Of a stretch of DNA of 64,000 nt, positions 1 to 64,000 are shown piece by piece; the stretch's first letter is position 1, and the number at the start of each line of letters is the position of its first letter. Under the pieces are notes generated by a model. The model made no database searches. It worked only from the letters and a program-made list of their open reading frames with translations, and was not told the origin of the DNA. This stretch comes from an uncultured Flavobacteriales bacterium (GTDB taxonomy: Bacteria > Bacteroidota > Bacteroidia > Palsa-965). A program made the position numbers and the translations under genes. The stretch lies in NCBI GenBank assembly GCA_903873905.1, contig CAIQQJ010000145.1, positions 10,439 through 74,438 on the forward strand, written 5' to 3'.

Positions 1-1344
1 GCACAAAAAACCTATGATAATTTTTCAAGTCATATTCAAAAGAAGGAATTTTATTCTCTTTACAGTGATTGTGCATTCAATGATTTGAATACGCTTCGTA
101 ATTTCAAAAGTATTCCTGAAGAGAAAAAATTTGATTTGATTGACATTTATGTTTCGGCAGTCATGAATAATGTTCAGGAAGAATTGAATAGCTTATTGGA
201 TGGAAAGTTGACTGAGAAGGCTGCCGACTCCTATCAAATTCAATCTGTTTTAGATCTTGTATCGCTTCCCAAAGAAGAAATGCAAACCATTAAGGGAAAT
301 TATTATTTTTTCAAAGGGTGGGAATATTGTTATTATTCTTCACCTGAACTTTTGAATACCGGTCTCCTCTATTGTGATTCGGCCATTCAAATTATGCCCA
401 ATGCGGCTTACATCTATGACATACAAGGTTTAATTTATCAAGCACAAAAAAAATACGATGAAGCGCAAGTTTCTTTCAAAAAAGCCATACAGCTAGCGCC
501 CAATTGGACTTTTGCCTTGGGAAATCTTGGACACAATTATTCCAATTTGGGAGATGACTCAACAGCCTTGATTTTATATGATCGTGTTTTGAAATTGGAT
601 TCTACACTTTGGCCTGCTTATAATAATATTGGAGCAATTTATTTTCATAAATGGAGAATTTCTCAAGATGAAAACTATAAAAAGTTGGGAATAGAAAATT
701 ATGAAAAAGCAATCTTCTATGATTCCACGAGTTATGATGCGTATTATAACTTGTCGCTTTTTTATGAAAAGGATTCCATTCAAGACAAATACGTTTCCCT
801 ACTGCTAAAAGCTTTTCATGCGGATTCCACCAGAGCGCAAGTGCTTCAACCTTTGGCTGAATATTATTATGATAAAGAAAAATATTCCGAAGCCGCTTAT
901 TATTTTGGACAATGGTACTATGTCTCTTCGGATCCTATACACGAATACAATTGGGGCGTATCAGCATTGCTTGCAAAGGAGTATGATTACGCGATCAGAA
1001 TTTTTCTAAACTATTGTGACATCAACGTCCATGATTCAGATGGATTTTACATGTTAGGGAAATGTTATTACCAGAATTCAAATTACGATACGGCGCTTTA
1101 CTACTTTAAAACAGAAGAAAAAATAAATCCCAATCGTGTCAATTTGATTTACTACACAGGCATGACCTACAAATTATTGGGCAATAACCAAAAAGCCATT
1201 CCCTATTTTCGTAGGGAAATAAAAACCCATCCTAACAATGCATCTGCATGTTACTATGAACTTTCTCTAATCTATTCGGAAAAATTTCTTGGCAAGCGAA
1301 AATCGAAAAGGTATTGGGCAGAGTATGAAAAGTTGAAAGGGTAA
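1..1344 (+). CDS. TPR-repeat protein, 5'-truncated by the window edge; paralog of the C-terminal part of the caspase-TPR protein at 5112..8096
   Basis: Frame is open from base 1 (AQKTYDNF...), so the TTG start at 85 is probably not the true start. Multiple TPR motifs. Colinear similarity to 5112..8096 (YCDSAIQIMPNAAYIY vs YCDSSIKYQPNAAYIY; LAPNW in both). Confidence 0.85.
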   Translation, partial: AQKTYDNFSSHIQKKEFYSLYSDCAFNDLNTLRNFKSIPEEKKFDLIDIYVSAVMNNVQEELNSLLDGKLTEKAADSYQIQSVLDLVSLPKEEMQTIKGNYYFFKGWEYCYYSSPELLNTGLLYCDSAIQIMPNAAYIYDIQGLIYQAQKKYDEAQVSFKKAIQLAPNWTFALGNLGHNYSNLGDDSTALILYDRVLKLDSTLWPAYNNIGAIYFHKWRISQDENYKKLGIENYEKAIFYDSTSYDAYYNLSLFYEKDSIQDKYVSLLLKAFHADSTRAQVLQPLAEYYYDKEKYSEAAYYFGQWYYVSSDPIHEYNWGVSALLAKEYDYAIRIFLNYCDINVHDSDGFYMLGKCYYQNSNYDTALYYFKTEEKINPNRVNLIYYTGMTYKLLGNNQKAIPYFRREIKTHPNNASACYYELSLIYSEKFLGKRKSKRYWAEYEKLKG

Positions 1345-1415
1345 ATGATTAAGTGCCTATTGTTCAGACATTTCTTCTGCTGACTATAGTAAAACCTGTT
1401 AACGAGGATGAGTGC

Positions 1416-1448
1416 AATTTTTCAGAATTAATTTTTCAGAATTAATTT
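1416..1448. repeat. 14-bp tandem repeat (AATTTTTCAGAATT x2.3) upstream of the WD40-caspase gene
   Basis: Read directly from the sequence. Confidence 0.7.
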
Positions 1449-1499
1449 GAAATTTTTGGAACGAAATATTCAAAATCAAAAACAATAACCCCAATTGAT

Positions 1500-4400
1500 A
1501 TGATTTCTCCAAAACAATTTTTGCTTTGTGCAATTCTTTTCATTTGGAATTGTACATTTCTATTTTCACAACAGTCCGCAACCAATTCTTCGAAACCGGA
1601 GTTGGTATTACCATTAGGACACATTGATCCCATTGTATCTTGCGAATTTAGTCCTGATGGGAAAACCGTTCTTACTGGTGCGGAGGATCACACTGCAAAA
1701 ATCTGGGATGTTGTAAGTGGACGGATATTGAAATCCTTTAATGGACATACCACAACAGTTACACACGCAAGATTCAGTCCTGATGGAAAAACCATACTCA
1801 CATCCTCTTATGATAATACCGTAAAAACCTGGGATGTTCAATCTGGAAAATTGCTTTTGAATTTAATTGGCGCTGAAAAATTCAATGATGCACTTTTCAG
1901 CCCAGATGGAAAGAGATTTATCACATCCTCTGAGGATGCCAACTTGAAAATTTGGGATAGCAAGAGTGGTTTACTAATAATTGAATTGGAAGAAACCGAA
2001 GATTGGGGAACACAACCAAAATTCAGCCCCGATGGAAAAATAGTTTTGGCTCTTTCCCATGATCTTGTAAATCTTTGGGATTCACAAACCGGAAAATTAA
2101 TTCGTACACTGAAAGGACACTTCAGTACCATTTATGACGCAGAGTTTAGTCCCGATGGCAAAAGAATCGTTACCACTTCTGATGATAATAAAGCCAAAAC
2201 ATGGGATGTTGAATCCGGTAAAGTACTTCTTACTTTGGAGAAGCATCAGGAAACAGTTTATACAGGGAAATTCAGTCCCGATGGAAAAAAAATCATTACT
2301 GCATCGAGAGATGAATCAGTAATAGTTTGGGATGCATTGAATGGAAAAACCTTGATGCAAATAAATCCACTTTCCGGAAACTGGATCACAGCAGATTTCA
2401 GCCCTGATGGAAATACGATTATCACAAAAGCTTCTCTATTTGAAATAAAAACATGGGATGCAGTCACAGGAAGATTGCGACACACCTTCTCATTAAGCAA
2501 TGAAGGCCTCGCCGCTTTTAGTCCTGATGGAAAAAAATTGGTGACCGCGGCTAGCGATCATACAGGATCCATTTGGAATGTGGCAGAAGGAAAAATAGTT
2601 ACAAAACTTAAAGGGCATACATTCAGTATTTGGGACTGTGTCCTAAGTAAGGATGGTCACAAAATGATTACCACTTATTGGGGAAAGGCGGCACAAGTTT
2701 GGGATCTTACCAATGGAAAATTCGTGTCCAACATTGGAACGGATACCAATATTTTTTATGGAATGATATTCACGCTAGATGGCAAAAGTATCATTACCAC
2801 TTCAGATGATAACGATGTTTGTCTTTGGGATGTCGCAACAGGAAAACTGATCAGGAAATTTTCAGGACACACCAATCGTACCAGAGGAATAAAATTAAAT
2901 TCGAGTGGAACTATAATCCTTTCTTTTGCAACGGATAACACTGCAAGAACATGGGATCTCAAAACTGGAAAATCATTGCACATATTTGAAGGACATGAGG
3001 AATCAATCGAATACGCAGAATTCAGTCGTGATGACAAAAGCATATTAACGATGTCACAGGACAACACAGTAAAAATATGGGATGTGGAAAGCGGAAAATT
3101 AATTCATACGCTGAAAGAACATAATCGTTTTTGTTTTGCAGCACGCTTTTCACCAGATGGAAAACACATCGTTACAAGTGCTGAAGACAGTCTTGCGTCC
3201 GTTTGGGATGTTCAAAGTGGCAAAAAACTTTTTTCGCTTTATGAGCCGAATTTTGGTTGGATCAGTGCTATAGAATTTAATGCTGTAGGCGACGAAGTGG
3301 TGCTCAATTCACTTGATACGGTTGCAACAGTTTGGGATTTATCCAATGGCAAACTTTTACAAAGACTTCCTGGCATCTCTGATTTTGCTGAACTTTTTCC
3401 AAATGAAAAAAACAGGTTGACGTTTGCAAAAGACAATGCAATCATGATTGGCGACTTGCAAACATCGACAGTAAAACACACCATTAACTTTTCCGGACTT
3501 TTTAAATTCATCGATTGGCAAAATCACCGTTTGGCAACTACCGATAATTCCCTTCTTACGTTTTATGATACTGAATCAGGTCTTGAACTGTATAGCATGG
3601 CGGCAGTTGATGCAAAAGAATATGTATGGGTTCTTCCCTCTGGAGAATACATGACCACTCCTGATGCTGCAAAACATCTTGCCTGGGAAAATAATTTTCA
3701 ACTTTACGATTTCGATCAATGGGATTTGCAATACAATCGTCCCGATAAGGTTTTAATTGCATTGGGAAATACGGATACCCTCTTGACAAAATCTTACTAT
3801 GAAGCCTATTATAAACGCCTGCGAAAAATGGGCATTGATAGTACAATGTTCAATGGAGATTTCCATGTACCTGAAACGGAAATAACAAATGCAGAAGAAA
3901 TCCATGACAATACCAATCAATCATCAGTCAATCTAACCATAAGGGTTTCGGATTCAAATCCTCAAAATTTCATCAGGAAAATAATGGTTACGGTAAATGG
4001 CAATCCCATTTATGGAATGAAGGGAATGAATGTTGAAGCCACGAAACAAAATCAAATTTCATTGACAATTCCAATAACATTATCCAATGGAGTCAACAGC
4101 ATTAAAGTTTCGTGTTTAAATAATCATGCTGCTGCTTCCATCAAGCAAACGGCATACATCAATTATCAGCCGAAAGAAAAAATTGTTTCCAAAACCTATT
4201 ACATCGGCATTGGCGTTTCAGATTATCAGAATCCGAATTACAAATTGAATTACGCCGCCAAAGACGTGAACGATTTATCCAAGGGAATAAAAAAGAAATA
4301 TCCCGATGCTGAAATCCATTTGCTGACCAACAAGGATGCCACTCGTGAAAATATCAAGGCACTCAAGAAAGATATTTTGAGCAAGACCAATGTGGATGAT

Positions 4401-5012
4401 ATTGTCATTGTGTCTTTCAGTGGTCACGGTGTTGCCGACAAGAAAAATAATTTTTATTTCGGAACCTACGATATCAGTTTTGATGATCCTGCGAAAAGGG
4501 GTTTATCCTACGATGACATCGAATGGCTGCTCGATAGTATTCCTGCAAGAAAGAAATTGGTCATGATGGATGCGTGTCACAGTGGTGAATTGGATAAAGA
4601 GGATTTTTACGAAATAAAAAAAGACAGCTCCAATCTTTCGAATAACAATGTTGTCGCTTCAAGAGGTGTTTATATGGTTGCATCAGATCATCCGAAACTT
4701 GGAATGAAAAACAGTTTTACATTAATGCAGGATCTTTTTGCCAATGTGAGTGCCGGAAATGGCGCGACAATAATTTCCGCAGCAGCAGGAACCGAATTTG
4801 CCTTTGAGGGAAATGATTGGAAGAATGGCGTGTTCACCTATTGCGTTTTGCAAGGTTTGATAAATAGAAAAGCCGATGCGAATGCTGATTCAGAAATTAC
4901 CGTGAATGAATTGAAATCTTTTGTTGGTGAAGAAGTGCAAAAACTCACCAATGGAAAACAAAAGCCAACAGCACGCCAAGAGAATTTGGAATATGATTGG
5001 AGGATTTGGTGA
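1500..5012 (+). CDS. Secreted WD40-repeat beta-propeller protein with C-terminal caspase-family (peptidase C14) domain
   Basis: N-terminal signal peptide; about 14 GH...FSPDG...WD repeats; C14 dyad motifs FSGHG and MDACHSG; C-terminal NGVFTY...GKQKP...RQEN. Confidence 0.93.
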   Translation: MISPKQFLLCAILFIWNCTFLFSQQSATNSSKPELVLPLGHIDPIVSCEFSPDGKTVLTGAEDHTAKIWDVVSGRILKSFNGHTTTVTHARFSPDGKTILTSSYDNTVKTWDVQSGKLLLNLIGAEKFNDALFSPDGKRFITSSEDANLKIWDSKSGLLIIELEETEDWGTQPKFSPDGKIVLALSHDLVNLWDSQTGKLIRTLKGHFSTIYDAEFSPDGKRIVTTSDDNKAKTWDVESGKVLLTLEKHQETVYTGKFSPDGKKIITASRDESVIVWDALNGKTLMQINPLSGNWITADFSPDGNTIITKASLFEIKTWDAVTGRLRHTFSLSNEGLAAFSPDGKKLVTAASDHTGSIWNVAEGKIVTKLKGHTFSIWDCVLSKDGHKMITTYWGKAAQVWDLTNGKFVSNIGTDTNIFYGMIFTLDGKSIITTSDDNDVCLWDVATGKLIRKFSGHTNRTRGIKLNSSGTIILSFATDNTARTWDLKTGKSLHIFEGHEESIEYAEFSRDDKSILTMSQDNTVKIWDVESGKLIHTLKEHNRFCFAARFSPDGKHIVTSAEDSLASVWDVQSGKKLFSLYEPNFGWISAIEFNAVGDEVVLNSLDTVATVWDLSNGKLLQRLPGISDFAELFPNEKNRLTFAKDNAIMIGDLQTSTVKHTINFSGLFKFIDWQNHRLATTDNSLLTFYDTESGLELYSMAAVDAKEYVWVLPSGEYMTTPDAAKHLAWENNFQLYDFDQWDLQYNRPDKVLIALGNTDTLLTKSYYEAYYKRLRKMGIDSTMFNGDFHVPETEITNAEEIHDNTNQSSVNLTIRVSDSNPQNFIRKIMVTVNGNPIYGMKGMNVEATKQNQISLTIPITLSNGVNSIKVSCLNNHAAASIKQTAYINYQPKEKIVSKTYYIGIGVSDYQNPNYKLNYAAKDVNDLSKGIKKKYPDAEIHLLTNKDATRENIKALKKDILSKTNVDDIVIVSFSGHGVADKKNNFYFGTYDISFDDPAKRGLSYDDIEWLLDSIPARKKLVMMDACHSGELDKEDFYEIKKDSSNLSNNNVVASRGVYMVASDHPKLGMKNSFTLMQDLFANVSAGNGATIISAAAGTEFAFEGNDWKNGVFTYCVLQGLINRKADANADSEITVNELKSFVGEEVQKLTNGKQKPTARQENLEYDWRIW

Positions 5013-5111
5013 AAAATCAGACTGCAACTTTGCTTCCTAGGAAAGATGCGATGGTGAAGTATTGTTACTGTTAAAATATTAATAAATTACAATTCCCGAT
5101 ACAAATATCTA

Positions 5112-8096
5112 TTATTTCTTCCCAGTATTTTTCGCCACTTGCAACTCATCATATTTTCTCAAATATTTTTTTGCTTTCCCTTTCTTAAACGCTTTTTTCT
5201 GGTACAACTGCGACAAACACAAATAGGCTGTTGCAAAATCAGGTTTTTGTAAGGTGCAGTTTTCAAAATACTTTATTGCCCTATTATCGTCTCCTCGCAA
5301 TTGGTAAGCGCGGCCGAGTAAAAAACTTTTCTGGAAATCCTTTTCAGGACTTGGCATTGCTGGTCCAACAATCGCGATAACTGAATCATTGAATCCAGAT
5401 TGCAGAAATAGATTTCCTAATAATAATCTTCCATCCGCACTATTTGGGTGAGCAGCCACTTGTTCTTTTGCAACTTTGGTAGCACCTGGGATGTCACCGG
5501 ATTCCAATAAAGTATTGGCAATATAAATGCGGTAATCGGATTGTGGGATTTGCTTACCAGCTTTTTCATACCAGGAAATTGCTTCATTGTATTTTTTGTT
5601 ATAAGAACAAATCTGTCCAGCAAAATATTTCAATGAATTGTAATGCTCAATTTGTTCACGATAATAATTAATTAGTTGATAAGCAGAATCAAGGTTTTTA
5701 CCAATGATTTGGCAATCCATTTTCCTTCTAACCACTTCCTCTCCACGCGGCATGATGGAATCTCCTTTAGCAAGAAAAGTTGCATAAAGAGGATCTGATG
5801 GATTTATTTTCGCATAAAATCTGATAAGGCACAAAATATTAATCTGGTTATACGGAGCAATACGATAAGCCTTGGAATAATTTGCACGTGCTGAATAACC
5901 ATCTTCCTTTCTCAGAAAAATATCACCCTTCAATCGATAGAGATAATCTTTTGTAGAATCAACAGCGATAAGTCTATTGATGAATTTTATCGAAGCATCA
6001 TCTGCATTGTATTTTTGCCAATAATCCGTGAGGCAATACAAAGCATTTACATTCCAGTTATTTATTTTGAAAGCCTTCTTGTAATATTCATAAGCAATGG
6101 AATCATTTCCTCCGCGTTCAATCATTTGTCCAATGGCAGTATAAATTTCAGCTGAATCACCACCCAATGCAAGGCTCTTTGAAAAATAATTATTCGCAAG
6201 TGTAACATCTGAATTGCTGTAATAATCTCCAAGCATTTTAATGGTGTTCCAATTGGAGGAATCCTTACTATAAGCAAGATTCAGATAATGCAACACGCTG
6301 TCTGTTTTGTAATAAGAGTAATAATAGGATGCAAGTGAACGATAAGGGCTACTAAATTGTGGAGCAATAGCGATGCTCTTTTTCATACAAGCAATAGCAC
6401 GTGTATCATTATCTCCTCCGAAATTATTGTACATGCGATGATAGGTAGTACCCATCATATCATAAGCGGATGTAAAAGTAGAATCAACCGCCAATGCTTT
6501 TTTGCACCATGAAATTGCCGCATTGCAATTATTAAAATATTTCACTTCAATGGCAGCCATACCAACCATTGGGAAAACCCAATTGGGTGCAAGTGATAAA
6601 GCCTTGTTTACATCAGCAAGTGCTAGATCATACTCACCGAGACTTCCATGAAGCATTCCCCTGGTATTATAAATGTAAGCGGCATTGGGTTGATATTTTA
6701 TGGAAGAGTCACAATAGGTAATCCCCAATTCAAATTGTTCATTATGCAAACCAAATGTTTGTTCCCGTGCCATGAAGAAATAATACTTCCCCATGAAATT
6801 ATTTCTCTCGTTGCCTTCCAATACAACCATTCCTATAAGCGATTTCATTGCACCTGAAGCATTGAAGATGGATTGAGAAGAAAGTATAGTCCGATCACCA
6901 CCGAGATAATCATTCACCAAATCCTGGCAATAATTCATCACCTCATCGATATACAAATCTTTCAAATCTGATTTTCGTTCTTCGCTTACATTGGAAGAAG
7001 AGAGCAATTTGTTGAGTTGTGTAAATGCAGATTCAGATTTTCCAGCAATGTAATTTTGTTTATTCAACTCCGCTTGAAAACGCAGATAATCCTGTTGTGT
7101 GGTATAATCATCAAAATGAATCAAACCTGCACGCGTAATATTATCCGCCTTGGAATATGATTTTGGTTTGGTGTTGGGATGAATGGATTGTAGAGCCTTC
7201 GCTTTCATTTTGGCATCAACATGATCAGCTACGCGGTCAATTTTTGTTTCCTCACAAAAAAATGTAGGCGTTTGTTTGACAGTACCCGATGAGGATTTGG
7301 AATCAGCTCGAACACTATCGATAACATAGTTTTTCAATTCATACCACGAAACATTTCCATCATTATCCTTATCCGCCAATCCTGACATTCCGTTGACGAG
7401 ATGATAAGAAAACAAACCTCGTCCACCACCCCACGCTGCTCCTTCCATGGAAGTTTGATTGGCAGAACAGCTTGCAAACTGAATTTCACCAGCGTTCTCT
7501 TCCATAATTTTCGCATTCGTATAACGTATACCATTTACTTTTCCAGGTAAATCATTGGTACGACATGCATCCGTAATCAAAACCACCTCAGCACTTTTTG
7601 ACGTCATGTATTTGACTCTGTTTTTCAAATTAAAAACCTGAATTGTTCCTCCCGTGATATATAAATTATCATCACCGCCTGGAGGAGCATCATAGGCTAA
7701 CAGAAATGCTTCTTGTTCATCATAGGAATCGCCGTGACAGGCGAAATAAATATAAATGCGTGTATGAGGACTTGCACGTTTCGAGAGCCAAGACAAAGCA
7801 GTAGTTATACTTTGTGCTTTTGCATTTTCATTCAACAACAATTTAATATTTAGAGAATCTACATTTCCTCCTGCAGGTGAACGAAGAAAATTATAAAAGG
7901 CCTGAGCATCCGCATCTGCATACTGTAGCGATTGAACATTCTGGTATTTTGAAATCCCAACAACCAAAGCGTAGGTTGTATCATATTGACCTTGCTCTTG
8001 TTGTTGCACAGGAATTGGCCCACGCGCCTGCTGTGCTGAAATATCAAAAGTGATATGCATTAACAACAGCAAAACAAGAGTTCTTCTGATTTTCAT
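5112..8096 (-). CDS. Secreted caspase-family (C14) protease with long C-terminal TPR array
   Basis: Signal peptide; YALVVGISKY...LQYADADA; FACHG and TDACR dyad motifs; GLFSYHL...GLAD; many TPRs. Confidence 0.92.
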   Translation of the reverse strand: MKIRRTLVLLLLMHITFDISAQQARGPIPVQQQEQGQYDTTYALVVGISKYQNVQSLQYADADAQAFYNFLRSPAGGNVDSLNIKLLLNENAKAQSITTALSWLSKRASPHTRIYIYFACHGDSYDEQEAFLLAYDAPPGGDDNLYITGGTIQVFNLKNRVKYMTSKSAEVVLITDACRTNDLPGKVNGIRYTNAKIMEENAGEIQFASCSANQTSMEGAAWGGGRGLFSYHLVNGMSGLADKDNDGNVSWYELKNYVIDSVRADSKSSSGTVKQTPTFFCEETKIDRVADHVDAKMKAKALQSIHPNTKPKSYSKADNITRAGLIHFDDYTTQQDYLRFQAELNKQNYIAGKSESAFTQLNKLLSSSNVSEERKSDLKDLYIDEVMNYCQDLVNDYLGGDRTILSSQSIFNASGAMKSLIGMVVLEGNERNNFMGKYYFFMAREQTFGLHNEQFELGITYCDSSIKYQPNAAYIYNTRGMLHGSLGEYDLALADVNKALSLAPNWVFPMVGMAAIEVKYFNNCNAAISWCKKALAVDSTFTSAYDMMGTTYHRMYNNFGGDNDTRAIACMKKSIAIAPQFSSPYRSLASYYYSYYKTDSVLHYLNLAYSKDSSNWNTIKMLGDYYSNSDVTLANNYFSKSLALGGDSAEIYTAIGQMIERGGNDSIAYEYYKKAFKINNWNVNALYCLTDYWQKYNADDASIKFINRLIAVDSTKDYLYRLKGDIFLRKEDGYSARANYSKAYRIAPYNQINILCLIRFYAKINPSDPLYATFLAKGDSIMPRGEEVVRRKMDCQIIGKNLDSAYQLINYYREQIEHYNSLKYFAGQICSYNKKYNEAISWYEKAGKQIPQSDYRIYIANTLLESGDIPGATKVAKEQVAAHPNSADGRLLLGNLFLQSGFNDSVIAIVGPAMPSPEKDFQKSFLLGRAYQLRGDDNRAIKYFENCTLQKPDFATAYLCLSQLYQKKAFKKGKAKKYLRKYDELQVAKNTGKK

Positions 8097-8125
8097 TTAT
8101 TTCTTATAAAATATTTGAAACTAAA

Positions 8126-10405
8126 TTATTTCCCTTTAGGAAGACTCTGGAAAGTAAATTTCTGAATTGACCAATGCGTAACGACAGGAGGTTTCGGTTT
8201 TGGCGCTCTGGTTTGTGCACCATTATCCATAAGTAAATCATCAAGTGGTCCTTTTGTCCCTCTTATGCCACGCGTCATAACGCCTTTACTTTCAAATACA
8301 CTAGTCGAAACTGCTACGTCAGAAGTCAACAGGAAATAAGTGTCATTCCCAAAAGGAGGACCAATTGTAAAATTTACTGAATCATTCACAGGTAATACAT
8401 TCATCAGCATTGGAGAACTTCCAGGAATATATTTTATCAAGTTACTTTCAGCGCCATATTCTCCAGAAGGATAAAACAATGTCATTTGTCCCGTTGCATC
8501 AATGGTGAAAATATAACAATAACGTGGGATGATTCTGCTTGAAGGTGCATTTGCCGAATCAAGTTTCAATGCGAAGTGATATTCTTGCTCTTCGATCATT
8601 TTCTCTCCTGGCTGAACAATTTGTTTTTTTCCATTCACCAAAACGAGAGAGTAAGGATAATTATCAGCTGGTGATTTCAAGTTTAGCCAAGAACTAATTT
8701 TTCCCAAACGAACCGCAAATACAGAAAGGCTATCAGCAGTTGTGTCAATTCCATAGCTGCACCAATTTGTTCGTACTGGAAATGAATTGCGAAAGGAAGA
8801 ATCCTGATCGGAAATATTTGGACGAATCAGTGAATAGGCCAATGAACCTTTTTCAGATCTTCCAACAAGAATATAATTTGCCAGCAATGGATTTTTTGTG
8901 AACTCAACTGCGGAATTAGGAGAACCAGGTCCAAGCTTTTTATTGAGTGCTAAAGTTAATTCAGTTGAAGGAGGAAGTTGTAGAAAAACTTCACTGCCTA
9001 TAGGTATAACAGCTTTGATGTTCGCAACTGTCAATGCGGAAAGAATATGCGATTCGTTATGCCCGGCCGATGTCACCAACCATTTTCCTTCATTGAATTG
9101 AATAACATTTGCAGGTGCCTTCTTTGTTGGATCACTTACTAATTTATAATTACTTCCTAAAAATGACATTACAGGAGCTATTTCTTTCTTGAGTTGAGCT
9201 GCTGTCATTGTTGTTTCAGGTGCCCAAATTCTCAAAGTTGGACCAGCAGGATTTACCCAGCTAACCATTTCAACTAAGTCTCCATTTTTTAGGTTGGAAA
9301 TATTTCCTTTACCAACAACAATTGCACTTGATTCCCCAATGCGTTCCACTTTAGTTACTTCAAGTGCAATCGTATCCTTTCCTGTCACTTTAATAAAACG
9401 ACATCCTTCATAAATTGATAGTTCATGTCCTCCTCTTAAAGTCACCTGAGTCGCTGTTACATTCATCACGGCAATAAAAGTTTTTGCAGAATTTTCAGTG
9501 ACTTTATCATTAAAAATTCCGGCTTTTTTTCGTTCATCAGTTCCTCCCATAATCGGATCTTGAAAAGTAGGTCCCTGATCTGATTTTATTATTCCAAGAA
9601 TGGAAGTGTAAAGTCTTTCTGCACTTTGATTGGCGGAAGAAGAATTAATTGCTTTTATCAAAGCAAGAGTAAATGCACCATGTGCAGTTCCATCAAGGTC
9701 TGCTGCTTCCTTTGCGGTTTGATTACGTTGCGCGGCTGAAAATAGCAATGCACCTCGTTTTTCAGGTACAATTTGTTCTTTCGAATCGTCGTTAGCATCC
9801 CAATCAACTGGAGGTGCTTTTCTTTCTTTAAAAGTCACGGGCAAACTATTTCCTCTTGCAATTGCACCGCTATGACAACTGTCAAAAATCAGTGTAAGTG
9901 TAACACCCTTATCTAAAAGTTGATTGAATAATTTTGAAAGTTCCTTGTTGCGAATATCCCACAAATCAGCAGGAACAATAGTTTGATCCCAACCTGTTCC
10001 ATCATAAGACTTGCTGTTTTTTACTTGTGAGCCATGTCCTGCATAATAAAAAAACACAACATCGCCAGGTTGAGAGGTATTGATCAATTTTTGAATTCCA
10101 TCAAGAATACCTTGACGTGAAGCCTTTTGATTGAACAATGTGTCAATGTTATTTTCCATAAATCCATAACGCGCCATAATGATGGAACGCATAGATTTTG
10201 CATCGTTTAAACATCCGTTCAGATTTTCCCAACCAGAACGCTCATTGGCCTTCCCCCTATTTGCAAATACTTCTGGAGTAGTAGCTGTGGGCACGTAAAT
10301 ATCAATACCAATCAATAAGGCACGTTTGGTAATTGCAGACATTGTAAAAGAAGAAAAACACAATGTCAAAATAAAAAAAGCACGGGATAGGGGAAATGTT
10401 TTCAT
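8126..10405 (-). CDS. Secreted metacaspase/orthocaspase-like C14 protease with C-terminal DUF4384-like domain
   Basis: Signal peptide; KRALLIGID...LNGCLNDA; YAGHGS and FDSCHSG; HGAFT; C-terminal YIFTIDATGQMTLFYP...PPFGND pattern typical of DUF4384. Confidence 0.9.
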   Translation of the reverse strand: MKTFPLSRAFFILTLCFSSFTMSAITKRALLIGIDIYVPTATTPEVFANRGKANERSGWENLNGCLNDAKSMRSIIMARYGFMENNIDTLFNQKASRQGILDGIQKLINTSQPGDVVFFYYAGHGSQVKNSKSYDGTGWDQTIVPADLWDIRNKELSKLFNQLLDKGVTLTLIFDSCHSGAIARGNSLPVTFKERKAPPVDWDANDDSKEQIVPEKRGALLFSAAQRNQTAKEAADLDGTAHGAFTLALIKAINSSSANQSAERLYTSILGIIKSDQGPTFQDPIMGGTDERKKAGIFNDKVTENSAKTFIAVMNVTATQVTLRGGHELSIYEGCRFIKVTGKDTIALEVTKVERIGESSAIVVGKGNISNLKNGDLVEMVSWVNPAGPTLRIWAPETTMTAAQLKKEIAPVMSFLGSNYKLVSDPTKKAPANVIQFNEGKWLVTSAGHNESHILSALTVANIKAVIPIGSEVFLQLPPSTELTLALNKKLGPGSPNSAVEFTKNPLLANYILVGRSEKGSLAYSLIRPNISDQDSSFRNSFPVRTNWCSYGIDTTADSLSVFAVRLGKISSWLNLKSPADNYPYSLVLVNGKKQIVQPGEKMIEEQEYHFALKLDSANAPSSRIIPRYCYIFTIDATGQMTLFYPSGEYGAESNLIKYIPGSSPMLMNVLPVNDSVNFTIGPPFGNDTYFLLTSDVAVSTSVFESKGVMTRGIRGTKGPLDDLLMDNGAQTRAPKPKPPVVTHWSIQKFTFQSLPKGK

Positions 10406-10449
10406 AGAGTAATAAAGATAATCAAAGAAATTAGAAAAAAATTGAAGAC

Positions 10450-10481
10450 AAAAAAAAGAGCACTCCTAAAAAGAAGTGCTC
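10450..10481 (-). terminator. Intrinsic terminator between the small secreted protein and the caspase genes
   Basis: Minus strand GAGCACTTC-6 nt-GGAGTGCTC followed by a T run. Confidence 0.75.
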
Positions 10482-10500
10482 CTCAACAATATCAATTCAA

Positions 10501-10908
10501 TTATTTCAAGTTGATATGGTAGTCGCCACTGCAATCACCATTATCGGACCAAGAATAAGTTCCTCCGGCAGTCACGCAATAATAAGTTGTGTATCCACCA
10601 TACACTGTTACATCTCCAACACCGTAAGGAGCAACATCACCTTTGTAGTTTCCATCAACATAAACGTTGATCCAGTAACCAGTGTAATTGTCAAATGTAA
10701 TTGTGCAAAAATCAGTAGAACCACGTTGAGCTGGAGCTGGAGCAGCTACATCGGTAGTTGGTTTGTCAACTTTAATAGCAGCACCACGAGCTTTAGCATC
10801 AACTTTTGTCTGCTTTGGATCTTGAACGATCAATGGTTTTTTTACTTGAGCTGAAACGTACGATACAGACATTACTGTAAGGCAAATCATCAATAGATAC
10901 TTTTTCAT
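10501..10908 (-). CDS. Small secreted protein: low-complexity N-terminal segment with two RG motifs, then a small beta-rich Cys-containing domain
   Basis: Signal peptide (VSA/QV); KARGAA and AQRGST; CTITFDNYTGYWINVYVDG; has its own promoter and terminator. Confidence 0.85.
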   Translation of the reverse strand: MKKYLLMICLTVMSVSYVSAQVKKPLIVQDPKQTKVDAKARGAAIKVDKPTTDVAAPAPAQRGSTDFCTITFDNYTGYWINVYVDGNYKGDVAPYGVGDVTVYGGYTTYYCVTAGGTYSWSDNGDCSGDYHINLK

Positions 10909-10947
10909 AGGATAATTGGGTTTTGGTTTGGGTTAATTCGTGTAATG

Positions 10948-10955
10948 CAAATATA
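10948..10955 (-). promoter_or_regulatory. Bacteroidota sigma70 -7 box (TATATTTG) for the small protein/caspase operon
   Basis: Matches TAnnTTTG about 40 bp upstream of the ATG at 10908. Confidence 0.65.
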
Positions 10956-11230
10956 TTTAAAATTGTGAAGTACAAAATAAAACAAGTGATGTAAAGTCTT
11001 TTTTTACGTTTTTAATGAAAAAATTACGCTCTGAGGAAACTGCAAACAAAACTCTACCACTCTATATTTCAAATCTTTACGTTACAATTAATTTTTCAAG
11101 TGGTACTTGTTATGCTATGTTATTTTAAATGTACCAACACTCAAAACAATAAATTCTCCATTATTCGGATCTGACGAAAAGTAATGAGATAGATTTCTAT
11201 ATTTATGGCCAAACCCCAAAAAACAATTTC

Positions 11231-12136
11231 TTGCAAAAGCCCCACATCAGATTTTTTCTACATTCTATTCTTTCAAAGAGAAATTATTTTTTTCTATTTT
11301 TTTTTCTGTATAATTTCTCTTTAGAACTTTCTGCCCAACATAAAATTGATTTTCAGGTAAAATCTTGGACAGAGATTTTGAATCTTGCCAGAAAAGAGAA
11401 CAAGCCCATTTTTGTAGATGCGTTTACGAACTGGTGTGGTCCTTGTAAAAAAATGGCAGAAGATGTTTTTTCTGATTCAAGCGTGGTGCCATTTTTCAAT
11501 AAATCATTTGTCAATTACAGTGTCAATATTGAAACTCAGGAAGGAAAATTATTTGACTCCATCTTCAAAGTTTCGGCCTACCCCTCACTCTTATTTTTTG
11601 AAGCTAACGGAGAATTGATTTTCAGAGAAATTGGTTATAGGAATGTGTCAAAGTTTCTCGCACTTGGAGTGAGCGCAAAAAACAATCGAGCTTTCATGGA
11701 CTTTACAAAAAAAATGAGAACTGCCTACGAAAATGGATCTGCCAACAAACATTTACTCTATAAATACTTCCTGATTTTACGTGATAGTGGAAGGTCTGTT
11801 GATTCCGTTGCCGCTAGCATCATAAGCAAACTTGTACCTGAAGATCTTAAAAATGACACGGCATTCAACATCTGGTCTGATTATGATCAAAGGATGGATT
11901 CTCCTTTACTCGATTATTTCCTAGAACAAAAACAATGGTTCATTACGAATCGTTCACAAAATGACTTCGATCACAAATTGAATATGATTGTTGCAGAAAA
12001 CTTGTCCTCTTCGAAAAGCTCAAATGATTTAGCTCGCTATGAGAATTTGAAAACTTTCATTCGCCGCGTTTATGATGGCGATGAGGAACAACTTGTTCTG
12101 AATGGTGTGGATCGAAAGTTTAATAGCGAAAAATAA
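11231..12136 (+). CDS. Exported thioredoxin-family protein
   Basis: FVDAFTNWCGPCKKM motif; AYPSLLF cis-Pro motif; hydrophobic N-terminus ending LSA/Q. Start uncertain. Confidence 0.85.
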   Translation: MQKPHIRFFLHSILSKRNYFFLFFFLYNFSLELSAQHKIDFQVKSWTEILNLARKENKPIFVDAFTNWCGPCKKMAEDVFSDSSVVPFFNKSFVNYSVNIETQEGKLFDSIFKVSAYPSLLFFEANGELIFREIGYRNVSKFLALGVSAKNNRAFMDFTKKMRTAYENGSANKHLLYKYFLILRDSGRSVDSVAASIISKLVPEDLKNDTAFNIWSDYDQRMDSPLLDYFLEQKQWFITNRSQNDFDHKLNMIVAENLSSSKSSNDLARYENLKTFIRRVYDGDEEQLVLNGVDRKFNSEK

Positions 12137-12166
12137 TCCCTTCGTTTTACAAATTTCTATTTCACT

Positions 12167-13384
12167 ATGAAACCCCTTCTGTACCGAGACGCTTTTTTCG
12201 CCACCATTTTCGTAATAGCGCTCTATTTGCTTTTGAAACTTGTAATTCTGAATATCCATTTCCTAGAACCTGGACATGAAGAGAAAAAAGATTTTGAAAT
12301 GACTGATCTGGTTTATTCCAAATTCAGTAGTGAAAACAAAAATGGAGTTTCAGTTACAGATCGAGATACCAATATTGTAATGGTAAATATTGGAAATCTA
12401 ACCAGAAAAGAAATTGCAGAGTTATTGGATTCCATTAATTCACATAACCCAAAAGTCATTGCATTAGATGTATTATTCAGTGCAAATAAGCAGGATGATG
12501 ATACATCACTTGCAACAGTTCTTAAAAAAATATCGAACAAATTGGTAATGGTGGGAATGTTGGCATACGATGAACAGGAAAATGCATCAGGAATCGAATC
12601 TTCTCAATCACAATTTAATGTTGGGGCAAAAATTGGGTATACCAATTTCGTTACCAATTCAATGCTCAGTGTTGTCCGATATTTTGCACCATTTACAAAA
12701 GTTGGAAATGAAGAAGTGCCTGCATTTCCCGTTGCCATTGCAGAAAAATATAATCCAGCACTAATTGAAAAGCTGAAACGTCGTGGAAATGAAAAGGAAA
12801 TTATTAATTATCAGTACACGCAGAAAAACATTTATGCTTACGATCACAAGGACATCACGGATCAAAATAGCGGAGCGCTTTCAAATCTGATGGGGAAAAT
12901 TGTCTTGGTTGGCTATTTGGGTTCAGATCTGGATCATGTGGTTACCGAGGATTATCACTACACACCAATGAACGAGGGCAAAAATAAAAAAACTGATCCC
13001 GACATGAGTGGACTAGCCATTCATGCAAATATCATCAGTATGATTCTTCATGGAAAATACATTAGCCATGTTCCAAAATGGTTGATGTGGACGATTTCAA
13101 TTATCCTTTGTTTTTTACACATGATTTTTTTTATTCAATATTTTGTAAAAAAACATTTGTGGTTTCATTTGTATTTCAAAACCATTCAATTCGTCAGTTC
13201 TGCAATCATTATCGGTATTGCAGTTGGACTTTATGGCAAATGGGATTTGCGAATGGAAACCGAAATTTTGCTCGCCCCTATTCTACTATCGGTAGATGCG
13301 CTCTATTTCTTTGAACCACTTATGTTATGGCTTAATAAAAAGCGTGGAATAAAAACTTACTTAATCATGTTACATGACCACTAA
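12167..13384 (+). CDS. CHASE2-domain membrane protein with no cytoplasmic output domain
   Basis: N-terminal TM; IVMVNI...R.EIA.L...PKVIALDVLF; GKIVLVG...D.HYTP...MSGLAIHANII; three C-terminal TMs, then stop. Confidence 0.88.
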   Translation: MKPLLYRDAFFATIFVIALYLLLKLVILNIHFLEPGHEEKKDFEMTDLVYSKFSSENKNGVSVTDRDTNIVMVNIGNLTRKEIAELLDSINSHNPKVIALDVLFSANKQDDDTSLATVLKKISNKLVMVGMLAYDEQENASGIESSQSQFNVGAKIGYTNFVTNSMLSVVRYFAPFTKVGNEEVPAFPVAIAEKYNPALIEKLKRRGNEKEIINYQYTQKNIYAYDHKDITDQNSGALSNLMGKIVLVGYLGSDLDHVVTEDYHYTPMNEGKNKKTDPDMSGLAIHANIISMILHGKYISHVPKWLMWTISIILCFLHMIFFIQYFVKKHLWFHLYFKTIQFVSSAIIIGIAVGLYGKWDLRMETEILLAPILLSVDALYFFEPLMLWLNKKRGIKTYLIMLHDH

Positions 13385-14309
13385 AAAATATTTTCTTTCC
13401 GCGGTCTTTAGTTTTGTTTTGTTTGTTTCTGCAATTAATGCATTTGGACAAACGACAAGCATGCGTGTATTTTATTTCCGTGGGACTGTACAATACAAGA
13501 ATCCTGGATCAAACTACAATGCAATTAATCAAGTCAATATTATTCTCAAAGAAAATCAAACCGTTAAAGTTGGTACGAATTCTCAATTAGTTTTGATTCA
13601 TCCAAACGGGAAACAAATTACGCTTAGTAAACCAGTTGAAATTTTGGTAAGTGAATTAATCATAATGGGAAATGTATCCAATGGCCAATCACTGATTGAT
13701 TCTTACATTAATTTTCTCTGGAAGGAAACAACTGCAGGTCATCAGGAAATGGACCCGGGCAAAAAAGAATCAACTACACAAAAGGGAATGGTGGTGAGAG
13801 GGAATTGTGACGGTGTCCATTTGGATTTTCCTTATGACGGAAGTGAAGTGACCGATAGTATTCTCACTTTTAATTGGACACCGTACGTTGGAACTGCTTT
13901 TTCCTTCCGTGTTTACGATGCACAAGGCGGTCCTGATTGGCCAGCAATGTACTCACAGAAAGTTTCCACCCAATCCTTGACCATAAATTTGGATACTGGA
14001 ATTTTTGCAAAATATGATTCCTTGTATTGGGATGTCTATCAGGAAGGAATGTCGGAAAGTGAATGTCCGCATTATTTATATGTAAAAAGAGACGTTGCCT
14101 TTAATGACAACTTGAAAAAGGATTTTGCAAATTTGGATTTAAGTGCATACGATGCCCCAATGAAGGAATTGTTGTTGGGCGCATTTTACGAGAAGCATCG
14201 CATGTATTCCGAAGCGCGTGAGCATTATCAAGCCGCGGTCAAACTTGCTCCCGACAATGTCAACTTTTCAGAAACGCTGAAGAAGTTTGAGGAGCGTGTT
14301 GGGAAATAA
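13374..14309 (+). CDS. Secreted protein: FecR-like N-terminal beta domain, VVRG linker, DUF928/Ig-like region, C-terminal TPR
   Basis: Signal peptide; RGTVQY...QTVKVGTNSQLVL; GMVVRGNC...FP...TFNW; C-terminal EAREHYQAAVKLAPDN. Overlaps the CHASE2 stop codon. Confidence 0.7.
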   Translation: MTTKKYFLSAVFSFVLFVSAINAFGQTTSMRVFYFRGTVQYKNPGSNYNAINQVNIILKENQTVKVGTNSQLVLIHPNGKQITLSKPVEILVSELIIMGNVSNGQSLIDSYINFLWKETTAGHQEMDPGKKESTTQKGMVVRGNCDGVHLDFPYDGSEVTDSILTFNWTPYVGTAFSFRVYDAQGGPDWPAMYSQKVSTQSLTINLDTGIFAKYDSLYWDVYQEGMSESECPHYLYVKRDVAFNDNLKKDFANLDLSAYDAPMKELLLGAFYEKHRMYSEAREHYQAAVKLAPDNVNFSETLKKFEERVGK

Positions 14310-14695
14310 GAATTGATCGAAACTATCTAGGTCGGCATGAAGTGGAATGGGAATTTGTGATGTTGAAGAAAACGAAATGACAATATTTAATAAATGATAT
14401 GTAATCAATTATTTCTGTTTTACTTTTTCCCATTTCCACCCTTGTGCAATGCGAGCATTGAGACCTTGCTTTGAAACAAACAACTTTCGCAATTCCACAC
14501 GAATTGTGCACTTGCGAGTATGGACGTCCCTCATCCAATGTGGATGAATTTGAAAATAAATCCTGCGAATTAGAAAAAGCCAAGAGGCCTCAAGCATAAT
14601 CTCTAATTCCAGAGTCATTTCACCGCAAGACAAGAAATACCTGTTATAATAGAGTTTTAGAGATAATTCCATTTCCAATTCATCACCAAAATGGG

Positions 14696-14703
14696 TATTT
14701 TTG
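14696..14703 (+). promoter_or_regulatory. -7 box (TATTTTTG) upstream of moaA
   Basis: TAnnTTTG 10 bp before the ATG at 14713. Confidence 0.5.
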
Positions 14704-14712
14704 TACCTCCCA

Positions 14713-15696
14713 ATGCTTAAAGACAAATTCAATCGCGTTCATGATTATCTGAGGATTTCGGTCACGGATAAATGCAATTTGCGCTGCACGTATTGTTCTC
14801 CCGACGATTTGCCCAAAGGAGCTTTTGCTAATGCGCCTCGTATGACTGCGGATGAAATTGAACGCATAGCTTCCGTATTTGTAAAATCAGGTGTGAAAAA
14901 AATCCGAATTACAGGTGGTGAACCATTGGTAAGAAGAGATTTGAAAGAAATCATTCAACGGCTATCGAAATTTCCAGTGGAACTTGCTATTACAACAAAT
15001 GGCGTTTTTGTCAATGAGTTTGTGGAAACATTCAAAGAAGCAGGATTGAGATCTGTCAATGTCAGTTTGGATTCATTGCAAAAAGAAAAATATTTTTCCA
15101 TTACAAAACGTGATCAATTCAATCGCGTAATGGAAAATATCAATTTGTTGCTGACAAATAATTTTCATGTGAAAGTGAATGTTGTTGTGATGAAAGACGT
15201 CAATGACAATGAGATTCTGAACTTCATTGAATGGACAAAAGACTTTCCTATACATGTTCGTTTCATTGAATACATGCCATTTTCAGGAAACGAATGGAGC
15301 TCCGAAAAGGTTTTTTCACATGAAGAAATATTGAATGTCATTGCTGCAAAATATGAATTCGTCAAATTGCAAAATGAGACAAATGACACAGCAAAAAAAT
15401 TCTTTGTTCCCCAACACCAAGGAACTTTTGCGATTATCAGCACCATGAGTGAACCCTTTTGCAGTGGATGCAACCGCATGCGCCTTACATCCGATGGCAA
15501 AATGTATAACTGTCTTTTTGCAGAAAAAGAGACTGATCTACTCAGCAATCTGAGATTGGGAAATGACATTGAACCCTTGATCCAAAAATGTGTATTGGAA
15601 AAATCCGAAATGCTTGGTGGCAATAATGAAAATAAAAACTGGGGAAAAGAAAACACGGAAACTCGTGAGAGAAGTATGATAAATCTTGGTGGCTAA
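14713..15696 (+). CDS. moaA: GTP 3',8-cyclase MoaA
   Basis: YLRISVTDKCNLRCTYC radical-SAM motif; FCSGCNRMRLT..G...CL; C-terminal GG. ATG at 14713 preferred over TTG at 14701. Confidence 0.97.
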   Translation: MLKDKFNRVHDYLRISVTDKCNLRCTYCSPDDLPKGAFANAPRMTADEIERIASVFVKSGVKKIRITGGEPLVRRDLKEIIQRLSKFPVELAITTNGVFVNEFVETFKEAGLRSVNVSLDSLQKEKYFSITKRDQFNRVMENINLLLTNNFHVKVNVVVMKDVNDNEILNFIEWTKDFPIHVRFIEYMPFSGNEWSSEKVFSHEEILNVIAAKYEFVKLQNETNDTAKKFFVPQHQGTFAIISTMSEPFCSGCNRMRLTSDGKMYNCLFAEKETDLLSNLRLGNDIEPLIQKCVLEKSEMLGGNNENKNWGKENTETRERSMINLGG

Positions 15697-15710
15697 TTTT
15701 TTTTACCCAC

Positions 15711-15734
15711 CGTTATTACTAGAAAGACATAGCG
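15711..15734. promoter_or_regulatory. Putative ModE-type operator (CGTTATTAC-N6-GACATAGCG)
   Basis: 24-bp imperfect palindrome with the geometry of the ModE box CGnTATATA-N6-TATATAnCG, located just before moeA; a ModE-like gene is in the operon. Confidence 0.5.
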
Positions 15735-15744
15735 AATTATTTTT

Positions 15745-16935
15745 ATGATAACAGTAACTGAAGCAAAACGATTAACTACTGAAAATGCAAAAGCACTTGA
15801 GCCTTGCATCACTTCTTTATTGGATGCAAGCGGCTTCATTCTAGCAGAGGACATTTTCTCAACAATCGATGTACCTTCTTTTAACCAATCTGCAATGGAT
15901 GGATATGGATTTAGATTCGATGACTTAAAAGAAAATCAAGCACTTGAAATTACCGGTGAAATCCCTGCTGGTGTTTTTCCTACTGAGAAACTTTTGCCGA
16001 ATACAGCTGTCAGAATTTTCACAGGTGCAATGGTGCCAGACGGATGTGACACGATTGTGATGCAAGAAAAGGTTTCCGTTCAGCAAAACCAACTTTTGAT
16101 TCATGATGCGCAAATAAAAAAAGGAATGAACATCCGACTTCAAGGATCTCAAACCTTAAAAGGAAATCTTGCTTTAAAGGCAGGTAGTAAAATCACGCCA
16201 GGTGCCGCAGGTTTTTTAGCAGGAATTGGCTGTGATAAAATAAAAGTTTTTCGAAGGCCTTCAGTTTGTATTATTACCACGGGCAAAGAATTAAATAAGC
16301 CAGGACAAACTTTAGAACCTGGAAAAGTATTTGAATGCAATTCCTATAGCATAAATGCGGCATTAAGCGAATTGAATATCAAACCAAAAAACATTCTAAG
16401 TGTTGATGATGATGAAATTGAAATAAGTCAAGCAATTGAAAACAATTTGTCCGCATGCGATGTAATGATTCTTTCAGGAGGTGTTTCGGTGGGTGACTAT
16501 GATTTCGTCCATACAGCACTTGAAAAGTGCGGCGTTCAAAAGGTTTTCCATAAAGTGAAACAAAAACCAGGCAAGCCAATTTACTTCGGAAAATATAAAA
16601 ACACGTTGATATTCGGCTTACCAGGAAATCCATCTGCATTGTTGACTTGCTATTATGAATACATTGCTCCTGTGCTGAAAACAATGATGGGATTTCAAAT
16701 AAAAGACGAAACAAAACTTCAATTTCCTTTAGCAGCAGATTTCAGCAAAAAAGAAGGATTGACCTTTTTTCTTAAAGGAAAACTTTCTGAACATGAAGTT
16801 GCACCATTGCAAGGACAAGAATCCTATCAAATGAATTCTTTCGCTTTTGCCGATTGCATCATTCAACTGGAAGAAAATAAAACCGAGTTTCGAAAAGGTG
16901 ATTTAGTGGAAGTCCATTTGTTAAATCAACATTGA
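15745..16935 (+). CDS. moeA: Molybdopterin molybdotransferase MoeA
   Basis: SAMDGYG, RIFTGA, SGGVSVGDYD, KPGKP and GLPGNP motifs. Confidence 0.96.
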   Translation: MITVTEAKRLTTENAKALEPCITSLLDASGFILAEDIFSTIDVPSFNQSAMDGYGFRFDDLKENQALEITGEIPAGVFPTEKLLPNTAVRIFTGAMVPDGCDTIVMQEKVSVQQNQLLIHDAQIKKGMNIRLQGSQTLKGNLALKAGSKITPGAAGFLAGIGCDKIKVFRRPSVCIITTGKELNKPGQTLEPGKVFECNSYSINAALSELNIKPKNILSVDDDEIEISQAIENNLSACDVMILSGGVSVGDYDFVHTALEKCGVQKVFHKVKQKPGKPIYFGKYKNTLIFGLPGNPSALLTCYYEYIAPVLKTMMGFQIKDETKLQFPLAADFSKKEGLTFFLKGKLSEHEVAPLQGQESYQMNSFAFADCIIQLEENKTEFRKGDLVEVHLLNQH

Positions 16936-16936
16936 T

Positions 16937-17284
16937 ATGAGCTTGTTTCAGATAAAAGGAAATTTGTGGATGCAAGTTGCTGGAGTACATATTGGAAAAG
17001 GCCGCGCTCAATTATTGGAAAAAATCAAAGAACACGGCTCCATTTCAAAAGCTGCCCAAGCATTAAAAATATCATATCGACAAGCCTGGGCAATGATTAA
17101 TGAAATGAATCGCGCATCGAAAAAAAAGATTGTCATCAAAACAATTGGAGGCAGCAAAGGTGGCGGAACCATTTTGACAAATGAAGGAGAAATTCTTTTA
17201 AAACATTTCCATCAGTTAGAAGATGAGTTTCAAAAATTCAAATTAAAAATTGCGAATAAGCTCAATAAGAAAAGCATAAAATGA
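16937..17284 (+). CDS. modE: ModE-family winged-helix regulator (N-terminal domain only)
   Basis: GKGRAQLL..I...GSISKAA..L.ISYRQAW...GGSKGGGT.LT; no Mop/TOBE domains. Confidence 0.88.
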   Translation: MSLFQIKGNLWMQVAGVHIGKGRAQLLEKIKEHGSISKAAQALKISYRQAWAMINEMNRASKKKIVIKTIGGSKGGGTILTNEGEILLKHFHQLEDEFQKFKLKIANKLNKKSIK

Positions 17285-18015
17285 CCACATCGCTTATCCT
17301 CTTTTACATTATGTTGCTAATTAGTGCATTCTTATATGCCTCGGTGGGGCACGGCGGCGCAAGTGGTTACTTGGCATTGATGGCCTTCTTTTCATTCGCA
17401 CCCGCAACCATGCGACCAACAGCATTGTTATTGAATGTCTTCGTTTCTCTCATTGCATTTATACAATATTACAGAAGCGGCTATTTTAAATGGAATTTAT
17501 TTTGGCCATTCGCAATTGCATCTTTTCCTGCTGCATTTATTGGCGGATTGATTTCAGTCGATGCCAATTTGTACAAGAAATTTTTAGCTGTTTTGTTACT
17601 TTTTTCAGTTGTGAAACTACTTGGCGTCAAATTTAAAGTCAAAGAATTTGAAGTAAGGCAAAATACAGCACTTGCACTATTAATTGGAGCTGCAATTGGA
17701 TTGTTTTCAGGAATGATAGGAATTGGAGGTGGAATAATTTTAAGTCCTGTCATACTGCTCATGCGTTGGGCTGACATGAAACAAACAGCTGCCGTTTCCG
17801 CATTATTCATTTTCGTGAATTCACTTGCTGGACTTGCTGGACTTTTTTCAAAAGGATTCGAATTTAAAAATGAAATGGGAATAATGATTGGAATTGCGCT
17901 GGTTGGAGGATTGATTGGCTCTTATTTAGGCGCAAAGAAATTTGAGAGCCCTTTACTCAAGAAAATATTGGCCGTTGTATTAATTATGGCCGCTGTTAAA
18001 CTATTTACGACGTGA
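17281..18015 (+). CDS. TauE/SafE-family sulfite/sulfur-compound exporter
   Basis: VGHGGASGY and GMIGIGGGIILSP motifs; about 8 TM helices. Confidence 0.9.
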   Translation: MTTSLILFYIMLLISAFLYASVGHGGASGYLALMAFFSFAPATMRPTALLLNVFVSLIAFIQYYRSGYFKWNLFWPFAIASFPAAFIGGLISVDANLYKKFLAVLLLFSVVKLLGVKFKVKEFEVRQNTALALLIGAAIGLFSGMIGIGGGIILSPVILLMRWADMKQTAAVSALFIFVNSLAGLAGLFSKGFEFKNEMGIMIGIALVGGLIGSYLGAKKFESPLLKKILAVVLIMAAVKLFTT

Positions 18016-18620
18016 TTTCTAATTCGAAAAATATAAATACGATTACAGGATTTATCCTTGCAGGAGGGAAAAGTTCACGCATGGGCACGGACAAAGGACT
18101 GATTATTTTTAATGAGGAAACAATCATTCAACAGGTGATCGCGCAACTAAAACCAGTAGTAAATAATTTAGTTATCGTTTCTAATAACACCACTTATGAA
18201 AAATTCGGCTTGGAAGTTATTGGTGATATCATAAAAGATATTGGCCCAGCAGGAGGAATTCAATCTGCATTAAACCATTCCGAAACCAATTATAATTTTA
18301 TTGTGAGTTGCGATATGCCTTTCATAAAAACAAATGCGATTGAATTCATCATTCAGCAATCTTTTCAATCACAGATAACAATACCAATATTCCATCAAAA
18401 AGCAGAACCATTGTTTGGTGTTTACACAAAAGAATGTTTGCCAAAATGGACCGAACTAATTCAATTAGGAATCATAAAACTGACGGATATTGCAAGTAAT
18501 TTTCAATTGAACAAATTAAATGTCGATGACAATCCGCTATTTTCAGATGTTTTTTTCACCAACATAAATACGCAAAACGATTTTAATGACGCGCTAAAAA
18601 TATCGAAAAATGGAAATTAG
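18012..18620 (+). CDS. mobA: Molybdenum cofactor guanylyltransferase
   Basis: ILAGGKSSRMGTDKG, GPAGGI, SCDMP, EPL and NINT motifs. Confidence 0.94.
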   Translation: MISNSKNINTITGFILAGGKSSRMGTDKGLIIFNEETIIQQVIAQLKPVVNNLVIVSNNTTYEKFGLEVIGDIIKDIGPAGGIQSALNHSETNYNFIVSCDMPFIKTNAIEFIIQQSFQSQITIPIFHQKAEPLFGVYTKECLPKWTELIQLGIIKLTDIASNFQLNKLNVDDNPLFSDVFFTNINTQNDFNDALKISKNGN

Positions 18621-18843
18621 AATAATTGTCTTCGGTCAACTTACGGATATCATTGGGAAAACAGAACTTGCATTTTCAGATGTGAATAATACGGATGAGT
18701 TAAAACAAAAACTTTCTAATATGTTTCCTGAATTATCAAAAATTAAATATGCCATTGCAGTAAATAAAATAGTAGCACAAAACAATACAGCACTGATTGA
18801 AAAAGATTTGGTAGCCCTATTGCCACCATTTTCCGGAGGATAA
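18610..18843 (+). CDS. moaD: Molybdopterin synthase sulfur carrier subunit
   Basis: 77 aa ubiquitin-like protein ending LPPFSGG. Confidence 0.95.
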   Translation: MEIRIIVFGQLTDIIGKTELAFSDVNNTDELKQKLSNMFPELSKIKYAIAVNKIVAQNNTALIEKDLVALLPPFSGG

Positions 18844-18874
18844 AATTAAGAAGACAAAATATTGAGAAACAAAA

Positions 18875-19999
18875 ATGAATTCAACCAATAAATACAAACG
18901 CTACCAAAGGCAAATTCTGCTCCATGAATTTGGCGAAGCTGCGCAAGAGAAACTTCAGAATGCAAAAGTGCTTGTGATTGGCGCAGGAGGTCTGGGTTGT
19001 CCTGCACTTCAATACCTTGCAGCCGCCGGTGTTGGCACTATTGGAATTGTTGATTTTGATGTGGTGGATATTTCAAATCTTCAAAGACAAATTCTTTATA
19101 CGGTTGAGGATATCGGAAAATCAAAAGCGGAAACAGCTGTATCTAAATTAGCCGCATTGAATCCAGAAATACAAATACGAAGTTTCAATTTTCAAATTAC
19201 AAACGAGAATGCGCTCCAAATAATTTCAGATTTTGATTTGGTGATTGATGGTTCTGATAATTTCCCAACTCGCTATCTTGTAAACGACGCTTGCGTCATT
19301 CTTGATAAACCATTGGTATATGGTGCAGTTTTACGCTTTGAAGGACAAGTCGGCGTATTTAACCTTGCGGATAAACACTCAAACATCAAAACAAATTATC
19401 GTGATCTATTTCCTGAGTCTCCCGATTCAACTTCGAAACTAAGTTGTAATGAAGTGGGCGTTCTTGGCGTATTGCCAGGAATAATCGGAACCATGCAAGC
19501 AACAGAAGCGATAAAAATCATCGCAGGCGTAGGGCAAGTTCTTGCTAATAAAATAATTTCCTACAATGCGCTGAGTAACTCGTTTTATGATTTTGAAATA
19601 ACACCAGCAAAGAATGAAACAATTACATTTCCGAAAAACGAGAACGAATTTCTAAACTTCAATTACGAATGGTTCTGCAAATCCCAATCAATCAAGGGTG
19701 AGATTTCTATTTCTGAATTTGATGCGCTGAGAAGAATTGAAAAAATCACAATCATTGATGTACGTGAAATGGCCGAATTGCCATTGGTAGATGAGTTTTT
19801 ATATATACATATTCCCTTAGTAAACTTTGAAAAGTTCATTTCAACTATTCCACAAGAAAATAAAATTGTTATTTTTTGCAGATCGGGTAAACGCAGTTTG
19901 AAAGCACTTGAAATTTTGAATAAGAAACTTCCAAATTGTATTGCCTTTAGTTTAGCAGGTGGAATTGAATCCTGGAAAATAAATAATTCTAATTCCTGA
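18875..19999 (+). CDS. moeB: Molybdopterin-synthase adenylyltransferase with C-terminal rhodanese domain (MoeB/MoeZ)
   Basis: RYQRQI, GAGGLG, SNLQRQ, DGSDNF; rhodanese DVRE...CRSGKRS...LAGG. Confidence 0.94.
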   Translation: MNSTNKYKRYQRQILLHEFGEAAQEKLQNAKVLVIGAGGLGCPALQYLAAAGVGTIGIVDFDVVDISNLQRQILYTVEDIGKSKAETAVSKLAALNPEIQIRSFNFQITNENALQIISDFDLVIDGSDNFPTRYLVNDACVILDKPLVYGAVLRFEGQVGVFNLADKHSNIKTNYRDLFPESPDSTSKLSCNEVGVLGVLPGIIGTMQATEAIKIIAGVGQVLANKIISYNALSNSFYDFEITPAKNETITFPKNENEFLNFNYEWFCKSQSIKGEISISEFDALRRIEKITIIDVREMAELPLVDEFLYIHIPLVNFEKFISTIPQENKIVIFCRSGKRSLKALEILNKKLPNCIAFSLAGGIESWKINNSNS

Positions 20000-20005
20000 T
20001 TTATC

Positions 20006-20449
20006 ATGACTGAGAAAAAGAAACATAAGGTATTTAGACAAGGAGCCATAACTGCCAACTTCATTGCAGAAAGCATTGCAAAACACAGTGGGAAAACAAA
20101 TATTGGCGCTCATGATATTTTTTTAGGGCAAGTGCGAAATGATTTAATTGAAAACAAAACAGTCGTTGCAATTGACTATTCTGCATATGAGGAAATGGCG
20201 GAACAGAAATTCCATGAAATCCGTGAAGCTGCTTTTTCAAAATACAATTTGGTTTGCATGCACATATATCACAGTATAGGAATTGTAAAGGCTGGTGAAA
20301 TTTGTTTGTTTGTTTTTGTCTCTTCAAAACACAGAACAGATGCCTTTGATGCTTGCCGTGAAATTGTGGAGCAGATAAAAGCACAAGTTCCCATCTGGGG
20401 AAAAGAAATATTTGAGGACGAATCTCACGTGTGGAAAATAAATAACTGA
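20006..20449 (+). CDS. moaE: Molybdopterin synthase catalytic subunit
   Basis: F.GQVR...Y.AY.EMA...H..G....GE...SSKHR..AF...K..VPIWGKE. Confidence 0.95.
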
Positions 20450-20474
20450 AAATATATTTTTAAAATTTATTGAA

Positions 20475-21392
20475 ATGGTAGACATAACTTTCAAATCAAG
20501 CACACTTCGCACTGCAAAAGCACAGGCAATCCTAAAAGTCAGTAAAAAAGAAACTGTTGATGCAATCCTCAACAAAAGCGTTCCCAAGGGAGATGTTTTT
20601 GAAATGGCTAAAACCGCAGGTCTTTTTGCCGTCAAGCGAACCAGCGACATGATTCCCGATTGTCATCCCATGCCAATAGAATATACTGCTGTTCGATATG
20701 ACATTAAAGGTTTGGAAATTTTTATTGAAATAGAAGTTCATACCATTTATAAAACAGGAATTGAAGTCGAAGCGATGCATGGTGCATCTGTCGTTGCATT
20801 AACCATGTATGATATGTTGAAACCAATTGACAAGGGAATTGAAATTCACAGCATAAAATTATTGGAGAAAAAAGGTGGCAAGTCAGACTTCATAGATAAA
20901 TTCAGAACTGATTTGAAAGCAGCCGTAATTGTTTGTTCAGATAGTATTTCAGCAGGAAAAAAAACGGATAAAGCTGGAAAAGCAATTATCAATAAATTAG
21001 AATTGTGCAAAGTTTCCATATCTGATTATTCCATCATTCCAGATGACATTAAAGTGATTCAGGAAAAAGTATTGAGTTTATATGCTGCAAAAAATGACAT
21101 CATTATTTTAACTGGCGGCACAGGTCTTTCTCCTCGTGACAATTCTCCAGAAGCAATAAAACCATTGTTAGACAGAGAAGTTCCTGGCATAATGGAAGCC
21201 GCAAGAAATTACGGACAAGACCGCACGCCGTTTTCCATGTTATCTCGAGGCATTGCCGGAATGAAAGGCAACACGCTAATAATGACACTGCCAGGTTCAA
21301 CAAAAGGTGCGCAAGAATCAATGAACGCCTTGTTTCCTCCTATTCTACATATTTTTAGAATTGTTGAAGGCGCGCAACATTACGGGGAATAA
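20475..21392 (+). CDS. moaCB: Bifunctional MoaC/MoaB (MogA-like) protein
   Basis: MVDIT.K...KGDV...IPDCHP...TGIEVEAM (MoaC) fused to [12 protein letters not shown]...LPGS (MoaB/MogA). Confidence 0.95.
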
Positions 21393-21453
21393 ATTCCTTA
21401 AATGTTTTGAAAAAATACTTGCCACTGATTTATTGTGGTAATAAGCTTCATCA

Positions 21454-22668
21454 TTACTGAAGAATAAATTTTCTTGTTGCAATTACATTCCCCATCTCGT
21501 CATAAACAACGCAACAATAATTTCCAGACGGACAATTTCTAATTGTCACATCGAATGCATTTTCTCTTTTTTCCATTGCAAACATAGAAGTAACATCTCT
21601 TCCATCCATTGCCACTATTCTCAGAAATGAAAAGTTTCCCACAGTTGTACCAAAAGACAACGTAAACCTTTCTGATACAGGATTAGGACTCAACGAAATT
21701 TCCACGTTTGACAAACTCTCCTCTACTCCAACTATTCCTGAGTACGCAAAAAAATCACCCAGCATGTTTCCATTATAACCCGTTCCCAAATAAGCAACAC
21801 CATTTATCACAAATGAAATTGCATTCTTCCTTCCCGATGCAGGCAAACTTGTTCTTTGTATCCATTGATCCGTGAAATAATCATATTCCCAAACATCATT
21901 TTTGTAATTGAAATTGTTGTCTTCTCCAGTTGCGATGTAAGCATTGGGAAATATTCCCCAACCTGTTGCACCCGCACGTGGACTGCCAGGAAAATTTGTT
22001 TTCTGAACCCACATATTTTGAAATACAAGATATTGCCAGAAATCATTACGCATAATTCCATCGTAGCCTGTTCCAACGTAACCCTGAGCTCCCATTGATA
22101 ATCCAACAGCCTGTTTGCGTGGAGTACCTGCAAAATCTGAAACGTAGCCCCAAATATTATTTACAGGATCATATTTGAAAAAGTCCTTTCGCAATCCGCT
22201 TGCATCTTCACCCGTTCCTACATAAGCGATTCCATCAATTACAAATGCTACTGCACCTCTTCGTGCACTGCCCGGAAAGTCCGCCTTCTGGGTCCATACA
22301 TCCAATGAAGGATCATATTCCCAATTGTCTTTCAGAAAATCTGTGTTGTCGCCTTGTCCAGTACAAACATATCCTTTATTAAAAGCAGAGAATGCACATG
22401 CAGAACCTCGACTTAATCCGCCACCATTTACACCACCCATCGATTGCTCATTATCCCAATTGTCTTGAAGCACTTTGTAGGAATACATTTTGCGAATGAA
22501 CCCAGTGTTATCAAGTCCTGTTACAACCCAACCTTTTCCAATAGCAGTGAAAGCGGCACAGACGGTTTTGTTTGCTCCATTGATGGAATCTTTCTGCACC
22601 CAAGAATCCTGTGCACTCAGTGAGATGCCAATTGAAACTGAAAACAAAAAAATATAAAACTTCTTCAT
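21454..22668 (-). CDS. Kelch-repeat T9SS type A cargo protein (paralog 3)
   Basis: Repeated R..A.AF....GYVGTG...DFWEY....W.QK.DFPG; C-terminal SPNPV...G.Y...RKFI CTD. Confidence 0.9.
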   Translation of the reverse strand: MKKFYIFLFSVSIGISLSAQDSWVQKDSINGANKTVCAAFTAIGKGWVVTGLDNTGFIRKMYSYKVLQDNWDNEQSMGGVNGGGLSRGSACAFSAFNKGYVCTGQGDNTDFLKDNWEYDPSLDVWTQKADFPGSARRGAVAFVIDGIAYVGTGEDASGLRKDFFKYDPVNNIWGYVSDFAGTPRKQAVGLSMGAQGYVGTGYDGIMRNDFWQYLVFQNMWVQKTNFPGSPRAGATGWGIFPNAYIATGEDNNFNYKNDVWEYDYFTDQWIQRTSLPASGRKNAISFVINGVAYLGTGYNGNMLGDFFAYSGIVGVEESLSNVEISLSPNPVSERFTLSFGTTVGNFSFLRIVAMDGRDVTSMFAMEKRENAFDVTIRNCPSGNYCCVVYDEMGNVIATRKFILQ

Positions 22669-22671
22669 CGC

Positions 22672-23895
22672 TTAAAGGAATATCATTTTTTTCGTCCCAA
22701 CTCTATTACCACTTCTATCCTTTGCCACCAACAAATAAACACCTGAATCAATTCCATTTCGATCCAAATTATTGGTTGTATTATTACTCAACTCTACACT
22801 CCTAATTAATTTTCCTTCTAATGTAAAAAGTAAATAAATCACATTTTCATTTCTTCCATTCTCAATTGTAAATTGTTCACTAACTGGATTCGGGAAAACA
22901 AAAATTTCTTCTGCGGAATAACTTTCTTCCATTCCAAGAATCGAAACGGGCGAATATTCATATATGGTTTGTTTCTTTCCGCTGTAACCATTGCCAGTTC
23001 CGACAAATGCCCTTCCTCCAACAGCAAATGCCACCGCACATTTCCTTGCGCTGCCTCCATACGAAGCTCGTGATGTCCACGAATCTAAGAATGGATTGTA
23101 TTCCCACAAATCATTTTTCAATCCACCATCAACACCCAAACAAACAAATCCGCGTTCTCCCAATGTAAAAGTGCATGCAGATCCGCGTTCTCCTCCTGCA
23201 AAATCCGATTTCTGAATCCATGTATCAGAACCTGGATGGTATTCCCAAATATCTTTTTTGTAAACATTATAATCCACACCAAGTCCTACATATGCCAAAT
23301 TATCAATTACAAAACTGCTGAGTTGATAACGAACTCCTCCAGGGAAATCTGCGCGTTGAGTCCATTCATCTGTTGAAGGCTTGTATTCCCAAACTTCATC
23401 AATGTAAGTTGCGGAACCAACTTTTCCTCCGCAAACATATCCCTTATGATCTAGACAAAATGCCGTTGCAAAATAAACTCCACCTCCCGACCCACCAGGA
23501 TAACTCGCCTTTTGTGTCCACACATTAGATGCTGGATTATATTCCCAAAAATCACTATGAATTATTCCAGTAAAAGATTCTGTGCTGTCAACTCCCATTC
23601 CCACGTACCCTTTACCATCAATGGCGAAACCAATAGCATCTCTCCTTACAAAAGAAGGCAAATTTGCTTTTTGTGTCCATGTATCAAGCATAACATCATA
23701 TTCCCACAAATCATTGCAAACCGTTTCAGATGTATCCACTCCAGTAGCAATATATCCTTTCCCAAAAATCGAAAACGCAACAGCTCGCTCACGCTTCAAT
23801 GCACCGAAGTCCGCTTTTTTGGTCCAGAAATTTTCCGTCTGCGAAAAAGATGTTGCGCAAATGAAAATAAATAGGAATGCGAATATTCTGTTCAT
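22672..23895 (-). CDS. Kelch-repeat T9SS type A cargo protein (paralog 2)
   Basis: Six Kelch-like repeats; FPNP...SGVY...KKMI CTD. Confidence 0.9.
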   Translation of the reverse strand: MNRIFAFLFIFICATSFSQTENFWTKKADFGALKRERAVAFSIFGKGYIATGVDTSETVCNDLWEYDVMLDTWTQKANLPSFVRRDAIGFAIDGKGYVGMGVDSTESFTGIIHSDFWEYNPASNVWTQKASYPGGSGGGVYFATAFCLDHKGYVCGGKVGSATYIDEVWEYKPSTDEWTQRADFPGGVRYQLSSFVIDNLAYVGLGVDYNVYKKDIWEYHPGSDTWIQKSDFAGGERGSACTFTLGERGFVCLGVDGGLKNDLWEYNPFLDSWTSRASYGGSARKCAVAFAVGGRAFVGTGNGYSGKKQTIYEYSPVSILGMEESYSAEEIFVFPNPVSEQFTIENGRNENVIYLLFTLEGKLIRSVELSNNTTNNLDRNGIDSGVYLLVAKDRSGNRVGTKKMIFL

Positions 23896-23898
23896 CTT

Positions 23899-25050
23899 TT
23901 ATTCTCCGAAAATAATTTTTCCTGTACTGATTGTTTTTCCATCCAACAAAACCTGATAAATGTAAATGCCATCAGCTTTTCCGTTTCGTAAAATTTCACA
24001 GGATTGATCTGCAACAGTTACAACATCAGTAAGTTCACCGGATGCGGAATACATTCTCACTTCTGCTGCTTTTTCAATGTTCATTCCTTGAATCGTAAAT
24101 TTCACATATGCAGTGGCAGGATTTGGGAATGCATTTACACGAACTTTAGTTGAAGATAAATCGTTCACAGAAACATTGTCGTTCAACTCCCAAAAATCAT
24201 TCAAATTAATTCCATTTGTTCCTGTTCCAAAATAGCCGCGATTGTTGATGGTAAATGCCACAGAAAATCTTCTGCTTGTTCCAGGGAAATCATTCATTTG
24301 TGACCAAACATTGTTTCCAGGATTATATTCCCAAACTTCAGAGGTAACATTTGTAAGTGAACCAACAAAACCCGTAACAATGTATGCTTTGCCATCTCTC
24401 ACAAATGCTCCAGAACTGTTGGTTGCCAATCCTGGGAAATTTGATTTCAACAACCATTGATCATTCAGCGGTTTATATTCATATAATGTTGCTCCGCTTT
24501 TAATGTAACCACTCGCCCCCACATTAAACCCAACACACCATGTTGCAAATGAAATGGGTGCCGATTGTTTGATTGTCCAATTTCCTGTTGCAGGATCATA
24601 TTCATATAAATTATTTGCAAAAATTACATAGCCCTTATTATTCACAACAAAACATCCTTGATCACCAGGCGTACTCGGACAATTCTGAATGGCATTCCAT
24701 GTATTGGTTTGTGGATTGTATTCATAAAATTCACTTCCTAAAAAAGCTCCTCCTCCTGCATATCCACGCGTAGACGTTGCAAAAGAAATTGCCCCATAAT
24801 TAAGCGTTGGATAATCCGCCACTTGTGTCCAAGAATCGGATGAAGGATCATACGACCACCAATCTTTATACGCGATATTGATATTATTCCCATTCACATG
24901 ACCAAGTCCTACATATCCTCTATTACCAATGGCAAATGCACTCGAACGATGTCTTCCAACTCCTCCGAAATTGGTTCGTTGAATCCAAGCCTGGCTAAAT
25001 CCGGCTTGAAATAAAATCAGCAATCCAATAAGCAGAAAAAACTTCCTCAT
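23899..25050 (-). CDS. Kelch-repeat T9SS type A cargo protein (paralog 1)
   Basis: Kelch-like repeats; FPNPA...DGIY...GKII CTD. Confidence 0.9.
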   Translation of the reverse strand: MRKFFLLIGLLILFQAGFSQAWIQRTNFGGVGRHRSSAFAIGNRGYVGLGHVNGNNINIAYKDWWSYDPSSDSWTQVADYPTLNYGAISFATSTRGYAGGGAFLGSEFYEYNPQTNTWNAIQNCPSTPGDQGCFVVNNKGYVIFANNLYEYDPATGNWTIKQSAPISFATWCVGFNVGASGYIKSGATLYEYKPLNDQWLLKSNFPGLATNSSGAFVRDGKAYIVTGFVGSLTNVTSEVWEYNPGNNVWSQMNDFPGTSRRFSVAFTINNRGYFGTGTNGINLNDFWELNDNVSVNDLSSTKVRVNAFPNPATAYVKFTIQGMNIEKAAEVRMYSASGELTDVVTVADQSCEILRNGKADGIYIYQVLLDGKTISTGKIIFGE

Positions 25051-26186
25051 TCGGTGATGATTATTTTTTTGGAATAATTATTTCCAGCGCAAGTGAACTT
25101 AACAAAATAAATTCCCGGAGTAATTTCATTTGTGGAAATCTGCTCGCCATGATAATTTGAAATATGATCAACCGTATTTCCAATAAGATCAGTAATCATT
25201 ATTTCACCACTTACATTTCCAGTAATGGAAAAATAATTCTGAGCAGGATTCGGGAAAATAGAAAAATTACTTGGGGAATATTCCTCTACTCCCACAAAAT
25301 CCTCCGTGAGTTGAAGTGTGTAAAGTCCCATTTGCATTCCCCAACCTTCAACAATTACATAAGCGGTATCCACTCCAACCGTTGAAAAAGTAAGTTCACT
25401 CTGTGGTGCACAACTGCCTCCATCATCATTGTAAGTGATCACATTTCTTTGCGGATCAATCACGCTGAGAAAAGTGTCAAAATTAGAACCACACAAGGAT
25501 GCATGAATCGAACTTGAACCTGGAGAAGGAATGACACGATAGAAAACATCAGGTGAAGGATAAACTGGATTGCGATTGGAATAACAATAGGAATTATCTC
25601 CATTGTCGGTATAAGGAATACTTGCAACAATTTTCGGATCATTGATATCATCACCAACATATCCTGTACAATTCAATCCGCCAGTAATAACAATTGAAAA
25701 ATCCATCACAGAGCCCCATGAAAAAGCTCCACATGGATCAAGCGGAAGACTTCCTGCTTCATGTTGCATCACACGCATACGAGTGGTTCCATTATGTGCG
25801 CCGGCAGGAACTACAAAAGTGAAAACAGAAAGTGGAACGGGTGGTGTTCCGCTCCATGTTCCAACCGATTCACCTGCATCAAAAGTCATGCTTTGATCGT
25901 AATCAATCCAAACCTCGCCTGCACCAAGATAATTTCCATTGCAAGTTCCGAATTGAACATTCAGTGTATAAGAATTGGTTGCGTTTAATGTTGTACTTAG
26001 CACGGTCAAATCTTGAACGCCAATTACGCCTGGGCAACCAATATGAGAAATGGAGCCGGAGGAACCTGTCAATTGGACGGATTGCACATTGGAATCAACA
26101 GTAGAATTTGGACCGCCAGAAGTGCAGTATTGCGCATAGGAGAAACTGCTTAACAGCATCCCTGCAGTGATCAAAAAGATTTTCAT
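25047..26186 (-). CDS. GEVED-domain T9SS type A cargo protein
   Basis: YC.S...VWIDYDQ...F.VP...G.TRMRV...GSVMDF; second Cys-containing domain (CGSNFDT...NDD); FPNPA CTD. Confidence 0.88.
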   Translation of the reverse strand: MKIFLITAGMLLSSFSYAQYCTSGGPNSTVDSNVQSVQLTGSSGSISHIGCPGVIGVQDLTVLSTTLNATNSYTLNVQFGTCNGNYLGAGEVWIDYDQSMTFDAGESVGTWSGTPPVPLSVFTFVVPAGAHNGTTRMRVMQHEAGSLPLDPCGAFSWGSVMDFSIVITGGLNCTGYVGDDINDPKIVASIPYTDNGDNSYCYSNRNPVYPSPDVFYRVIPSPGSSSIHASLCGSNFDTFLSVIDPQRNVITYNDDGGSCAPQSELTFSTVGVDTAYVIVEGWGMQMGLYTLQLTEDFVGVEEYSPSNFSIFPNPAQNYFSITGNVSGEIMITDLIGNTVDHISNYHGEQISTNEITPGIYFVKFTCAGNNYSKKIIITE

Positions 26187-26419
26187 GTAAATGTGTTTCT
26201 GATCTAAAGTTAATTAATTAATCGTAAAAATCAGAATGGAATTCTTTTTGATTCTCAGAATTCTGCTTGAGACAACCTAATTAGCAGATGAAGAAAAATA
26301 AAATTTTGACGATTAAGTCCCTTTTGGAAAGTTAGATAGAAACATAAGCCTATTGGAAAATAGGTTGTTATATAATACAATCCTATTTCTCGCTAATTAA
26401 TTCTTTAGTAGGGCACAAT

Positions 26420-26686
26420 TTACTTCTCGAAAAATTCGCTAAGTCGAATGAATCTAGATTCAACCCAACGATCCAAATCTTTTTCATTTTTCAGAATCCG
26501 CATCACCATCGGCTCGTCCAATCCATGTCTATATTCAAAAATAACTTCTGCATCCATTCGCAATTCATAACGAACCGTTGCAATCAAAACTTTCATTCGT
26601 TCTGCCGCATCCAAATTTCCACGAGCAGTCAATTCCCGATAATCATCCTCCAACAACTGCAAATCATAATGACGAATCTCTGACAT
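26420..26686 (-). CDS. Hypothetical protein (88 aa)
   Basis: ATG-started ORF with natural composition and a TATATTCG promoter-like box upstream; no family recognised. Confidence 0.6.
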   Translation of the reverse strand: MSEIRHYDLQLLEDDYRELTARGNLDAAERMKVLIATVRYELRMDAEVIFEYRHGLDEPMVMRILKNEKDLDRWVESRFIRLSEFFEK

Positions 26687-26828
26687 ATTTCATTTCGAAT
26701 TTGCACGAATATACGAATCATTATAGGCCTTTATTGTAATTTAAAAAATCCCTATTTTATAAATGAAAATTTCTGTTTTAAACTATTTCGGAGCAGGGAA
26801 ATTTTAGTTCTCCACTTACACCTTTCGC

Positions 26829-26894
26829 GCTTTCCGCTGCAAGTCTCCCAACCCCAACAATTCTGTTGGGGTTGGGAGGCTTTACGCTGCAATC
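26829..26894. repeat. REP-like element: GCTTT(C/A)CGCTGCAA direct repeats bracketing a perfect 15-bp hairpin
   Basis: CTCCCAACCCCAACA (26845-26859), ATTC loop, TGTTGGGGTTGGGAG (26864-26878); flanking motif copies at 26829 and 26879. Confidence 0.75.
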
Positions 26895-26932
26895 ACGGCT
26901 ATTTCCGAACATCCCAGTTTCAAACAAAAAAC

Positions 26933-27060
26933 CACGGAGTCAAGGAGACACGGAGGAATTTCCATTTGTAATCCACACCTTTGTATGCACCAATTGGTAA
27001 TTGGTAATCCCGTAATTGGTAATTGTAATCTGCACATCTGTAATCTGTAATACGCACATC
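26933..27060. repeat. Short-period intergenic repeats (CACGGAGn x3; TAATTGG-type heptamers and TAATCTG/CACATCTG units)
   Basis: Read directly upstream of hrpB. Confidence 0.65.
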
Positions 27061-27066
27061 ATTTCA

Positions 27067-29544
27067 ATGAACACGAATCTCCCAATTCTTGAAATCATCC
27101 CCGATGTCAAAAAGGAATTGGCCTTACACAATACGCTCATCCTTCAAGCAGCTCCCGGCGCAGGAAAAAGCACTTACCTCCCACTCCAATTGCTACAAGA
27201 AGATTGGCTGAAAGGAAAAAAGATTTTGATGCTCGAGCCTCGAAGATTGGCTGCAAAAACAGTTGCTGCTCGTCTTGCCTTTCAATTGAATGAAGAAATC
27301 GGACAAACCGTTGGATATAAAATCCGTTTCGAAAATAAAACTTCAAAAACAACGCGACTGGAAATTCTCACCGAAGGAATTCTAACACGCATGTTGCAAA
27401 ACGATGGTGCACTGGAAGATGTTGGTCTGGTAATTTTTGATGAATTTCACGAAAGAAGTTTGCATGCCGATCTTGCGCTTGCATTATGTCGTGAAGTCCA
27501 AAATATTTTGCGTCCTGATTTAAGAATTTTGATCATGTCGGCAACACTGGATGGTGAAAAACTATCTTCCCTACTCGGCAATGCAAAAATTCTCACCAGC
27601 AAAGGCCGACAATTTCCAATCACCTTTCATTACGCTGGCTCCGACGAAAAAATTCCCTTGCACATTCAAATGACACGTCTCATCAAAAGAGCAATGTTAG
27701 AAAATGATGGTGATGTACTTGCTTTTTTTCCAGGAGCAGGAGAAATTTTACGAACGGCAGAATTACTAGAAGCAGAAAATGTTGCAGCAAAAATTTGTCC
27801 TTTGTTTGGCGATTTGCCATTTCAAGAACAACAACAGGCAATTCTTCCCAATAAAAATGGAATTAGAAAAATTGTTCTCGCAACTTCAATAGCTGAAACA
27901 AGTTTAACGATTGAAGGAATTAAAATTGTAATTGATTGCGGCATGTCGCGTGTACCGCGTTTTGATACACGATCCGGATTAACAAGATTGGAAACAATTC
28001 GTATCACCAAAGATGCTGCGGATCAACGTGCAGGTCGTGCGGGAAGATTAGGGCCTGGAGTGTGTTATCGTTTATGGACCGAAGGATTCAATCATCATTT
28101 GATTCCACATCGCTCTCCCGAAATTCTCGAAGCGGATCTTGCTCCACTCGTTCTTGAACTTTCCAATTGGGGAACACATGATTTGCAAGCACTCACTTGG
28201 CTCACGCCACCTCCAACAGGGACAATTTTTCAGGCGCAAGAACTCTTAGCGCAACTCGGAGCGCTTTCTGGTAGTAAAATAACACAACTTGGAAAGGAAA
28301 TGTTGCGTTTGCCCACACATCCACGTATTGCTCATTTGCTAACGCAGGCGCATGAAAAAAAATCATCTGCACTTGCCTGTGAAATTGCAGCGCTATTGGA
28401 AGAACGTGATCCACTTTCAAAAGATGCCGGTGCCGATTTGGTTTTACGAATTGAAGCGTTAAGAAAATTCCGAAAGAAAGAATTCGTCAATGCCGATCGA
28501 AAAAGATTGGAAAGAATTGAACGAGTCGCACAACAATGGAGAAAATTACTCAATACCGAAATTGATAATTCAGCACCTGTATCAGAAGAAGTTGGAAAAC
28601 TTTTGGCTGCAGCCTATCCCGAAAGAATCGCGAAACGAGAAAGTGGAAATCGTTATCGATTGGGTAATGGAAGAATGGCCAAATTAAGTGAAACGGATGC
28701 ACTCATTGGCGAAGATTGGATTTCAATTGCGGATTTGGAAGGTGTTGCCAATAAGGAAGGAAGAATTTTTCTCGCAGCAGCGCTTGATTCTGATGACATA
28801 AAACATCTTGCCATTGAAAAGAAAGTTTTGGAATGGGATCATCAAAAAGGAGAACTCATTGCGAGAATTGAAAAACGCGTGGGCGATATCATTCTTGAAA
28901 GCAAACCCTTAAAAATAATTTCTGAGGAAGACCGACTTGAAATTCTGCTCGATGCGGTTCGGACAAATGGTTTGGAATTATTGAATTGGTCGGAGGATGT
29001 AAATGTTTTTATTGCACGTGTCAGTTCCATTCGCAAATGGAGACCGGATGAAAATTGGCCCGATGTAAATCGTGTTCATTTACTTTCAATAGTTGAAGAA
29101 TGGCTTTCTCCCTATCTCCATAACATAAAGCGAAAAGATGATTTTCGAAAACTCGATTTGCATTTGATTTTATCTTCGTCTTTACCTTATGAAAAACAAA
29201 ATCAATTAGAAAAATTATTACCTCAAAAGATTTCAGTTCCGAGTGGCTCTGAAATCAAGATTCAATATCAGGAAGATGCCACAGCTCCGATTCTCGCGGT
29301 TCGCTTACAGGAAATTTTCGGAATGCTGGAAACACCTAGTATCAATGAAGGAAGAACAAAGTTGATGGTGCACTTGCTTTCTCCTGCCTACAGACCAGTA
29401 CAGGTAACACAGGACCTACACAGTTTTTGGAAAAATACCTACGCTGAAGTTAGAAAGGAATTACGCATGCGTTATCAAAAACATTCCTGGCCAGAAGATC
29501 CTTATACAGCCGTTGCCATTCGAGGTGCGAAAAAAAGGAAATAA
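27067..29544 (+). CDS. hrpB: ATP-dependent helicase HrpB
   Basis: APGAGKST, EPRRLAA, DEFHERS, MSAT, TSIAETSLTI and QRAGRAGR motifs; C-terminal LLSPA.RP.Q.T.DL..FW...Y.KH.WPEDP. Confidence 0.97.
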   Translation: MNTNLPILEIIPDVKKELALHNTLILQAAPGAGKSTYLPLQLLQEDWLKGKKILMLEPRRLAAKTVAARLAFQLNEEIGQTVGYKIRFENKTSKTTRLEILTEGILTRMLQNDGALEDVGLVIFDEFHERSLHADLALALCREVQNILRPDLRILIMSATLDGEKLSSLLGNAKILTSKGRQFPITFHYAGSDEKIPLHIQMTRLIKRAMLENDGDVLAFFPGAGEILRTAELLEAENVAAKICPLFGDLPFQEQQQAILPNKNGIRKIVLATSIAETSLTIEGIKIVIDCGMSRVPRFDTRSGLTRLETIRITKDAADQRAGRAGRLGPGVCYRLWTEGFNHHLIPHRSPEILEADLAPLVLELSNWGTHDLQALTWLTPPPTGTIFQAQELLAQLGALSGSKITQLGKEMLRLPTHPRIAHLLTQAHEKKSSALACEIAALLEERDPLSKDAGADLVLRIEALRKFRKKEFVNADRKRLERIERVAQQWRKLLNTEIDNSAPVSEEVGKLLAAAYPERIAKRESGNRYRLGNGRMAKLSETDALIGEDWISIADLEGVANKEGRIFLAAALDSDDIKHLAIEKKVLEWDHQKGELIARIEKRVGDIILESKPLKIISEEDRLEILLDAVRTNGLELLNWSEDVNVFIARVSSIRKWRPDENWPDVNRVHLLSIVEEWLSPYLHNIKRKDDFRKLDLHLILSSSLPYEKQNQLEKLLPQKISVPSGSEIKIQYQEDATAPILAVRLQEIFGMLETPSINEGRTKLMVHLLSPAYRPVQVTQDLHSFWKNTYAEVRKELRMRYQKHSWPEDPYTAVAIRGAKKRK

Positions 29545-29623
29545 TTGTTAATTGATGATTTGCATTAATCAAAATTTGCACAAGCAAATCACACTCCTCC
29601 ATCCTCAATCATCATATTTTCGG

Positions 29624-29631
29624 TAACTTTG
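29624..29631 (+). promoter_or_regulatory. -7 box TAACTTTG
   Basis: TAnnTTTG upstream of the CDS at 29667. Confidence 0.55.
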
Positions 29632-29666
29632 ATTTACCTCCCCATTAAAAATCAAATACTACAAGA

Positions 29667-30563
29667 ATGAAAAAAAATCTACTTTTTATCGCTGCAGTTA
29701 GCTTGATGAGTGCAGCTTCCTACGCGCAGACAATTCCTAATGCTGGATTTGAAAATTGGACTACCACCACTTTTTCAGATCCTGATAATTGGGGAACGTT
29801 CAATTCAACAACAGCTCCACTCGGTGCATCAACTGTTGAACAAGGAGCGCCTGGAAATCCTGGTAGTTTTTATATTAAAATAACTTCTAAAACAATTGCT
29901 CCATTAGGCATTGTTCCTGGTGTTGCAGTAACGGGAATTATCAACATTGCAACGCAATCCGTATCAGGTGGATTTCCAATTTCTTCACGTCCTGCTAAAC
30001 TCACAGGAAAATGGCAATACATGTCCTATGGCATAACGGATACGGGATCAGTTACCGTGTTGCTTTCGCATTGGAATACCATTACACACGCAAAAGACAC
30101 AGTTTCCTATACACATCGTTTGCTTACAGGAATGGTTATGTCTTGGGCTAGTTTTAACATTATACTCAACTATCAAAGTAGTTCATTAACTCCCGATACT
30201 GCAATGATTGTGCTTGCAGCAAGCAATGCAACACCTGCAAACAATAGTTATCTGTATGTTGATGCATTGGCATTTACAGGAGCTGTAGGAATAGATGAAA
30301 ATAGCTCTTCAGCAAATATGCTTTCTGTTTATCCAAATCCATCTAGCAATTTATTGAACGTTTCGTTTACACTTGAAAATTCTTCAAATGTAAAAGTTCA
30401 ACTACTGGACCTCAGCGGCAAACTATTACAAGAATTAAATTCCAAATCTTCGGTTGGGGAAAATACACTTTCAATGAATCTCGAAGGAATTGACAATGGA
30501 ATTTATTTCGTTCGACTTTTGACAGACAATGGAACTGAAACGAAAAAAATAGTTATTGAATAA
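29667..30563 (+). CDS. T9SS type A cargo protein with PCMD/carbohydrate-binding-like domain
   Basis: Signal peptide; QTIPNAGFENW...RP.KLTG...LYVD.L; YPNP...GIYFV...KKIV CTD. Confidence 0.85.
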   Translation: MKKNLLFIAAVSLMSAASYAQTIPNAGFENWTTTTFSDPDNWGTFNSTTAPLGASTVEQGAPGNPGSFYIKITSKTIAPLGIVPGVAVTGIINIATQSVSGGFPISSRPAKLTGKWQYMSYGITDTGSVTVLLSHWNTITHAKDTVSYTHRLLTGMVMSWASFNIILNYQSSSLTPDTAMIVLAASNATPANNSYLYVDALAFTGAVGIDENSSSANMLSVYPNPSSNLLNVSFTLENSSNVKVQLLDLSGKLLQELNSKSSVGENTLSMNLEGIDNGIYFVRLLTDNGTETKKIVIE

Positions 30564-30583
30564 TACCCTTCACACTATTTCAG

Positions 30584-30610
30584 AAAAGGCGGATTTTTTC
30601 GCCTTTTTTT
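30584..30610 (+). terminator. Intrinsic terminator
   Basis: AAAAGGCG...CGCCTTTT followed by a T run. Confidence 0.7.
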
Positions 30611-30694
30611 ATTCCCAAATAAGACTACTAGTCAATAGGATGCTAGCAGCTTCTTTGTTACATTTACTAACACAGAACCCCAAACTTTTCTCAT

Positions 30695-33600
30695 ATGAAA
30701 TGTAAACTTACTTTACTCGCCGTTTTATTGGCCGCCTCTTCCTTTGCAAAAATTTATTTAGGCGTTGAAGCAGCAAAACTTGTTCCTGGCACTGACAAAA
30801 TTATTGTGGATGACCAACGCCAGACATTTTCGTTTGTGCATTTCGGAACACAACCCGTTTCTGGAGATCACAACTCTTTTCTGAAACAGATTTTCGGATC
30901 TGAAAATGAAATAAGTTTCCAATTGTATTCAACCGAAGCTGATAAAATTGGATGGACAAATTACCGCTATTATCAATTGTACAAAAACATTCGTGTGGAA
31001 GGAGCGGTTTATTATGTGCATGTGAAAGATGGAAAAATAATCTCTGCGAATGGAGCGTATTATTCTGGGATTTCTGCAAATGTAAATCCAATAATTTCAT
31101 TTTCAGATGCAGTTATTACAGCGAAAAAAGATTTGAATTCAACGCGCCTTGGTGATGAAAAAAATATTGAAGCGCCTTATTTGGTTTTATTCCGTGATCA
31201 ACAAAATAAGTATCGCCTCTGTTGGAAAACGGATGCATGGTCACTTTCCCCAATGAAAAGATTCTATTATTTCGTGGATGCAATCACCGGAAAAATCATC
31301 GGAAAAAATTCACGCATTTGCGACAATGATAGTCATGGAACAGCGGTAACTGTATATAATGGTGTACATGCCATTACAACAGATAGTACTTCTCCAACAA
31401 ACTTTCGACTTGCAGAATCAGGCAGAAATATTTTAACACATGCACCTGGACCAGCAGATGTAATAGACAATGACAATTATTGGAACAACACTTCAAACCT
31501 TGACAACTATGCAACAGACGCACATTGGGGAATTGAAATGACCCATGATTTTTATTTGAATTCATTGGGAAGACTTGGACAAGACGGATTGGGTTTGCCA
31601 TGTGACATTCAAGTTCATGATGGATTATATGTCAATGCATATTGGTCAGGGACAGGAATTCTTTTTGGCGATGGCGATGGCACACAATACACACCGCTTA
31701 CTTCCTTGGAAATTGTTTCACATGAATATACACATGGCGTTACACAATACACAGCGAATCTAAATTACTCTGGAGAATCGGGAGCGCTCAACGAATCGTT
31801 CAGTGATGTTTTTGGAAACACAATGCGATTTACTTATTCTCCAAGCGTGGCATCGTGGTTGGTGGGTGATCAAATTGTAATTCCAAATATGGGCGGAACT
31901 CCTTTCCGCGACATGTCAAATCCAAATGCATTTCAATGCGCAGATACTTATGGTGGATTGTATTGGAACAATGGTGACATCGTACACTACGATAGTGGCG
32001 TTCAGAATTATTGGTATTATTTATTGGTAACTGGAGGATCAGGAACAAATGATATTGGAAATGCATTCAGTGTTTCTGGTATCGGATTGACAGATGCAAT
32101 TCAAATTGCCTATAGAAATCTTGCCACCTATCTCACTCCAAATTCAACTTTTGCTGATGCTGCAACTTTCGCTTCACAATCTGCAGATGATCTATTCGGT
32201 TCTTGTTCCAACCAATTGATTCAAACTGCAAATGCATGGTATGCATGTGGTGTTGGAACGCCATTTAGCGGAGTTGTTACTTCAGCTTTTGTTGCAAGTC
32301 CTGCAATCAGTTGTTCGGCTCCTGCAAATGTTTCATTCATCAATAACAGTTGGAATGCCACAACTTATAATTGGAATTTTGGAGATGGTAATTTTTCAAC
32401 AGCAACAAACCCTACGCACACCTATGCGCTTCCAGGAAATTACAATGTCACACTTATAGCAACAGGAGTTGGCAATTGTGTTGGTGCCGATACATTGCTG
32501 ATCAATGCAGCCGTTGTTGTGAATAATGTTCCAGGACCAGTTCCTACCTCTTGTAATCCTGCAACCACAAATTACTGTTGTGGATATGGAATTACCAATG
32601 TGAATTTTCATAGCATCAACTGGACTTCTGCAGATGCAATTGATGGTTATAGTGATTTCACCTGTGCAGATTCTACCTTGATCGTTGCTGGAAATCCCTA
32701 TCCATTTTCTGTTGCTGTCAATTCAAATTCACCCAATGGTTTTGGTGAAAGGGTGAGTGCTTGGATTGATTACAACAATGATGGTATTTTCAATAACACC
32801 AATGAACTTATTTATTCCGATTCAGGTTCTGCAGTTAGTATTCATAATGGAATTATACACACACCAACAACAGCAACATTGAATACGCGCTTACGCATGC
32901 GTGTCATTTCTGATGCACAAACAAACGTGATTACAGGAGCATGTTATTCACCTTTGAAAGGACAAGTGGAAGATTACATGGTTTATTTCATTGCAAATAC
33001 TTTGGCTCCTGATGCAATGTTCACCGCCAACATTACAACTGTTCCAGTAGGCAACACCGTTAATTTTACGGATTTATCCATGAATGCTCCAACCTCTTGG
33101 CATTGGATAATTACAGGAGGGTTTCCAGGAACATCTACGAATCAAAATCCTTCAAATATTCTTTATTCTACTGCTGGAATTTATCCAGTGAAATTGGTTG
33201 CAACAAATGGCTTTGGTTCAGATAGTTTGACTCAAATCTCCTATATCAATGTTGTGAATTCATCGAATATTTGTCAGAACACAACAATGAGTTCCAATTC
33301 AGGATTGATTTATGATTCAGGCGGACCAACAGGCGATTATATTGATCTTGAAAATTGCAGCTTTCTGATTAATCCATGCGGAGCAAATCTTCAACTCACA
33401 TTTTCAAATTTCAACTTGGAAACTTCGTATGACTTCCTCACGATTTACGATGGAACAAGTGCTGCTGCTCCATTGGTTGGTTCTTATACCGGCAATGCAC
33501 TTCCACCAGTTGTAAATTCAACTTCCGGAAAATTATTTCTCGTATTCACTTCCGATTATTCTGTCGTCTATTCTGGATTTGCTGCCAATTGGACCTCCAC

Positions 33601-34126
33601 TCCTATTGGAAATGCACCCGCTGCAAGCTTCAGTTATACACCGGCAGCTCCTGCCGCATTAATTCCAATTCAGTTTACAGATCAATCGCTCAATTCTCCA
33701 ACCTCTTGGTTCTGGGATTTTGGCGATTTGGGAAATTCTATCGTACAAAACCCATTACATGCTTATGCAAATTCAGGAACTTATACGGTAACGTTAATCG
33801 CAATGAATTGCATTTCCAGCGATACAACATCTTTTGTGCTTACTGTTTTGCCCAATGGAGTTGAAGAGAATTTTTCATCGAATGATTTCTCTGTTTATCC
33901 AAATCCATTTTCGTCCACAGCTACCATTCAGTTCAGCGATGTTGTTGATATTTCAAAATTGAAAATAGAACTCGTTGATCTTAGCGGAAGAGTTGTCCGT
34001 GTTATTACACCACAAAATCACAAAGTACAACTTGATCGTTCTGGGCTTTCTTCTGGAATGTATTTCATGAATGTTTATGCCAATGAGAAATTGGCGGGTA
34101 GCAGAAAAATTGTGCTGAATGATTAA
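30695..34126 (+). CDS. M4 (thermolysin-family) metalloprotease with FTP/PepSY propeptide, PKD, GEVED and CUB domains and T9SS CTD
   Basis: NAYW, HEYTH, GALNESFSD, VHYDSG; PKD WNFGDG; GQVEDY; CUB YDSGG...YDFLTIYDG...F.SD; YPNP CTD. Confidence 0.95.
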   Translation: MKCKLTLLAVLLAASSFAKIYLGVEAAKLVPGTDKIIVDDQRQTFSFVHFGTQPVSGDHNSFLKQIFGSENEISFQLYSTEADKIGWTNYRYYQLYKNIRVEGAVYYVHVKDGKIISANGAYYSGISANVNPIISFSDAVITAKKDLNSTRLGDEKNIEAPYLVLFRDQQNKYRLCWKTDAWSLSPMKRFYYFVDAITGKIIGKNSRICDNDSHGTAVTVYNGVHAITTDSTSPTNFRLAESGRNILTHAPGPADVIDNDNYWNNTSNLDNYATDAHWGIEMTHDFYLNSLGRLGQDGLGLPCDIQVHDGLYVNAYWSGTGILFGDGDGTQYTPLTSLEIVSHEYTHGVTQYTANLNYSGESGALNESFSDVFGNTMRFTYSPSVASWLVGDQIVIPNMGGTPFRDMSNPNAFQCADTYGGLYWNNGDIVHYDSGVQNYWYYLLVTGGSGTNDIGNAFSVSGIGLTDAIQIAYRNLATYLTPNSTFADAATFASQSADDLFGSCSNQLIQTANAWYACGVGTPFSGVVTSAFVASPAISCSAPANVSFINNSWNATTYNWNFGDGNFSTATNPTHTYALPGNYNVTLIATGVGNCVGADTLLINAAVVVNNVPGPVPTSCNPATTNYCCGYGITNVNFHSINWTSADAIDGYSDFTCADSTLIVAGNPYPFSVAVNSNSPNGFGERVSAWIDYNNDGIFNNTNELIYSDSGSAVSIHNGIIHTPTTATLNTRLRMRVISDAQTNVITGACYSPLKGQVEDYMVYFIANTLAPDAMFTANITTVPVGNTVNFTDLSMNAPTSWHWIITGGFPGTSTNQNPSNILYSTAGIYPVKLVATNGFGSDSLTQISYINVVNSSNICQNTTMSSNSGLIYDSGGPTGDYIDLENCSFLINPCGANLQLTFSNFNLETSYDFLTIYDGTSAAAPLVGSYTGNALPPVVNSTSGKLFLVFTSDYSVVYSGFAANWTSTPIGNAPAASFSYTPAAPAALIPIQFTDQSLNSPTSWFWDFGDLGNSIVQNPLHAYANSGTYTVTLIAMNCISSDTTSFVLTVLPNGVEENFSSNDFSVYPNPFSSTATIQFSDVVDISKLKIELVDLSGRVVRVITPQNHKVQLDRSGLSSGMYFMNVYANEKLAGSRKIVLND

Positions 34127-34159
34127 TTAAAAAATAAAACTCACAGAAAAAAATAGATT

Positions 34160-34732
34160 ATGTATAATTTGAAAATCATTTCTTCGACGATAAGACCAGG
34201 AAGAAAAGGCCCTATGATAGCTGGATGGATTGCTGAAAAGGCAATGCAATCAGGAAATTTCAATGTGGAAGTACTCGATCTCGGAGCAATCAATTTGCCG
34301 ATGATGAATGAAGCGAATCATCCAATTTTGAAAAAATACGAACATGAGCACACAAAAAAATGGAGTGCTAAAATTGAAGAAGCGGATGCATTTATTTTTG
34401 TAACTGCCGAATACGATTACAATTATCCTGCACCATTGAGAAATGCGATTGAATATCTCGTTCATGAATGGTCTTATAAAGCTGCGGGAATTGTTAGTTA
34501 TGGAGGCGTTTCAGCTGGAACAAGAGCGGCAAATAGTTTGAAAGCGGATCTGTCTACAATGAAAATTGTACCAATGATGGAAGCTGTGAATTTCCCTTTC
34601 TACAACAAATTAATCAATGACAATGGCGAATTCGTTCCCAATGAAACATCACACAAAGCAGCGGAAGCCATGCTAACAGAAATTGTTCGTTGGACAAAAG
34701 GCCTGAAACTTATTAAGGAAAATAAATTCTAA
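34160..34732 (+). CDS. NADPH-dependent FMN reductase
   Basis: STIRPGR, ADAFIFVTAEY...LRNAI, VSYGG.SAG.RA. Confidence 0.9.
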   Translation: MYNLKIISSTIRPGRKGPMIAGWIAEKAMQSGNFNVEVLDLGAINLPMMNEANHPILKKYEHEHTKKWSAKIEEADAFIFVTAEYDYNYPAPLRNAIEYLVHEWSYKAAGIVSYGGVSAGTRAANSLKADLSTMKIVPMMEAVNFPFYNKLINDNGEFVPNETSHKAAEAMLTEIVRWTKGLKLIKENKF

Positions 34733-34733
34733 A

Positions 34734-35372
34734 ATGAAAGTAGAAATCTGGTCGGATGTAATGTGTCCGTTCTGTTATATCGGGAAACGTAAATTTGAAA
34801 ATGCACTTTCAGAATTTGATCATAAAGGTGAGGTAGAAATTATCTGGAAAAGTTTTCAGTTGAATCCTGCAATGAAAACCGAGCCCGGAAAAAATATCAA
34901 TCAATATCTTGCAGAACTGAAAAGTTGGTCGATTGCAGAGGCGAAAGAAATGAACGATCGTGTTTCAGGAATGGCAAAGGAAGTTGGCTTGAATTATGAT
35001 TTCGACAAGGCGATTGTTGCGAATTCTTTTGATGCACATCGACTCATACAATTTGCCAAGACCAAGAAAAAAGGTGATGAGGCGGAAGAGCGAATTTTCA
35101 AAGCCTATTTCACTGAAGGGAAAAACACGGATGATCATTCAACACTTCTTCAACTTGGAAAAGAAATCGGATTGGATGAAAATGAATTGAAGGAAATATT
35201 GGAAAGTGAAAGGTTTTCACAGGAAGTCCATAATGACATCGAAGAGGCGCAACTAATTGGAGTAAGAGGTGTTCCTTTTTTTGTGTTTGATAGAAAGTTG
35301 GCTGTTTCCGGTGCACAACCTCAACAGGTTTTCATGGACACATTAAAGAAAGCTTGGAAAGAGAAAAATTGA
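34734..35372 (+). CDS. DsbA-family (FrnE-like) oxidoreductase
   Basis: WSDVMCPFCYIG; GVRGVPFFV...SGAQP. Confidence 0.93.
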   Translation: MKVEIWSDVMCPFCYIGKRKFENALSEFDHKGEVEIIWKSFQLNPAMKTEPGKNINQYLAELKSWSIAEAKEMNDRVSGMAKEVGLNYDFDKAIVANSFDAHRLIQFAKTKKKGDEAEERIFKAYFTEGKNTDDHSTLLQLGKEIGLDENELKEILESERFSQEVHNDIEEAQLIGVRGVPFFVFDRKLAVSGAQPQQVFMDTLKKAWKEKN

Positions 35373-35488
35373 AATGTCCTTAGTGGATTTTTTTGATTTT
35401 CAGGATATTTGGGTGTGATTAATGTTCCCAATACAGTGCAAATCAGTGATTCGCCAAAAAATCAAGGAATTATTTGACTAACGTTTTT

Positions 35489-35510
35489 TCCCGAAGGGAC
35501 CACCCTGTGG
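35489..35510 (-). repeat. 22-nt double-hairpin insert, copy 1 (inverted)
   Basis: TCCCGAAGGGACCACCCTGTGG is the reverse complement of CCACAGGGTGGTCCCTTCGGGA; absent from the intact repeat copy. Confidence 0.95.
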
Positions 35511-35540
35511 TAATACGATCTGTTTATTATTTTTGCGACG

Positions 35541-35562
35541 CCACATAGTGGTCCCTTCGGGA
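35541..35562 (+). repeat. 22-nt double-hairpin insert, copy 2 (loop variant ATA)
   Basis: CCACATAGTGGTCCCTTCGGGA between tRNA G1 and G2 of the duplicated fragment. Confidence 0.95.
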
Positions 35563-35597
35563 GAGAAATGGCAGAGTGGTCGATCGCGGTAGTCTTG

Positions 35598-35619
35598 CCA
35601 CAGGGTGGTCCCTTCGGGA
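35598..35619 (+). repeat. 22-nt double-hairpin insert, copy 3
   Basis: CCACAGGGTGGTCCCTTCGGGA inside the anticodon (TG^A) of the duplicated fragment. Confidence 0.95.
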
Positions 35620-35652
35620 AAAACTATTGACTGTAACAATAAATTTTATTTT

Positions 35653-35895
35653 ATGTTTTTTACATATATCCTGTTAAGCAAGGTGGATGGGAAATATTAT
35701 TATGGAAGTTGTGCTAATATTGAAATAAGGTTGAAGGCCCATAACAGTGGTAAAGTTCGATCAACAAAAGGACGTCGGCCACTTGTGCTACATTACCAAG
35801 AATCCTTTGACACAAAATCTGACGCAATAAGACGAGAAAACTTTTTTAAATCCATTGACGGCTATAATTGGCTAAAAAATCAAGGAATTATTTGA
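35653..35895 (+). CDS. Small GIY-YIG nuclease (UPF0213/YhbQ/Slx1-like), 80 aa
   Basis: FTYIL.S....YYYGS.....RL..HNSG....TK.RRP....E.F.....A..RE...K pattern; ATG at 35653. Confidence 0.92.
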   Translation: MFFTYILLSKVDGKYYYGSCANIEIRLKAHNSGKVRSTKGRRPLVLHYQESFDTKSDAIRRENFFKSIDGYNWLKNQGII

Positions 35896-35923
35896 CTAAC
35901 GTTTTTTAATACGATCTGTTTAT

Positions 35924-35931
35924 TACTTTTG
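35924..35931 (+). promoter_or_regulatory. -7 box TACTTTTG of tRNA-Ser
   Basis: TAnnTTTG 5 bp upstream of the tRNA. Confidence 0.7.
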
Positions 35932-35935
35932 CGAC

Positions 35936-36020
35936 GGAGAAATGGCAGAGTGGTCGATCGCGGTAGTCTTGAAAACTATTGACTGTAATAGGTCCGGGGG
36001 TTCGAATCCCTCTTTCTCCG
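35936..36020 (+). tRNA. tRNA-Ser (anticodon TGA), CCA not encoded
   Basis: Acceptor stem GGAGAAA/TTTCTCC; D arm GCAGAGTGGTCGATCGC; anticodon arm GTAGT-CTTGAAA-ACTAT; long variable arm; GGGGG-TTCGAAT-CCCTC; discriminator G. Confidence 0.97.
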
Positions 36021-36026
36021 CGGAAT

Positions 36027-36072
36027 AAATGAAAAATCCTTTGAACTCGAGAGTTTAAAGGATTTTTCATTT
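36027..36072. terminator. Long hairpin, probable terminator after tRNA-Ser
   Basis: AAATGAAAAATCCTTTGAACTC-GA-GAGTTTAAAGGATTTTTCATTT. Confidence 0.75.
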
Positions 36073-36161
36073 TAAGACTTTTTGATCACAAAATTGCTCG
36101 ATTAGAAAAAACCCCCTCTTTTCAGAAGGGATTTTCATTAAACAGGATACTTAAATTCCAT

Positions 36162-36434
36162 TTAATTCGCGGACTTCAAAAACTCGACAATTTTATCCGT
36201 TTCCATTTTTGTAAGATTGGCACGATCCTGCATGTGTAATCCAATCGTTTTCCATTGTTCGTCGTTGAATTCGGTTGGAGAAGGTCCATTATGACAGCGG
36301 ATGCAATTTTCCGCCCAAAGTTGTGCGCCAGATTTGGCTTCAACAATCTGTTTTGCAGATGAACAACCTTGAGCAATTATGATTGTCATCAAAAGAGAAA
36401 ACAGAAATCCAATTATATATTTTGATTTTTTCAT
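36162..36434 (-). CDS. Small monoheme cytochrome c lipoprotein
   Basis: Lipobox AQGC; GAQLWAENCIRCH; distal HM. Confidence 0.88.
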   Translation of the reverse strand: MKKSKYIIGFLFSLLMTIIIAQGCSSAKQIVEAKSGAQLWAENCIRCHNGPSPTEFNDEQWKTIGLHMQDRANLTKMETDKIVEFLKSAN

Positions 36435-36453
36435 GGCTATATATTTTAATTTT

Positions 36454-37683
36454 TTACAATCCTGTTGCTACGTGAATGAGAAACATACTTGTCTTCATGC
36501 CGCTCATACCTGGCATATTTCCCATTCCCGATCCTCCCATAGCACCATCGGAAATTTGGTAGCTGATTTTTAAAACTGTTCTCCATACAAACCAGTAATT
36601 CAGGCCGACCTCTATTTGTGATTGATTGCTGTACCATAGCGACCCTTTCGGTGTATTGTAAACGGAATATCTACCAACCAACTCAAAGTTCCTGAGCACA
36701 TTATTAGCAACCAAAGCAGGCCGATAAGCGAGCTGCACATAATAGGAGGAACATTTATTTGTAAATGTGTAACGAGTGGTATCCTCCGGATTAAGGTAAG
36801 TGGCTTTACTCACATTTGAAATATTGTGCTGCCCTTTAATGTCAATAGTCCCTTTGATAAGGTTAATGACTTTTATGTAAGCCACATCACCAGCAAAAAG
36901 CAAAGCCGTAACATCTTTATAATTTAAATCCTCATTAAGAGTATCGCCAGCAAATGGAGACGTTTTTGATCCAGGTTTTGCATAATATCCAGAAACCCCA
37001 ATTTCCAAAGATGAATTTGAAAAAGGCAAAAAACCAATTCTAGCTCCAACAGCCTTGTTGTTATTATTATCATTTGCATTTTCAAACGACAACATTCCTG
37101 CTTCGGTTGGTTCTTCAGTTCCATCTTTTATCCTAGGACCATTTACACAAAACAAGGAATAGCTCAATTTGGATTTTCCAACTTGCAATCCTCCTCGCAC
37201 CTCAACACCAATATCCGCCATCGGCAACATACCATCATGACCAACACCAAGAGGAGCCGAACTGAATTTATTTACCCATGATGGATGAAATTTTTCACCA
37301 AAAGTTCCAAAAGGAATTAGAATCTTCCCAACTTTCACAACGACACCTTTTGAAACAACAAAGGATGCATTGGCATAACCCAAATTCAAACCAAATTGGT
37401 TCGACATGTATTCCATTTCCAATTCACTTTCAAAAAGGAAACGATCTCCTTGTCGCCACAACAAAACCGGATTAAAAGATGTCATATTAAAATTCACATT
37501 ATCGGATCCTGCATCCAATCCAAATTGTGAAAAACCGCGAATCATGAAATTTGTATTCGGATCTCTTTTTAAAGTTGTGACATCATCCTTTAAATTATTG
37601 ATTTGGTCTTGAATAGTATCCTGTGCTTTAAGAGCACCAAAACACAAAACAAACCCTCCTGCTAAAATCAGTTTTTGTAGCAT
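36454..37683 (-). CDS. Outer-membrane beta-barrel (porin-like) with Met-rich loop
   Basis: Signal peptide; short coiled coil; alternating beta strands (FESELE, VKVGKILIPFG, LVGRY, GLNYW); GAMGGSGMGNMPGMSGMK near the C-terminus. Confidence 0.8.
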   Translation of the reverse strand: MLQKLILAGGFVLCFGALKAQDTIQDQINNLKDDVTTLKRDPNTNFMIRGFSQFGLDAGSDNVNFNMTSFNPVLLWRQGDRFLFESELEMEYMSNQFGLNLGYANASFVVSKGVVVKVGKILIPFGTFGEKFHPSWVNKFSSAPLGVGHDGMLPMADIGVEVRGGLQVGKSKLSYSLFCVNGPRIKDGTEEPTEAGMLSFENANDNNNNKAVGARIGFLPFSNSSLEIGVSGYYAKPGSKTSPFAGDTLNEDLNYKDVTALLFAGDVAYIKVINLIKGTIDIKGQHNISNVSKATYLNPEDTTRYTFTNKCSSYYVQLAYRPALVANNVLRNFELVGRYSVYNTPKGSLWYSNQSQIEVGLNYWFVWRTVLKISYQISDGAMGGSGMGNMPGMSGMKTSMFLIHVATGL

Positions 37684-37687
37684 GATT

Positions 37688-38086
37688 CTATTTTTTAAAA
37701 GTTCTTAAATAATTTACCAATTGCCAGCGTTGAGTTTCTGTCAGCAAAGCTTTGTAACTCGCCATTGGTGCGCGTCCTGTAGTCATTTTCCAAAATAGTG
37801 AACCGTCGCTTTCTGCTTGTACTTTTGGAAGGGTGTAATTTGCTGGACGTGGAGTAAGTGCAAGTCCTGCTACTCCATCGCCTTTTCCCTTTTCACCATG
37901 ACACATAACACACATGGCTGTGTAGGTCTTTTTTCCTTCTGCTGTTGCAGTTTCATTTCCTTTCAATGGATTAACCAAAGTATCAACGACTGAAGGTGCA
38001 ACCCATGGTGTGTAAGCAAAACAAAACACAGCAATAGAAAAGCTGAGTACAACAATAATCCCTAGTGAATAAATTAATTTTCTCAT
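37688..38086 (-). CDS. Monoheme c-type cytochrome
   Basis: NPL....EGKK.Y...CVMCHG.KGKGDG...SDGSLFWK...G..PM..Y...W.LVNYLR. Confidence 0.93.
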   Translation of the reverse strand: MRKLIYSLGIIVVLSFSIAVFCFAYTPWVAPSVVDTLVNPLKGNETATAEGKKTYTAMCVMCHGEKGKGDGVAGLALTPRPANYTLPKVQAESDGSLFWKMTTGRAPMASYKALLTETQRWQLVNYLRTFKK

Positions 38087-38097
38087 TATTTCTAGAA

Positions 38098-38409
38098 TTA
38101 GTTAATGGTAACGGTCTTTGTCGTCTCGTCCATTTTTTTTCCATTCTTACTCATGGCCATAATCTTTACAGTATAGGTTCCTGCTGTAGTGTAGGTATGA
38201 GAAGGATTTGCTTCAGTTGGAGTACCTCCATCGCCAAAATCCCAACTGTAATTATCTGCATCCATACTGCAAGTTGAACTGAAACTCATTGCTGTTCCTA
38301 CGGTTCCAGTTGAAGCAAAATCGCAGCATGCCATTGGCTTTTTCATACAACCTGTAGAAGCAAGGATGAGTACGAACAATACATTGAGGAATATTAATTT
38401 GGTCTTCAT
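38098..38409 (-). CDS. PKD-domain lipoprotein
   Basis: Start at MKTKLIF; lipobox STGC; YSWDFGDG...NPSHTY..AGTYTV. Confidence 0.85.
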   Translation of the reverse strand: MKTKLIFLNVLFVLILASTGCMKKPMACCDFASTGTVGTAMSFSSTCSMDADNYSWDFGDGGTPTEANPSHTYTTAGTYTVKIMAMSKNGKKMDETTKTVTIN

Positions 38410-38545
38410 GTTATCTTGATTTTTAATATTAATAGGAAGGGTTATTAATAGAACAATAGGCTTGCGGAAAGCAAGCAAAAATAAAATACAAAAGTCCCAC
38501 ACACTCTTCAATCTGAAGAGCAGAAGAAATTCTGTTTAGGAAAAT

Positions 38546-38968
38546 TTAAATCCGGAAAACCGCTATGAATGGCAGATGCACCGATGAAAGATCGGGAGGT
38601 GGTCGATAACAAACGAAATTCTTAAATTCAAAAACTTGCGGAACAAAAATATAGTCAAGTTGTATTGTTGCATGACTAAAATCGAAAAGGCCTAAAGCAA
38701 ATTTATCAGGTGAATAAAAAACATCAGAATTTATTTTCTGAAATTGATCATGACAACATTGGGCATTGTCAATTGTTGTGGTTGAAAAATTATGGCAGTT
38801 GGTTCTGCAATTGTTTTTATGCCCTTCCATTCCACAAGTCGCTTGGCCATAACCAAAAACGATTTTGAATTGAGCCAAATGATTGCCGCAAAAATGAAAT
38901 GCAATACCCATTCTCAACGAAAGCTCGAGAATTAGGAATGCCATGGAAAATGCAATTGTCCTTTTCAT
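38546..38968 (-). CDS. HYC_CC_PP-family protein (metal-associated)
   Basis: HFCG...CGM...CC...RPPP...VFRI pattern. Confidence 0.85.
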   Translation of the reverse strand: MKRTIAFSMAFLILELSLRMGIAFHFCGNHLAQFKIVFGYGQATCGMEGHKNNCRTNCHNFSTTTIDNAQCCHDQFQKINSDVFYSPDKFALGLFDFSHATIQLDYIFVPQVFEFKNFVCYRPPPDLSSVHLPFIAVFRI

Positions 38969-39302
38969 TTTTTATTTAATGAAATAAAGGTATTCAAAAA
39001 ACGTATCGATTTTTTAAGAGAGAAATCATCTTTTCTGTAAAATATTTCCAATTTTTAAATGAAAAAGTTCCAACTCCTAGTATGTTTTGCAATTAGCAAC
39101 TTACAAAAGCAAAAATAGAAATAGCTCAAATGCTCAATCAACACATGAATAATTCACCACATATCCAGAGTAAATTGCCATTTATGAAGAGAAGCAACCT
39201 TTGCGCTAATCCATTCAGAAATCAGCCCTGTTTTTCGTAACTTAGTGCATTAATGTTTTTGGTCACGCCTCCCGTCCAATTGGGTAAAAAAAATATCATT
39301 CC

Positions 39303-40805
39303 ATGAAAAGGATTATCATGTTTGCTTCGCTGCTTTTTGCTGTAGGCAATTCGTTCGCAAGGGAAATCACAGCCAATCTTTCCTGTTGCGCATTCAGCAC
39401 AGCCGATAGTAAAAGTTATGTTGAAACTTATATTTCCATTATTGGTAATTCCGTGACGTACAACAAAAAACCAAATGGGAAATATTCCGCTGCAGTAGAC
39501 GTCGTGATGACTTTTACCAGTAATGATTCCATTCGTTCAGCACAACGTTATATTCTGAACAGTCCTGAAGTAGATGATTCCTCAAAAGCAGTAAATTTTC
39601 TAGACCTCCAACGAATTCCTCTACCTGCAGGATATTATTACTTGCAGGTTTCACTTACCGATTTGAATCGTCAGCCTCAACATCCAATTTCAAATAAAAG
39701 ATCAATTCTTGTTTCCATTGATCAAGATTCTGTCAATCTTTCGGATGTGGAATTGCTGGACAATTATTACAAATCAACAACACAGGGATTGCTAACTAAA
39801 AGCGGTTATGATCTTGTTCCTTATGTTTCTTCCTTTTATCCGCCGAATCTTTCTCAACTTAGTTTTTACTCAGAAATTTATAATACAAGCAAGGTATTAA
39901 AGCCTGAAGAAAAATTTCTTGTCCTGTACTATATCGAATCCGCAGTGAATGGCAATAAAATGTCAGGATTCAGTTCATTTATTAAACCAACACCTGAAAA
40001 AGTCATTCCACTTTTATTTTCATTTAATGTCACCTCATTGCCTTCCGGTAGTTATTATCTCGTAGTGGAAGTTCGTAATGCATCCAATCGATTATTGTCA
40101 ATGCACAAAACTTCGTTCGAACGATTCAATCCTGGTGTGATTTATAAATTGGATGATTTGGCGGCAATTGACATTGCAAATACATTTGCCGGGAAAATAA
40201 AAAATGGAGATTCTCTGGTAGATGTAATTCGAAGTCTTCGTCCCATTAGCAGTTCTTCCGAAATTGAATTTGCGGAAAATAGAATAAAAGCTGGCGACAT
40301 AAAATTAATGCAGCAATATCTTTACAATTTTTGGCTAGCTAGAAACGAACCGAATCCACAAGCTGCTTGGGATAAATACAACAGTGAAGTACAAAGAGTC
40401 AACAAAGAATTTGGAACTCAAATTATGAAAGGTTATGATTCAGACCGTGGCCGCGTTTATTTGCAATATGGACCTCCTGATCAACGTGTGGTAATGAATG
40501 AGGAGCCGAGTGCCTATCCTTATGAAATTTGGCAATACTACAGCATTCGAAACAACCCGAACATTTCAGAAATCAATCAGCCAGATAATGTCACGCAAAC
40601 AAACAAGAAATTTGTTTTTGCAGATTTCGATCTTGTAACAAATAAATACCAACTCATTCATTCCGATGCAAGAGGAGAAACGCGTGATGACAATTGGAAA
40701 CTGCGTTTGGTTAAACGTGACAATGCAACGCACAGCCTCGATCAACAAAATGGAAATCCACAATATGGTGGTCACTCAAATGATTGGTACACTAATCCGC
40801 ATTAA
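39303..40805 (+). CDS. GWxTD-domain protein
   Basis: FW...P...N..F....KGYDSDRGRVYLQYGPPD...PYEIWQY; signal peptide. Confidence 0.9.
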   Translation: MKRIIMFASLLFAVGNSFAREITANLSCCAFSTADSKSYVETYISIIGNSVTYNKKPNGKYSAAVDVVMTFTSNDSIRSAQRYILNSPEVDDSSKAVNFLDLQRIPLPAGYYYLQVSLTDLNRQPQHPISNKRSILVSIDQDSVNLSDVELLDNYYKSTTQGLLTKSGYDLVPYVSSFYPPNLSQLSFYSEIYNTSKVLKPEEKFLVLYYIESAVNGNKMSGFSSFIKPTPEKVIPLLFSFNVTSLPSGSYYLVVEVRNASNRLLSMHKTSFERFNPGVIYKLDDLAAIDIANTFAGKIKNGDSLVDVIRSLRPISSSSEIEFAENRIKAGDIKLMQQYLYNFWLARNEPNPQAAWDKYNSEVQRVNKEFGTQIMKGYDSDRGRVYLQYGPPDQRVVMNEEPSAYPYEIWQYYSIRNNPNISEINQPDNVTQTNKKFVFADFDLVTNKYQLIHSDARGETRDDNWKLRLVKRDNATHSLDQQNGNPQYGGHSNDWYTNPH

Positions 40806-40869
40806 TAAATTCGAAAGTCAAGGATCTGTTAATTGGAATCATTGAATTTTTGAATTTTTGAATTTTTTT

Positions 40870-41904
40870 ATGTCAAAAGTCGCTGTCGTAATTCTGAATT
40901 GGAACGGAAGAAAATTTCTGGAACAATTCCTGCCGTCCGTAATAAATAATAACCCCGACTTTTCCGAAATAATTATTGCAGACAACGCTTCAACCGACGA
41001 TTCTATCGATTGGCTGAAAAACAATTATCCTTCAATTCGCATCATCAGCAATGCCTCCAATTTTGGATTTTCAAAAGGCTATAATGAATCACTAAAACAA
41101 GTTGATGCAGAATATTTTGTGCTGTTGAATTCGGATGTTGAAGTTACTTCTGGATGGCTGGAACCAGTTATTAAATTAATGGACAGTGATTCCAAAATTG
41201 CAGCATGCCAACCAAAAATTCGCGCATTTCATGAGCCCGAAAAATTTGAATATGCAGGAGCAGCAGGAGGATTTATTGATAAATGGGGATATCCATTTTG
41301 CCGAGGAAGAATTTTTGACACCTACGAAACGGATGAAGGCCAATACAATGATTCATGCGAAGTTTTCTGGGCAACTGGCGCCTGTTTATTTGTTCGTGCA
41401 AATGCGTGGAAAGAAGTGAGCGGATTAGACGAAGATTTTTTCGCACATATGGAGGAAATTGATTTGTGTTGGAGAATGCGTAACCACGGATGGAAAGTGA
41501 TGTATTGCGGAGACTCCTCCGTTTTTCACGTGGGCGGTGGAACATTGGCAAAACAAAACCCCAAAAAAACATTTCTGAATTTCAGAAACAACCTTCTTCT
41601 TCTTGTAAAAAATCATTCCACACGATTTTTTATTTTGAAAATTTTTCTAAGAATGTGTTTGGATGGAATTGCAGGGATGAAATTTTTGTTGAGCGGGGAA
41701 ATCAATCATTGCTTTGCAGTCATCCATGCGCATTTTAGTTTTTATGGCATGTTAGGAAAAACCCTGAGCAAAAGAAATGCGATGAAAAAGGAAATTGAAA
41801 AATACGCCACCACCTGCATCTATGAAAAAACATTGATCATGGAATATTTTTTCAGAGGCAAGAAAAAATTCAGTGATTTAGATAAAGCGAAATTCAGTAA
41901 ATAA
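40870..41904 (+). CDS. Glycosyltransferase family 2
   Basis: VVILNWNG, DNASTDDS, LLNSDVE, WATGAC and EEIDLCWR motifs. Confidence 0.93.
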   Translation: MSKVAVVILNWNGRKFLEQFLPSVINNNPDFSEIIIADNASTDDSIDWLKNNYPSIRIISNASNFGFSKGYNESLKQVDAEYFVLLNSDVEVTSGWLEPVIKLMDSDSKIAACQPKIRAFHEPEKFEYAGAAGGFIDKWGYPFCRGRIFDTYETDEGQYNDSCEVFWATGACLFVRANAWKEVSGLDEDFFAHMEEIDLCWRMRNHGWKVMYCGDSSVFHVGGGTLAKQNPKKTFLNFRNNLLLLVKNHSTRFFILKIFLRMCLDGIAGMKFLLSGEINHCFAVIHAHFSFYGMLGKTLSKRNAMKKEIEKYATTCIYEKTLIMEYFFRGKKKFSDLDKAKFSK

Positions 41905-41987
41905 TAAATTGCCTATTTATTAATTTCCAATTCCAGTTTTTTTGAACCTCTTCAATTCGAAATTGGCGATCACCAAATTGCAAATCG

Positions 41988-42740
41988 CTACTTCTCACCC
42001 AAAATCCCAACGGGTCTCATTTTAGTTCTCAATTTGAATTTTTCAATCGCTTTTATTTGAAGCCAATTCATTGCTTCTTCCACCGAATCGGTAAACAGAA
42101 TGATTTCCAAATCGGCTCTTGCGATTGTACCTTCAGCAATCATCATTTCAAAGTGTTCTCTTAACTTTTTGTGATAATCCATTCCCATTACCACAATTGG
42201 GAAATGAAGCATTTTCCCGGTTTGCACCAAAGTTACGGCTTCAAAAAGTTCATCAAGGGTACCAAAACCTCCTGGCATCACCACATAAGCATAGGAATAT
42301 TTCGAGAGCAAGACTTTCCGCACAAAAAAGAATCGAATATCCACCCAAGTATCCAAATAAGGATTCGGGTGCTGTTCATGGGGTAGTATTATATTACAAC
42401 CAACGGACCTCCCACCCTCTTCCTTTGCACCACGATTGGCCGCTTCCATTATTCCTGGACCACCACCCGTCATGACTGTAAATCCCAATTTTGCGATTCC
42501 TTTTCCGGCTTCACGAGCAAGCTCATAATATTGATGGCCTTCCTTAAATCGTGCCGATCCAAAAACAGTAACACAAGGGCCAACGAAATGTAATTTTCGT
42601 AATCCTCGAATAAATTCCCACAAAACTTTAATAACGAAAACAAATTCTTTTTTCCGTGAACGTGGCCCTTCTAAAAATGCCCTTTCCTGCTTGACCCTTT
42701 CAACTGATTCTTCAGCCACTTTTTTCACATCGATTTCCAT
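41988..42740 (-). CDS. LOG-family (TIGR00730) nucleotide phosphoribohydrolase
   Basis: VFGSAR, TGGGPGIMEAAN, FFVRK and PGGFGTLDE motifs. Confidence 0.93.
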   Translation of the reverse strand: MEIDVKKVAEESVERVKQERAFLEGPRSRKKEFVFVIKVLWEFIRGLRKLHFVGPCVTVFGSARFKEGHQYYELAREAGKGIAKLGFTVMTGGGPGIMEAANRGAKEEGGRSVGCNIILPHEQHPNPYLDTWVDIRFFFVRKVLLSKYSYAYVVMPGGFGTLDELFEAVTLVQTGKMLHFPIVVMGMDYHKKLREHFEMMIAEGTIARADLEIILFTDSVEEAMNWLQIKAIEKFKLRTKMRPVGILGEK

Positions 42741-42840
42741 TCCGGTAATTGGTTCTTAAAAATAATTAAGAAATACTGTATGATAGCGGATACAAAAAAG
42801 CCGCTTCTGTAGGAAACGGCTCTTCTGAATATTGCTGAAA

Positions 42841-43932
42841 TTATTTGACACATTCTTTTAGAAATTCCGTTGCGTCCGGATTTCCCAATTGTGATGCTCT
42901 TCCAAAATCCTTACAGGCTTTTCCACTGTCTTTCATTTCACGTTCAAGCAAAGCACGACGGTAATAAGCTTCAGGGTCAGAAGGGCGAAGTGAAATTGCC
43001 TGACCATAATCGTAAATGGCTGAAGTCTGTTGATTTTTTCTTTCGCAACATTGAGCACGAAAAACATAAGCATCATAATTCATAGGATCTCTTGTAATGG
43101 TCTTTGTAAGAAAGTCGAAAGCCTTTTCAAAATTTTCAAGATTGAAATAATACACTCCCAATTGGTAATAACCATCAGGATTAGTTGGAGAAAGTTCTGT
43201 TGCTTTCGTGAAATCTTCTAGCGCTTGTTCATTTTTCTTCAACCCTTCATAAGCTTGACCACGTTTTGAATAATAGGCGCCAGAATCTGTACAAAGAGCA
43301 ATGGCCTGATTCAACGAAACAATTGCCTCATCATATTTACGAAGTGTAAGATTAGAACATCCATCTTTATAATGTTGCTGAGCTGTATTCCAACAAAAGT
43401 TGTCATCAAATGCAACTTTTGCCTTCTCACTTCCAAGTGATGCGGCTTTGCTCATATCAATACAAGCATTTTCCCTGTTGTCTTTAGAATTGATAATCAA
43501 TGCACGTTGGTAATAGGCATCAGCAAATGAACTGTTCAAACAAATTGCAATACCCAAATCAGGTGTTGCTTCTACCTTTTTCATCAATGAAACATTGCAC
43601 ATGGCACGGCCATAATACAATTTCGCCCAATCGGAATAATTCTTTTTCACTTCATCCTGATTCTGATTTGCTTTCTCAAACTCACTCATCTTATCATAAT
43701 CAGTTTTGAGTTTGACAATCCTTTGCACATCCGCATCAATCTTGGTGATCTCGGTGGTGTAATCAGCAATCGCACCAGTGAAATCGCCCTTGTCGCGTTT
43801 CATATCACCAGAAGCAGACGGACCTGAATAAACAACGGTCTGTTTTGAAGGAGGAGTTTGTGCCTTTAAGTCAGAAACAAAAATGTTCAAACCGACAAAA
43901 ACAGAAATGAGAAGTAAGTAATTCTTATTCAT
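42841..43932 (-). CDS. Exported TPR-repeat protein
   Basis: Signal peptide; repeated A..DY.KAI.L.P...AY..R; ACKDF..A..LG. Confidence 0.88.
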   Translation of the reverse strand: MNKNYLLLISVFVGLNIFVSDLKAQTPPSKQTVVYSGPSASGDMKRDKGDFTGAIADYTTEITKIDADVQRIVKLKTDYDKMSEFEKANQNQDEVKKNYSDWAKLYYGRAMCNVSLMKKVEATPDLGIAICLNSSFADAYYQRALIINSKDNRENACIDMSKAASLGSEKAKVAFDDNFCWNTAQQHYKDGCSNLTLRKYDEAIVSLNQAIALCTDSGAYYSKRGQAYEGLKKNEQALEDFTKATELSPTNPDGYYQLGVYYFNLENFEKAFDFLTKTITRDPMNYDAYVFRAQCCERKNQQTSAIYDYGQAISLRPSDPEAYYRRALLEREMKDSGKACKDFGRASQLGNPDATEFLKECVK

Positions 43933-44057
43933 GCAATTAGTTTTAAATTATGGGACAAAGCTATTCAAATTCAGCCAATCAGGAAAAACTGTAATGGTCT
44001 TTCAGCAAAATGCATGGACGTTATTCTGAAAGAACCATGCCAATTTTGAAAATCAGC

Positions 44058-45845
44058 TCACATCCTTTCTGGAACATCAATTCCAAGCATGTTAAAAGCG
44101 GATTTAATAGTCCTCGCAACCGAAATAGAAAGTGCCAAGCGGAAATCTCTAAGTGCTCCATTTTCCTCCTTTAACACTGGACAAACATCATAAAACTGAT
44201 TGAAAGTTTTCGCCAATTCATAAGTGAAATTCGCAATCAATGCGGGCGACAATTCTTTGGCGGCATCAGCAATTGATTTTGGAAAACCGAAAAGATGTTT
44301 AATCAATTCTTTTTCTTTGGGATGGATGGCGACTGACAAATCTAATTGGGGAATTTCTTTCAATTCTGATTTTTTCCAAATGCTGCGAATCCGCGCATGC
44401 GTGTATTGTATGAAAGGGCCTGTGTTACCATGCAGGTCAATGCTTTCTTTGGGGTCAAAAAGCATTTTCTTTTTTGGATCAACTTTTAGGATAAAATATT
44501 TCAATGCTGCCATTCCAATCATATGGGAAAGTGCGGCCTTTTCGGTTTCACTCATTCCCTCCACCAAACCTTTTTGTTCCGACAATTCCAAGGCATCATT
44601 CTCCATCTTCTCAATCAAATCATCCGCGTCAACAACAGTTCCTTCACGCGATTTCATTTTCCCTTCTGGTAATTCCACCATTCCATAGGACAAGTGATAA
44701 AGACCTTTCGCCCAATCATAACCCAATTTCTCCAAACACATTTTCAAAACCTTGAAATGATAGTCCTGTTCATTTCCAACAGTGTAAACCAATTTTTCAA
44801 ATGGAAATTCTTTGTGCCGTTCAACTGCAGTTCCCAAATCCTGCGTCATATAAACTGAGGTGCCATCGCTACGCAATAAAACTTTCTCATCTAGTTTCTC
44901 TGCGGTAAGGTCAATTATTACAGCTCCATCAGCACGCTTCACAAAAACATTTTTTTTCAGACCTTCTTCAATAATTTCTTTTCCAAGAATGTAAGTATTG
45001 GATTCGTAATAGATTTTATCAAATTCAACACCGAGCTTTTCATACGTTTTCGCAAACCCATCATAAACCCACCCATTCATTTTTGACCACAATTCTTTTA
45101 CCTCTGTATCACCAGCTTCCCATTTCTGAAGCATTTCCTGTGCTTCCAAAATCAGAGGTGCATTTTTTTCCGCTTCCTCAGCACTTTTTCCACTTGATTT
45201 TAGACTTTCTATTTGGGACTTATAGTGTTTATCAAATTCAACATAATATTTCCCTACCAAATGATCCCCTTTCAGTCCGCTTAGTTCAGGGGTTTCGCCA
45301 TTTCCCCACTTTTGCCAGGCCAACATGCTCTTACAAATGTGAATTCCCCGGTCATTGACCAGATTAACCATCATAACATTATTCCCATCCGCCTTTAGTA
45401 TCTGACTAACAGAATAACCCAAGAGGTTGTTGCGGACATGACCTAAATGAAGTGGTTTATTGGTGTTGGGTGAACTGTATTCAACCATCACAAGGGGCGC
45501 GGATGGCACTAGTTTTTTTATTCCAAACGTATCGTCTTTTACAATTTCCTTGAATTGTTCCTTCCAAAAGTCATCGGTAAAGACCAAATTAAGGAAACCC
45601 TTGACCACATTATAGCTTTCTATTTCAGTAACGGAATTCTTTAGGAAATCGCCAATTATTTGCCCCGTCTGTTCCGGCCCTTTGCCAGCCAGCTTTACAT
45701 AGGGGAAAACAACCAATGTAATATCACCTTCAAACTGGGGATTTGTATTGCTGAATAAAATAGTTGAAGGGTCAATTTTTGAACCAAAAAGGTTCTCAAT
45801 GGCATTTGTAACCGGTATGGAAAGTAGAGATTCTAGAGATTGCAT
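44058..45845 (-). CDS. argS: Arginine--tRNA ligase
   Basis: VEYSSPNTNKPLHLGH; KMKSREG; GNTGPFIQYTHAR; C-terminal PERM. Confidence 0.98.
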   Translation of the reverse strand: MQSLESLLSIPVTNAIENLFGSKIDPSTILFSNTNPQFEGDITLVVFPYVKLAGKGPEQTGQIIGDFLKNSVTEIESYNVVKGFLNLVFTDDFWKEQFKEIVKDDTFGIKKLVPSAPLVMVEYSSPNTNKPLHLGHVRNNLLGYSVSQILKADGNNVMMVNLVNDRGIHICKSMLAWQKWGNGETPELSGLKGDHLVGKYYVEFDKHYKSQIESLKSSGKSAEEAEKNAPLILEAQEMLQKWEAGDTEVKELWSKMNGWVYDGFAKTYEKLGVEFDKIYYESNTYILGKEIIEEGLKKNVFVKRADGAVIIDLTAEKLDEKVLLRSDGTSVYMTQDLGTAVERHKEFPFEKLVYTVGNEQDYHFKVLKMCLEKLGYDWAKGLYHLSYGMVELPEGKMKSREGTVVDADDLIEKMENDALELSEQKGLVEGMSETEKAALSHMIGMAALKYFILKVDPKKKMLFDPKESIDLHGNTGPFIQYTHARIRSIWKKSELKEIPQLDLSVAIHPKEKELIKHLFGFPKSIADAAKELSPALIANFTYELAKTFNQFYDVCPVLKEENGALRDFRLALSISVARTIKSAFNMLGIDVPERM

Positions 45846-45848
45846 AAA

Positions 45849-46799
45849 TTAATTGGTAAGTTGAGCTACTACTTTGGTGAGGATTTCAAAAGTGTTTTCG
45901 GCCATTAAATTCTCCTTATCAAGTGTTGGATTGACTTCGCAGACTTCAAAACAACAAACTTTCTCATTCTGAATAAGTCTCACCAATAAGGAACCCGCTT
46001 CTTTTTCAGTTATTCCGTTTCTAACCGGTGTTCCTGTTCCCTTAGAAATGGAGGAGTCCATACAATCCACATCAAATGAAATGTATATAAGGCTACACTG
46101 GTTTAAGTGGGATAAAGTATCGCGTGCAATTCGCTCAACTCCATGTCGCTTCACTTCCGCCGTGGTGAACATTTTAACATGATGTTTCTTAAGTAGCGAT
46201 GTTTCTTCTGGTTCGACATCGCGAACACCAATATAAACAAGGTCGCGATAATTGATTTTTGGAACAATTCCCCCTATTTCTTTCAACTTTTTCCAATGTT
46301 CCACGGTCTCTTTATCGGGCTTATTCATCTTATTCCCAATGTTGTCTTCGGCTAAAGATGCCGCAATCGGCATGCCATGGAGATTGCCAGAAGGGGAGGT
46401 CCATGGAGAATGAATATCAGCATGAGCATCAATCCAAATCACACCAAGTCTAGCTTTTGGATAAGCCATTCTGATCCCGGCAATGGTCCCTCCAGCCGTA
46501 CTATGATCGCCAGCTAGTATCAAAGGGAAGCCATTTGACTTAAGTGTTTTTTGAACTTCAAGCCCAATTCTATCATACATCGTTATTAAACCCTTGATCC
46601 TCTTGGCATAAGGACTTCCTGGCGATTCAAAAAGGAGATGATTCTCATTTTTAATTTCGACCGTTTCAAAGGTTTTAAACATATTGGAACCATAGTCCAA
46701 AGCCGCAATTTTAATGGCATCTACGCCAAGACTGGCACCTCGCGTACCAGCCCCAATTTCGGACTTCACTTCAACGAACTTTATTTTTCGATTTGCCAT
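45849..46799 (-). CDS. rocF: Arginase
   Basis: GDHS, DAHADIH, SGNLHGMP, SFDVD, GTP and EVNP motifs. Confidence 0.95.
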   Translation of the reverse strand: MANRKIKFVEVKSEIGAGTRGASLGVDAIKIAALDYGSNMFKTFETVEIKNENHLLFESPGSPYAKRIKGLITMYDRIGLEVQKTLKSNGFPLILAGDHSTAGGTIAGIRMAYPKARLGVIWIDAHADIHSPWTSPSGNLHGMPIAASLAEDNIGNKMNKPDKETVEHWKKLKEIGGIVPKINYRDLVYIGVRDVEPEETSLLKKHHVKMFTTAEVKRHGVERIARDTLSHLNQCSLIYISFDVDCMDSSISKGTGTPVRNGITEKEAGSLLVRLIQNEKVCCFEVCEVNPTLDKENLMAENTFEILTKVVAQLTN

Positions 46800-46840
46800 G
46801 ATTTAGGCGTTTTATTGACATATTTTTAATCCAAGTCACT

Positions 46841-46848
46841 TACATTTG
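46841..46848 (+). promoter_or_regulatory. -7 box TACATTTG for speA
   Basis: TAnnTTTG upstream of the ATG at 46903. Confidence 0.55.
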
Positions 46849-46902
46849 CATAACATGTATACAAGTAACTCACCCGCTTCACAGAAAGCACATTCGGTAG
46901 CG

Positions 46903-48300
46903 ATGGAAAACACCTACCAGAAGTTAATCGAACAGACGTTTAACTTTCCACAAGAAGGCTTCTCTGTTGCCGACAATGAACTGTATTTCAATGATATTCC
47001 CTTGATGGATATTATTAAAAAATATGGAACGCCATTGAAAATCACTTATCTGCCAAAAATTAGTCAACAGATCCAAAAAGCCAAACGCTTATTTAATGTC
47101 GCAATGGCCAAAGTGGATTACAAAGGTAGTTATACCTACTGTTATTGCACTAAAAGTTCCCATTTTTCATTTGTTATGGAAGAAGCGTTGAAGAACGATA
47201 TCCACATTGAAACTTCTTCGGCTTACGACATTTATATCATCAAGGAACTTTTCAAAAAAGGTTTAATAAAAAAAGACCGTTTTATTGTTTGTAATGGATA
47301 CAAACGCAAACAATACCAGCAGCTCATTACTGAATTAGCAAATGACGGCTTTAATGTACTTCCTGTTCTGGACAACAAAACTGAAATCGATTATTACTCG
47401 AAGAATATCAAAGCACCAAAAATGAAAATTGGTATTCGGATTGCGTCTGAGGAAGAACCTAATTTTCAGTTTTACACTTCACGTTTGGGAATACGCCATA
47501 GTGAGATTGTCCAATACTACAAGGATAAAATTCTCAGCAATCCGAAATTTGAATTGAAGATGCTCCACTTCTTCATCAATACTGGAATCAAAGACACCAT
47601 CTATTATTGGACAGAATTGGCCAAGTGCATGAAAGTATATTGGGAATTAAAAAGCATTTGCCCAACACTTGATTCATTGAACATCGGAGGAGGAATGCCT
47701 ATAAAAACATCTTTGGGTTTCGAATACGATTATGAATACATGATTGAAGAAATCATTTCTCAAATCAAGAATTTCTGCGACAATAATGATATTCCAGAGC
47801 CGAATATTTTTACTGAATTCGGATCTTTCACTGTAAGCGAAAGCGGTGCTGCCCTTTATTCTGTTGTTGACATTAAGCTCCAGAATGATCGAGAGCTTTG
47901 GTATATGATTGACAGTTCCTTCATCACCACTTTGCCAGATACATGGGGAATAAATCAGCGCTTCATTTTGCTTGCAATTAACAATTGGGAAAGGGAATAT
48001 CAACCTGTCAATTTGGGTGGACTTACCTGTGATAGCATGGACTATTACAATACGGAAGCGCATGCCAACAATGTCTATCTTCCCAAATTAAATCCAAATG
48101 CCAAAGACCCGCTTTACATTGGATTTTTCCATACTGGTGCTTATCAAGAATCACTAGGTGGCTATGGTGGAATTCAACACTGCTTGATGCCTGCTCCGAA
48201 ACATGTCATTATTGACAGAGATGAAGACGGTGAAATTACAACCAGATTATTCGCCAAAGAGCAGAGTTATAAATCAATGTTGAAGACTTTGGGTTATTAG
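46903..48300 (+). CDS. speA: Arginine decarboxylase (short Bacteroidota type, group IV PLP enzyme)
   Basis: YCYCTKS (PLP Lys), CNGYK, SRLG, NIGGG, LTCDS.DYY and GAYQ motifs. Confidence 0.9.
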   Translation: MENTYQKLIEQTFNFPQEGFSVADNELYFNDIPLMDIIKKYGTPLKITYLPKISQQIQKAKRLFNVAMAKVDYKGSYTYCYCTKSSHFSFVMEEALKNDIHIETSSAYDIYIIKELFKKGLIKKDRFIVCNGYKRKQYQQLITELANDGFNVLPVLDNKTEIDYYSKNIKAPKMKIGIRIASEEEPNFQFYTSRLGIRHSEIVQYYKDKILSNPKFELKMLHFFINTGIKDTIYYWTELAKCMKVYWELKSICPTLDSLNIGGGMPIKTSLGFEYDYEYMIEEIISQIKNFCDNNDIPEPNIFTEFGSFTVSESGAALYSVVDIKLQNDRELWYMIDSSFITTLPDTWGINQRFILLAINNWEREYQPVNLGGLTCDSMDYYNTEAHANNVYLPKLNPNAKDPLYIGFFHTGAYQESLGGYGGIQHCLMPAPKHVIIDRDEDGEITTRLFAKEQSYKSMLKTLGY

Positions 48301-48467
48301 AATTCCCCAATTTATAGTTATGATTTGATGCGGCTGATTTATCGAATCAAAAAAAACAGCAATTCGTAATTCCCTCATTGCACATCATTTAAAATTAATC
48401 TTTACCTTGCCCATCCGATGAAATAAATCTGTTTTAATAGAACTGATTTATTTCGAAGAAGAATGAT

Positions 48468-49193
48468 ATGAAAACCAGTTTAACCCCAACAATTTGCCTT
48501 TTTTTCCTTGCATTGCTTTTGCTAACTCAGGCATGCACTGGGATATTCAAAAAAGACATCAAAGAAGGCATAATTGAATTCAAAGCAGAAGCGGTGGATT
48601 CAAAAGAGCATGCCTCCATGACCGTTCCGGATAAGATGATTGTGAAATTCAAAAACGATTTTTCAGCAGCAGAACTGGAAGCTGGATTGGGATTTGCCAA
48701 AATGAAATTCATATCCGATCCTGTCAAAAAACAGTTTAGATCCCAAGTTTTCTTTTTTGAGAAGAAGCAAAGCACTATGAATTTGGCAGAAGTTCAAAAA
48801 ACAAATTATTACCTACCAGATTACGATGTTGTTTATGGAAATACAACAAAAGAATTTGCGGGATACAAATGCAGAAATGCAACGATTAAATTCAAGGACG
48901 GAACACCTTCTTATGATGTTTGGTTTACAAAAGATATCGGAATAAAAAACCCTAATTGGTCCAACGCTTATTACAAAATAGATGGTGTGCTAATGGATTA
49001 CCGCTTGAGAAAGTATGGATTGGAATTGCATTTTACTGCAACTAGCGTATCCCCAGCAACAATAGATGATGCATATTTTACAATTCCTGCAGAATTTGAA
49101 CCCGTAAAGAATTCAGAATTGGAGAATATGTTTGAAGGTTTCTATTCGAGTATAAAACCAAAATCGAGCAATTATTCCCTCGCTAGCCTTTAA
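48468..49193 (+). CDS. Lipoprotein, GLPGLI/DUF4412-like
   Basis: Lipobox TQAC; TKEFAGYKC..A...VWFT.DI...GVLM.Y...F.IP. Confidence 0.7.
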   Translation: MKTSLTPTICLFFLALLLLTQACTGIFKKDIKEGIIEFKAEAVDSKEHASMTVPDKMIVKFKNDFSAAELEAGLGFAKMKFISDPVKKQFRSQVFFFEKKQSTMNLAEVQKTNYYLPDYDVVYGNTTKEFAGYKCRNATIKFKDGTPSYDVWFTKDIGIKNPNWSNAYYKIDGVLMDYRLRKYGLELHFTATSVSPATIDDAYFTIPAEFEPVKNSELENMFEGFYSSIKPKSSNYSLASL

Positions 49194-49215
49194 TTTTCAA
49201 TCCAATTTCGCCTCT

Positions 49216-49241
49216 AAAAGCCTCTATTTGGAGGCTTTTTT
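49216..49241 (+). terminator. Intrinsic terminator
   Basis: AAAAGCCTC-6 nt-GAGGCTTTTTT. Confidence 0.75.
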
Positions 49242-49355
49242 GTTTAAACACCGTTTCGTTCATAACATTTCAAGTTCACAGAGACCTCCGCAATGGCTTT
49301 CCCTATTTTTGTTTAAATGGACTCCTTATGAGTTTGTTCGAAATGCAATTATAAA

Positions 49356-52031
49356 ATGGCCGAAAAGGAACCTGAGAAGAAAACAAACAAACTCCGAAAC
49401 GAAGTAAAAGACCGTGTGGAGAGAAAACCTGTTTCGCTTACTGATATTGAAGAGCCGATAGAAAAGAAAGTCGAGAAAAATTCTTCAAAAAAATCAACAT
49501 CGGAAAAAATCAATTCCATAAAAGAGGAATCGAAAGATGAGAAGAATCCTTCAACAGATTCTGTTCAGAAAAAAACTGAAAAAAAATCACCAAAACCTCC
49601 ACGTGTCAATCCAGTTTCTGCATTCATTCAGCGCATTCGAGAAAATGAAAGACTGCATAAACTTACTGGGGCTTTTCTTCTTTTCATCGTAACACCCTAT
49701 CTCGCCGTAGCTTTTGCTTCTTACTTTTTCACTTGGCAGGCAGACCAGGACAAAGTGATGGGGCCATTGGGAACATTGTTTCTCTCCGACGTTCATGTAG
49801 ACAATATTCTCGGAAAATTCGGCGCACTCATTTCACATTTTTTCATTCACAATTGTTTTGGCGCAACCTCCTTTTTCTTCCCATTAATCTCTTTTGTTGC
49901 AGGATTAAGATTACTCACTGAAATAAAAATCCTGCCTATTGGAAAAACTTTTCGTCTAGGATTATTTTTCATGCTCTTCGGTTCTGTCGCACTTGGATTT
50001 ATTTTTCGCGATGCCTTTTTTTATATCGGAGGCGTGTTCGGATTTGAAGTCAGTTCTTACTTGAATGAAGTTGTTGGTCCACTTGGAACAGGATTTTTAT
50101 TGTTTTTTGTTTTTCTTTCCTGGCTAATAATTTCTTTCAATGTTTCTTTCAAGCTTTTTTCAAAAAAGCCTTTACCTGTTGTGTTGGATGAAACTATTAT
50201 TGAGGAACCGCTTGAATTGCGCAACACGCTTTTAACAAATGAAGAAGACGAAGAAAACATTGACCCATCAGAAGTTCCCGAACCTATCTTGGTAAATCCT
50301 ATTGATGAAATTGATAATGGTGAATGGGACAAAGTGGTTGCAGAAAAAGTGATTCCAAATCCAACCATTGTTCCAGTCGAAACAGTGACTACTGATTTAA
50401 CTTCCGGAGGCGACATTCAATTTACAGTTGAGAAAAAAGAAGAAGGAGGAGAATTAAGTGCAGATGAAATTGGCGCAAAGGCAGAAGATCTCGTCCGTGA
50501 ATTTGGTGAGTATGACCCAACACTTGATCTTTCAGGATATCAGTTCCCTCCTATTGATTTATTGGAAAGTTATGGTGGCGGAAAAGAGCCTAATGTAAAT
50601 ACAGAAGAGCTTACACTGAACAAAAATCGAATCGTTGAGACACTTGGAAATTATGGAATCGCCATTGACAAAATCAAGGCAACCATTGGGCCAACGGTAA
50701 CACTTTACGAAATTATTCCTGCCGCAGGAGTTCGTATTTCCAAAATAAAAAACCTTGAGGATGACATCGCATTGAGTTTATCCGCATTGGGAATTCGAAT
50801 CATTGCTCCTATCCCTGGAAAAGGAACAATCGGAATTGAGGTCCCAAATTTGAATCCAGAAATGGTTCCAATGCGCCATTTAATGGCTTCGGAAAAATTC
50901 CAGAATACAGGATTTGATTTGCCGGTTGCATTGGGAAAAACAATTTCAAACGAAATTTTCATTGCAGATTTGGCGAAAATGCCCCATTTATTGATGGCGG
51001 GAGCAACAGGACAAGGGAAATCTGTTGGATTGAATGCAATTCTAGTTTCACTTCTTTATAAAAAACATCCTGCGCAAATAAAATTTGTTCTCGTTGATCC
51101 GAAAAAAGTGGAATTGACATTATTCAACAAGATTGAAAGACATTTCCTTGCAAAACTTCCAGATTCTGCTGAAGCAATTATTACGGATACAAAAAAAGTA
51201 GTGCACACTTTAAATTCGTTGTGCATTGAAATGGATTCTAGGTACGATTTATTGAAAGATGCTGAAGTCAGAAATATCAAGGAATACAACGCTAAATTTA
51301 TCCAACGAAAATTAAATCCGAACAATGGGCACAAGTATTTGCCTTACATCGTTCTTGTTGTCGATGAGTTTGCCGATTTAATCATGACTGCAGGTAAAGA
51401 AGTGGAAGCTCCAATAGCAAGACTTGCGCAATTGGCACGTGCGATAGGAATTCATTTGATCATTGCTACACAAAGACCTTCGGTAAATATTATTACAGGA
51501 ACAATTAAGGCCAATTTCCCTTCGAGAATTGCTTTCCGTGTCACTTCAAGAATCGACTCGAGAACCATTCTTGATTCAGGTGGTGCGGAACAATTAATTG
51601 GTAAAGGCGACATGCTTTATTCCACTGGTAACGATTTAATTCGCTTACAATGTGCTTTTGTGGATACGCCTGAAGTTGAAAAAATCACTTCATTTATTGG
51701 CGGACAGAAAGGTTATCCTGAAGCTTTCCAATTGCCAGAATTTATTGATGAAAATGAAACCAAACTGGAAATTGATGACGGCGATCGCGACTCCTTATTC
51801 GAAGATGCTGCACGAATAATTGTTAGTCACCAACAAGGCTCTGCTTCTTTGCTTCAACGGAAACTAAAACTCGGGTACAATAGAGCGGGCAGAATTGTAG
51901 ATCAATTGGAAGCAGCAGGAATAATTGGGCAATTTGAAGGAAGTAAAGCAAGAGAAGTTTTAATCAAGGATCCTGTGACACTTGAGGAGAAACTTGCGGC
52001 CATGGCCAACAAGAAAAATGACCTTTTTTGA
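49356..52031 (+). CDS. ftsK: DNA translocase FtsK
   Basis: N-terminal TMs; PHLLMAGATGQGKS; DEFADL; ATQRPS; gamma domain LQRKLKLGYNRAGR. Confidence 0.98.
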   Translation: MAEKEPEKKTNKLRNEVKDRVERKPVSLTDIEEPIEKKVEKNSSKKSTSEKINSIKEESKDEKNPSTDSVQKKTEKKSPKPPRVNPVSAFIQRIRENERLHKLTGAFLLFIVTPYLAVAFASYFFTWQADQDKVMGPLGTLFLSDVHVDNILGKFGALISHFFIHNCFGATSFFFPLISFVAGLRLLTEIKILPIGKTFRLGLFFMLFGSVALGFIFRDAFFYIGGVFGFEVSSYLNEVVGPLGTGFLLFFVFLSWLIISFNVSFKLFSKKPLPVVLDETIIEEPLELRNTLLTNEEDEENIDPSEVPEPILVNPIDEIDNGEWDKVVAEKVIPNPTIVPVETVTTDLTSGGDIQFTVEKKEEGGELSADEIGAKAEDLVREFGEYDPTLDLSGYQFPPIDLLESYGGGKEPNVNTEELTLNKNRIVETLGNYGIAIDKIKATIGPTVTLYEIIPAAGVRISKIKNLEDDIALSLSALGIRIIAPIPGKGTIGIEVPNLNPEMVPMRHLMASEKFQNTGFDLPVALGKTISNEIFIADLAKMPHLLMAGATGQGKSVGLNAILVSLLYKKHPAQIKFVLVDPKKVELTLFNKIERHFLAKLPDSAEAIITDTKKVVHTLNSLCIEMDSRYDLLKDAEVRNIKEYNAKFIQRKLNPNNGHKYLPYIVLVVDEFADLIMTAGKEVEAPIARLAQLARAIGIHLIIATQRPSVNIITGTIKANFPSRIAFRVTSRIDSRTILDSGGAEQLIGKGDMLYSTGNDLIRLQCAFVDTPEVEKITSFIGGQKGYPEAFQLPEFIDENETKLEIDDGDRDSLFEDAARIIVSHQQGSASLLQRKLKLGYNRAGRIVDQLEAAGIIGQFEGSKAREVLIKDPVTLEEKLAAMANKKNDLF

Positions 52032-52153
52032 GTTAACGGATAAACCTTGAATCTCAGTGGTTTCAATTACCGGTTTTACTAGAAATCCAAACAAACTAGT
52101 GGTTTCGTATCTTTGGAACGCTTTTTGAAAGTACCGACTAAACAACACTACCA

Positions 52154-52873
52154 ATGACCATGAAGCCTTTTATTAAATCACTCTTTGCAATCCCCATTTT
52201 CCTTCTTGTTTTTCCAACAATAACAAAAGCCCAGGATCCAAATTACGATCCGAAAGCAAAACTTATTCTGGATGACGTAAGCAAAACGGCAAAAGCCTAC
52301 ACTACTATTACCGCCACTTTTTCAATTACCATAAAAAAAGCGGACAATACTTCTGATGTGAAAAATGGAAGTATCATAATGAAAAGTGGCAAGTATAAAA
52401 TCACCTTGGAAAACAAAGTGAAAGAGGTGATCAAAAAAGAGGAATACTATAACGATGGAAAAACAACTTGGGTATATAGCGAAAAGGACAAAGAGGTAAA
52501 TGTTGACAATTTTGATCCCAACAAAAAGAAGACGGAGAACTCCATTTCCCCAAATGATATTTTCACCATTCATGAAAAAGGTTTCAAGTACAAATTCATT
52601 AAGGAAGAAATACAAAATGGCAAAACGGTTCAATTGATAGATTTATACCCTGAAAAACCAGACAAAAAAAATTATCACACCGTAAAACTGACGATTGACA
52701 AAGTGAAAAAACAAATCATCAATGTTGTTTTTCTCAATAAGGACGGAAGTACTACTACCTACACAGTAAAAACATTCACACCAAATCTTGACGTTCCCGA
52801 TAGCACTTTTCAATTTGACATAAAAACACACCCAGGTGTTTCCGTTATTGATTTGCGTGATGATGGAAAATAA
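52154..52873 (+). CDS. lolA: Outer-membrane lipoprotein carrier LolA
   Basis: Follows ftsK; G...MK..KY...DGKT.W.Y.....EV...F.F...P....IDLR. Confidence 0.88.
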   Translation: MTMKPFIKSLFAIPIFLLVFPTITKAQDPNYDPKAKLILDDVSKTAKAYTTITATFSITIKKADNTSDVKNGSIIMKSGKYKITLENKVKEVIKKEEYYNDGKTTWVYSEKDKEVNVDNFDPNKKKTENSISPNDIFTIHEKGFKYKFIKEEIQNGKTVQLIDLYPEKPDKKNYHTVKLTIDKVKKQIINVVFLNKDGSTTTYTVKTFTPNLDVPDSTFQFDIKTHPGVSVIDLRDDGK

Positions 52874-52903
52874 GGATTGTTGATTTTAGATTATTTATTT
52901 GAT

Positions 52904-52934
52904 AAATGGGCATTGCTGTAAACGTGCCCATTTT
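52904..52934 (+). terminator. Intrinsic terminator
   Basis: AAATGGGCA...TGCCCATTTT. Confidence 0.6.
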
Positions 52935-53062
52935 CATTATTTTAACATTCCTATTTAAAAACACCATCTGCACACCTACTTAATGACTGTTTTAACCGGC
53001 ATTATTCATACTAATGGAATCATAATCTTATCTTTGGCTTTCCAAAAAATCATTCGCTTCTT

Positions 53063-54121
53063 TTGAAATTCAACAAACTATTTTTCTTTCTTGTTTCAGG
53101 ATTATTTATTTCCGCTACCATAGCAGGCCAAACGCTTACTGCAAATGCTGGAAATAACACAATGATTTGCCCTGGCACCACTTATACGGTTGGAGGAACT
53201 CCAACTGCAACAGGCGGAATTCCTCCATACACTTATCACTGGACTCCTAATGTGAATATCAGTAATGTCAATGTTGCCAATCCTATTGTGAATCCAGCAG
53301 TCCCAACTTGGTATTTTGTAAGAGTAACTGATTCGACCGGTGCTTCAAAAACCGATTCTGTTGGAGTAGATTTAAATCCAGTTTATGCATATGATGGAGG
53401 AATGGACACTTCAATTTGTATTGGAGGAACTGCAACCATTGGTGGGATTCATAACAGTTTAACAGGTGGAGTTACTTATTCTTGGACACCGGGAACTGCT
53501 TTATCAAGTACAACTGCACCAAATCCAATTTCAACAACAACTGTTACAATTACTTACTCCGTTACCATTACAAGTCCTGCTTGTCCGAGCAAATCTTTTA
53601 TGGTTACTGTAACGGTGAATCCACTTCCAACAATTAGTGCTTGTTGCCCAGCAACCATTTTGGAAGGAGAATCAGTAACATTAACTGCCACTGGTGGCGT
53701 TCTGTATTATTGGACTCCAGGAAGTACCATTTCAAATCAAAGTGCTTCACCAACTACAGCAGAACCCATTACCACAACAACTTATTTTGTTATTGGTGAA
53801 GATGCGAATAGTTGTCAAAATTGGGATACTGTTACCATAAATGTAATACCAAGTTCCGAAATCATTTTTTACAATACATTTTCACCAAATGGAGATGGAA
53901 TCAATGACTATTTCTATATCGGAAATGCATATAAATATCCTGCTTGCAGATTAGAAGTCTATTCCCGAACAGGTCAATTGGTTTATGCCAAAACCGGTTA
54001 TGATAATTTGTGGGATGGAACAAATTACGGAGACAAACTACCGGAAGCGACTTATTATTTCAGGTTTGATCCCGGTGATGGAACCGCAACAAAATTTGGA
54101 AACGTCACAATCGTCCGATGA
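53063..54121 (+). CDS. T9SS type B (gliding-motility-associated C-terminal domain) protein
   Basis: ANAG/YSW.P Ig-like repeats; NTFSPNGDGIND.F...WDGT...LPEATYY...G.VTIVR. Confidence 0.92.
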   Translation: MKFNKLFFFLVSGLFISATIAGQTLTANAGNNTMICPGTTYTVGGTPTATGGIPPYTYHWTPNVNISNVNVANPIVNPAVPTWYFVRVTDSTGASKTDSVGVDLNPVYAYDGGMDTSICIGGTATIGGIHNSLTGGVTYSWTPGTALSSTTAPNPISTTTVTITYSVTITSPACPSKSFMVTVTVNPLPTISACCPATILEGESVTLTATGGVLYYWTPGSTISNQSASPTTAEPITTTTYFVIGEDANSCQNWDTVTINVIPSSEIIFYNTFSPNGDGINDYFYIGNAYKYPACRLEVYSRTGQLVYAKTGYDNLWDGTNYGDKLPEATYYFRFDPGDGTATKFGNVTIVR

Positions 54122-55083
54122 AAAAGAACTCTTTCCTACTTATTTCTTTCTTCAGTTTCATTGCAATTAATTTTTGCTTTGGACAACAATTGCCAGATTA
54201 CACACAATATCCTTCTATGTTATGGCAATTAAATCCTGCCTACACAGGAACAAAATCGAATATTGATGCGCGGATTAATTATCGCAAGCAATGGGTTGGA
54301 TATGATGGCGCTCCTGTGACGCAATTCGCTGGCTTGAGTAGCCGTTTATGGAAAGGCAGAATCGGAGTTGGCGCAACAATGTATAAAGATGTTACTGGGC
54401 CTTCTGAAAGATCGAATTACGGATTTACAGCAGCCTATCATCTTCGTTTCCCTGATGTGGAATTTTCAATTGGAATGGGTGTTAATTTCAACAAATACAC
54501 CATCAATGGACCGATGATGACCACACATTGGACAGGTGATCCGGCGGTTGACATTTCAGTTGTTGATTATGATAAAACTAAGAATGCAATGGCCGGCCTT
54601 TTACTTTACAACGACCGTTTTCATTTCGGACTAGGTGTTGTAAATATTGCTGATAATAAAGCACAGTTTTATATTGCTGATACCGCTAAATACAGTCAGG
54701 TAACTTTTGCGCAACATTTCTATTTTACGTGTGGTTATAATTTCAACGCCAATCCTGCTTTTGTATGGGAAAATAATTTAATGGCCCTTTATGTTTCAGG
54801 ACTTCCTATGACAATAAATTACAACTTGCGCGTTCATTACAAGGAAAAAATTATTGCTGGCGCAGGTTGGAGATTGAAGGATGATATTTATTTGCAAGCT
54901 GGATATGTTTTCCTAAAAAGTATTCAATTGTTGTACTCCTACGATATTGGAATTTCTAATTTACAAAAAGGGCATTCTGGTTCGCATGAGGTAATGATTG
55001 GCTACAGATGGGATTTGCATGCTCAGAAGGGAAATTATAAAGGATTTCAAGATTTCCAGAAACAGAGATATCATATTTTCTAA
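54118..55083 (+). CDS. PorP/SprF-family T9SS membrane protein
   Basis: QQ.P.YTQY....LNPAY.G...YRKQW.G..GAP...YSYD...GSHE; overlaps the type B cargo gene. Confidence 0.93.
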   Translation: MKKNSFLLISFFSFIAINFCFGQQLPDYTQYPSMLWQLNPAYTGTKSNIDARINYRKQWVGYDGAPVTQFAGLSSRLWKGRIGVGATMYKDVTGPSERSNYGFTAAYHLRFPDVEFSIGMGVNFNKYTINGPMMTTHWTGDPAVDISVVDYDKTKNAMAGLLLYNDRFHFGLGVVNIADNKAQFYIADTAKYSQVTFAQHFYFTCGYNFNANPAFVWENNLMALYVSGLPMTINYNLRVHYKEKIIAGAGWRLKDDIYLQAGYVFLKSIQLLYSYDIGISNLQKGHSGSHEVMIGYRWDLHAQKGNYKGFQDFQKQRYHIF

Positions 55084-55142
55084 AAAATCAGATTCAAAAT
55101 AATAGATCCTGAATTATCATTTGGTATTTACAATCTGAATTC

Positions 55143-55913
55143 TCACTCAACAATTTGGTATTTCGTTGCGGCAACTTCTCGAGTGCAGGAATTAAAATGC
55201 CACCACTCCGTTTGTATTCCAAAAAATCCGGCGCTACGCATCACATTTCTGAGCGTTTGACGATTACTAATTTCATTTTTAGTTAATTCTCCCGTAGCAA
55301 GAAATTCCTGCTCTTTAATTGGATGCGCTTTTTCACCGAAAAAATCAAATGGCGTTCCCATATCCAATTGCATTCCATTTTCATCAACAATACTAATATC
55401 AACCGCCGCACCATAATTGTGAAGTGAGAAATGTTTTGGGTTGGATAAATATTTTATTTTTTCTCCAGGAGGTAACGCAATGGTGTCCCACATTTTTTGT
55501 TGAATATGCAATGGTCGTACAGCATCAAAAACCACCAATGAATAAGTTGGAAATTTAGTTTTGAGATACTTTTCCGCAGCGACAAGTTTAATGGCCACAT
55601 CCTGCTGCAAAAAACATTTATCAAAATTGCCATAAACATCAAGTCCAATAAAATTATCCAATGTTGAATATTTTAGGTCCACATTAATGGATGAGTCCAA
55701 ATCGTGGATATTGACCAAACCCAAAGCACGTAGTTGCTTTTCAAGATCAGAAACAATCCCAACAACGGAATCAGACTTGACCGTATACACACTATCGTAT
55801 TTCGTCAATCTTTTTGAAGAGTCGATAATTACCAATGGCTTTTTCACTGGAGGATTTCCACCACAGCCTGTTATAATAATTACCAGGACTAGAAAAATTT
55901 GTATTCGAATCAC
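55143..55913 (-). CDS. D-alanyl-D-alanine dipeptidase (M15D, VanX/DdpX-like) lipoprotein
   Basis: DLKY.T.DNF, FDAVRP, SLHNYGAAVD, DMGTPFD and EWWHF motifs. GTG at 55913 gives a lipobox (ITGC) and follows a TACATTTG box. Confidence 0.9.
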   Translation of the reverse strand: MIRIQIFLVLVIIITGCGGNPPVKKPLVIIDSSKRLTKYDSVYTVKSDSVVGIVSDLEKQLRALGLVNIHDLDSSINVDLKYSTLDNFIGLDVYGNFDKCFLQQDVAIKLVAAEKYLKTKFPTYSLVVFDAVRPLHIQQKMWDTIALPPGEKIKYLSNPKHFSLHNYGAAVDISIVDENGMQLDMGTPFDFFGEKAHPIKEQEFLATGELTKNEISNRQTLRNVMRSAGFFGIQTEWWHFNSCTREVAATKYQIVE

Positions 55914-56063
55914 ACGCAAATGTAGGAAGGACTTGGGACAGGTGAAGGAGCAGGTCCCTCCTAGTACCTGAATAGCCATTCACCCCTTTATTAAGCCGTT
56001 CACAAAAGGATCGATTTCCGTACCTCGATTATGCCTATTTTCGAGGCTCAAATCCAAAAAAAA

Positions 56064-58112
56064 ATGAAACGTCAAACTCTTATTCTTGGACTTTTGCTTG
56101 GTGCGGGTATTTGTACTCTAGCATTTAAGGAAAACATCAATGCTGATGGAACCTTTAAAGCAATCGATCTTTCTAATTTCAATACAACCGTTCGCGCGCA
56201 GGACGATTTTTATGAATATGTAAATGGCAATTGGATAAAAAACAATCCGATTCCTGCTACTGAAACCAGCTGGGGAAACTTTAATGTGCTGCACGAAAAA
56301 AGTCAGAAAGCGCTTCGTGCCATTTGTGAAGAAGCTGCAAATAATAAAACTTCTGCAGCAGGATCAAATGATCAGAAAATCGGAGACTTTTTTGCATCCG
56401 GCATGGATTCTATTTCTATTGAAAATGAAAAATTCACTCCAATTCAACCGCTGATTGACAAGATCAACCAGATGAAAACGAGTGCTGACATCACAACTAC
56501 GCTTGCTGAATTGCACAAAATTCAAACCTCTGCAGGTTTTGGATTTTATGTTATGGCCGACATGAAAGACAGCAAAGTGAACATGCCTTATCTTTTCCAA
56601 TCTGGAACAGGTTTACCTGAAAAGGATTATTATTTCAATGATGAGCTGAAAATGTTCCGCGAAGGATATCAGAAACATCTTGGAAATATGTTCAAGTTGA
56701 TGGGTGACAACGAAGCCAATTCAAATTTGAACGCAACAAAAGTTTTCAGTTTTGAAAAGCAACTTGCTGATTCATCCATGTCAGCTGTTGAAATGCGCGA
56801 CCAGGAAAAGCAATACAACAAAATGAGTATGGCCGATCTCAAAAAACTTTGTCCAAATTTTGATTGGGCAGTTTACTTCAAAACATTGGGAGCTCCGGAT
56901 ATGGCAAACATCATCGTTTCTCAACCTGCTTTCATGCGTCAATTCAACTCCATGATTGCAACTGAACCGATTGAAGCCTGGAAAGCCTATTTCCGTTGGC
57001 AATTGATTCGTTCTTGTGCACCAAAATTGCACAAGGCTGTATGTGATGAAAATTTTAATTTTTATGGAACTGTTTTATCCGGTGCGCAAAAACAAAATCC
57101 AAGATGGAAAAGAGTCCTGTCTACAACTGACGGTGCGCTTGGTGAAGCGGTCGGACAATTATATGTTGCAAGAAATTTTTCAGAAGAATCAAAAAAACGT
57201 GTGAATATTATGGTGGACAATTTAATGGCCGCCTATACCGAAAGAATCAAATCGCGTGATTGGATGAGTGAAGCAACCAAAACAGCTGCACTTACCAAAC
57301 TTGGAACTATTTTGCGCAAACTTGGTTATCCAGACAAATGGCGTGATTATTCAGGATTGATGATCAATCGTAAATCATACGTATTGAATTTTCTTCACTC
57401 CAATACGTTTGATGTTGAATATAACATCTCAAAATTAAAAGAACCAGTTGATCGTATGGAATGGGGAATGACTCCTGCAACGATTAATGCCTATTACAAT
57501 CCTTCCAACAATGAAATCGTTTTCCCTGCTGGAATCATGCAAACTCCTTTTTTCGACGCGCGAGCAGATGATGCGGTGAATTATGGTGGAATGGGTGCTA
57601 TTATCGGTCACGAATTAACTCATGGTTTTGATGATCAAGGTTCAATGTTTGATTCTGAAGGAAACATGAAAAACTGGTGGACCTCAGAAGACACCAAGAA
57701 TTTCCAAGCACGAACAAAAAAACTCGTTGACCAATTCAGTGCATTTGTTGTTATTGACAGCATGAATCTTCATGTAAATGGTGAATTGACATTAGGAGAA
57801 AATATCGCTGACTTGGGTGGATTGACAATTGCTTATTTCGCATACAAACATTCACTTATCGGAAAACCTGCTCCTGCGAAAATAGATGGATTTACAGGAG
57901 AGCAACGCTTCTTTATTTCATGGGCGCAATCATGGCGTAACAGCATGCGTCAGAAATCCCTCATTAATCAGGTGAAAACAAATCCACATTCTCCAGCTAA
58001 ATTCCGTGTGTTAGGACCACTTTCCAACATTCAGGAGTTTTATGATGCATTTGACATTAAACCAACCGACAAAATGTACCGTAAGCCAGAAGACAGAGTA
58101 CTGATCTGGTAA
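56064..58112 (+). CDS. M13-family metallopeptidase (PepO/neprilysin-like)
   Basis: DDFY.YVNG.W, NAYY, GHELTHGFDDQG, GENIADLGG and HSP..R motifs. Confidence 0.96.
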   Translation: MKRQTLILGLLLGAGICTLAFKENINADGTFKAIDLSNFNTTVRAQDDFYEYVNGNWIKNNPIPATETSWGNFNVLHEKSQKALRAICEEAANNKTSAAGSNDQKIGDFFASGMDSISIENEKFTPIQPLIDKINQMKTSADITTTLAELHKIQTSAGFGFYVMADMKDSKVNMPYLFQSGTGLPEKDYYFNDELKMFREGYQKHLGNMFKLMGDNEANSNLNATKVFSFEKQLADSSMSAVEMRDQEKQYNKMSMADLKKLCPNFDWAVYFKTLGAPDMANIIVSQPAFMRQFNSMIATEPIEAWKAYFRWQLIRSCAPKLHKAVCDENFNFYGTVLSGAQKQNPRWKRVLSTTDGALGEAVGQLYVARNFSEESKKRVNIMVDNLMAAYTERIKSRDWMSEATKTAALTKLGTILRKLGYPDKWRDYSGLMINRKSYVLNFLHSNTFDVEYNISKLKEPVDRMEWGMTPATINAYYNPSNNEIVFPAGIMQTPFFDARADDAVNYGGMGAIIGHELTHGFDDQGSMFDSEGNMKNWWTSEDTKNFQARTKKLVDQFSAFVVIDSMNLHVNGELTLGENIADLGGLTIAYFAYKHSLIGKPAPAKIDGFTGEQRFFISWAQSWRNSMRQKSLINQVKTNPHSPAKFRVLGPLSNIQEFYDAFDIKPTDKMYRKPEDRVLIW

Positions 58113-58133
58113 GAGATCGTCTTAAATTTGAGA

Positions 58134-58170
58134 GAACCCGTTCATAAAAGAGCGGGTTTTTCTTTTTTTT
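58134..58170 (+). terminator. Intrinsic terminator
   Basis: GAACCCGTTC...GAGCGGGTTT followed by a T run. Confidence 0.75.
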
Positions 58171-58342
58171 GTTCAATGGCTCTTTGGCTGCATTAGTCAG
58201 AAATTGAGAATTTTCGGCTATTTAAAATTTTAATTAACCGAAAACGACCATATAAAACATAGGTTAACTTGTCGCAAACCACCCGTCAATTGCCACTTTT
58301 CCTAGTATCTTTGCGCCCATTCAAAACAAGTACAATTTATCA

Positions 58343-60274
58343 ATGGACAGGAAATCGATTATAGGCTTTATTCTCATCGCAGTAATTCTTACTGTATGGA
58401 TGACGATTAATTCGAACAATAACGCGAAAGAAGCCATCGTTCTCAAGCACACACAGGACTCGCTTGCGAAACTTGATTCTTCACAACGCGCAGTGGATGC
58501 CGTTAGAACAAAACGTATTGCCGATAGCATGATGGCTATTGTAGCAAAGGATACAACACTAAGTCTTGATTCAGTTGTTGCAGCAAAACACGATCAAGTT
58601 TTGGGAGTTTTTAAAGCCGCGACTACTGGGGAAAATAAAACCCTTGTCATTCAGAATGAAAAACTGAAAGCCACCATTTATCCATTGGGAGGAAGAATTG
58701 GTCAAGTTGAATTGAAAGGAATCAAAACATCTTCCGGAAAACCTTTAATCCTTTTCAGAAGCGATTCCACACATTTCGGACTGGCTTTTTTTGATAAACA
58801 GCGTAGACGTTTCAGTACTGATTCACTTTATTTCCGAACCGCTGGCAAAGAATTTTCTGTAAGTGGAAATGATTCAAATTCCATTGCCTTCAGATTATAT
58901 TCCGACAGTTCAACGGATGCTCATCCAATTTACATCGAGTACCTCTACTCTCTTCGTGGAAATTCATACATGCTCGGATGCGCTATTTCATTTGTTGGAT
59001 TCAATGAAGTTTTCCCTAGCGATCAATCTTATGTAGATCTGAATTGGGGAATGAATACACCTGCTCAGGAAAAAAACATTGACAATGAACGTCAAGTTGC
59101 TTCTGTGTTTTACAATTTTGATGGTGAAGAAGGAATTGAAAATTTAAAAGAAAGTGGTAATGAAAACAAATCACTCACAACAGGTGAAATAAAATGGGTA
59201 TCGTTCAAGCAACAATATTTTTCATCGATCCTTATTGCCAACACAAAATTTGCCAGTGGATCTGAGTTAAGCGTAAGAACACCTTTAGATCCTTTCACTG
59301 TCAAAGCGATGAACACAACTCTTTCAATTCCTTTTGGAAGAACTGCAAAAGAAACTTTCCCTATGCGCTTTTATTTCGGACCAAATAAGTTTTCCGAATT
59401 AAAATCACACAACCTACATCTTGAACGTGAAATAAATTTGGGAAGCAGCATTTTCGGTTGGTTGAATCGTTATGTTTTTGTTCCACTTTTCGCTTTTCTA
59501 GGAGCTCATTTTGCGAGTTATGGTCTTGTCATTCTTCTCCTGACCATCATCGTGAAAATTGTTTTATTCCCAATTGCATACAAATCGTTTTTGTCTGCTG
59601 CGAAAATGAGGGTGATGAAACCGGAGATTGATGAGATCAATGAGAAATTTGGAAAAGAAGATCCGATGAAAAAACAGCAAGCCACCATGGCGCTGTATAA
59701 AAAAGCGGGAATTAATCCTGCTGCGGGTTGTATTCCATTATTGTTGCAAATTCCAATTCTCTTTACGCTCATCCGACTTTTCCCTGCTGCGTATGAATTG
59801 CGTCAACAACCATTTCTTTGGGCAACCGATCTTTCCACGTATGATTCTGTTTGGGATTTCGGTTTCAATATTCCAATGTATGGTGACCACATGAGTTTGT
59901 TTGCATTACTCATGACCGTTTCAACAATTCTTTATACATGGATGAATCAACAGATGCTAACACCTGGCAGCACACAAATGCCAGGAATGAAATGGCTGAT
60001 TTATTTGATGCCGGTATTCTTCTTGTTTGCACTGAATAAATATTCATCGGCACTGAGTTATTACTACTTCGTAAGTAACATCATCACCTTCGGTCAAATG
60101 TGGCTCATGCGTCGTTATGTGGATCATGATGCGATTCGTGCAAAGATTGACCAGCATAAATTGAAACCTGTGAAACAATCAGGATTCATGCAACGCCTCG
60201 AACAAGCACAACGTCAACGCATGGAACAAGTAAAGAAGCAGCAAGGAACCAGCAATAAAGGGAAGAAAAAATGA
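58343..60274 (+). CDS. yidC: Membrane protein insertase YidC
   Basis: MDRKSIIG..LI; YFGP; S.AKM...KPE; LY.KAG.NP..GC.P...Q.P; FLW..DLS. -7 box TATCTTTG at 58306. Confidence 0.97.
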   Translation: MDRKSIIGFILIAVILTVWMTINSNNNAKEAIVLKHTQDSLAKLDSSQRAVDAVRTKRIADSMMAIVAKDTTLSLDSVVAAKHDQVLGVFKAATTGENKTLVIQNEKLKATIYPLGGRIGQVELKGIKTSSGKPLILFRSDSTHFGLAFFDKQRRRFSTDSLYFRTAGKEFSVSGNDSNSIAFRLYSDSSTDAHPIYIEYLYSLRGNSYMLGCAISFVGFNEVFPSDQSYVDLNWGMNTPAQEKNIDNERQVASVFYNFDGEEGIENLKESGNENKSLTTGEIKWVSFKQQYFSSILIANTKFASGSELSVRTPLDPFTVKAMNTTLSIPFGRTAKETFPMRFYFGPNKFSELKSHNLHLEREINLGSSIFGWLNRYVFVPLFAFLGAHFASYGLVILLLTIIVKIVLFPIAYKSFLSAAKMRVMKPEIDEINEKFGKEDPMKKQQATMALYKKAGINPAAGCIPLLLQIPILFTLIRLFPAAYELRQQPFLWATDLSTYDSVWDFGFNIPMYGDHMSLFALLMTVSTILYTWMNQQMLTPGSTQMPGMKWLIYLMPVFFLFALNKYSSALSYYYFVSNIITFGQMWLMRRYVDHDAIRAKIDQHKLKPVKQSGFMQRLEQAQRQRMEQVKKQQGTSNKGKKK

Positions 60275-60323
60275 TGAATTGATGTGCAGATTTCAGATGT
60301 GCAGATCAGCAATATAAAATTAG

Positions 60324-60352
60324 AACAGCTTCAGAAATGGGGCTGTTTTTTT
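60324..60352 (+). terminator. Intrinsic terminator after yidC
   Basis: AACAGCTTCA-GAAA-TGGGGCTGTT followed by a T run. Confidence 0.75.
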
Positions 60353-60516
60353 GTTGGAAAATCAATTAATTCATTTGGGCGTGTCCCCAATCCCTCACGC
60401 AAAACTATAATGGAAAAAATCAACTGAAAATCAATTTTCACTTTGTAGCAATTAAATGCCAACGAAATAAATCCAACAGCACATCAGCATAACGAAAAAA
60501 CAGCACATCATTTTTA

Positions 60517-61482
60517 TCAATAATATTTTTTCTCTTTCAAATAATTCTGCACGTAATCTGTAATGCCATCCTCCAATGAATAGAAATCTTTTTTATAACC
60601 GGCATTTTTCAACTTCGTCATATTCGCCTCTGTGAAATACTGGTATTTATCGCGAATGTCAATGGGCGTGTCAACGAAAGAAATATTTTCTTCTTTCTGC
60701 ATTGCAGTGAATGTGTTTTTTGCAAGATCGAGAAACGACCTGGCTTTTCCAGTTCCCAAATTATACAAACCGGAAGTGGGAAGTTTTTTAGAAAGGAACA
60801 AACAAACTTCAATGACATCTTTCACGTAAATGAAATCACGCAATTGTTCTCCATCTTTATAATCAGGATTATGAGAACGGAAAAGTTTCATTGCAGCAGA
60901 TGTTGAAATTTGATTGAAGGCGTGGAAAATTACAGAAGCCATTCTTCCCTTATGAAATTCATTCGGACCGTAAACGTTGAAGAATTTCAAACCGTACCAA
61001 TGTGGTGGAAATGTTTTCTGATTCAAAACCCATTTATCAAAATCGTTCTTCGATTCTCCATAAGGATTAAGTGGCTTCAATTTGGAAACAATCGCATGAT
61101 CATCCTCATAACCGAATTCTCCCAAACCATAAGTTGCTGCCGAAGAAGCATAAATGAGTGGAATTTGAAATTCTGTACAAACTTTCCAAATTGCTTTTGA
61201 ATAATTCAGGTTCAGTTTATCGAAAATGGATTTGTCGAATTCAGTTGTATCCGTTCGGGCACCAATATGAAAAACAACTCTTATTTCATTTGCATGTTCA
61301 CTGAACCATTCCAAGAATTCTTCGCGATCAATTCTATCAATGTATTTCTTTCCTTCCAGATTATGGTTCTTGTTTTCATTGGAAAAATCATCCACCAACA
61401 GCAGATCTTCATGTCCTTCTTCATTCAAACGACTTACAAGACATGAACCAATAAATCCTGCGGCACCTGTTACTATTATCAT
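60517..61482 (-). CDS. rfaD: ADP-L-glycero-D-manno-heptose 6-epimerase
   Basis: MIIVTGAAGFIGS, YASSAATYG, PLNPYG.SK, FNVYGPNE.HKGRMAS and YQYFTEA motifs. Confidence 0.95.
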   Translation of the reverse strand: MIIVTGAAGFIGSCLVSRLNEEGHEDLLLVDDFSNENKNHNLEGKKYIDRIDREEFLEWFSEHANEIRVVFHIGARTDTTEFDKSIFDKLNLNYSKAIWKVCTEFQIPLIYASSAATYGLGEFGYEDDHAIVSKLKPLNPYGESKNDFDKWVLNQKTFPPHWYGLKFFNVYGPNEFHKGRMASVIFHAFNQISTSAAMKLFRSHNPDYKDGEQLRDFIYVKDVIEVCLFLSKKLPTSGLYNLGTGKARSFLDLAKNTFTAMQKEENISFVDTPIDIRDKYQYFTEANMTKLKNAGYKKDFYSLEDGITDYVQNYLKEKKYY

Positions 61483-61540
61483 TTTGGATTATGGATTTTA
61501 GATTTTAGATTTTAGAAGGTTCAACTTTTTATTAAACAAA

Positions 61541-61621
61541 GGTATCTGGTATCAGGTATCAAGGATCAGGTAGTGTATCAAATATTTTCAAGGTCAAAAC
61601 TGATACATGATACCAGATACC
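61541..61621. repeat. Inverted repeat built from GGTATC(T/A) heptamers; adjacent GATTTTA heptamer run at about 61483-61516
   Basis: Arms 61541-61561 and 61601-61621 pair at 20 of 21 positions. Confidence 0.8.
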
Positions 61622-61667
61622 CTTTCCAAAAAACAGATCAGACCAGCATGAAATAAATAGCTTTAAA

Positions 61668-62432
61668 TTATTTAGACTTTTTCGGCCAACCTAACAATTT
61701 CGAAGTGATGATTGGCAATACAAAAACAGAAACCGTCATGATAGAAATATACAGATCAGCTTTCTGACTGTCGAGGAAAATGGCGACCGCGGAGAAAGGC
61801 GCAAAGTGTGTCCAGAGGGTAATGGTGAGTTTTATTCCCAGAATAAAAATGACAAGAAATGCAGCTTGTTCCAAAAAATGATATTTCTCCATCAACTTCA
61901 CAAATATTCCAGCGACAAAACGCATGGCCAAAATACCAATGAAAACTCCAATACAAATAAGCCAAATATTATTGGTGAATGCTACTGCAGCAAAAACATT
62001 GTCAATGGAAAATGCCATGTCCATAATTTCTACCATCACCACTGTTGCCCATAATGGGCCGAGCATTCCCAATGTGTGTTTGTAAAACCAACTTTGCTTT
62101 TTGTTCAACGTATCATCGTCAGTTTCAGGTGTAGCTTTCGTCACAAAATAATTTACAGCGAGATACAACAGGTAAACACCACCAGCCGCTTTCAACCACC
62201 AAACTTTAATTAGAAAAGAAGCAAGCACTAAACTAATTCCACGAAAAACATAGGCTCCGATAATTCCATATTTCAAGGCTTTCCCTCTCTGTTCCTTCGG
62301 AAGATCCATGACCATGGTGGCCAACACAGCCGCATTGTCAACTGAAAGCAAACTCTCTATGAGAATCAGATTCAGTACAATCAGCAAGGCTTTTATCGGG
62401 TCATCACCGATAATGTGGTGGAGGAATTCCAT
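61668..62432 (-). CDS. TerC-family membrane protein
   Basis: IESLLSVDNA, G..GAY.FR, DMAFSIDNV.A and MRF motifs. Confidence 0.93.
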   Translation of the reverse strand: MEFLHHIIGDDPIKALLIVLNLILIESLLSVDNAAVLATMVMDLPKEQRGKALKYGIIGAYVFRGISLVLASFLIKVWWLKAAGGVYLLYLAVNYFVTKATPETDDDTLNKKQSWFYKHTLGMLGPLWATVVMVEIMDMAFSIDNVFAAVAFTNNIWLICIGVFIGILAMRFVAGIFVKLMEKYHFLEQAAFLVIFILGIKLTITLWTHFAPFSAVAIFLDSQKADLYISIMTVSVFVLPIITSKLLGWPKKSK

Positions 62433-62451
62433 TTATATTTTCTAAAATTAA

Positions 62452-63288
62452 TCAATCCAAAAATATTTTTCTGTCGTTTGGCGGAATCACACCAAGATCT
62501 TTTGCCTTCTTGAATAAAGTTGTAACTGCCCTTCTTCCTTCTTTTCCCAAATCAACAGAAAAATCATTTACATAAAGATCGATGTGCTTGTACATAACAT
62601 CTTCACTCATTTCCTGTGCATGTGCTCGCACATAAGGAAGACTTGCTGCACGATTTTCAAAAGCATATTCTACACTCTTTCTAAGAACACGATTTACTTT
62701 TGTTTTTATTTCATCCGACAAAGAACGTTTGATGACAATTCCTCCCAATGGAATTGGTGACTTTGTTGTCTTTTCCCAAAACTCACCGAGATCAATTATT
62801 TTCTTCAATCCTTTATCTTCATACGTAAATCTATTTTCATGGATGATCAATCCTGCATCAAACACCCCATTCAAAACTGCATTTTCAATTTCAGAAAAAA
62901 GCATTTCCGTTTTATTTTCAGCATTGGGATAAGCAAGACCAAGTAAAAAATTCGCCGTTGTATATTTTCCTGGAATCGCAATTTCCAATTCGCCTTCAGC
63001 AAGTTCTTCCTTGGAAATAGTTCTTTTGGAAATCAACAAAGGCCCACAATTCCTGCCCAATGCACTTCCTGCATCCAACAAAACATAATTCTCGGTGCAA
63101 TAGGCATACGCATGATAACTCAGTTTTGTGATCTCAATTTCTCCAGCGAAAGCTTCCTTGTTAAGTGTTTCCACATCCGCAAGTTTCACATCAAATTCCA
63201 AACCTTCCAAATCAATTCGATTATTTACAATCGCATCAAAGATGAAACAGTCGTTGGGGCAAGGGGAAAATCCTAAGGTTAGAAGCAT
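62452..63288 (-). CDS. mqnD: 1,4-dihydroxy-6-naphthoate synthase (futalosine pathway)
   Basis: LGFSPCPNDCFIF, DVETLN, GSALG...GP, PG..TTA, IIHE.RFTY, PIPLG and HI.LYVN motifs; start at 63288. Confidence 0.95.
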   Translation of the reverse strand: MLLTLGFSPCPNDCFIFDAIVNNRIDLEGLEFDVKLADVETLNKEAFAGEIEITKLSYHAYAYCTENYVLLDAGSALGRNCGPLLISKRTISKEELAEGELEIAIPGKYTTANFLLGLAYPNAENKTEMLFSEIENAVLNGVFDAGLIIHENRFTYEDKGLKKIIDLGEFWEKTTKSPIPLGGIVIKRSLSDEIKTKVNRVLRKSVEYAFENRAASLPYVRAHAQEMSEDVMYKHIDLYVNDFSVDLGKEGRRAVTTLFKKAKDLGVIPPNDRKIFLD

Positions 63289-63353
63289 ATTTTTTTGTGT
63301 GGCTTGTGCGCTGTGCACTGTGATGTGCAAAACAGTGCACAGTCCCAAAATTG

Positions 63354-64000
63354 TTAAATATGATTTATAATATCAGTCGCTACTTCATTCAAATTTTTAA
63401 TCGCAAGTGCCATATTCCAATGTTCGCGATTTCTTTTTTCAATGACATTTGAAACGGCACGAATTTGTGCGCAGGGAATTTTCTCAACCATGCAAGCATA
63501 AAAAAATGCAGCGCCTTCCATACTTTCAATATGAGGATTCACACGTTTTACAATTTTCTCAATGCTGGAAATATTGCCATGAGCAGTATTGACAGAAATT
63601 CCATTCACTCCTGTCAACTTTAAAATAGTTTCATAATTCGGAAGTGATTGATTGACGAGTTGGCCCCACATGAAAGGAAACTCATTTTCACCGAGCAAAT
63701 TCATTTCGTGAATTGACAGAAATTTTTCATCATCCTCAGCACCAAGTTCAGGAATGCGATCAGTCAAAACATTCACCACTTTTCCTATTTCGAGCGATTT
63801 GTCAAAACTTCCACAAACACCGAAATTAATTGCCGCATCATATTTTTTCTTGCTCAAGGAAAGTGCAGTCCAGGTAGCGGTTGCAACCATTCCAACTCCA
63901 GTAATCAACACATCAATTTCATTTTTCCCTGAAGAATAAAATTTCATCCGATGATCATTTTCGGAAATGAATTTTAGTTTCGCAAGCAATGGAGCTATTT
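63354..64000 (-). CDS. mqnB: Futalosine hydrolase, 5'-truncated by the window edge
   Basis: ITGVGMVAT, ESMEGAAF and RAVSN....R...W motifs; adjacent to mqnD; frame open to the window end. Confidence 0.92.
   Translation of the reverse strand, partial: IAPLLAKLKFISENDHRMKFYSSGKNEIDVLITGVGMVATATWTALSLSKKKYDAAINFGVCGSFDKSLEIGKVVNVLTDRIPELGAEDDEKFLSIHEMNLLGENEFPFMWGQLVNQSLPNYETILKLTGVNGISVNTAHGNISSIEKIVKRVNPHIESMEGAAFFYACMVEKIPCAQIRAVSNVIEKRNREHWNMALAIKNLNEVATDIINHI

What the first reader, a model, noticed from the sequence alone, without database searches (positions are those of the whole stretch)
35489..35619. Three precise insertions of a 22-nt double-hairpin unit in a duplicated tRNA segment next to a GIY-YIG nuclease
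Seen: the upstream copy of the tRNA-Ser promoter/5' region carries three copies of CCAC-nnn-GTGG-TCCC-TTC-GGGA (35489-35510 inverted, 35541-35562, 35598-35619). The downstream copy has none. Removing the three units restores the intact sequence, so there is no target duplication or deletion. Each unit is two abutting 11-nt palindromes (4-bp stem, 3-nt loop). The only difference among copies is in a loop (AGG vs ATA), so the stems are conserved. The opposite strand contains C-GAA-G, a known very stable ssDNA triloop hairpin. Insertion points are the promoter-upstream region, tRNA G1^G2 and the anticodon (TG^A), spaced 30 and 35 nt apart, each followed by purine-rich sequence in the unit's own orientation. 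Inference: this is a non-autonomous micro-element much shorter than a typical MITE, which is mobilised, recognised or repaired-in by the adjacent Slx1/YhbQ-like GIY-YIG nuclease. It would resemble REP/RAYT but use a different enzyme. The units could instead mark or immunise nuclease cut sites. I know of no characterised system of this form.
Basis: partly seen in the sequence, partly recalled or inferred. Interest (0 to 1): 0.92.

Follow-up and report, generated by a model that had tools for sequence, protein, structure and literature searches.

The report
Tiny double-hairpin inserts beside tRNA nuclease
A 22-base DNA unit that folds into two tiny hairpins has been pasted precisely, three times, into a spare broken copy of a tRNA gene next to a very small nuclease gene, and the same three-part arrangement recurs across a whole class of bacteria, which points to a so far undescribed kind of miniature mobile DNA.

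Summary
Three exact 22-nt double-hairpin units (DH) lie at the stated coordinates; none is expected by chance. Cutting them out leaves 114 of 115 bases identical to the intact downstream copy. Independent lake-metagenome contigs carry the same sequence.

The unit is not private to this locus. The genome holds 43 such units, mostly between genes. About 20 sit at one unpaired junction of Flavo-1 repeats, others inside heptamer-type word repeats, and some in partial copies of two tRNA-Arg genes.

The link to the nuclease is real at the comparative level. Of 93 loci with homologues of this 80-aa Slx1/UPF0213-like GIY-YIG gene, 69 have a tRNA gene within 400 nt and 49 hold extra pieces of that tRNA. 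Of 25 clean insertions between those pieces, 22 lie in the anticodon, D or T loop. Each nuclease clade has its own palindrome type.

The enzyme's role is inferred, not shown. Copy-number bursts do not track the nuclease. Small mobile hairpin repeats have precedents (SDR, mitochondrial DHE, REP/RAYT). Verdict: real, partly as interpreted, a new variant, high interest.

The parts
35456..35636 (+). Upstream partial copy (A') of the repeat: last ~21 nt of a GIY-YIG ORF, tRNA-Ser promoter region, and tRNA-Ser 5' part up to the variable loop. It carries three 22-nt units, which cut it into blocks of 33, 30, 35 and 17 nt.
   Evidence: 114 of 115 identical to 35874-35988 once the units are removed
35489..35510 (-). 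Double-hairpin unit 1 (loop AGG), inverted, 28 nt upstream of the G1 position of the copy
35541..35562 (+). Double-hairpin unit 2 (loop ATA, the commonest variant in the genome), between G1 and G2 of the tRNA copy
35598..35619 (+). Double-hairpin unit 3 (loop AGG), between G and A of the anticodon TGA (after tRNA nt 36)
35653..35895 (+). 80-aa single-domain GIY-YIG nuclease gene (Slx1/UPF0213-like), same strand as the tRNA; its last codons lie in the repeat
   Evidence: PF01541, E 2.2e-13; 1ywl E 1.7e-7; 1zg2 E 1.4e-5
35874..35988 (+). Downstream, uninterrupted copy (A) of the 115-nt repeat
35936..36021 (+). Intact tRNA-Ser(tga), the only tRNA-Ser(tga) gene found in the assembly
36033..36073 (+). 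Terminator-like inverted repeat followed by a T run, downstream of the tRNA
   Evidence: Read from the sequence; not scored with a tool
26819..26904 (-). Flavo-1 repeat (RF01705) without a unit: an 'empty' example of the repeat family that hosts about 20 of the genome's units at one unpaired junction

Best explanation
**What it is (shown).** The 22-nt unit is a double-hairpin (DH) insertion module. It is the local form of a class-wide family of small palindromic modules that accompany tRNA-gene-associated, single-domain (Slx1/UPF0213-like) GIY-YIG nuclease cassettes.

A cassette has three parts:
- the nuclease ORF, on the same strand as a tRNA gene and next to it
- the intact tRNA
- on the other side of the ORF, a spare partial or whole copy of the same tRNA, whose single-stranded loops (D, anticodon, T) are interrupted by the module

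In this window the layout is A'-GIY-YIG-A. That is what integration of a small GIY-YIG-plus-A segment by homologous recombination in the tRNA region would give.

In this lineage the module has also spread to about 40 other intergenic places. It always sits in unpaired or repeat DNA, mostly at ..TG^RAA.., and never with a target duplication.

**How it works (inferred).**
1. The nuclease, or fork stalling at these hairpin-prone and highly transcribed genes, makes a nick or break in an exposed loop.
2. The break is repaired by short-patch copying from an existing module, primed by the 2-4 nt of flank identity.
3. In the essential tRNA copy such events are lethal and are purged, so they are seen only in spare copies and in other dispensable structured DNA.
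4. For the cassette the insertions are useful. They cut the 115-nt direct repeat into blocks of 33, 30, 35 and 17 nt. They also split loop sequences such as the T-loop word that the phage GIY-YIG enzyme SegB prefers. Both effects should reduce loss of the nuclease gene through recombination between the repeats or through repeated cutting.
For: **Precision.** 114 of 115 bases are identical after removal of the units.

**Family and polarity.**
- 36 of 56 TCCC(TTC/TTT/TAT/TAC)GGGA hairpins in the genome have an abutting 4-bp/3-nt hairpin on the 5' side and 1 has one on the 3' side. About 0.2 would be expected by chance.
- The first hairpin occurs with at least 7 different but always complementary stems (CCAC, TTCC, CTCC, TGCC, TCCC, CCCC, TCAC).

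**Targets are unpaired sites.**
- Anticodon loop of the Ser(tga) copy and of the Arg(tct) copy; D loop of the Arg(ccg) copy.
- A 3-nt internal loop of the Flavo-1 consensus structure.
- Flanks: -1 is G in 35 of 44, +2 is A in 37 of 44, +3 is A in 32 of 44 (many rows share ancestry).

**Cassette in the genus.**
- 23 of 30 fetched loci hold a tRNA gene.
- All 7 closest homologues with a full-length, uninterrupted ORF (57-72% identity; G018, G012, G019 twice, G008, G003, G002) carry a spare tRNA-Ser copy with a 19-22-nt DH in the anticodon, D or T loop.

**Other families and metagenomes.**
- 93 loci pooled: 69 with a tRNA gene within 400 nt, 49 with extra pieces of that tRNA.
- 22 of 25 clean insertions lie in loops: 10 anticodon, 9 D, 3 T.
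- Piece ends are unpaired in 122 of 190 cases, against 44.5% expected.
- At tRNA-Ser(tga) position 36^37 the insert is again two abutting hairpins with other sequences in families f11 and f13 and in metagenome contigs.

**Co-variation with the nuclease tree.**
- The Ser-associated nucleases form one clade (support 87/98).
- The Ser(gga) subclade (88/93) has GTCC..GGAC + CTCC..GGAG units.
- The Arg(cct/ccg) clade (100/98) has CCCGCCCG-type palindromes in the D loop.
- tRNA labels need 28 changes on the tree against a shuffled mean of 33.8; 0 of 200 shuffles were as low.

**Selfish life cycle.** Positions vary between upstream and downstream of the tRNA, tandem arrays occur, and decayed copies are seen in G023, G022 and G006.

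**Precedent.** SegB, a GIY-YIG homing enzyme, cuts inside tRNA genes, prefers a T-arm word, and drives recombination-dependent tandem amplification of tRNA plus nuclease gene (PMC13096335, sections 9 and 10 read).
Against: - No biochemical or expression data exist. The 80-aa protein has no DNA-binding domain.
- 40 of the 43 units in this genome are not near a GIY-YIG gene. The tRNA-Arg(tct) and Arg(ccg) spare copies have no GIY-YIG in cis.
- Counts of unit-like words in the genus: G000 55, G012 60, G013 27, G024 19, and 0-11 in each of the other 23 genomes. With my query I found no Ser-clade GIY-YIG in G013 or G024. G018 and G019 have one but show no burst.
- About 20 units sit at the same Flavo-1 junction, and the loop variant follows the Flavo-1 subtype (TAT loop with the GTTACCC subtype). 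These copies may have multiplied as passengers of the host repeat rather than by separate insertions.
- The intact tRNA beside the nuclease stays uninterrupted, so 'immunity' cannot be the whole logic.
- Folding energy is not significant.
- The tree rests on 87 columns, and many forks are open.
- One of the four Ser(tga) genus loci, and the count for G012, rest on an unpublished genome.
Confidence: 0.55

Rival explanations
1. **Passenger or template-switch module with no dedicated enzyme.** The unit is one of several hairpin modules of these genomes. It spreads by replication slippage or microhomology-mediated template switching, and by multiplication of the repeats that host it. GIY-YIG cassettes are linked to it only because they create dispensable, highly transcribed, hairpin-rich tRNA copies in which such insertions are tolerated.
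For: - About 20 of 43 units occupy one Flavo-1 junction, and the unit variant follows the host subtype.
- Other hairpin modules reassort in the same repeats, and one borders a tRNA-Cys 3' duplicate.
- The flank preference TG^RAA equals the flanks of the commonest donor context.
- Units occur in tRNA-Arg spare copies without a GIY-YIG.
- Bursts occur in G013 and G024 without a Ser-clade GIY-YIG.
Against: - It does not explain why each GIY-YIG clade keeps its own palindrome type across families.
- It does not explain why genomes with only 4-9 unit-like words (G018, G019) have units in or next to the cassette.
- It does not explain why two abutting hairpins recur at position 36^37 with unrelated sequences.
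Confidence: 0.22
2. **REP/REPIN-like element moved in trans by a RAYT-type Y1 (IS200/IS605 family) transposase.** The unit would travel as single-stranded DNA and insert 3' of a short target word without duplication.
For: - Three PF01797 genes are present in the genome.
- There is no target duplication, the unit has a polarity, the targets are single-stranded, and the 5' flank word is TG.
- The hairpin flanking the Y1 gene on C106 is the same module as inside many Flavo-1 repeats.
Against: - None of the three Y1 genes is flanked by the unit. The TCCC-stem hairpins beside the C137 gene have 4-nt loops and occur only at that locus (18 strand-wise hits on C135/C137).
- There is no GTAG or CGTC tag at either end of the unit (REP definition from passages of PMC3733652).
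- It does not explain the cassette association.
Confidence: 0.08
3. **RNA-level spread**, as proposed for cyanobacterial SDRs. The module would enter exposed loops of abundant structured RNAs (tRNA precursors, Flavo-1 transcripts) and return to DNA through reverse transcription and recombination.
For: - The targets are loops of RNAs with known folds.
- Most units in tRNA-Ser copies lie in the sense orientation.
- The genome has one reverse transcriptase gene.
- The SDR precedent (abstract recalled; paper not held).
Against: - Unit 1 lies upstream of the transcribed part and is inverted.
- The units in the tRNA-Arg(tct) copies lie antisense.
- Units also sit in heptamer-type repeats with no known RNA.
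- Nothing links the reverse transcriptase to the unit.
Confidence: 0.07
4. **Mini-introns.** The interrupted copies would be working tRNA genes whose hairpin inserts are removed from the RNA.
For: - The positions (anticodon, D and T loops) recall non-canonical archaeal tRNA introns (recalled).
- One relative has a full-length tRNA-Arg(cct) copy with two palindromic inserts.
Against: - In this window the copy lacks the whole 3' part of the tRNA, and an intact gene lies beside it.
- No tRNA splicing endonuclease (PF01974) was found in a genome rated 100% complete, while the control search rang in 4 archaea.
Confidence: 0.02
5. **Assembly or adapter artefact.**
For: The genome is a fragmented assembly of 181 contigs, and the locus contains repeats.
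Against: - Contigs from runs of different studies match across all three units.
- Related units occur in 43 places in this genome and in other species.
Confidence: 0.01

Closest known systems
Double-hairpin elements (DHE) of fungal mitochondrial genomes (Paquin, Laforest and Lang 2000)
   Same: Very short elements that fold into two stem-loops. They are dispersed in intergenic DNA and in structural RNA genes and are regarded as mobile. Copies can be identical across species (passage of PMC10085805). Recalled from the 2000 abstract, not seen here: loops vary more than stems.
   Different: DHEs are mitochondrial and G+C-rich. No enzyme partner is known, and no tRNA-loop targeting or nuclease cassette is described in what I could read. 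The 2000 paper itself was not held.
Small dispersed repeats (SDR) of heterocystous cyanobacteria (Elhai et al. 2008)
   Same: 21-27 nt with a conserved fold. They are embedded in tandem heptamer repeats and minitransposons, and they insert precisely into other repeats. SDR5 inserts between nt 3 and 4 of HIP1 (passage of PMC4390886); the remaining features are recalled from the abstract. Here the unit is 22 nt and lies inside heptamer-type word repeats and at one junction of Flavo-1 repeats.
   Different: A different phylum and different sequences. SDRs have no known link to a nuclease gene or to tRNA copies. An RNA intermediate was proposed for them. The paper was not held.
REP/REPIN with RAYT (Y1 transposase)
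   Same: A short extragenic palindrome family plus a rare, possibly cognate enzyme gene. No target duplication. The modules build mosaic repeats (passages of PMC3116915 and PMC3733652).
   Different: No GTAG or CGTC tag. The candidate enzyme is a GIY-YIG nuclease, not an HUH/Y1 transposase. The Y1 genes present are not flanked by the unit. The cis partner lies inside tRNA copies.
SegB, the free-standing GIY-YIG homing endonuclease of T4/T6 phage tRNA clusters
   Same: A GIY-YIG gene next to tRNA genes. It cuts inside tRNA genes, prefers a T-arm word, and produces recombination-dependent tandem amplification of tRNA plus nuclease segments (PMC13096335, sections 9 and 10). Here tandem partial tRNA copies and arrays flank the nuclease genes.
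   Different: SegB is a phage enzyme, and only 4 weak phage hits were found for our protein. From memory, SegB is larger and has DNA-binding parts. Our protein is 80 aa, chromosomal and of the Slx1-like branch. No palindromic inserts are reported for SegB loci in the sections I read.
Bacterial Slx1-like / UPF0213 minimal GIY-YIG proteins (1ywl, 1zg2)
   Same: These are the best matches among solved structures. They are described as the minimal stand-alone form of the domain, of unknown role (passages of PMC1564403). Eukaryotic Slx1 is a structure-specific nuclease for branched DNA (same paper).
   Different: No tRNA neighbourhood or palindrome partner is mentioned in that paper; its 3 mentions of tRNA concern a TrmH fusion.
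Archaeal tRNA introns at non-canonical positions and 'tRNA genes in pieces' (recalled)
   Same: Short inserts in the D, anticodon and T loops of tRNA genes.
   Different: In archaea the interrupted gene is the working gene and a splicing endonuclease removes the insert. Here an intact gene lies beside the copy, the copies are mostly partial, and PF01974 was not found.

Membership tests
REP/REPIN-RAYT | GTAG (or CGTC) tetranucleotide tag at one end of the palindrome | tested here: not met
   The unit starts CCAC and ends GGGA, with no GTAG or CGTC at either end. Definition taken from passages of PMC3733652.
REP/REPIN-RAYT | The RAYT (Y1_Tnp) gene is flanked by its cognate repeats | tested here: not met
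   Three PF01797 genes are present. No unit lies within about 400 nt of any of them, and their own flanking hairpins differ from the unit.
REP/REPIN-RAYT | Many extragenic copies | tested here: met
   43 units; 37 lie outside open frames of 150 codons or more. This is a moderate number, not hundreds.
MITE | Terminal inverted repeats and a target-site duplication | tested here: not met
   The unit is two different hairpins rather than one inverted repeat. There is no duplication: 114 of 115 bases are identical after excision.
IS200/IS605-derived palindrome element (PATE) | No duplication, fixed polarity, insertion 3' of a short specific word | tested here: inconclusive
   No duplication. Polarity: 36 abutting hairpins on the 5' side against 1 on the 3' side. 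The 5' flank ends in G in 35 of 44 and in TG in most. But the unit is far shorter than known ends, and no cognate TnpA is linked to it.
Cyanobacterial SDR (works like; not a member) | 21-27 nt, conserved fold, embedded in tandem heptamers and other repeats, precise insertion | tested here: met
   22 nt. Found inside GGTAATT-, GATTACA- and GTTGGAAA-type repeats and inside Flavo-1. The defining features are recalled from the abstract plus one passage. Taxon and sequence differ, so this is not a member.
Mitochondrial double-hairpin elements (works like; not a member) | Two stem-loops, stems conserved or compensated, dispersed copies | tested here: met
   At least 7 complementary stem variants of hairpin 1; loop differences (AGG/ATA; TTC/TTT/TAT) with conserved stems. 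This is a different compartment of life, so not a member.
GIY-YIG superfamily, Slx1/UPF0213-like minimal branch | GIY-YIG catalytic domain only, no auxiliary domain; nearest to 1ywl and 1zg2 | tested here: met
   PF01541 at E 2.2e-13 over residues 1-66 of 80. 1ywl at E 1.7e-7 and 1zg2 at E 1.4e-5. NCBIfam gave only a sub-threshold group I intron endonuclease hit (19.4 bits against a cut-off of 56).
Free-standing homing endonuclease (SegB-like) | Nuclease gene beside its target gene; patchy distribution with decayed copies | tested here: met
   69 of 93 loci have a tRNA gene within 400 nt. Truncated or stop-containing copies occur in G022, G023 and G006, and an empty site in G019.
Free-standing homing endonuclease (SegB-like) | Sequence-specific cutting of the allele that lacks the gene; a DNA-binding domain | not testable with these tools
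   Cutting needs an enzyme assay. As for the domain, none is present in the 80 aa.
tRNA intron (bulge-helix-bulge type) | Splicing endonuclease present; the interrupted gene is the functional copy | tested here: not met
   PF01974 was not found in a genome rated 100% complete. The interrupted copy lacks the tRNA 3' part, and an intact gene is adjacent.
Flavo-1 RNA motif (host of most units) | Match to RF01705 | tested here: met
   Window 26819-26904 scores 53.7 bits (gathering score 42). In the whole genome there are 71 matches at E <= 1e-3, 10 of them over the gathering score.

The most novel reading that the evidence does not exclude
Minimal Slx1-like GIY-YIG nucleases and their clade-specific palindromes form a new enzyme/micro-element system, a GIY-YIG counterpart of REP/RAYT. 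In this reading the nuclease recognises exposed loops or branched DNA at tRNA genes and installs or moves 20-60-nt hairpin modules.

In the boldest form, the hairpin-tagged spare tRNA copy serves as the targeting part: the hairpins act as the protein's handle, and the flanking tRNA segments, which stay almost always 100% identical to the real gene, act as the address. A domain-only nuclease would then get its specificity from nucleic acid rather than from a DNA-binding domain.
Probability: 0.25. Interest if true: 0.92.

Novelty: new variant of a known kind. Interest (0 to 1): 0.8.

Why it matters
1. It would give a function and a natural substrate to a very common but uncharacterised protein family, the stand-alone bacterial Slx1/UPF0213 GIY-YIG proteins.
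2. It would add a third, mechanistically distinct example of mobile DNA near the lower size limit (about 22 nt), this time with a candidate enzyme. That makes the old question of how such tiny repeats move open to experiment.
3. It explains a class of odd annotations in Bacteroidota-like genomes: partial tRNA genes, tandem tRNA fragments and small 'hypothetical' nuclease genes beside tRNAs.
4. If the nuclease proves to be directed by structure or by the tagged tRNA copy, it could be of use as a very small programmable or structure-specific nuclease.
5. The organism is present in lake metagenomes of at least 8 studies, so gain and loss of units can be followed in nature.

Tried and rejected
**Assembly artefact: rejected.** Contigs of four runs from four studies were laid on the locus. 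Contigs from three of them (X1, X7, X11) match across the units; X17's contigs do not span them.

**An unexplained joint.** One contig of run X17 joins 35599 to 35935 (side 31). I take it as a collapse of the 35-nt exact repeat, but this was not resolved.

**No RNA holder listed** among the 24 runs. This says nothing about expression.

**Large tRNA 'introns': rejected.** ARAGORN in intron mode called introns of 668-1422 nt on C43, C94 and C106. These lie in coding sequence and are spurious.

**Mini-intron reading: rejected**.

**RAYT link: sought and not found**.

**Folding energy as evidence: rejected.** The z-scores are not significant.

**Phage origin of the nuclease.** Only 4 weak tblastn hits (38-44% identity) among 50,697 phage records.

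**Near-identical strains for filled/empty comparison.** The metagenome scan returned nothing above 69% protein identity. Records of the window's own genome may be left out by the tool. Same-genus genomes are too distant in intergenic DNA: the DsbA flank is about 67-69% identical.

I did not search for hypothetical 'empty-site' sequences, because that would have meant typing a joined sequence.

**Literature: no paper found on the three-part module.** The searches were:
- GIY-YIG + tRNA gene + Bacteroidetes: 1 paper, irrelevant
- GIY-YIG + tRNA genes + homing + free-standing: 62 papers, 15 listed, only the SegB paper relevant
- GIY-YIG + UPF0213: 0 papers
- GIY-YIG + YhbQ: 0 papers
- anticodon loop + palindromic + miniature + tRNA genes + inserted: 5 papers, none bacterial

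**Papers I could not read.** Elhai et al. 2008 is not held, and Paquin et al. 2000 was not available. What I say of them is recalled or taken from citing papers. Supplements of the SegB and REP papers were not opened and may list further tRNA-linked GIY-YIG genes.

Full report
**1. The observation**

All three match CCACnnnGTGGTCCCTTCGGGA exactly, and none of 100 shuffles of the window gave a match. Units 1 and 3 are identical (loop AGG). Unit 2 has loop ATA.

ARAGORN and Rfam find a single tRNA in the window, tRNA-Ser(tga) at 35936-36021. The stretch 35456-35636 is a second copy of 35874-35988. After the three units are removed, 114 of 115 positions agree.

The repeat begins with the last ~21 nt of the ORF that lies between the copies. 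It then runs through the tRNA promoter region and ends in the variable loop of the tRNA. The three insertion points are 28 nt upstream of G1, between G1 and G2, and between G and A of the anticodon.

The ORF at 35653-35895 encodes 80 aa and is a GIY-YIG domain (PF01541, E 2.2e-13). Its nearest solved relatives are the UPF0213 proteins 1ywl and 1zg2. A 2006 survey places those in the bacterial Slx1-like branch and calls them the minimal stand-alone form of the domain (passages of PMC1564403).

**2. Not an artefact**

Twenty public runs from 8 studies of lake and other fresh water hold at least half of the sampled words of 35300-36100. I laid the contigs of four runs from four studies on the locus:
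- X7 has a 448-nt contig equal to 35456-35903.
- X1 has two contigs (35460-35592 and 35568-35903) without a difference.
- X11 has a 692-nt contig over 35300-35890 with 5 substitutions and 1 indel, none in a unit.

These are contigs, not reads, and one run may be the source of the genome. No empty allele was seen, but contigs drop rare variants.

**3. The unit in the rest of the genome**

A search for any 4-bp/3-nt hairpin abutting a TCCC-nnn-GGGA hairpin gives 43 places. Of these, 37 lie outside open frames of 150 codons or more. Most of the other 6 look like chance matches.

A test that does not presuppose the first hairpin gives the same picture. Of 56 TCCC(TTC/TTT/TAT/TAC)GGGA words, 36 have an abutting hairpin on the 5' side and 1 has one on the 3' side; about 0.2 would be expected by chance. 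The first hairpin occurs with stems CCAC (22), TTCC (7), CTCC (4), TGCC (2), TCCC, CCCC and TCAC. They are always complementary. Structure and polarity are therefore conserved while the sequence varies. Thermodynamically the fold is weak and no better than shuffles.

**4. Where the units sit**

- *Flavo-1 repeats.* About 20 units lie at one and the same point of a modular repeat of which the genome has about 100 copies. At least 48 of those copies are 'empty' at that point. This repeat is the Rfam Flavo-1 motif: 71 matches at E <= 1e-3 in the genome, 10 over the gathering score, and one in the window at 26819-26904. The insertion point falls in an unpaired 3-nt internal loop of the Flavo-1 consensus structure.
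- *Word repeats.* Six more units sit between GATTACA-type words next to the other end of such repeats. Others sit inside GTTGGAAA-, GGTAATT- and GATGTGCA-type tandem words.
- *Flanks.* In unit orientation the 5' flank ends in G in 35 of 44 rows (mostly TG). The 3' flank has A at +2 in 37 and at +3 in 32. Many rows share ancestry, so these are not independent counts.
- *A caution.* The TAT-loop variant goes with the GTTACCC subtype of Flavo-1 and the TTC variant with the GAAAGCCC subtype. Part of the copy number may therefore come from multiplication of the host repeat.

**5. Other tRNA genes of this genome**

Of 33 tRNA genes, 3 have an upstream partial 5' copy that carries a unit:
- tRNA-Ser(tga), the locus in the window.
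- tRNA-Arg(tct) at C62:130-204. The unit lies between anticodon nt 34 and 35. At least two more such copies lie in tandem at the end of contig C89, which overlaps C62.
- tRNA-Arg(ccg) on C66. A 26-nt copy carries a unit in the D loop.

Neither Arg locus has a GIY-YIG gene. The genome has five PF01541 matches: three small ones (C15, C40 next to tRNA-Ala, and C145) and two inside open frames of 606 and 466 aa.

A tRNA-Cys 3' half-copy is bordered by another hairpin module.

The spare tRNA copies add up to a few hundred bases yet hold five independent units. The roughly 400 kb of intergenic DNA (my estimate) holds about 40. This is a strong enrichment.

**6. Relatives: the three-part module**

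With at most 1 mismatch, the exact unit is nearly confined to this species: 24 hits here, 1 and 2 hits in 2 of 24 other genomes of the genus, and none in 16 genomes of other families.

The arrangement, however, is not confined. I searched the 27 genomes of the genus with the 80-aa protein. It found homologues in 21, and 30 loci were fetched, of which 23 contain a tRNA gene. In the loci read in detail the tRNA lies directly beside the ORF and on the same strand. The tRNAs are Ser-tga, Ser-gga, Arg-cct, Arg-tct, Ala-ggc, Asp-gtc, Met-cat and Val-gac.

All 7 closest homologues with a full-length, uninterrupted ORF (57-72% identity) have a spare copy of the neighbouring tRNA-Ser with 19-22-nt double hairpins in its loops:
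- G018: intact tRNA, terminator, nuclease gene, then a 3' copy that starts in the D loop and has a unit at the same TG^A site. An integrase gene follows.
- G012 (unpublished genome): the same layout, with one unit at TG^A and one in the T loop.
- G019, contig C12: a tandem array with a 437-bp period, made of nuclease gene plus tRNA-Ser 3' fragment, with a unit splitting the T loop at TTC^GAATCC.
- G008 and G019, contig C38: promoter, nearly full-length tRNA-Ser(gga) copy with one unit in the D loop and one in the anticodon, the nuclease gene whose stop codon abuts G1, then the intact tRNA.
- G002 and G003: one unit each, in the D loop and in the anticodon respectively.

Decayed nuclease genes have no interrupted spare copy nearby: G023 has a stop, and G022 and G006 are truncated. 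The G019 tRNA-Ser(tga) locus next to DsbA is empty except for about 20 nt that resemble the ORF's 3' end.

**7. Beyond the genus**

In 151 genomes drawn from the class, 42 have a homologue at E <= 1e-8. Of 27 further loci, 21 hold a tRNA gene. A metagenome scan added 39 loci.

Pooled results:
- 93 loci with a nuclease match.
- 69 have a tRNA gene within 400 nt.
- 49 have extra pieces of that tRNA.
- The ends of those pieces fall on unpaired positions in 122 of 190 cases, against 44.5% expected from tRNA composition. The anticodon triplet accounts for 18.9% of ends against 4.2% expected.
- Of 25 clean insertions between collinear pieces, 10 are in the anticodon, 9 in the D loop, 3 in the T loop and 3 at stem-labelled positions.

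At tRNA-Ser(tga) position 36^37, families f11 and f13 and two metagenome contigs again show two abutting hairpins of 22-30 nt. Their sequences differ; one equals this genome's TTCC-type variant.

Other nuclease clades carry other palindromes:
- A ~60-nt palindrome beginning CCCGCCCG in the D loop and at the variable-loop/T-stem border of tRNA-Arg(cct) copies. This includes one full-length copy with two inserts.
- 29- and 41-nt hairpins at T-loop TTC^GAG of the tRNA-Met and tRNA-Arg(tct) copies.
- 14-nt hairpins in tRNA-Ala copies.
- A 20-nt perfect palindrome in a tRNA-Arg(tct) D loop, and a 28-nt double hairpin in a tRNA-Glu anticodon.

**8. Co-variation with the nuclease tree**

A maximum-likelihood tree was built from 48 nuclease sequences (87 columns; many forks open).
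- All tRNA-Ser-associated proteins fall in one clade (support 87/98).
- It contains a Ser(gga) subclade (88/93; GTCC/CTCC-type units) and the genus Ser(tga) subclade (85/74; TCCC-type units).
- The Arg(cct/ccg) proteins form a second clade (100/98) that shares the CCCGCCCG-type palindromes across two families.
- The tRNA labels need 28 changes on the tree against a shuffled mean of 33.8; 0 of 200 shuffles were as low.

The sample is small, however, and the rows are related.

**9. What argues against a simple 'nuclease moves the unit' reading**

- Unit-like words (pattern GKVVTCCCnnnGGGA) number 55 in this genome, 60 in G012, 27 in G013, 19 in G024, and 0-11 in each of the other 23 genomes. The control pattern gives 0-1 on either strand.
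- G013 (82% complete) and G024 (99% complete) have only a tRNA-Ala-clade nuclease by my query.
- G018 and G019 have the Ser-clade nuclease but no burst.
- 40 of the 43 units here are far from any GIY-YIG gene.
- The protein has no DNA-binding domain.
- The intact tRNA next to it remains uninterrupted, so protection of cut sites cannot be the whole story.

**10. Mechanism**

*Shown:*
- precise, polar, duplication-free insertion of a structured 22-nt module into unpaired sites
- a conserved module of nuclease gene, tRNA and interrupted spare copy
- clade-specific palindromes
- tandem arrays and decayed copies

*Inferred (my best account, about 0.55):*
1. The cassette enters a tRNA locus by recombination. 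The A'-U-A layout here equals Campbell-type integration of a 352-bp U+A segment.
2. Breaks in exposed loops, made by the nuclease or by stalled forks, are repaired by copying a module from elsewhere, using the 2-4 nt of flank identity.
3. Insertions survive only in dispensable copies.
4. They help the cassette in two ways. They cut the direct repeat into blocks of 33, 30, 35 and 17 nt, below the length that I recall as needed for efficient RecA recombination. They also split words such as the T-arm word preferred by SegB.

The SegB work supplies the precedent. A GIY-YIG enzyme beside tRNA genes cuts within them and drives homologous-recombination-dependent tandem amplification (PMC13096335, sections 9 and 10).

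The rivals are a passenger module with no enzyme of its own (0.22), a RAYT-driven element (0.08), RNA-level spread (0.07), mini-introns (0.02) and an artefact (0.01). Their evidence is given in the Rival explanations section.

**11. Comparison with what is known**

By shape and behaviour the unit is closest to two known kinds:
- Mitochondrial double-hairpin elements (passage of PMC10085805).
- Cyanobacterial SDRs. SDR5 inserts precisely inside HIP1 (passage of PMC4390886). The rest of what I say about SDRs is recalled, because the paper is not held.

By logic it resembles REP/RAYT, but it fails that family's defining tests: no GTAG tag and no unit beside a Y1 gene.

What I could not find in print is the three-part module itself: a minimal Slx1-like GIY-YIG gene, a tRNA, and a spare copy interrupted in its loops by clade-specific palindromes. 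The Flavo-1 literature I saw gives no function for that motif (passage of PMC9723704).

**12. Verdict**

I rate it a new variant of a known kind (very small mobile hairpin repeats; tRNA-associated free-standing GIY-YIG genes), with a 0.25 chance that it is a truly new enzyme/micro-element system. Interest 0.8.

Noticed in passing
G000:C62:31-204 and G000:C89:15650-15825: A tandem array of at least three partial 5' copies of tRNA-Arg(tct) lies upstream of the intact gene. Each copy has a 22-nt double hairpin between anticodon nt 34 and 35. The assembly breaks inside the array. No GIY-YIG gene is nearby.
   Followed up: partly
G000:C66:36897-37045: A 26-nt 5' copy of tRNA-Arg(ccg) with a double hairpin in its D loop lies directly upstream of the intact gene. 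On the same contig (21431-21618), a tRNA-Cys 3' half-copy is bordered by a CCCAACAG..CTGTTGGG hairpin.
   Followed up: partly
window 26819-26904 and about 100 places in G000: Flavo-1-like repeats are built from two similar ~23-nt halves plus exchangeable hairpin modules that reassort between copies. One module (GTGTCGGGT..ACCCGACAC) also flanks the Y1 transposase gene at C106:81549-81824.
   Followed up: partly
L063-L158 (93 loci of the genus, the class and metagenomes): Small single-domain GIY-YIG genes lie within 400 nt of a tRNA gene in 69 of 93 loci. In the loci read in detail they lie on the same strand as the tRNA, often in tandem arrays of tRNA pieces (for example L110, L112, L114).
   Followed up: yes
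L085 (G008) and L072 (G001): A full-length second copy of tRNA-Arg(cct) carries two ~60-nt palindromes, one in the D loop and one at the variable-loop/T-stem border. It lies next to an intact copy and a GIY-YIG gene.
   Followed up: partly
G013 and G024 (genus): Bursts of unit-like words (27 and 19 hits, mainly the TCAC..GTGA + TCCC-TCC-GGGA type) occur in genomes where my query found only a tRNA-Ala-clade GIY-YIG. Their contexts were not read.
   Followed up: no
window 35599 to 35935: One Logan contig of run X17 joins these two points, skipping 335 nt (shorter side 31 nt). It is probably a collapse of the 35-nt exact repeat, but this is unresolved.
   Followed up: no
L038 (G019), L034 (G022), L036 (G023): The same DsbA/tRNA-Ser neighbourhood shows stages of decay of the nuclease gene: about 20 nt of the 3' end left, a truncated 3' part, and a copy with a stop. 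In G018 and G019 a tyrosine-integrase-like gene lies just downstream of tRNA-Ser.
   Followed up: partly
G000:C137:1-700 and C135:1-320: A Y1_Tnp gene is preceded by repeated ATCCCGTTAGGGAT and GTCCCTTTAGGGAC hairpins that occur only at this locus.
   Followed up: partly
G000:C15:16700-17702: A third small GIY-YIG gene lies inside an array of ~130-nt repeats (GTCAGACTGAGTAGCCGAC.. family). In G006 and G007 the same repeat family carries double-hairpin units, and G006 holds a filled and an empty copy side by side (L059).
   Followed up: partly
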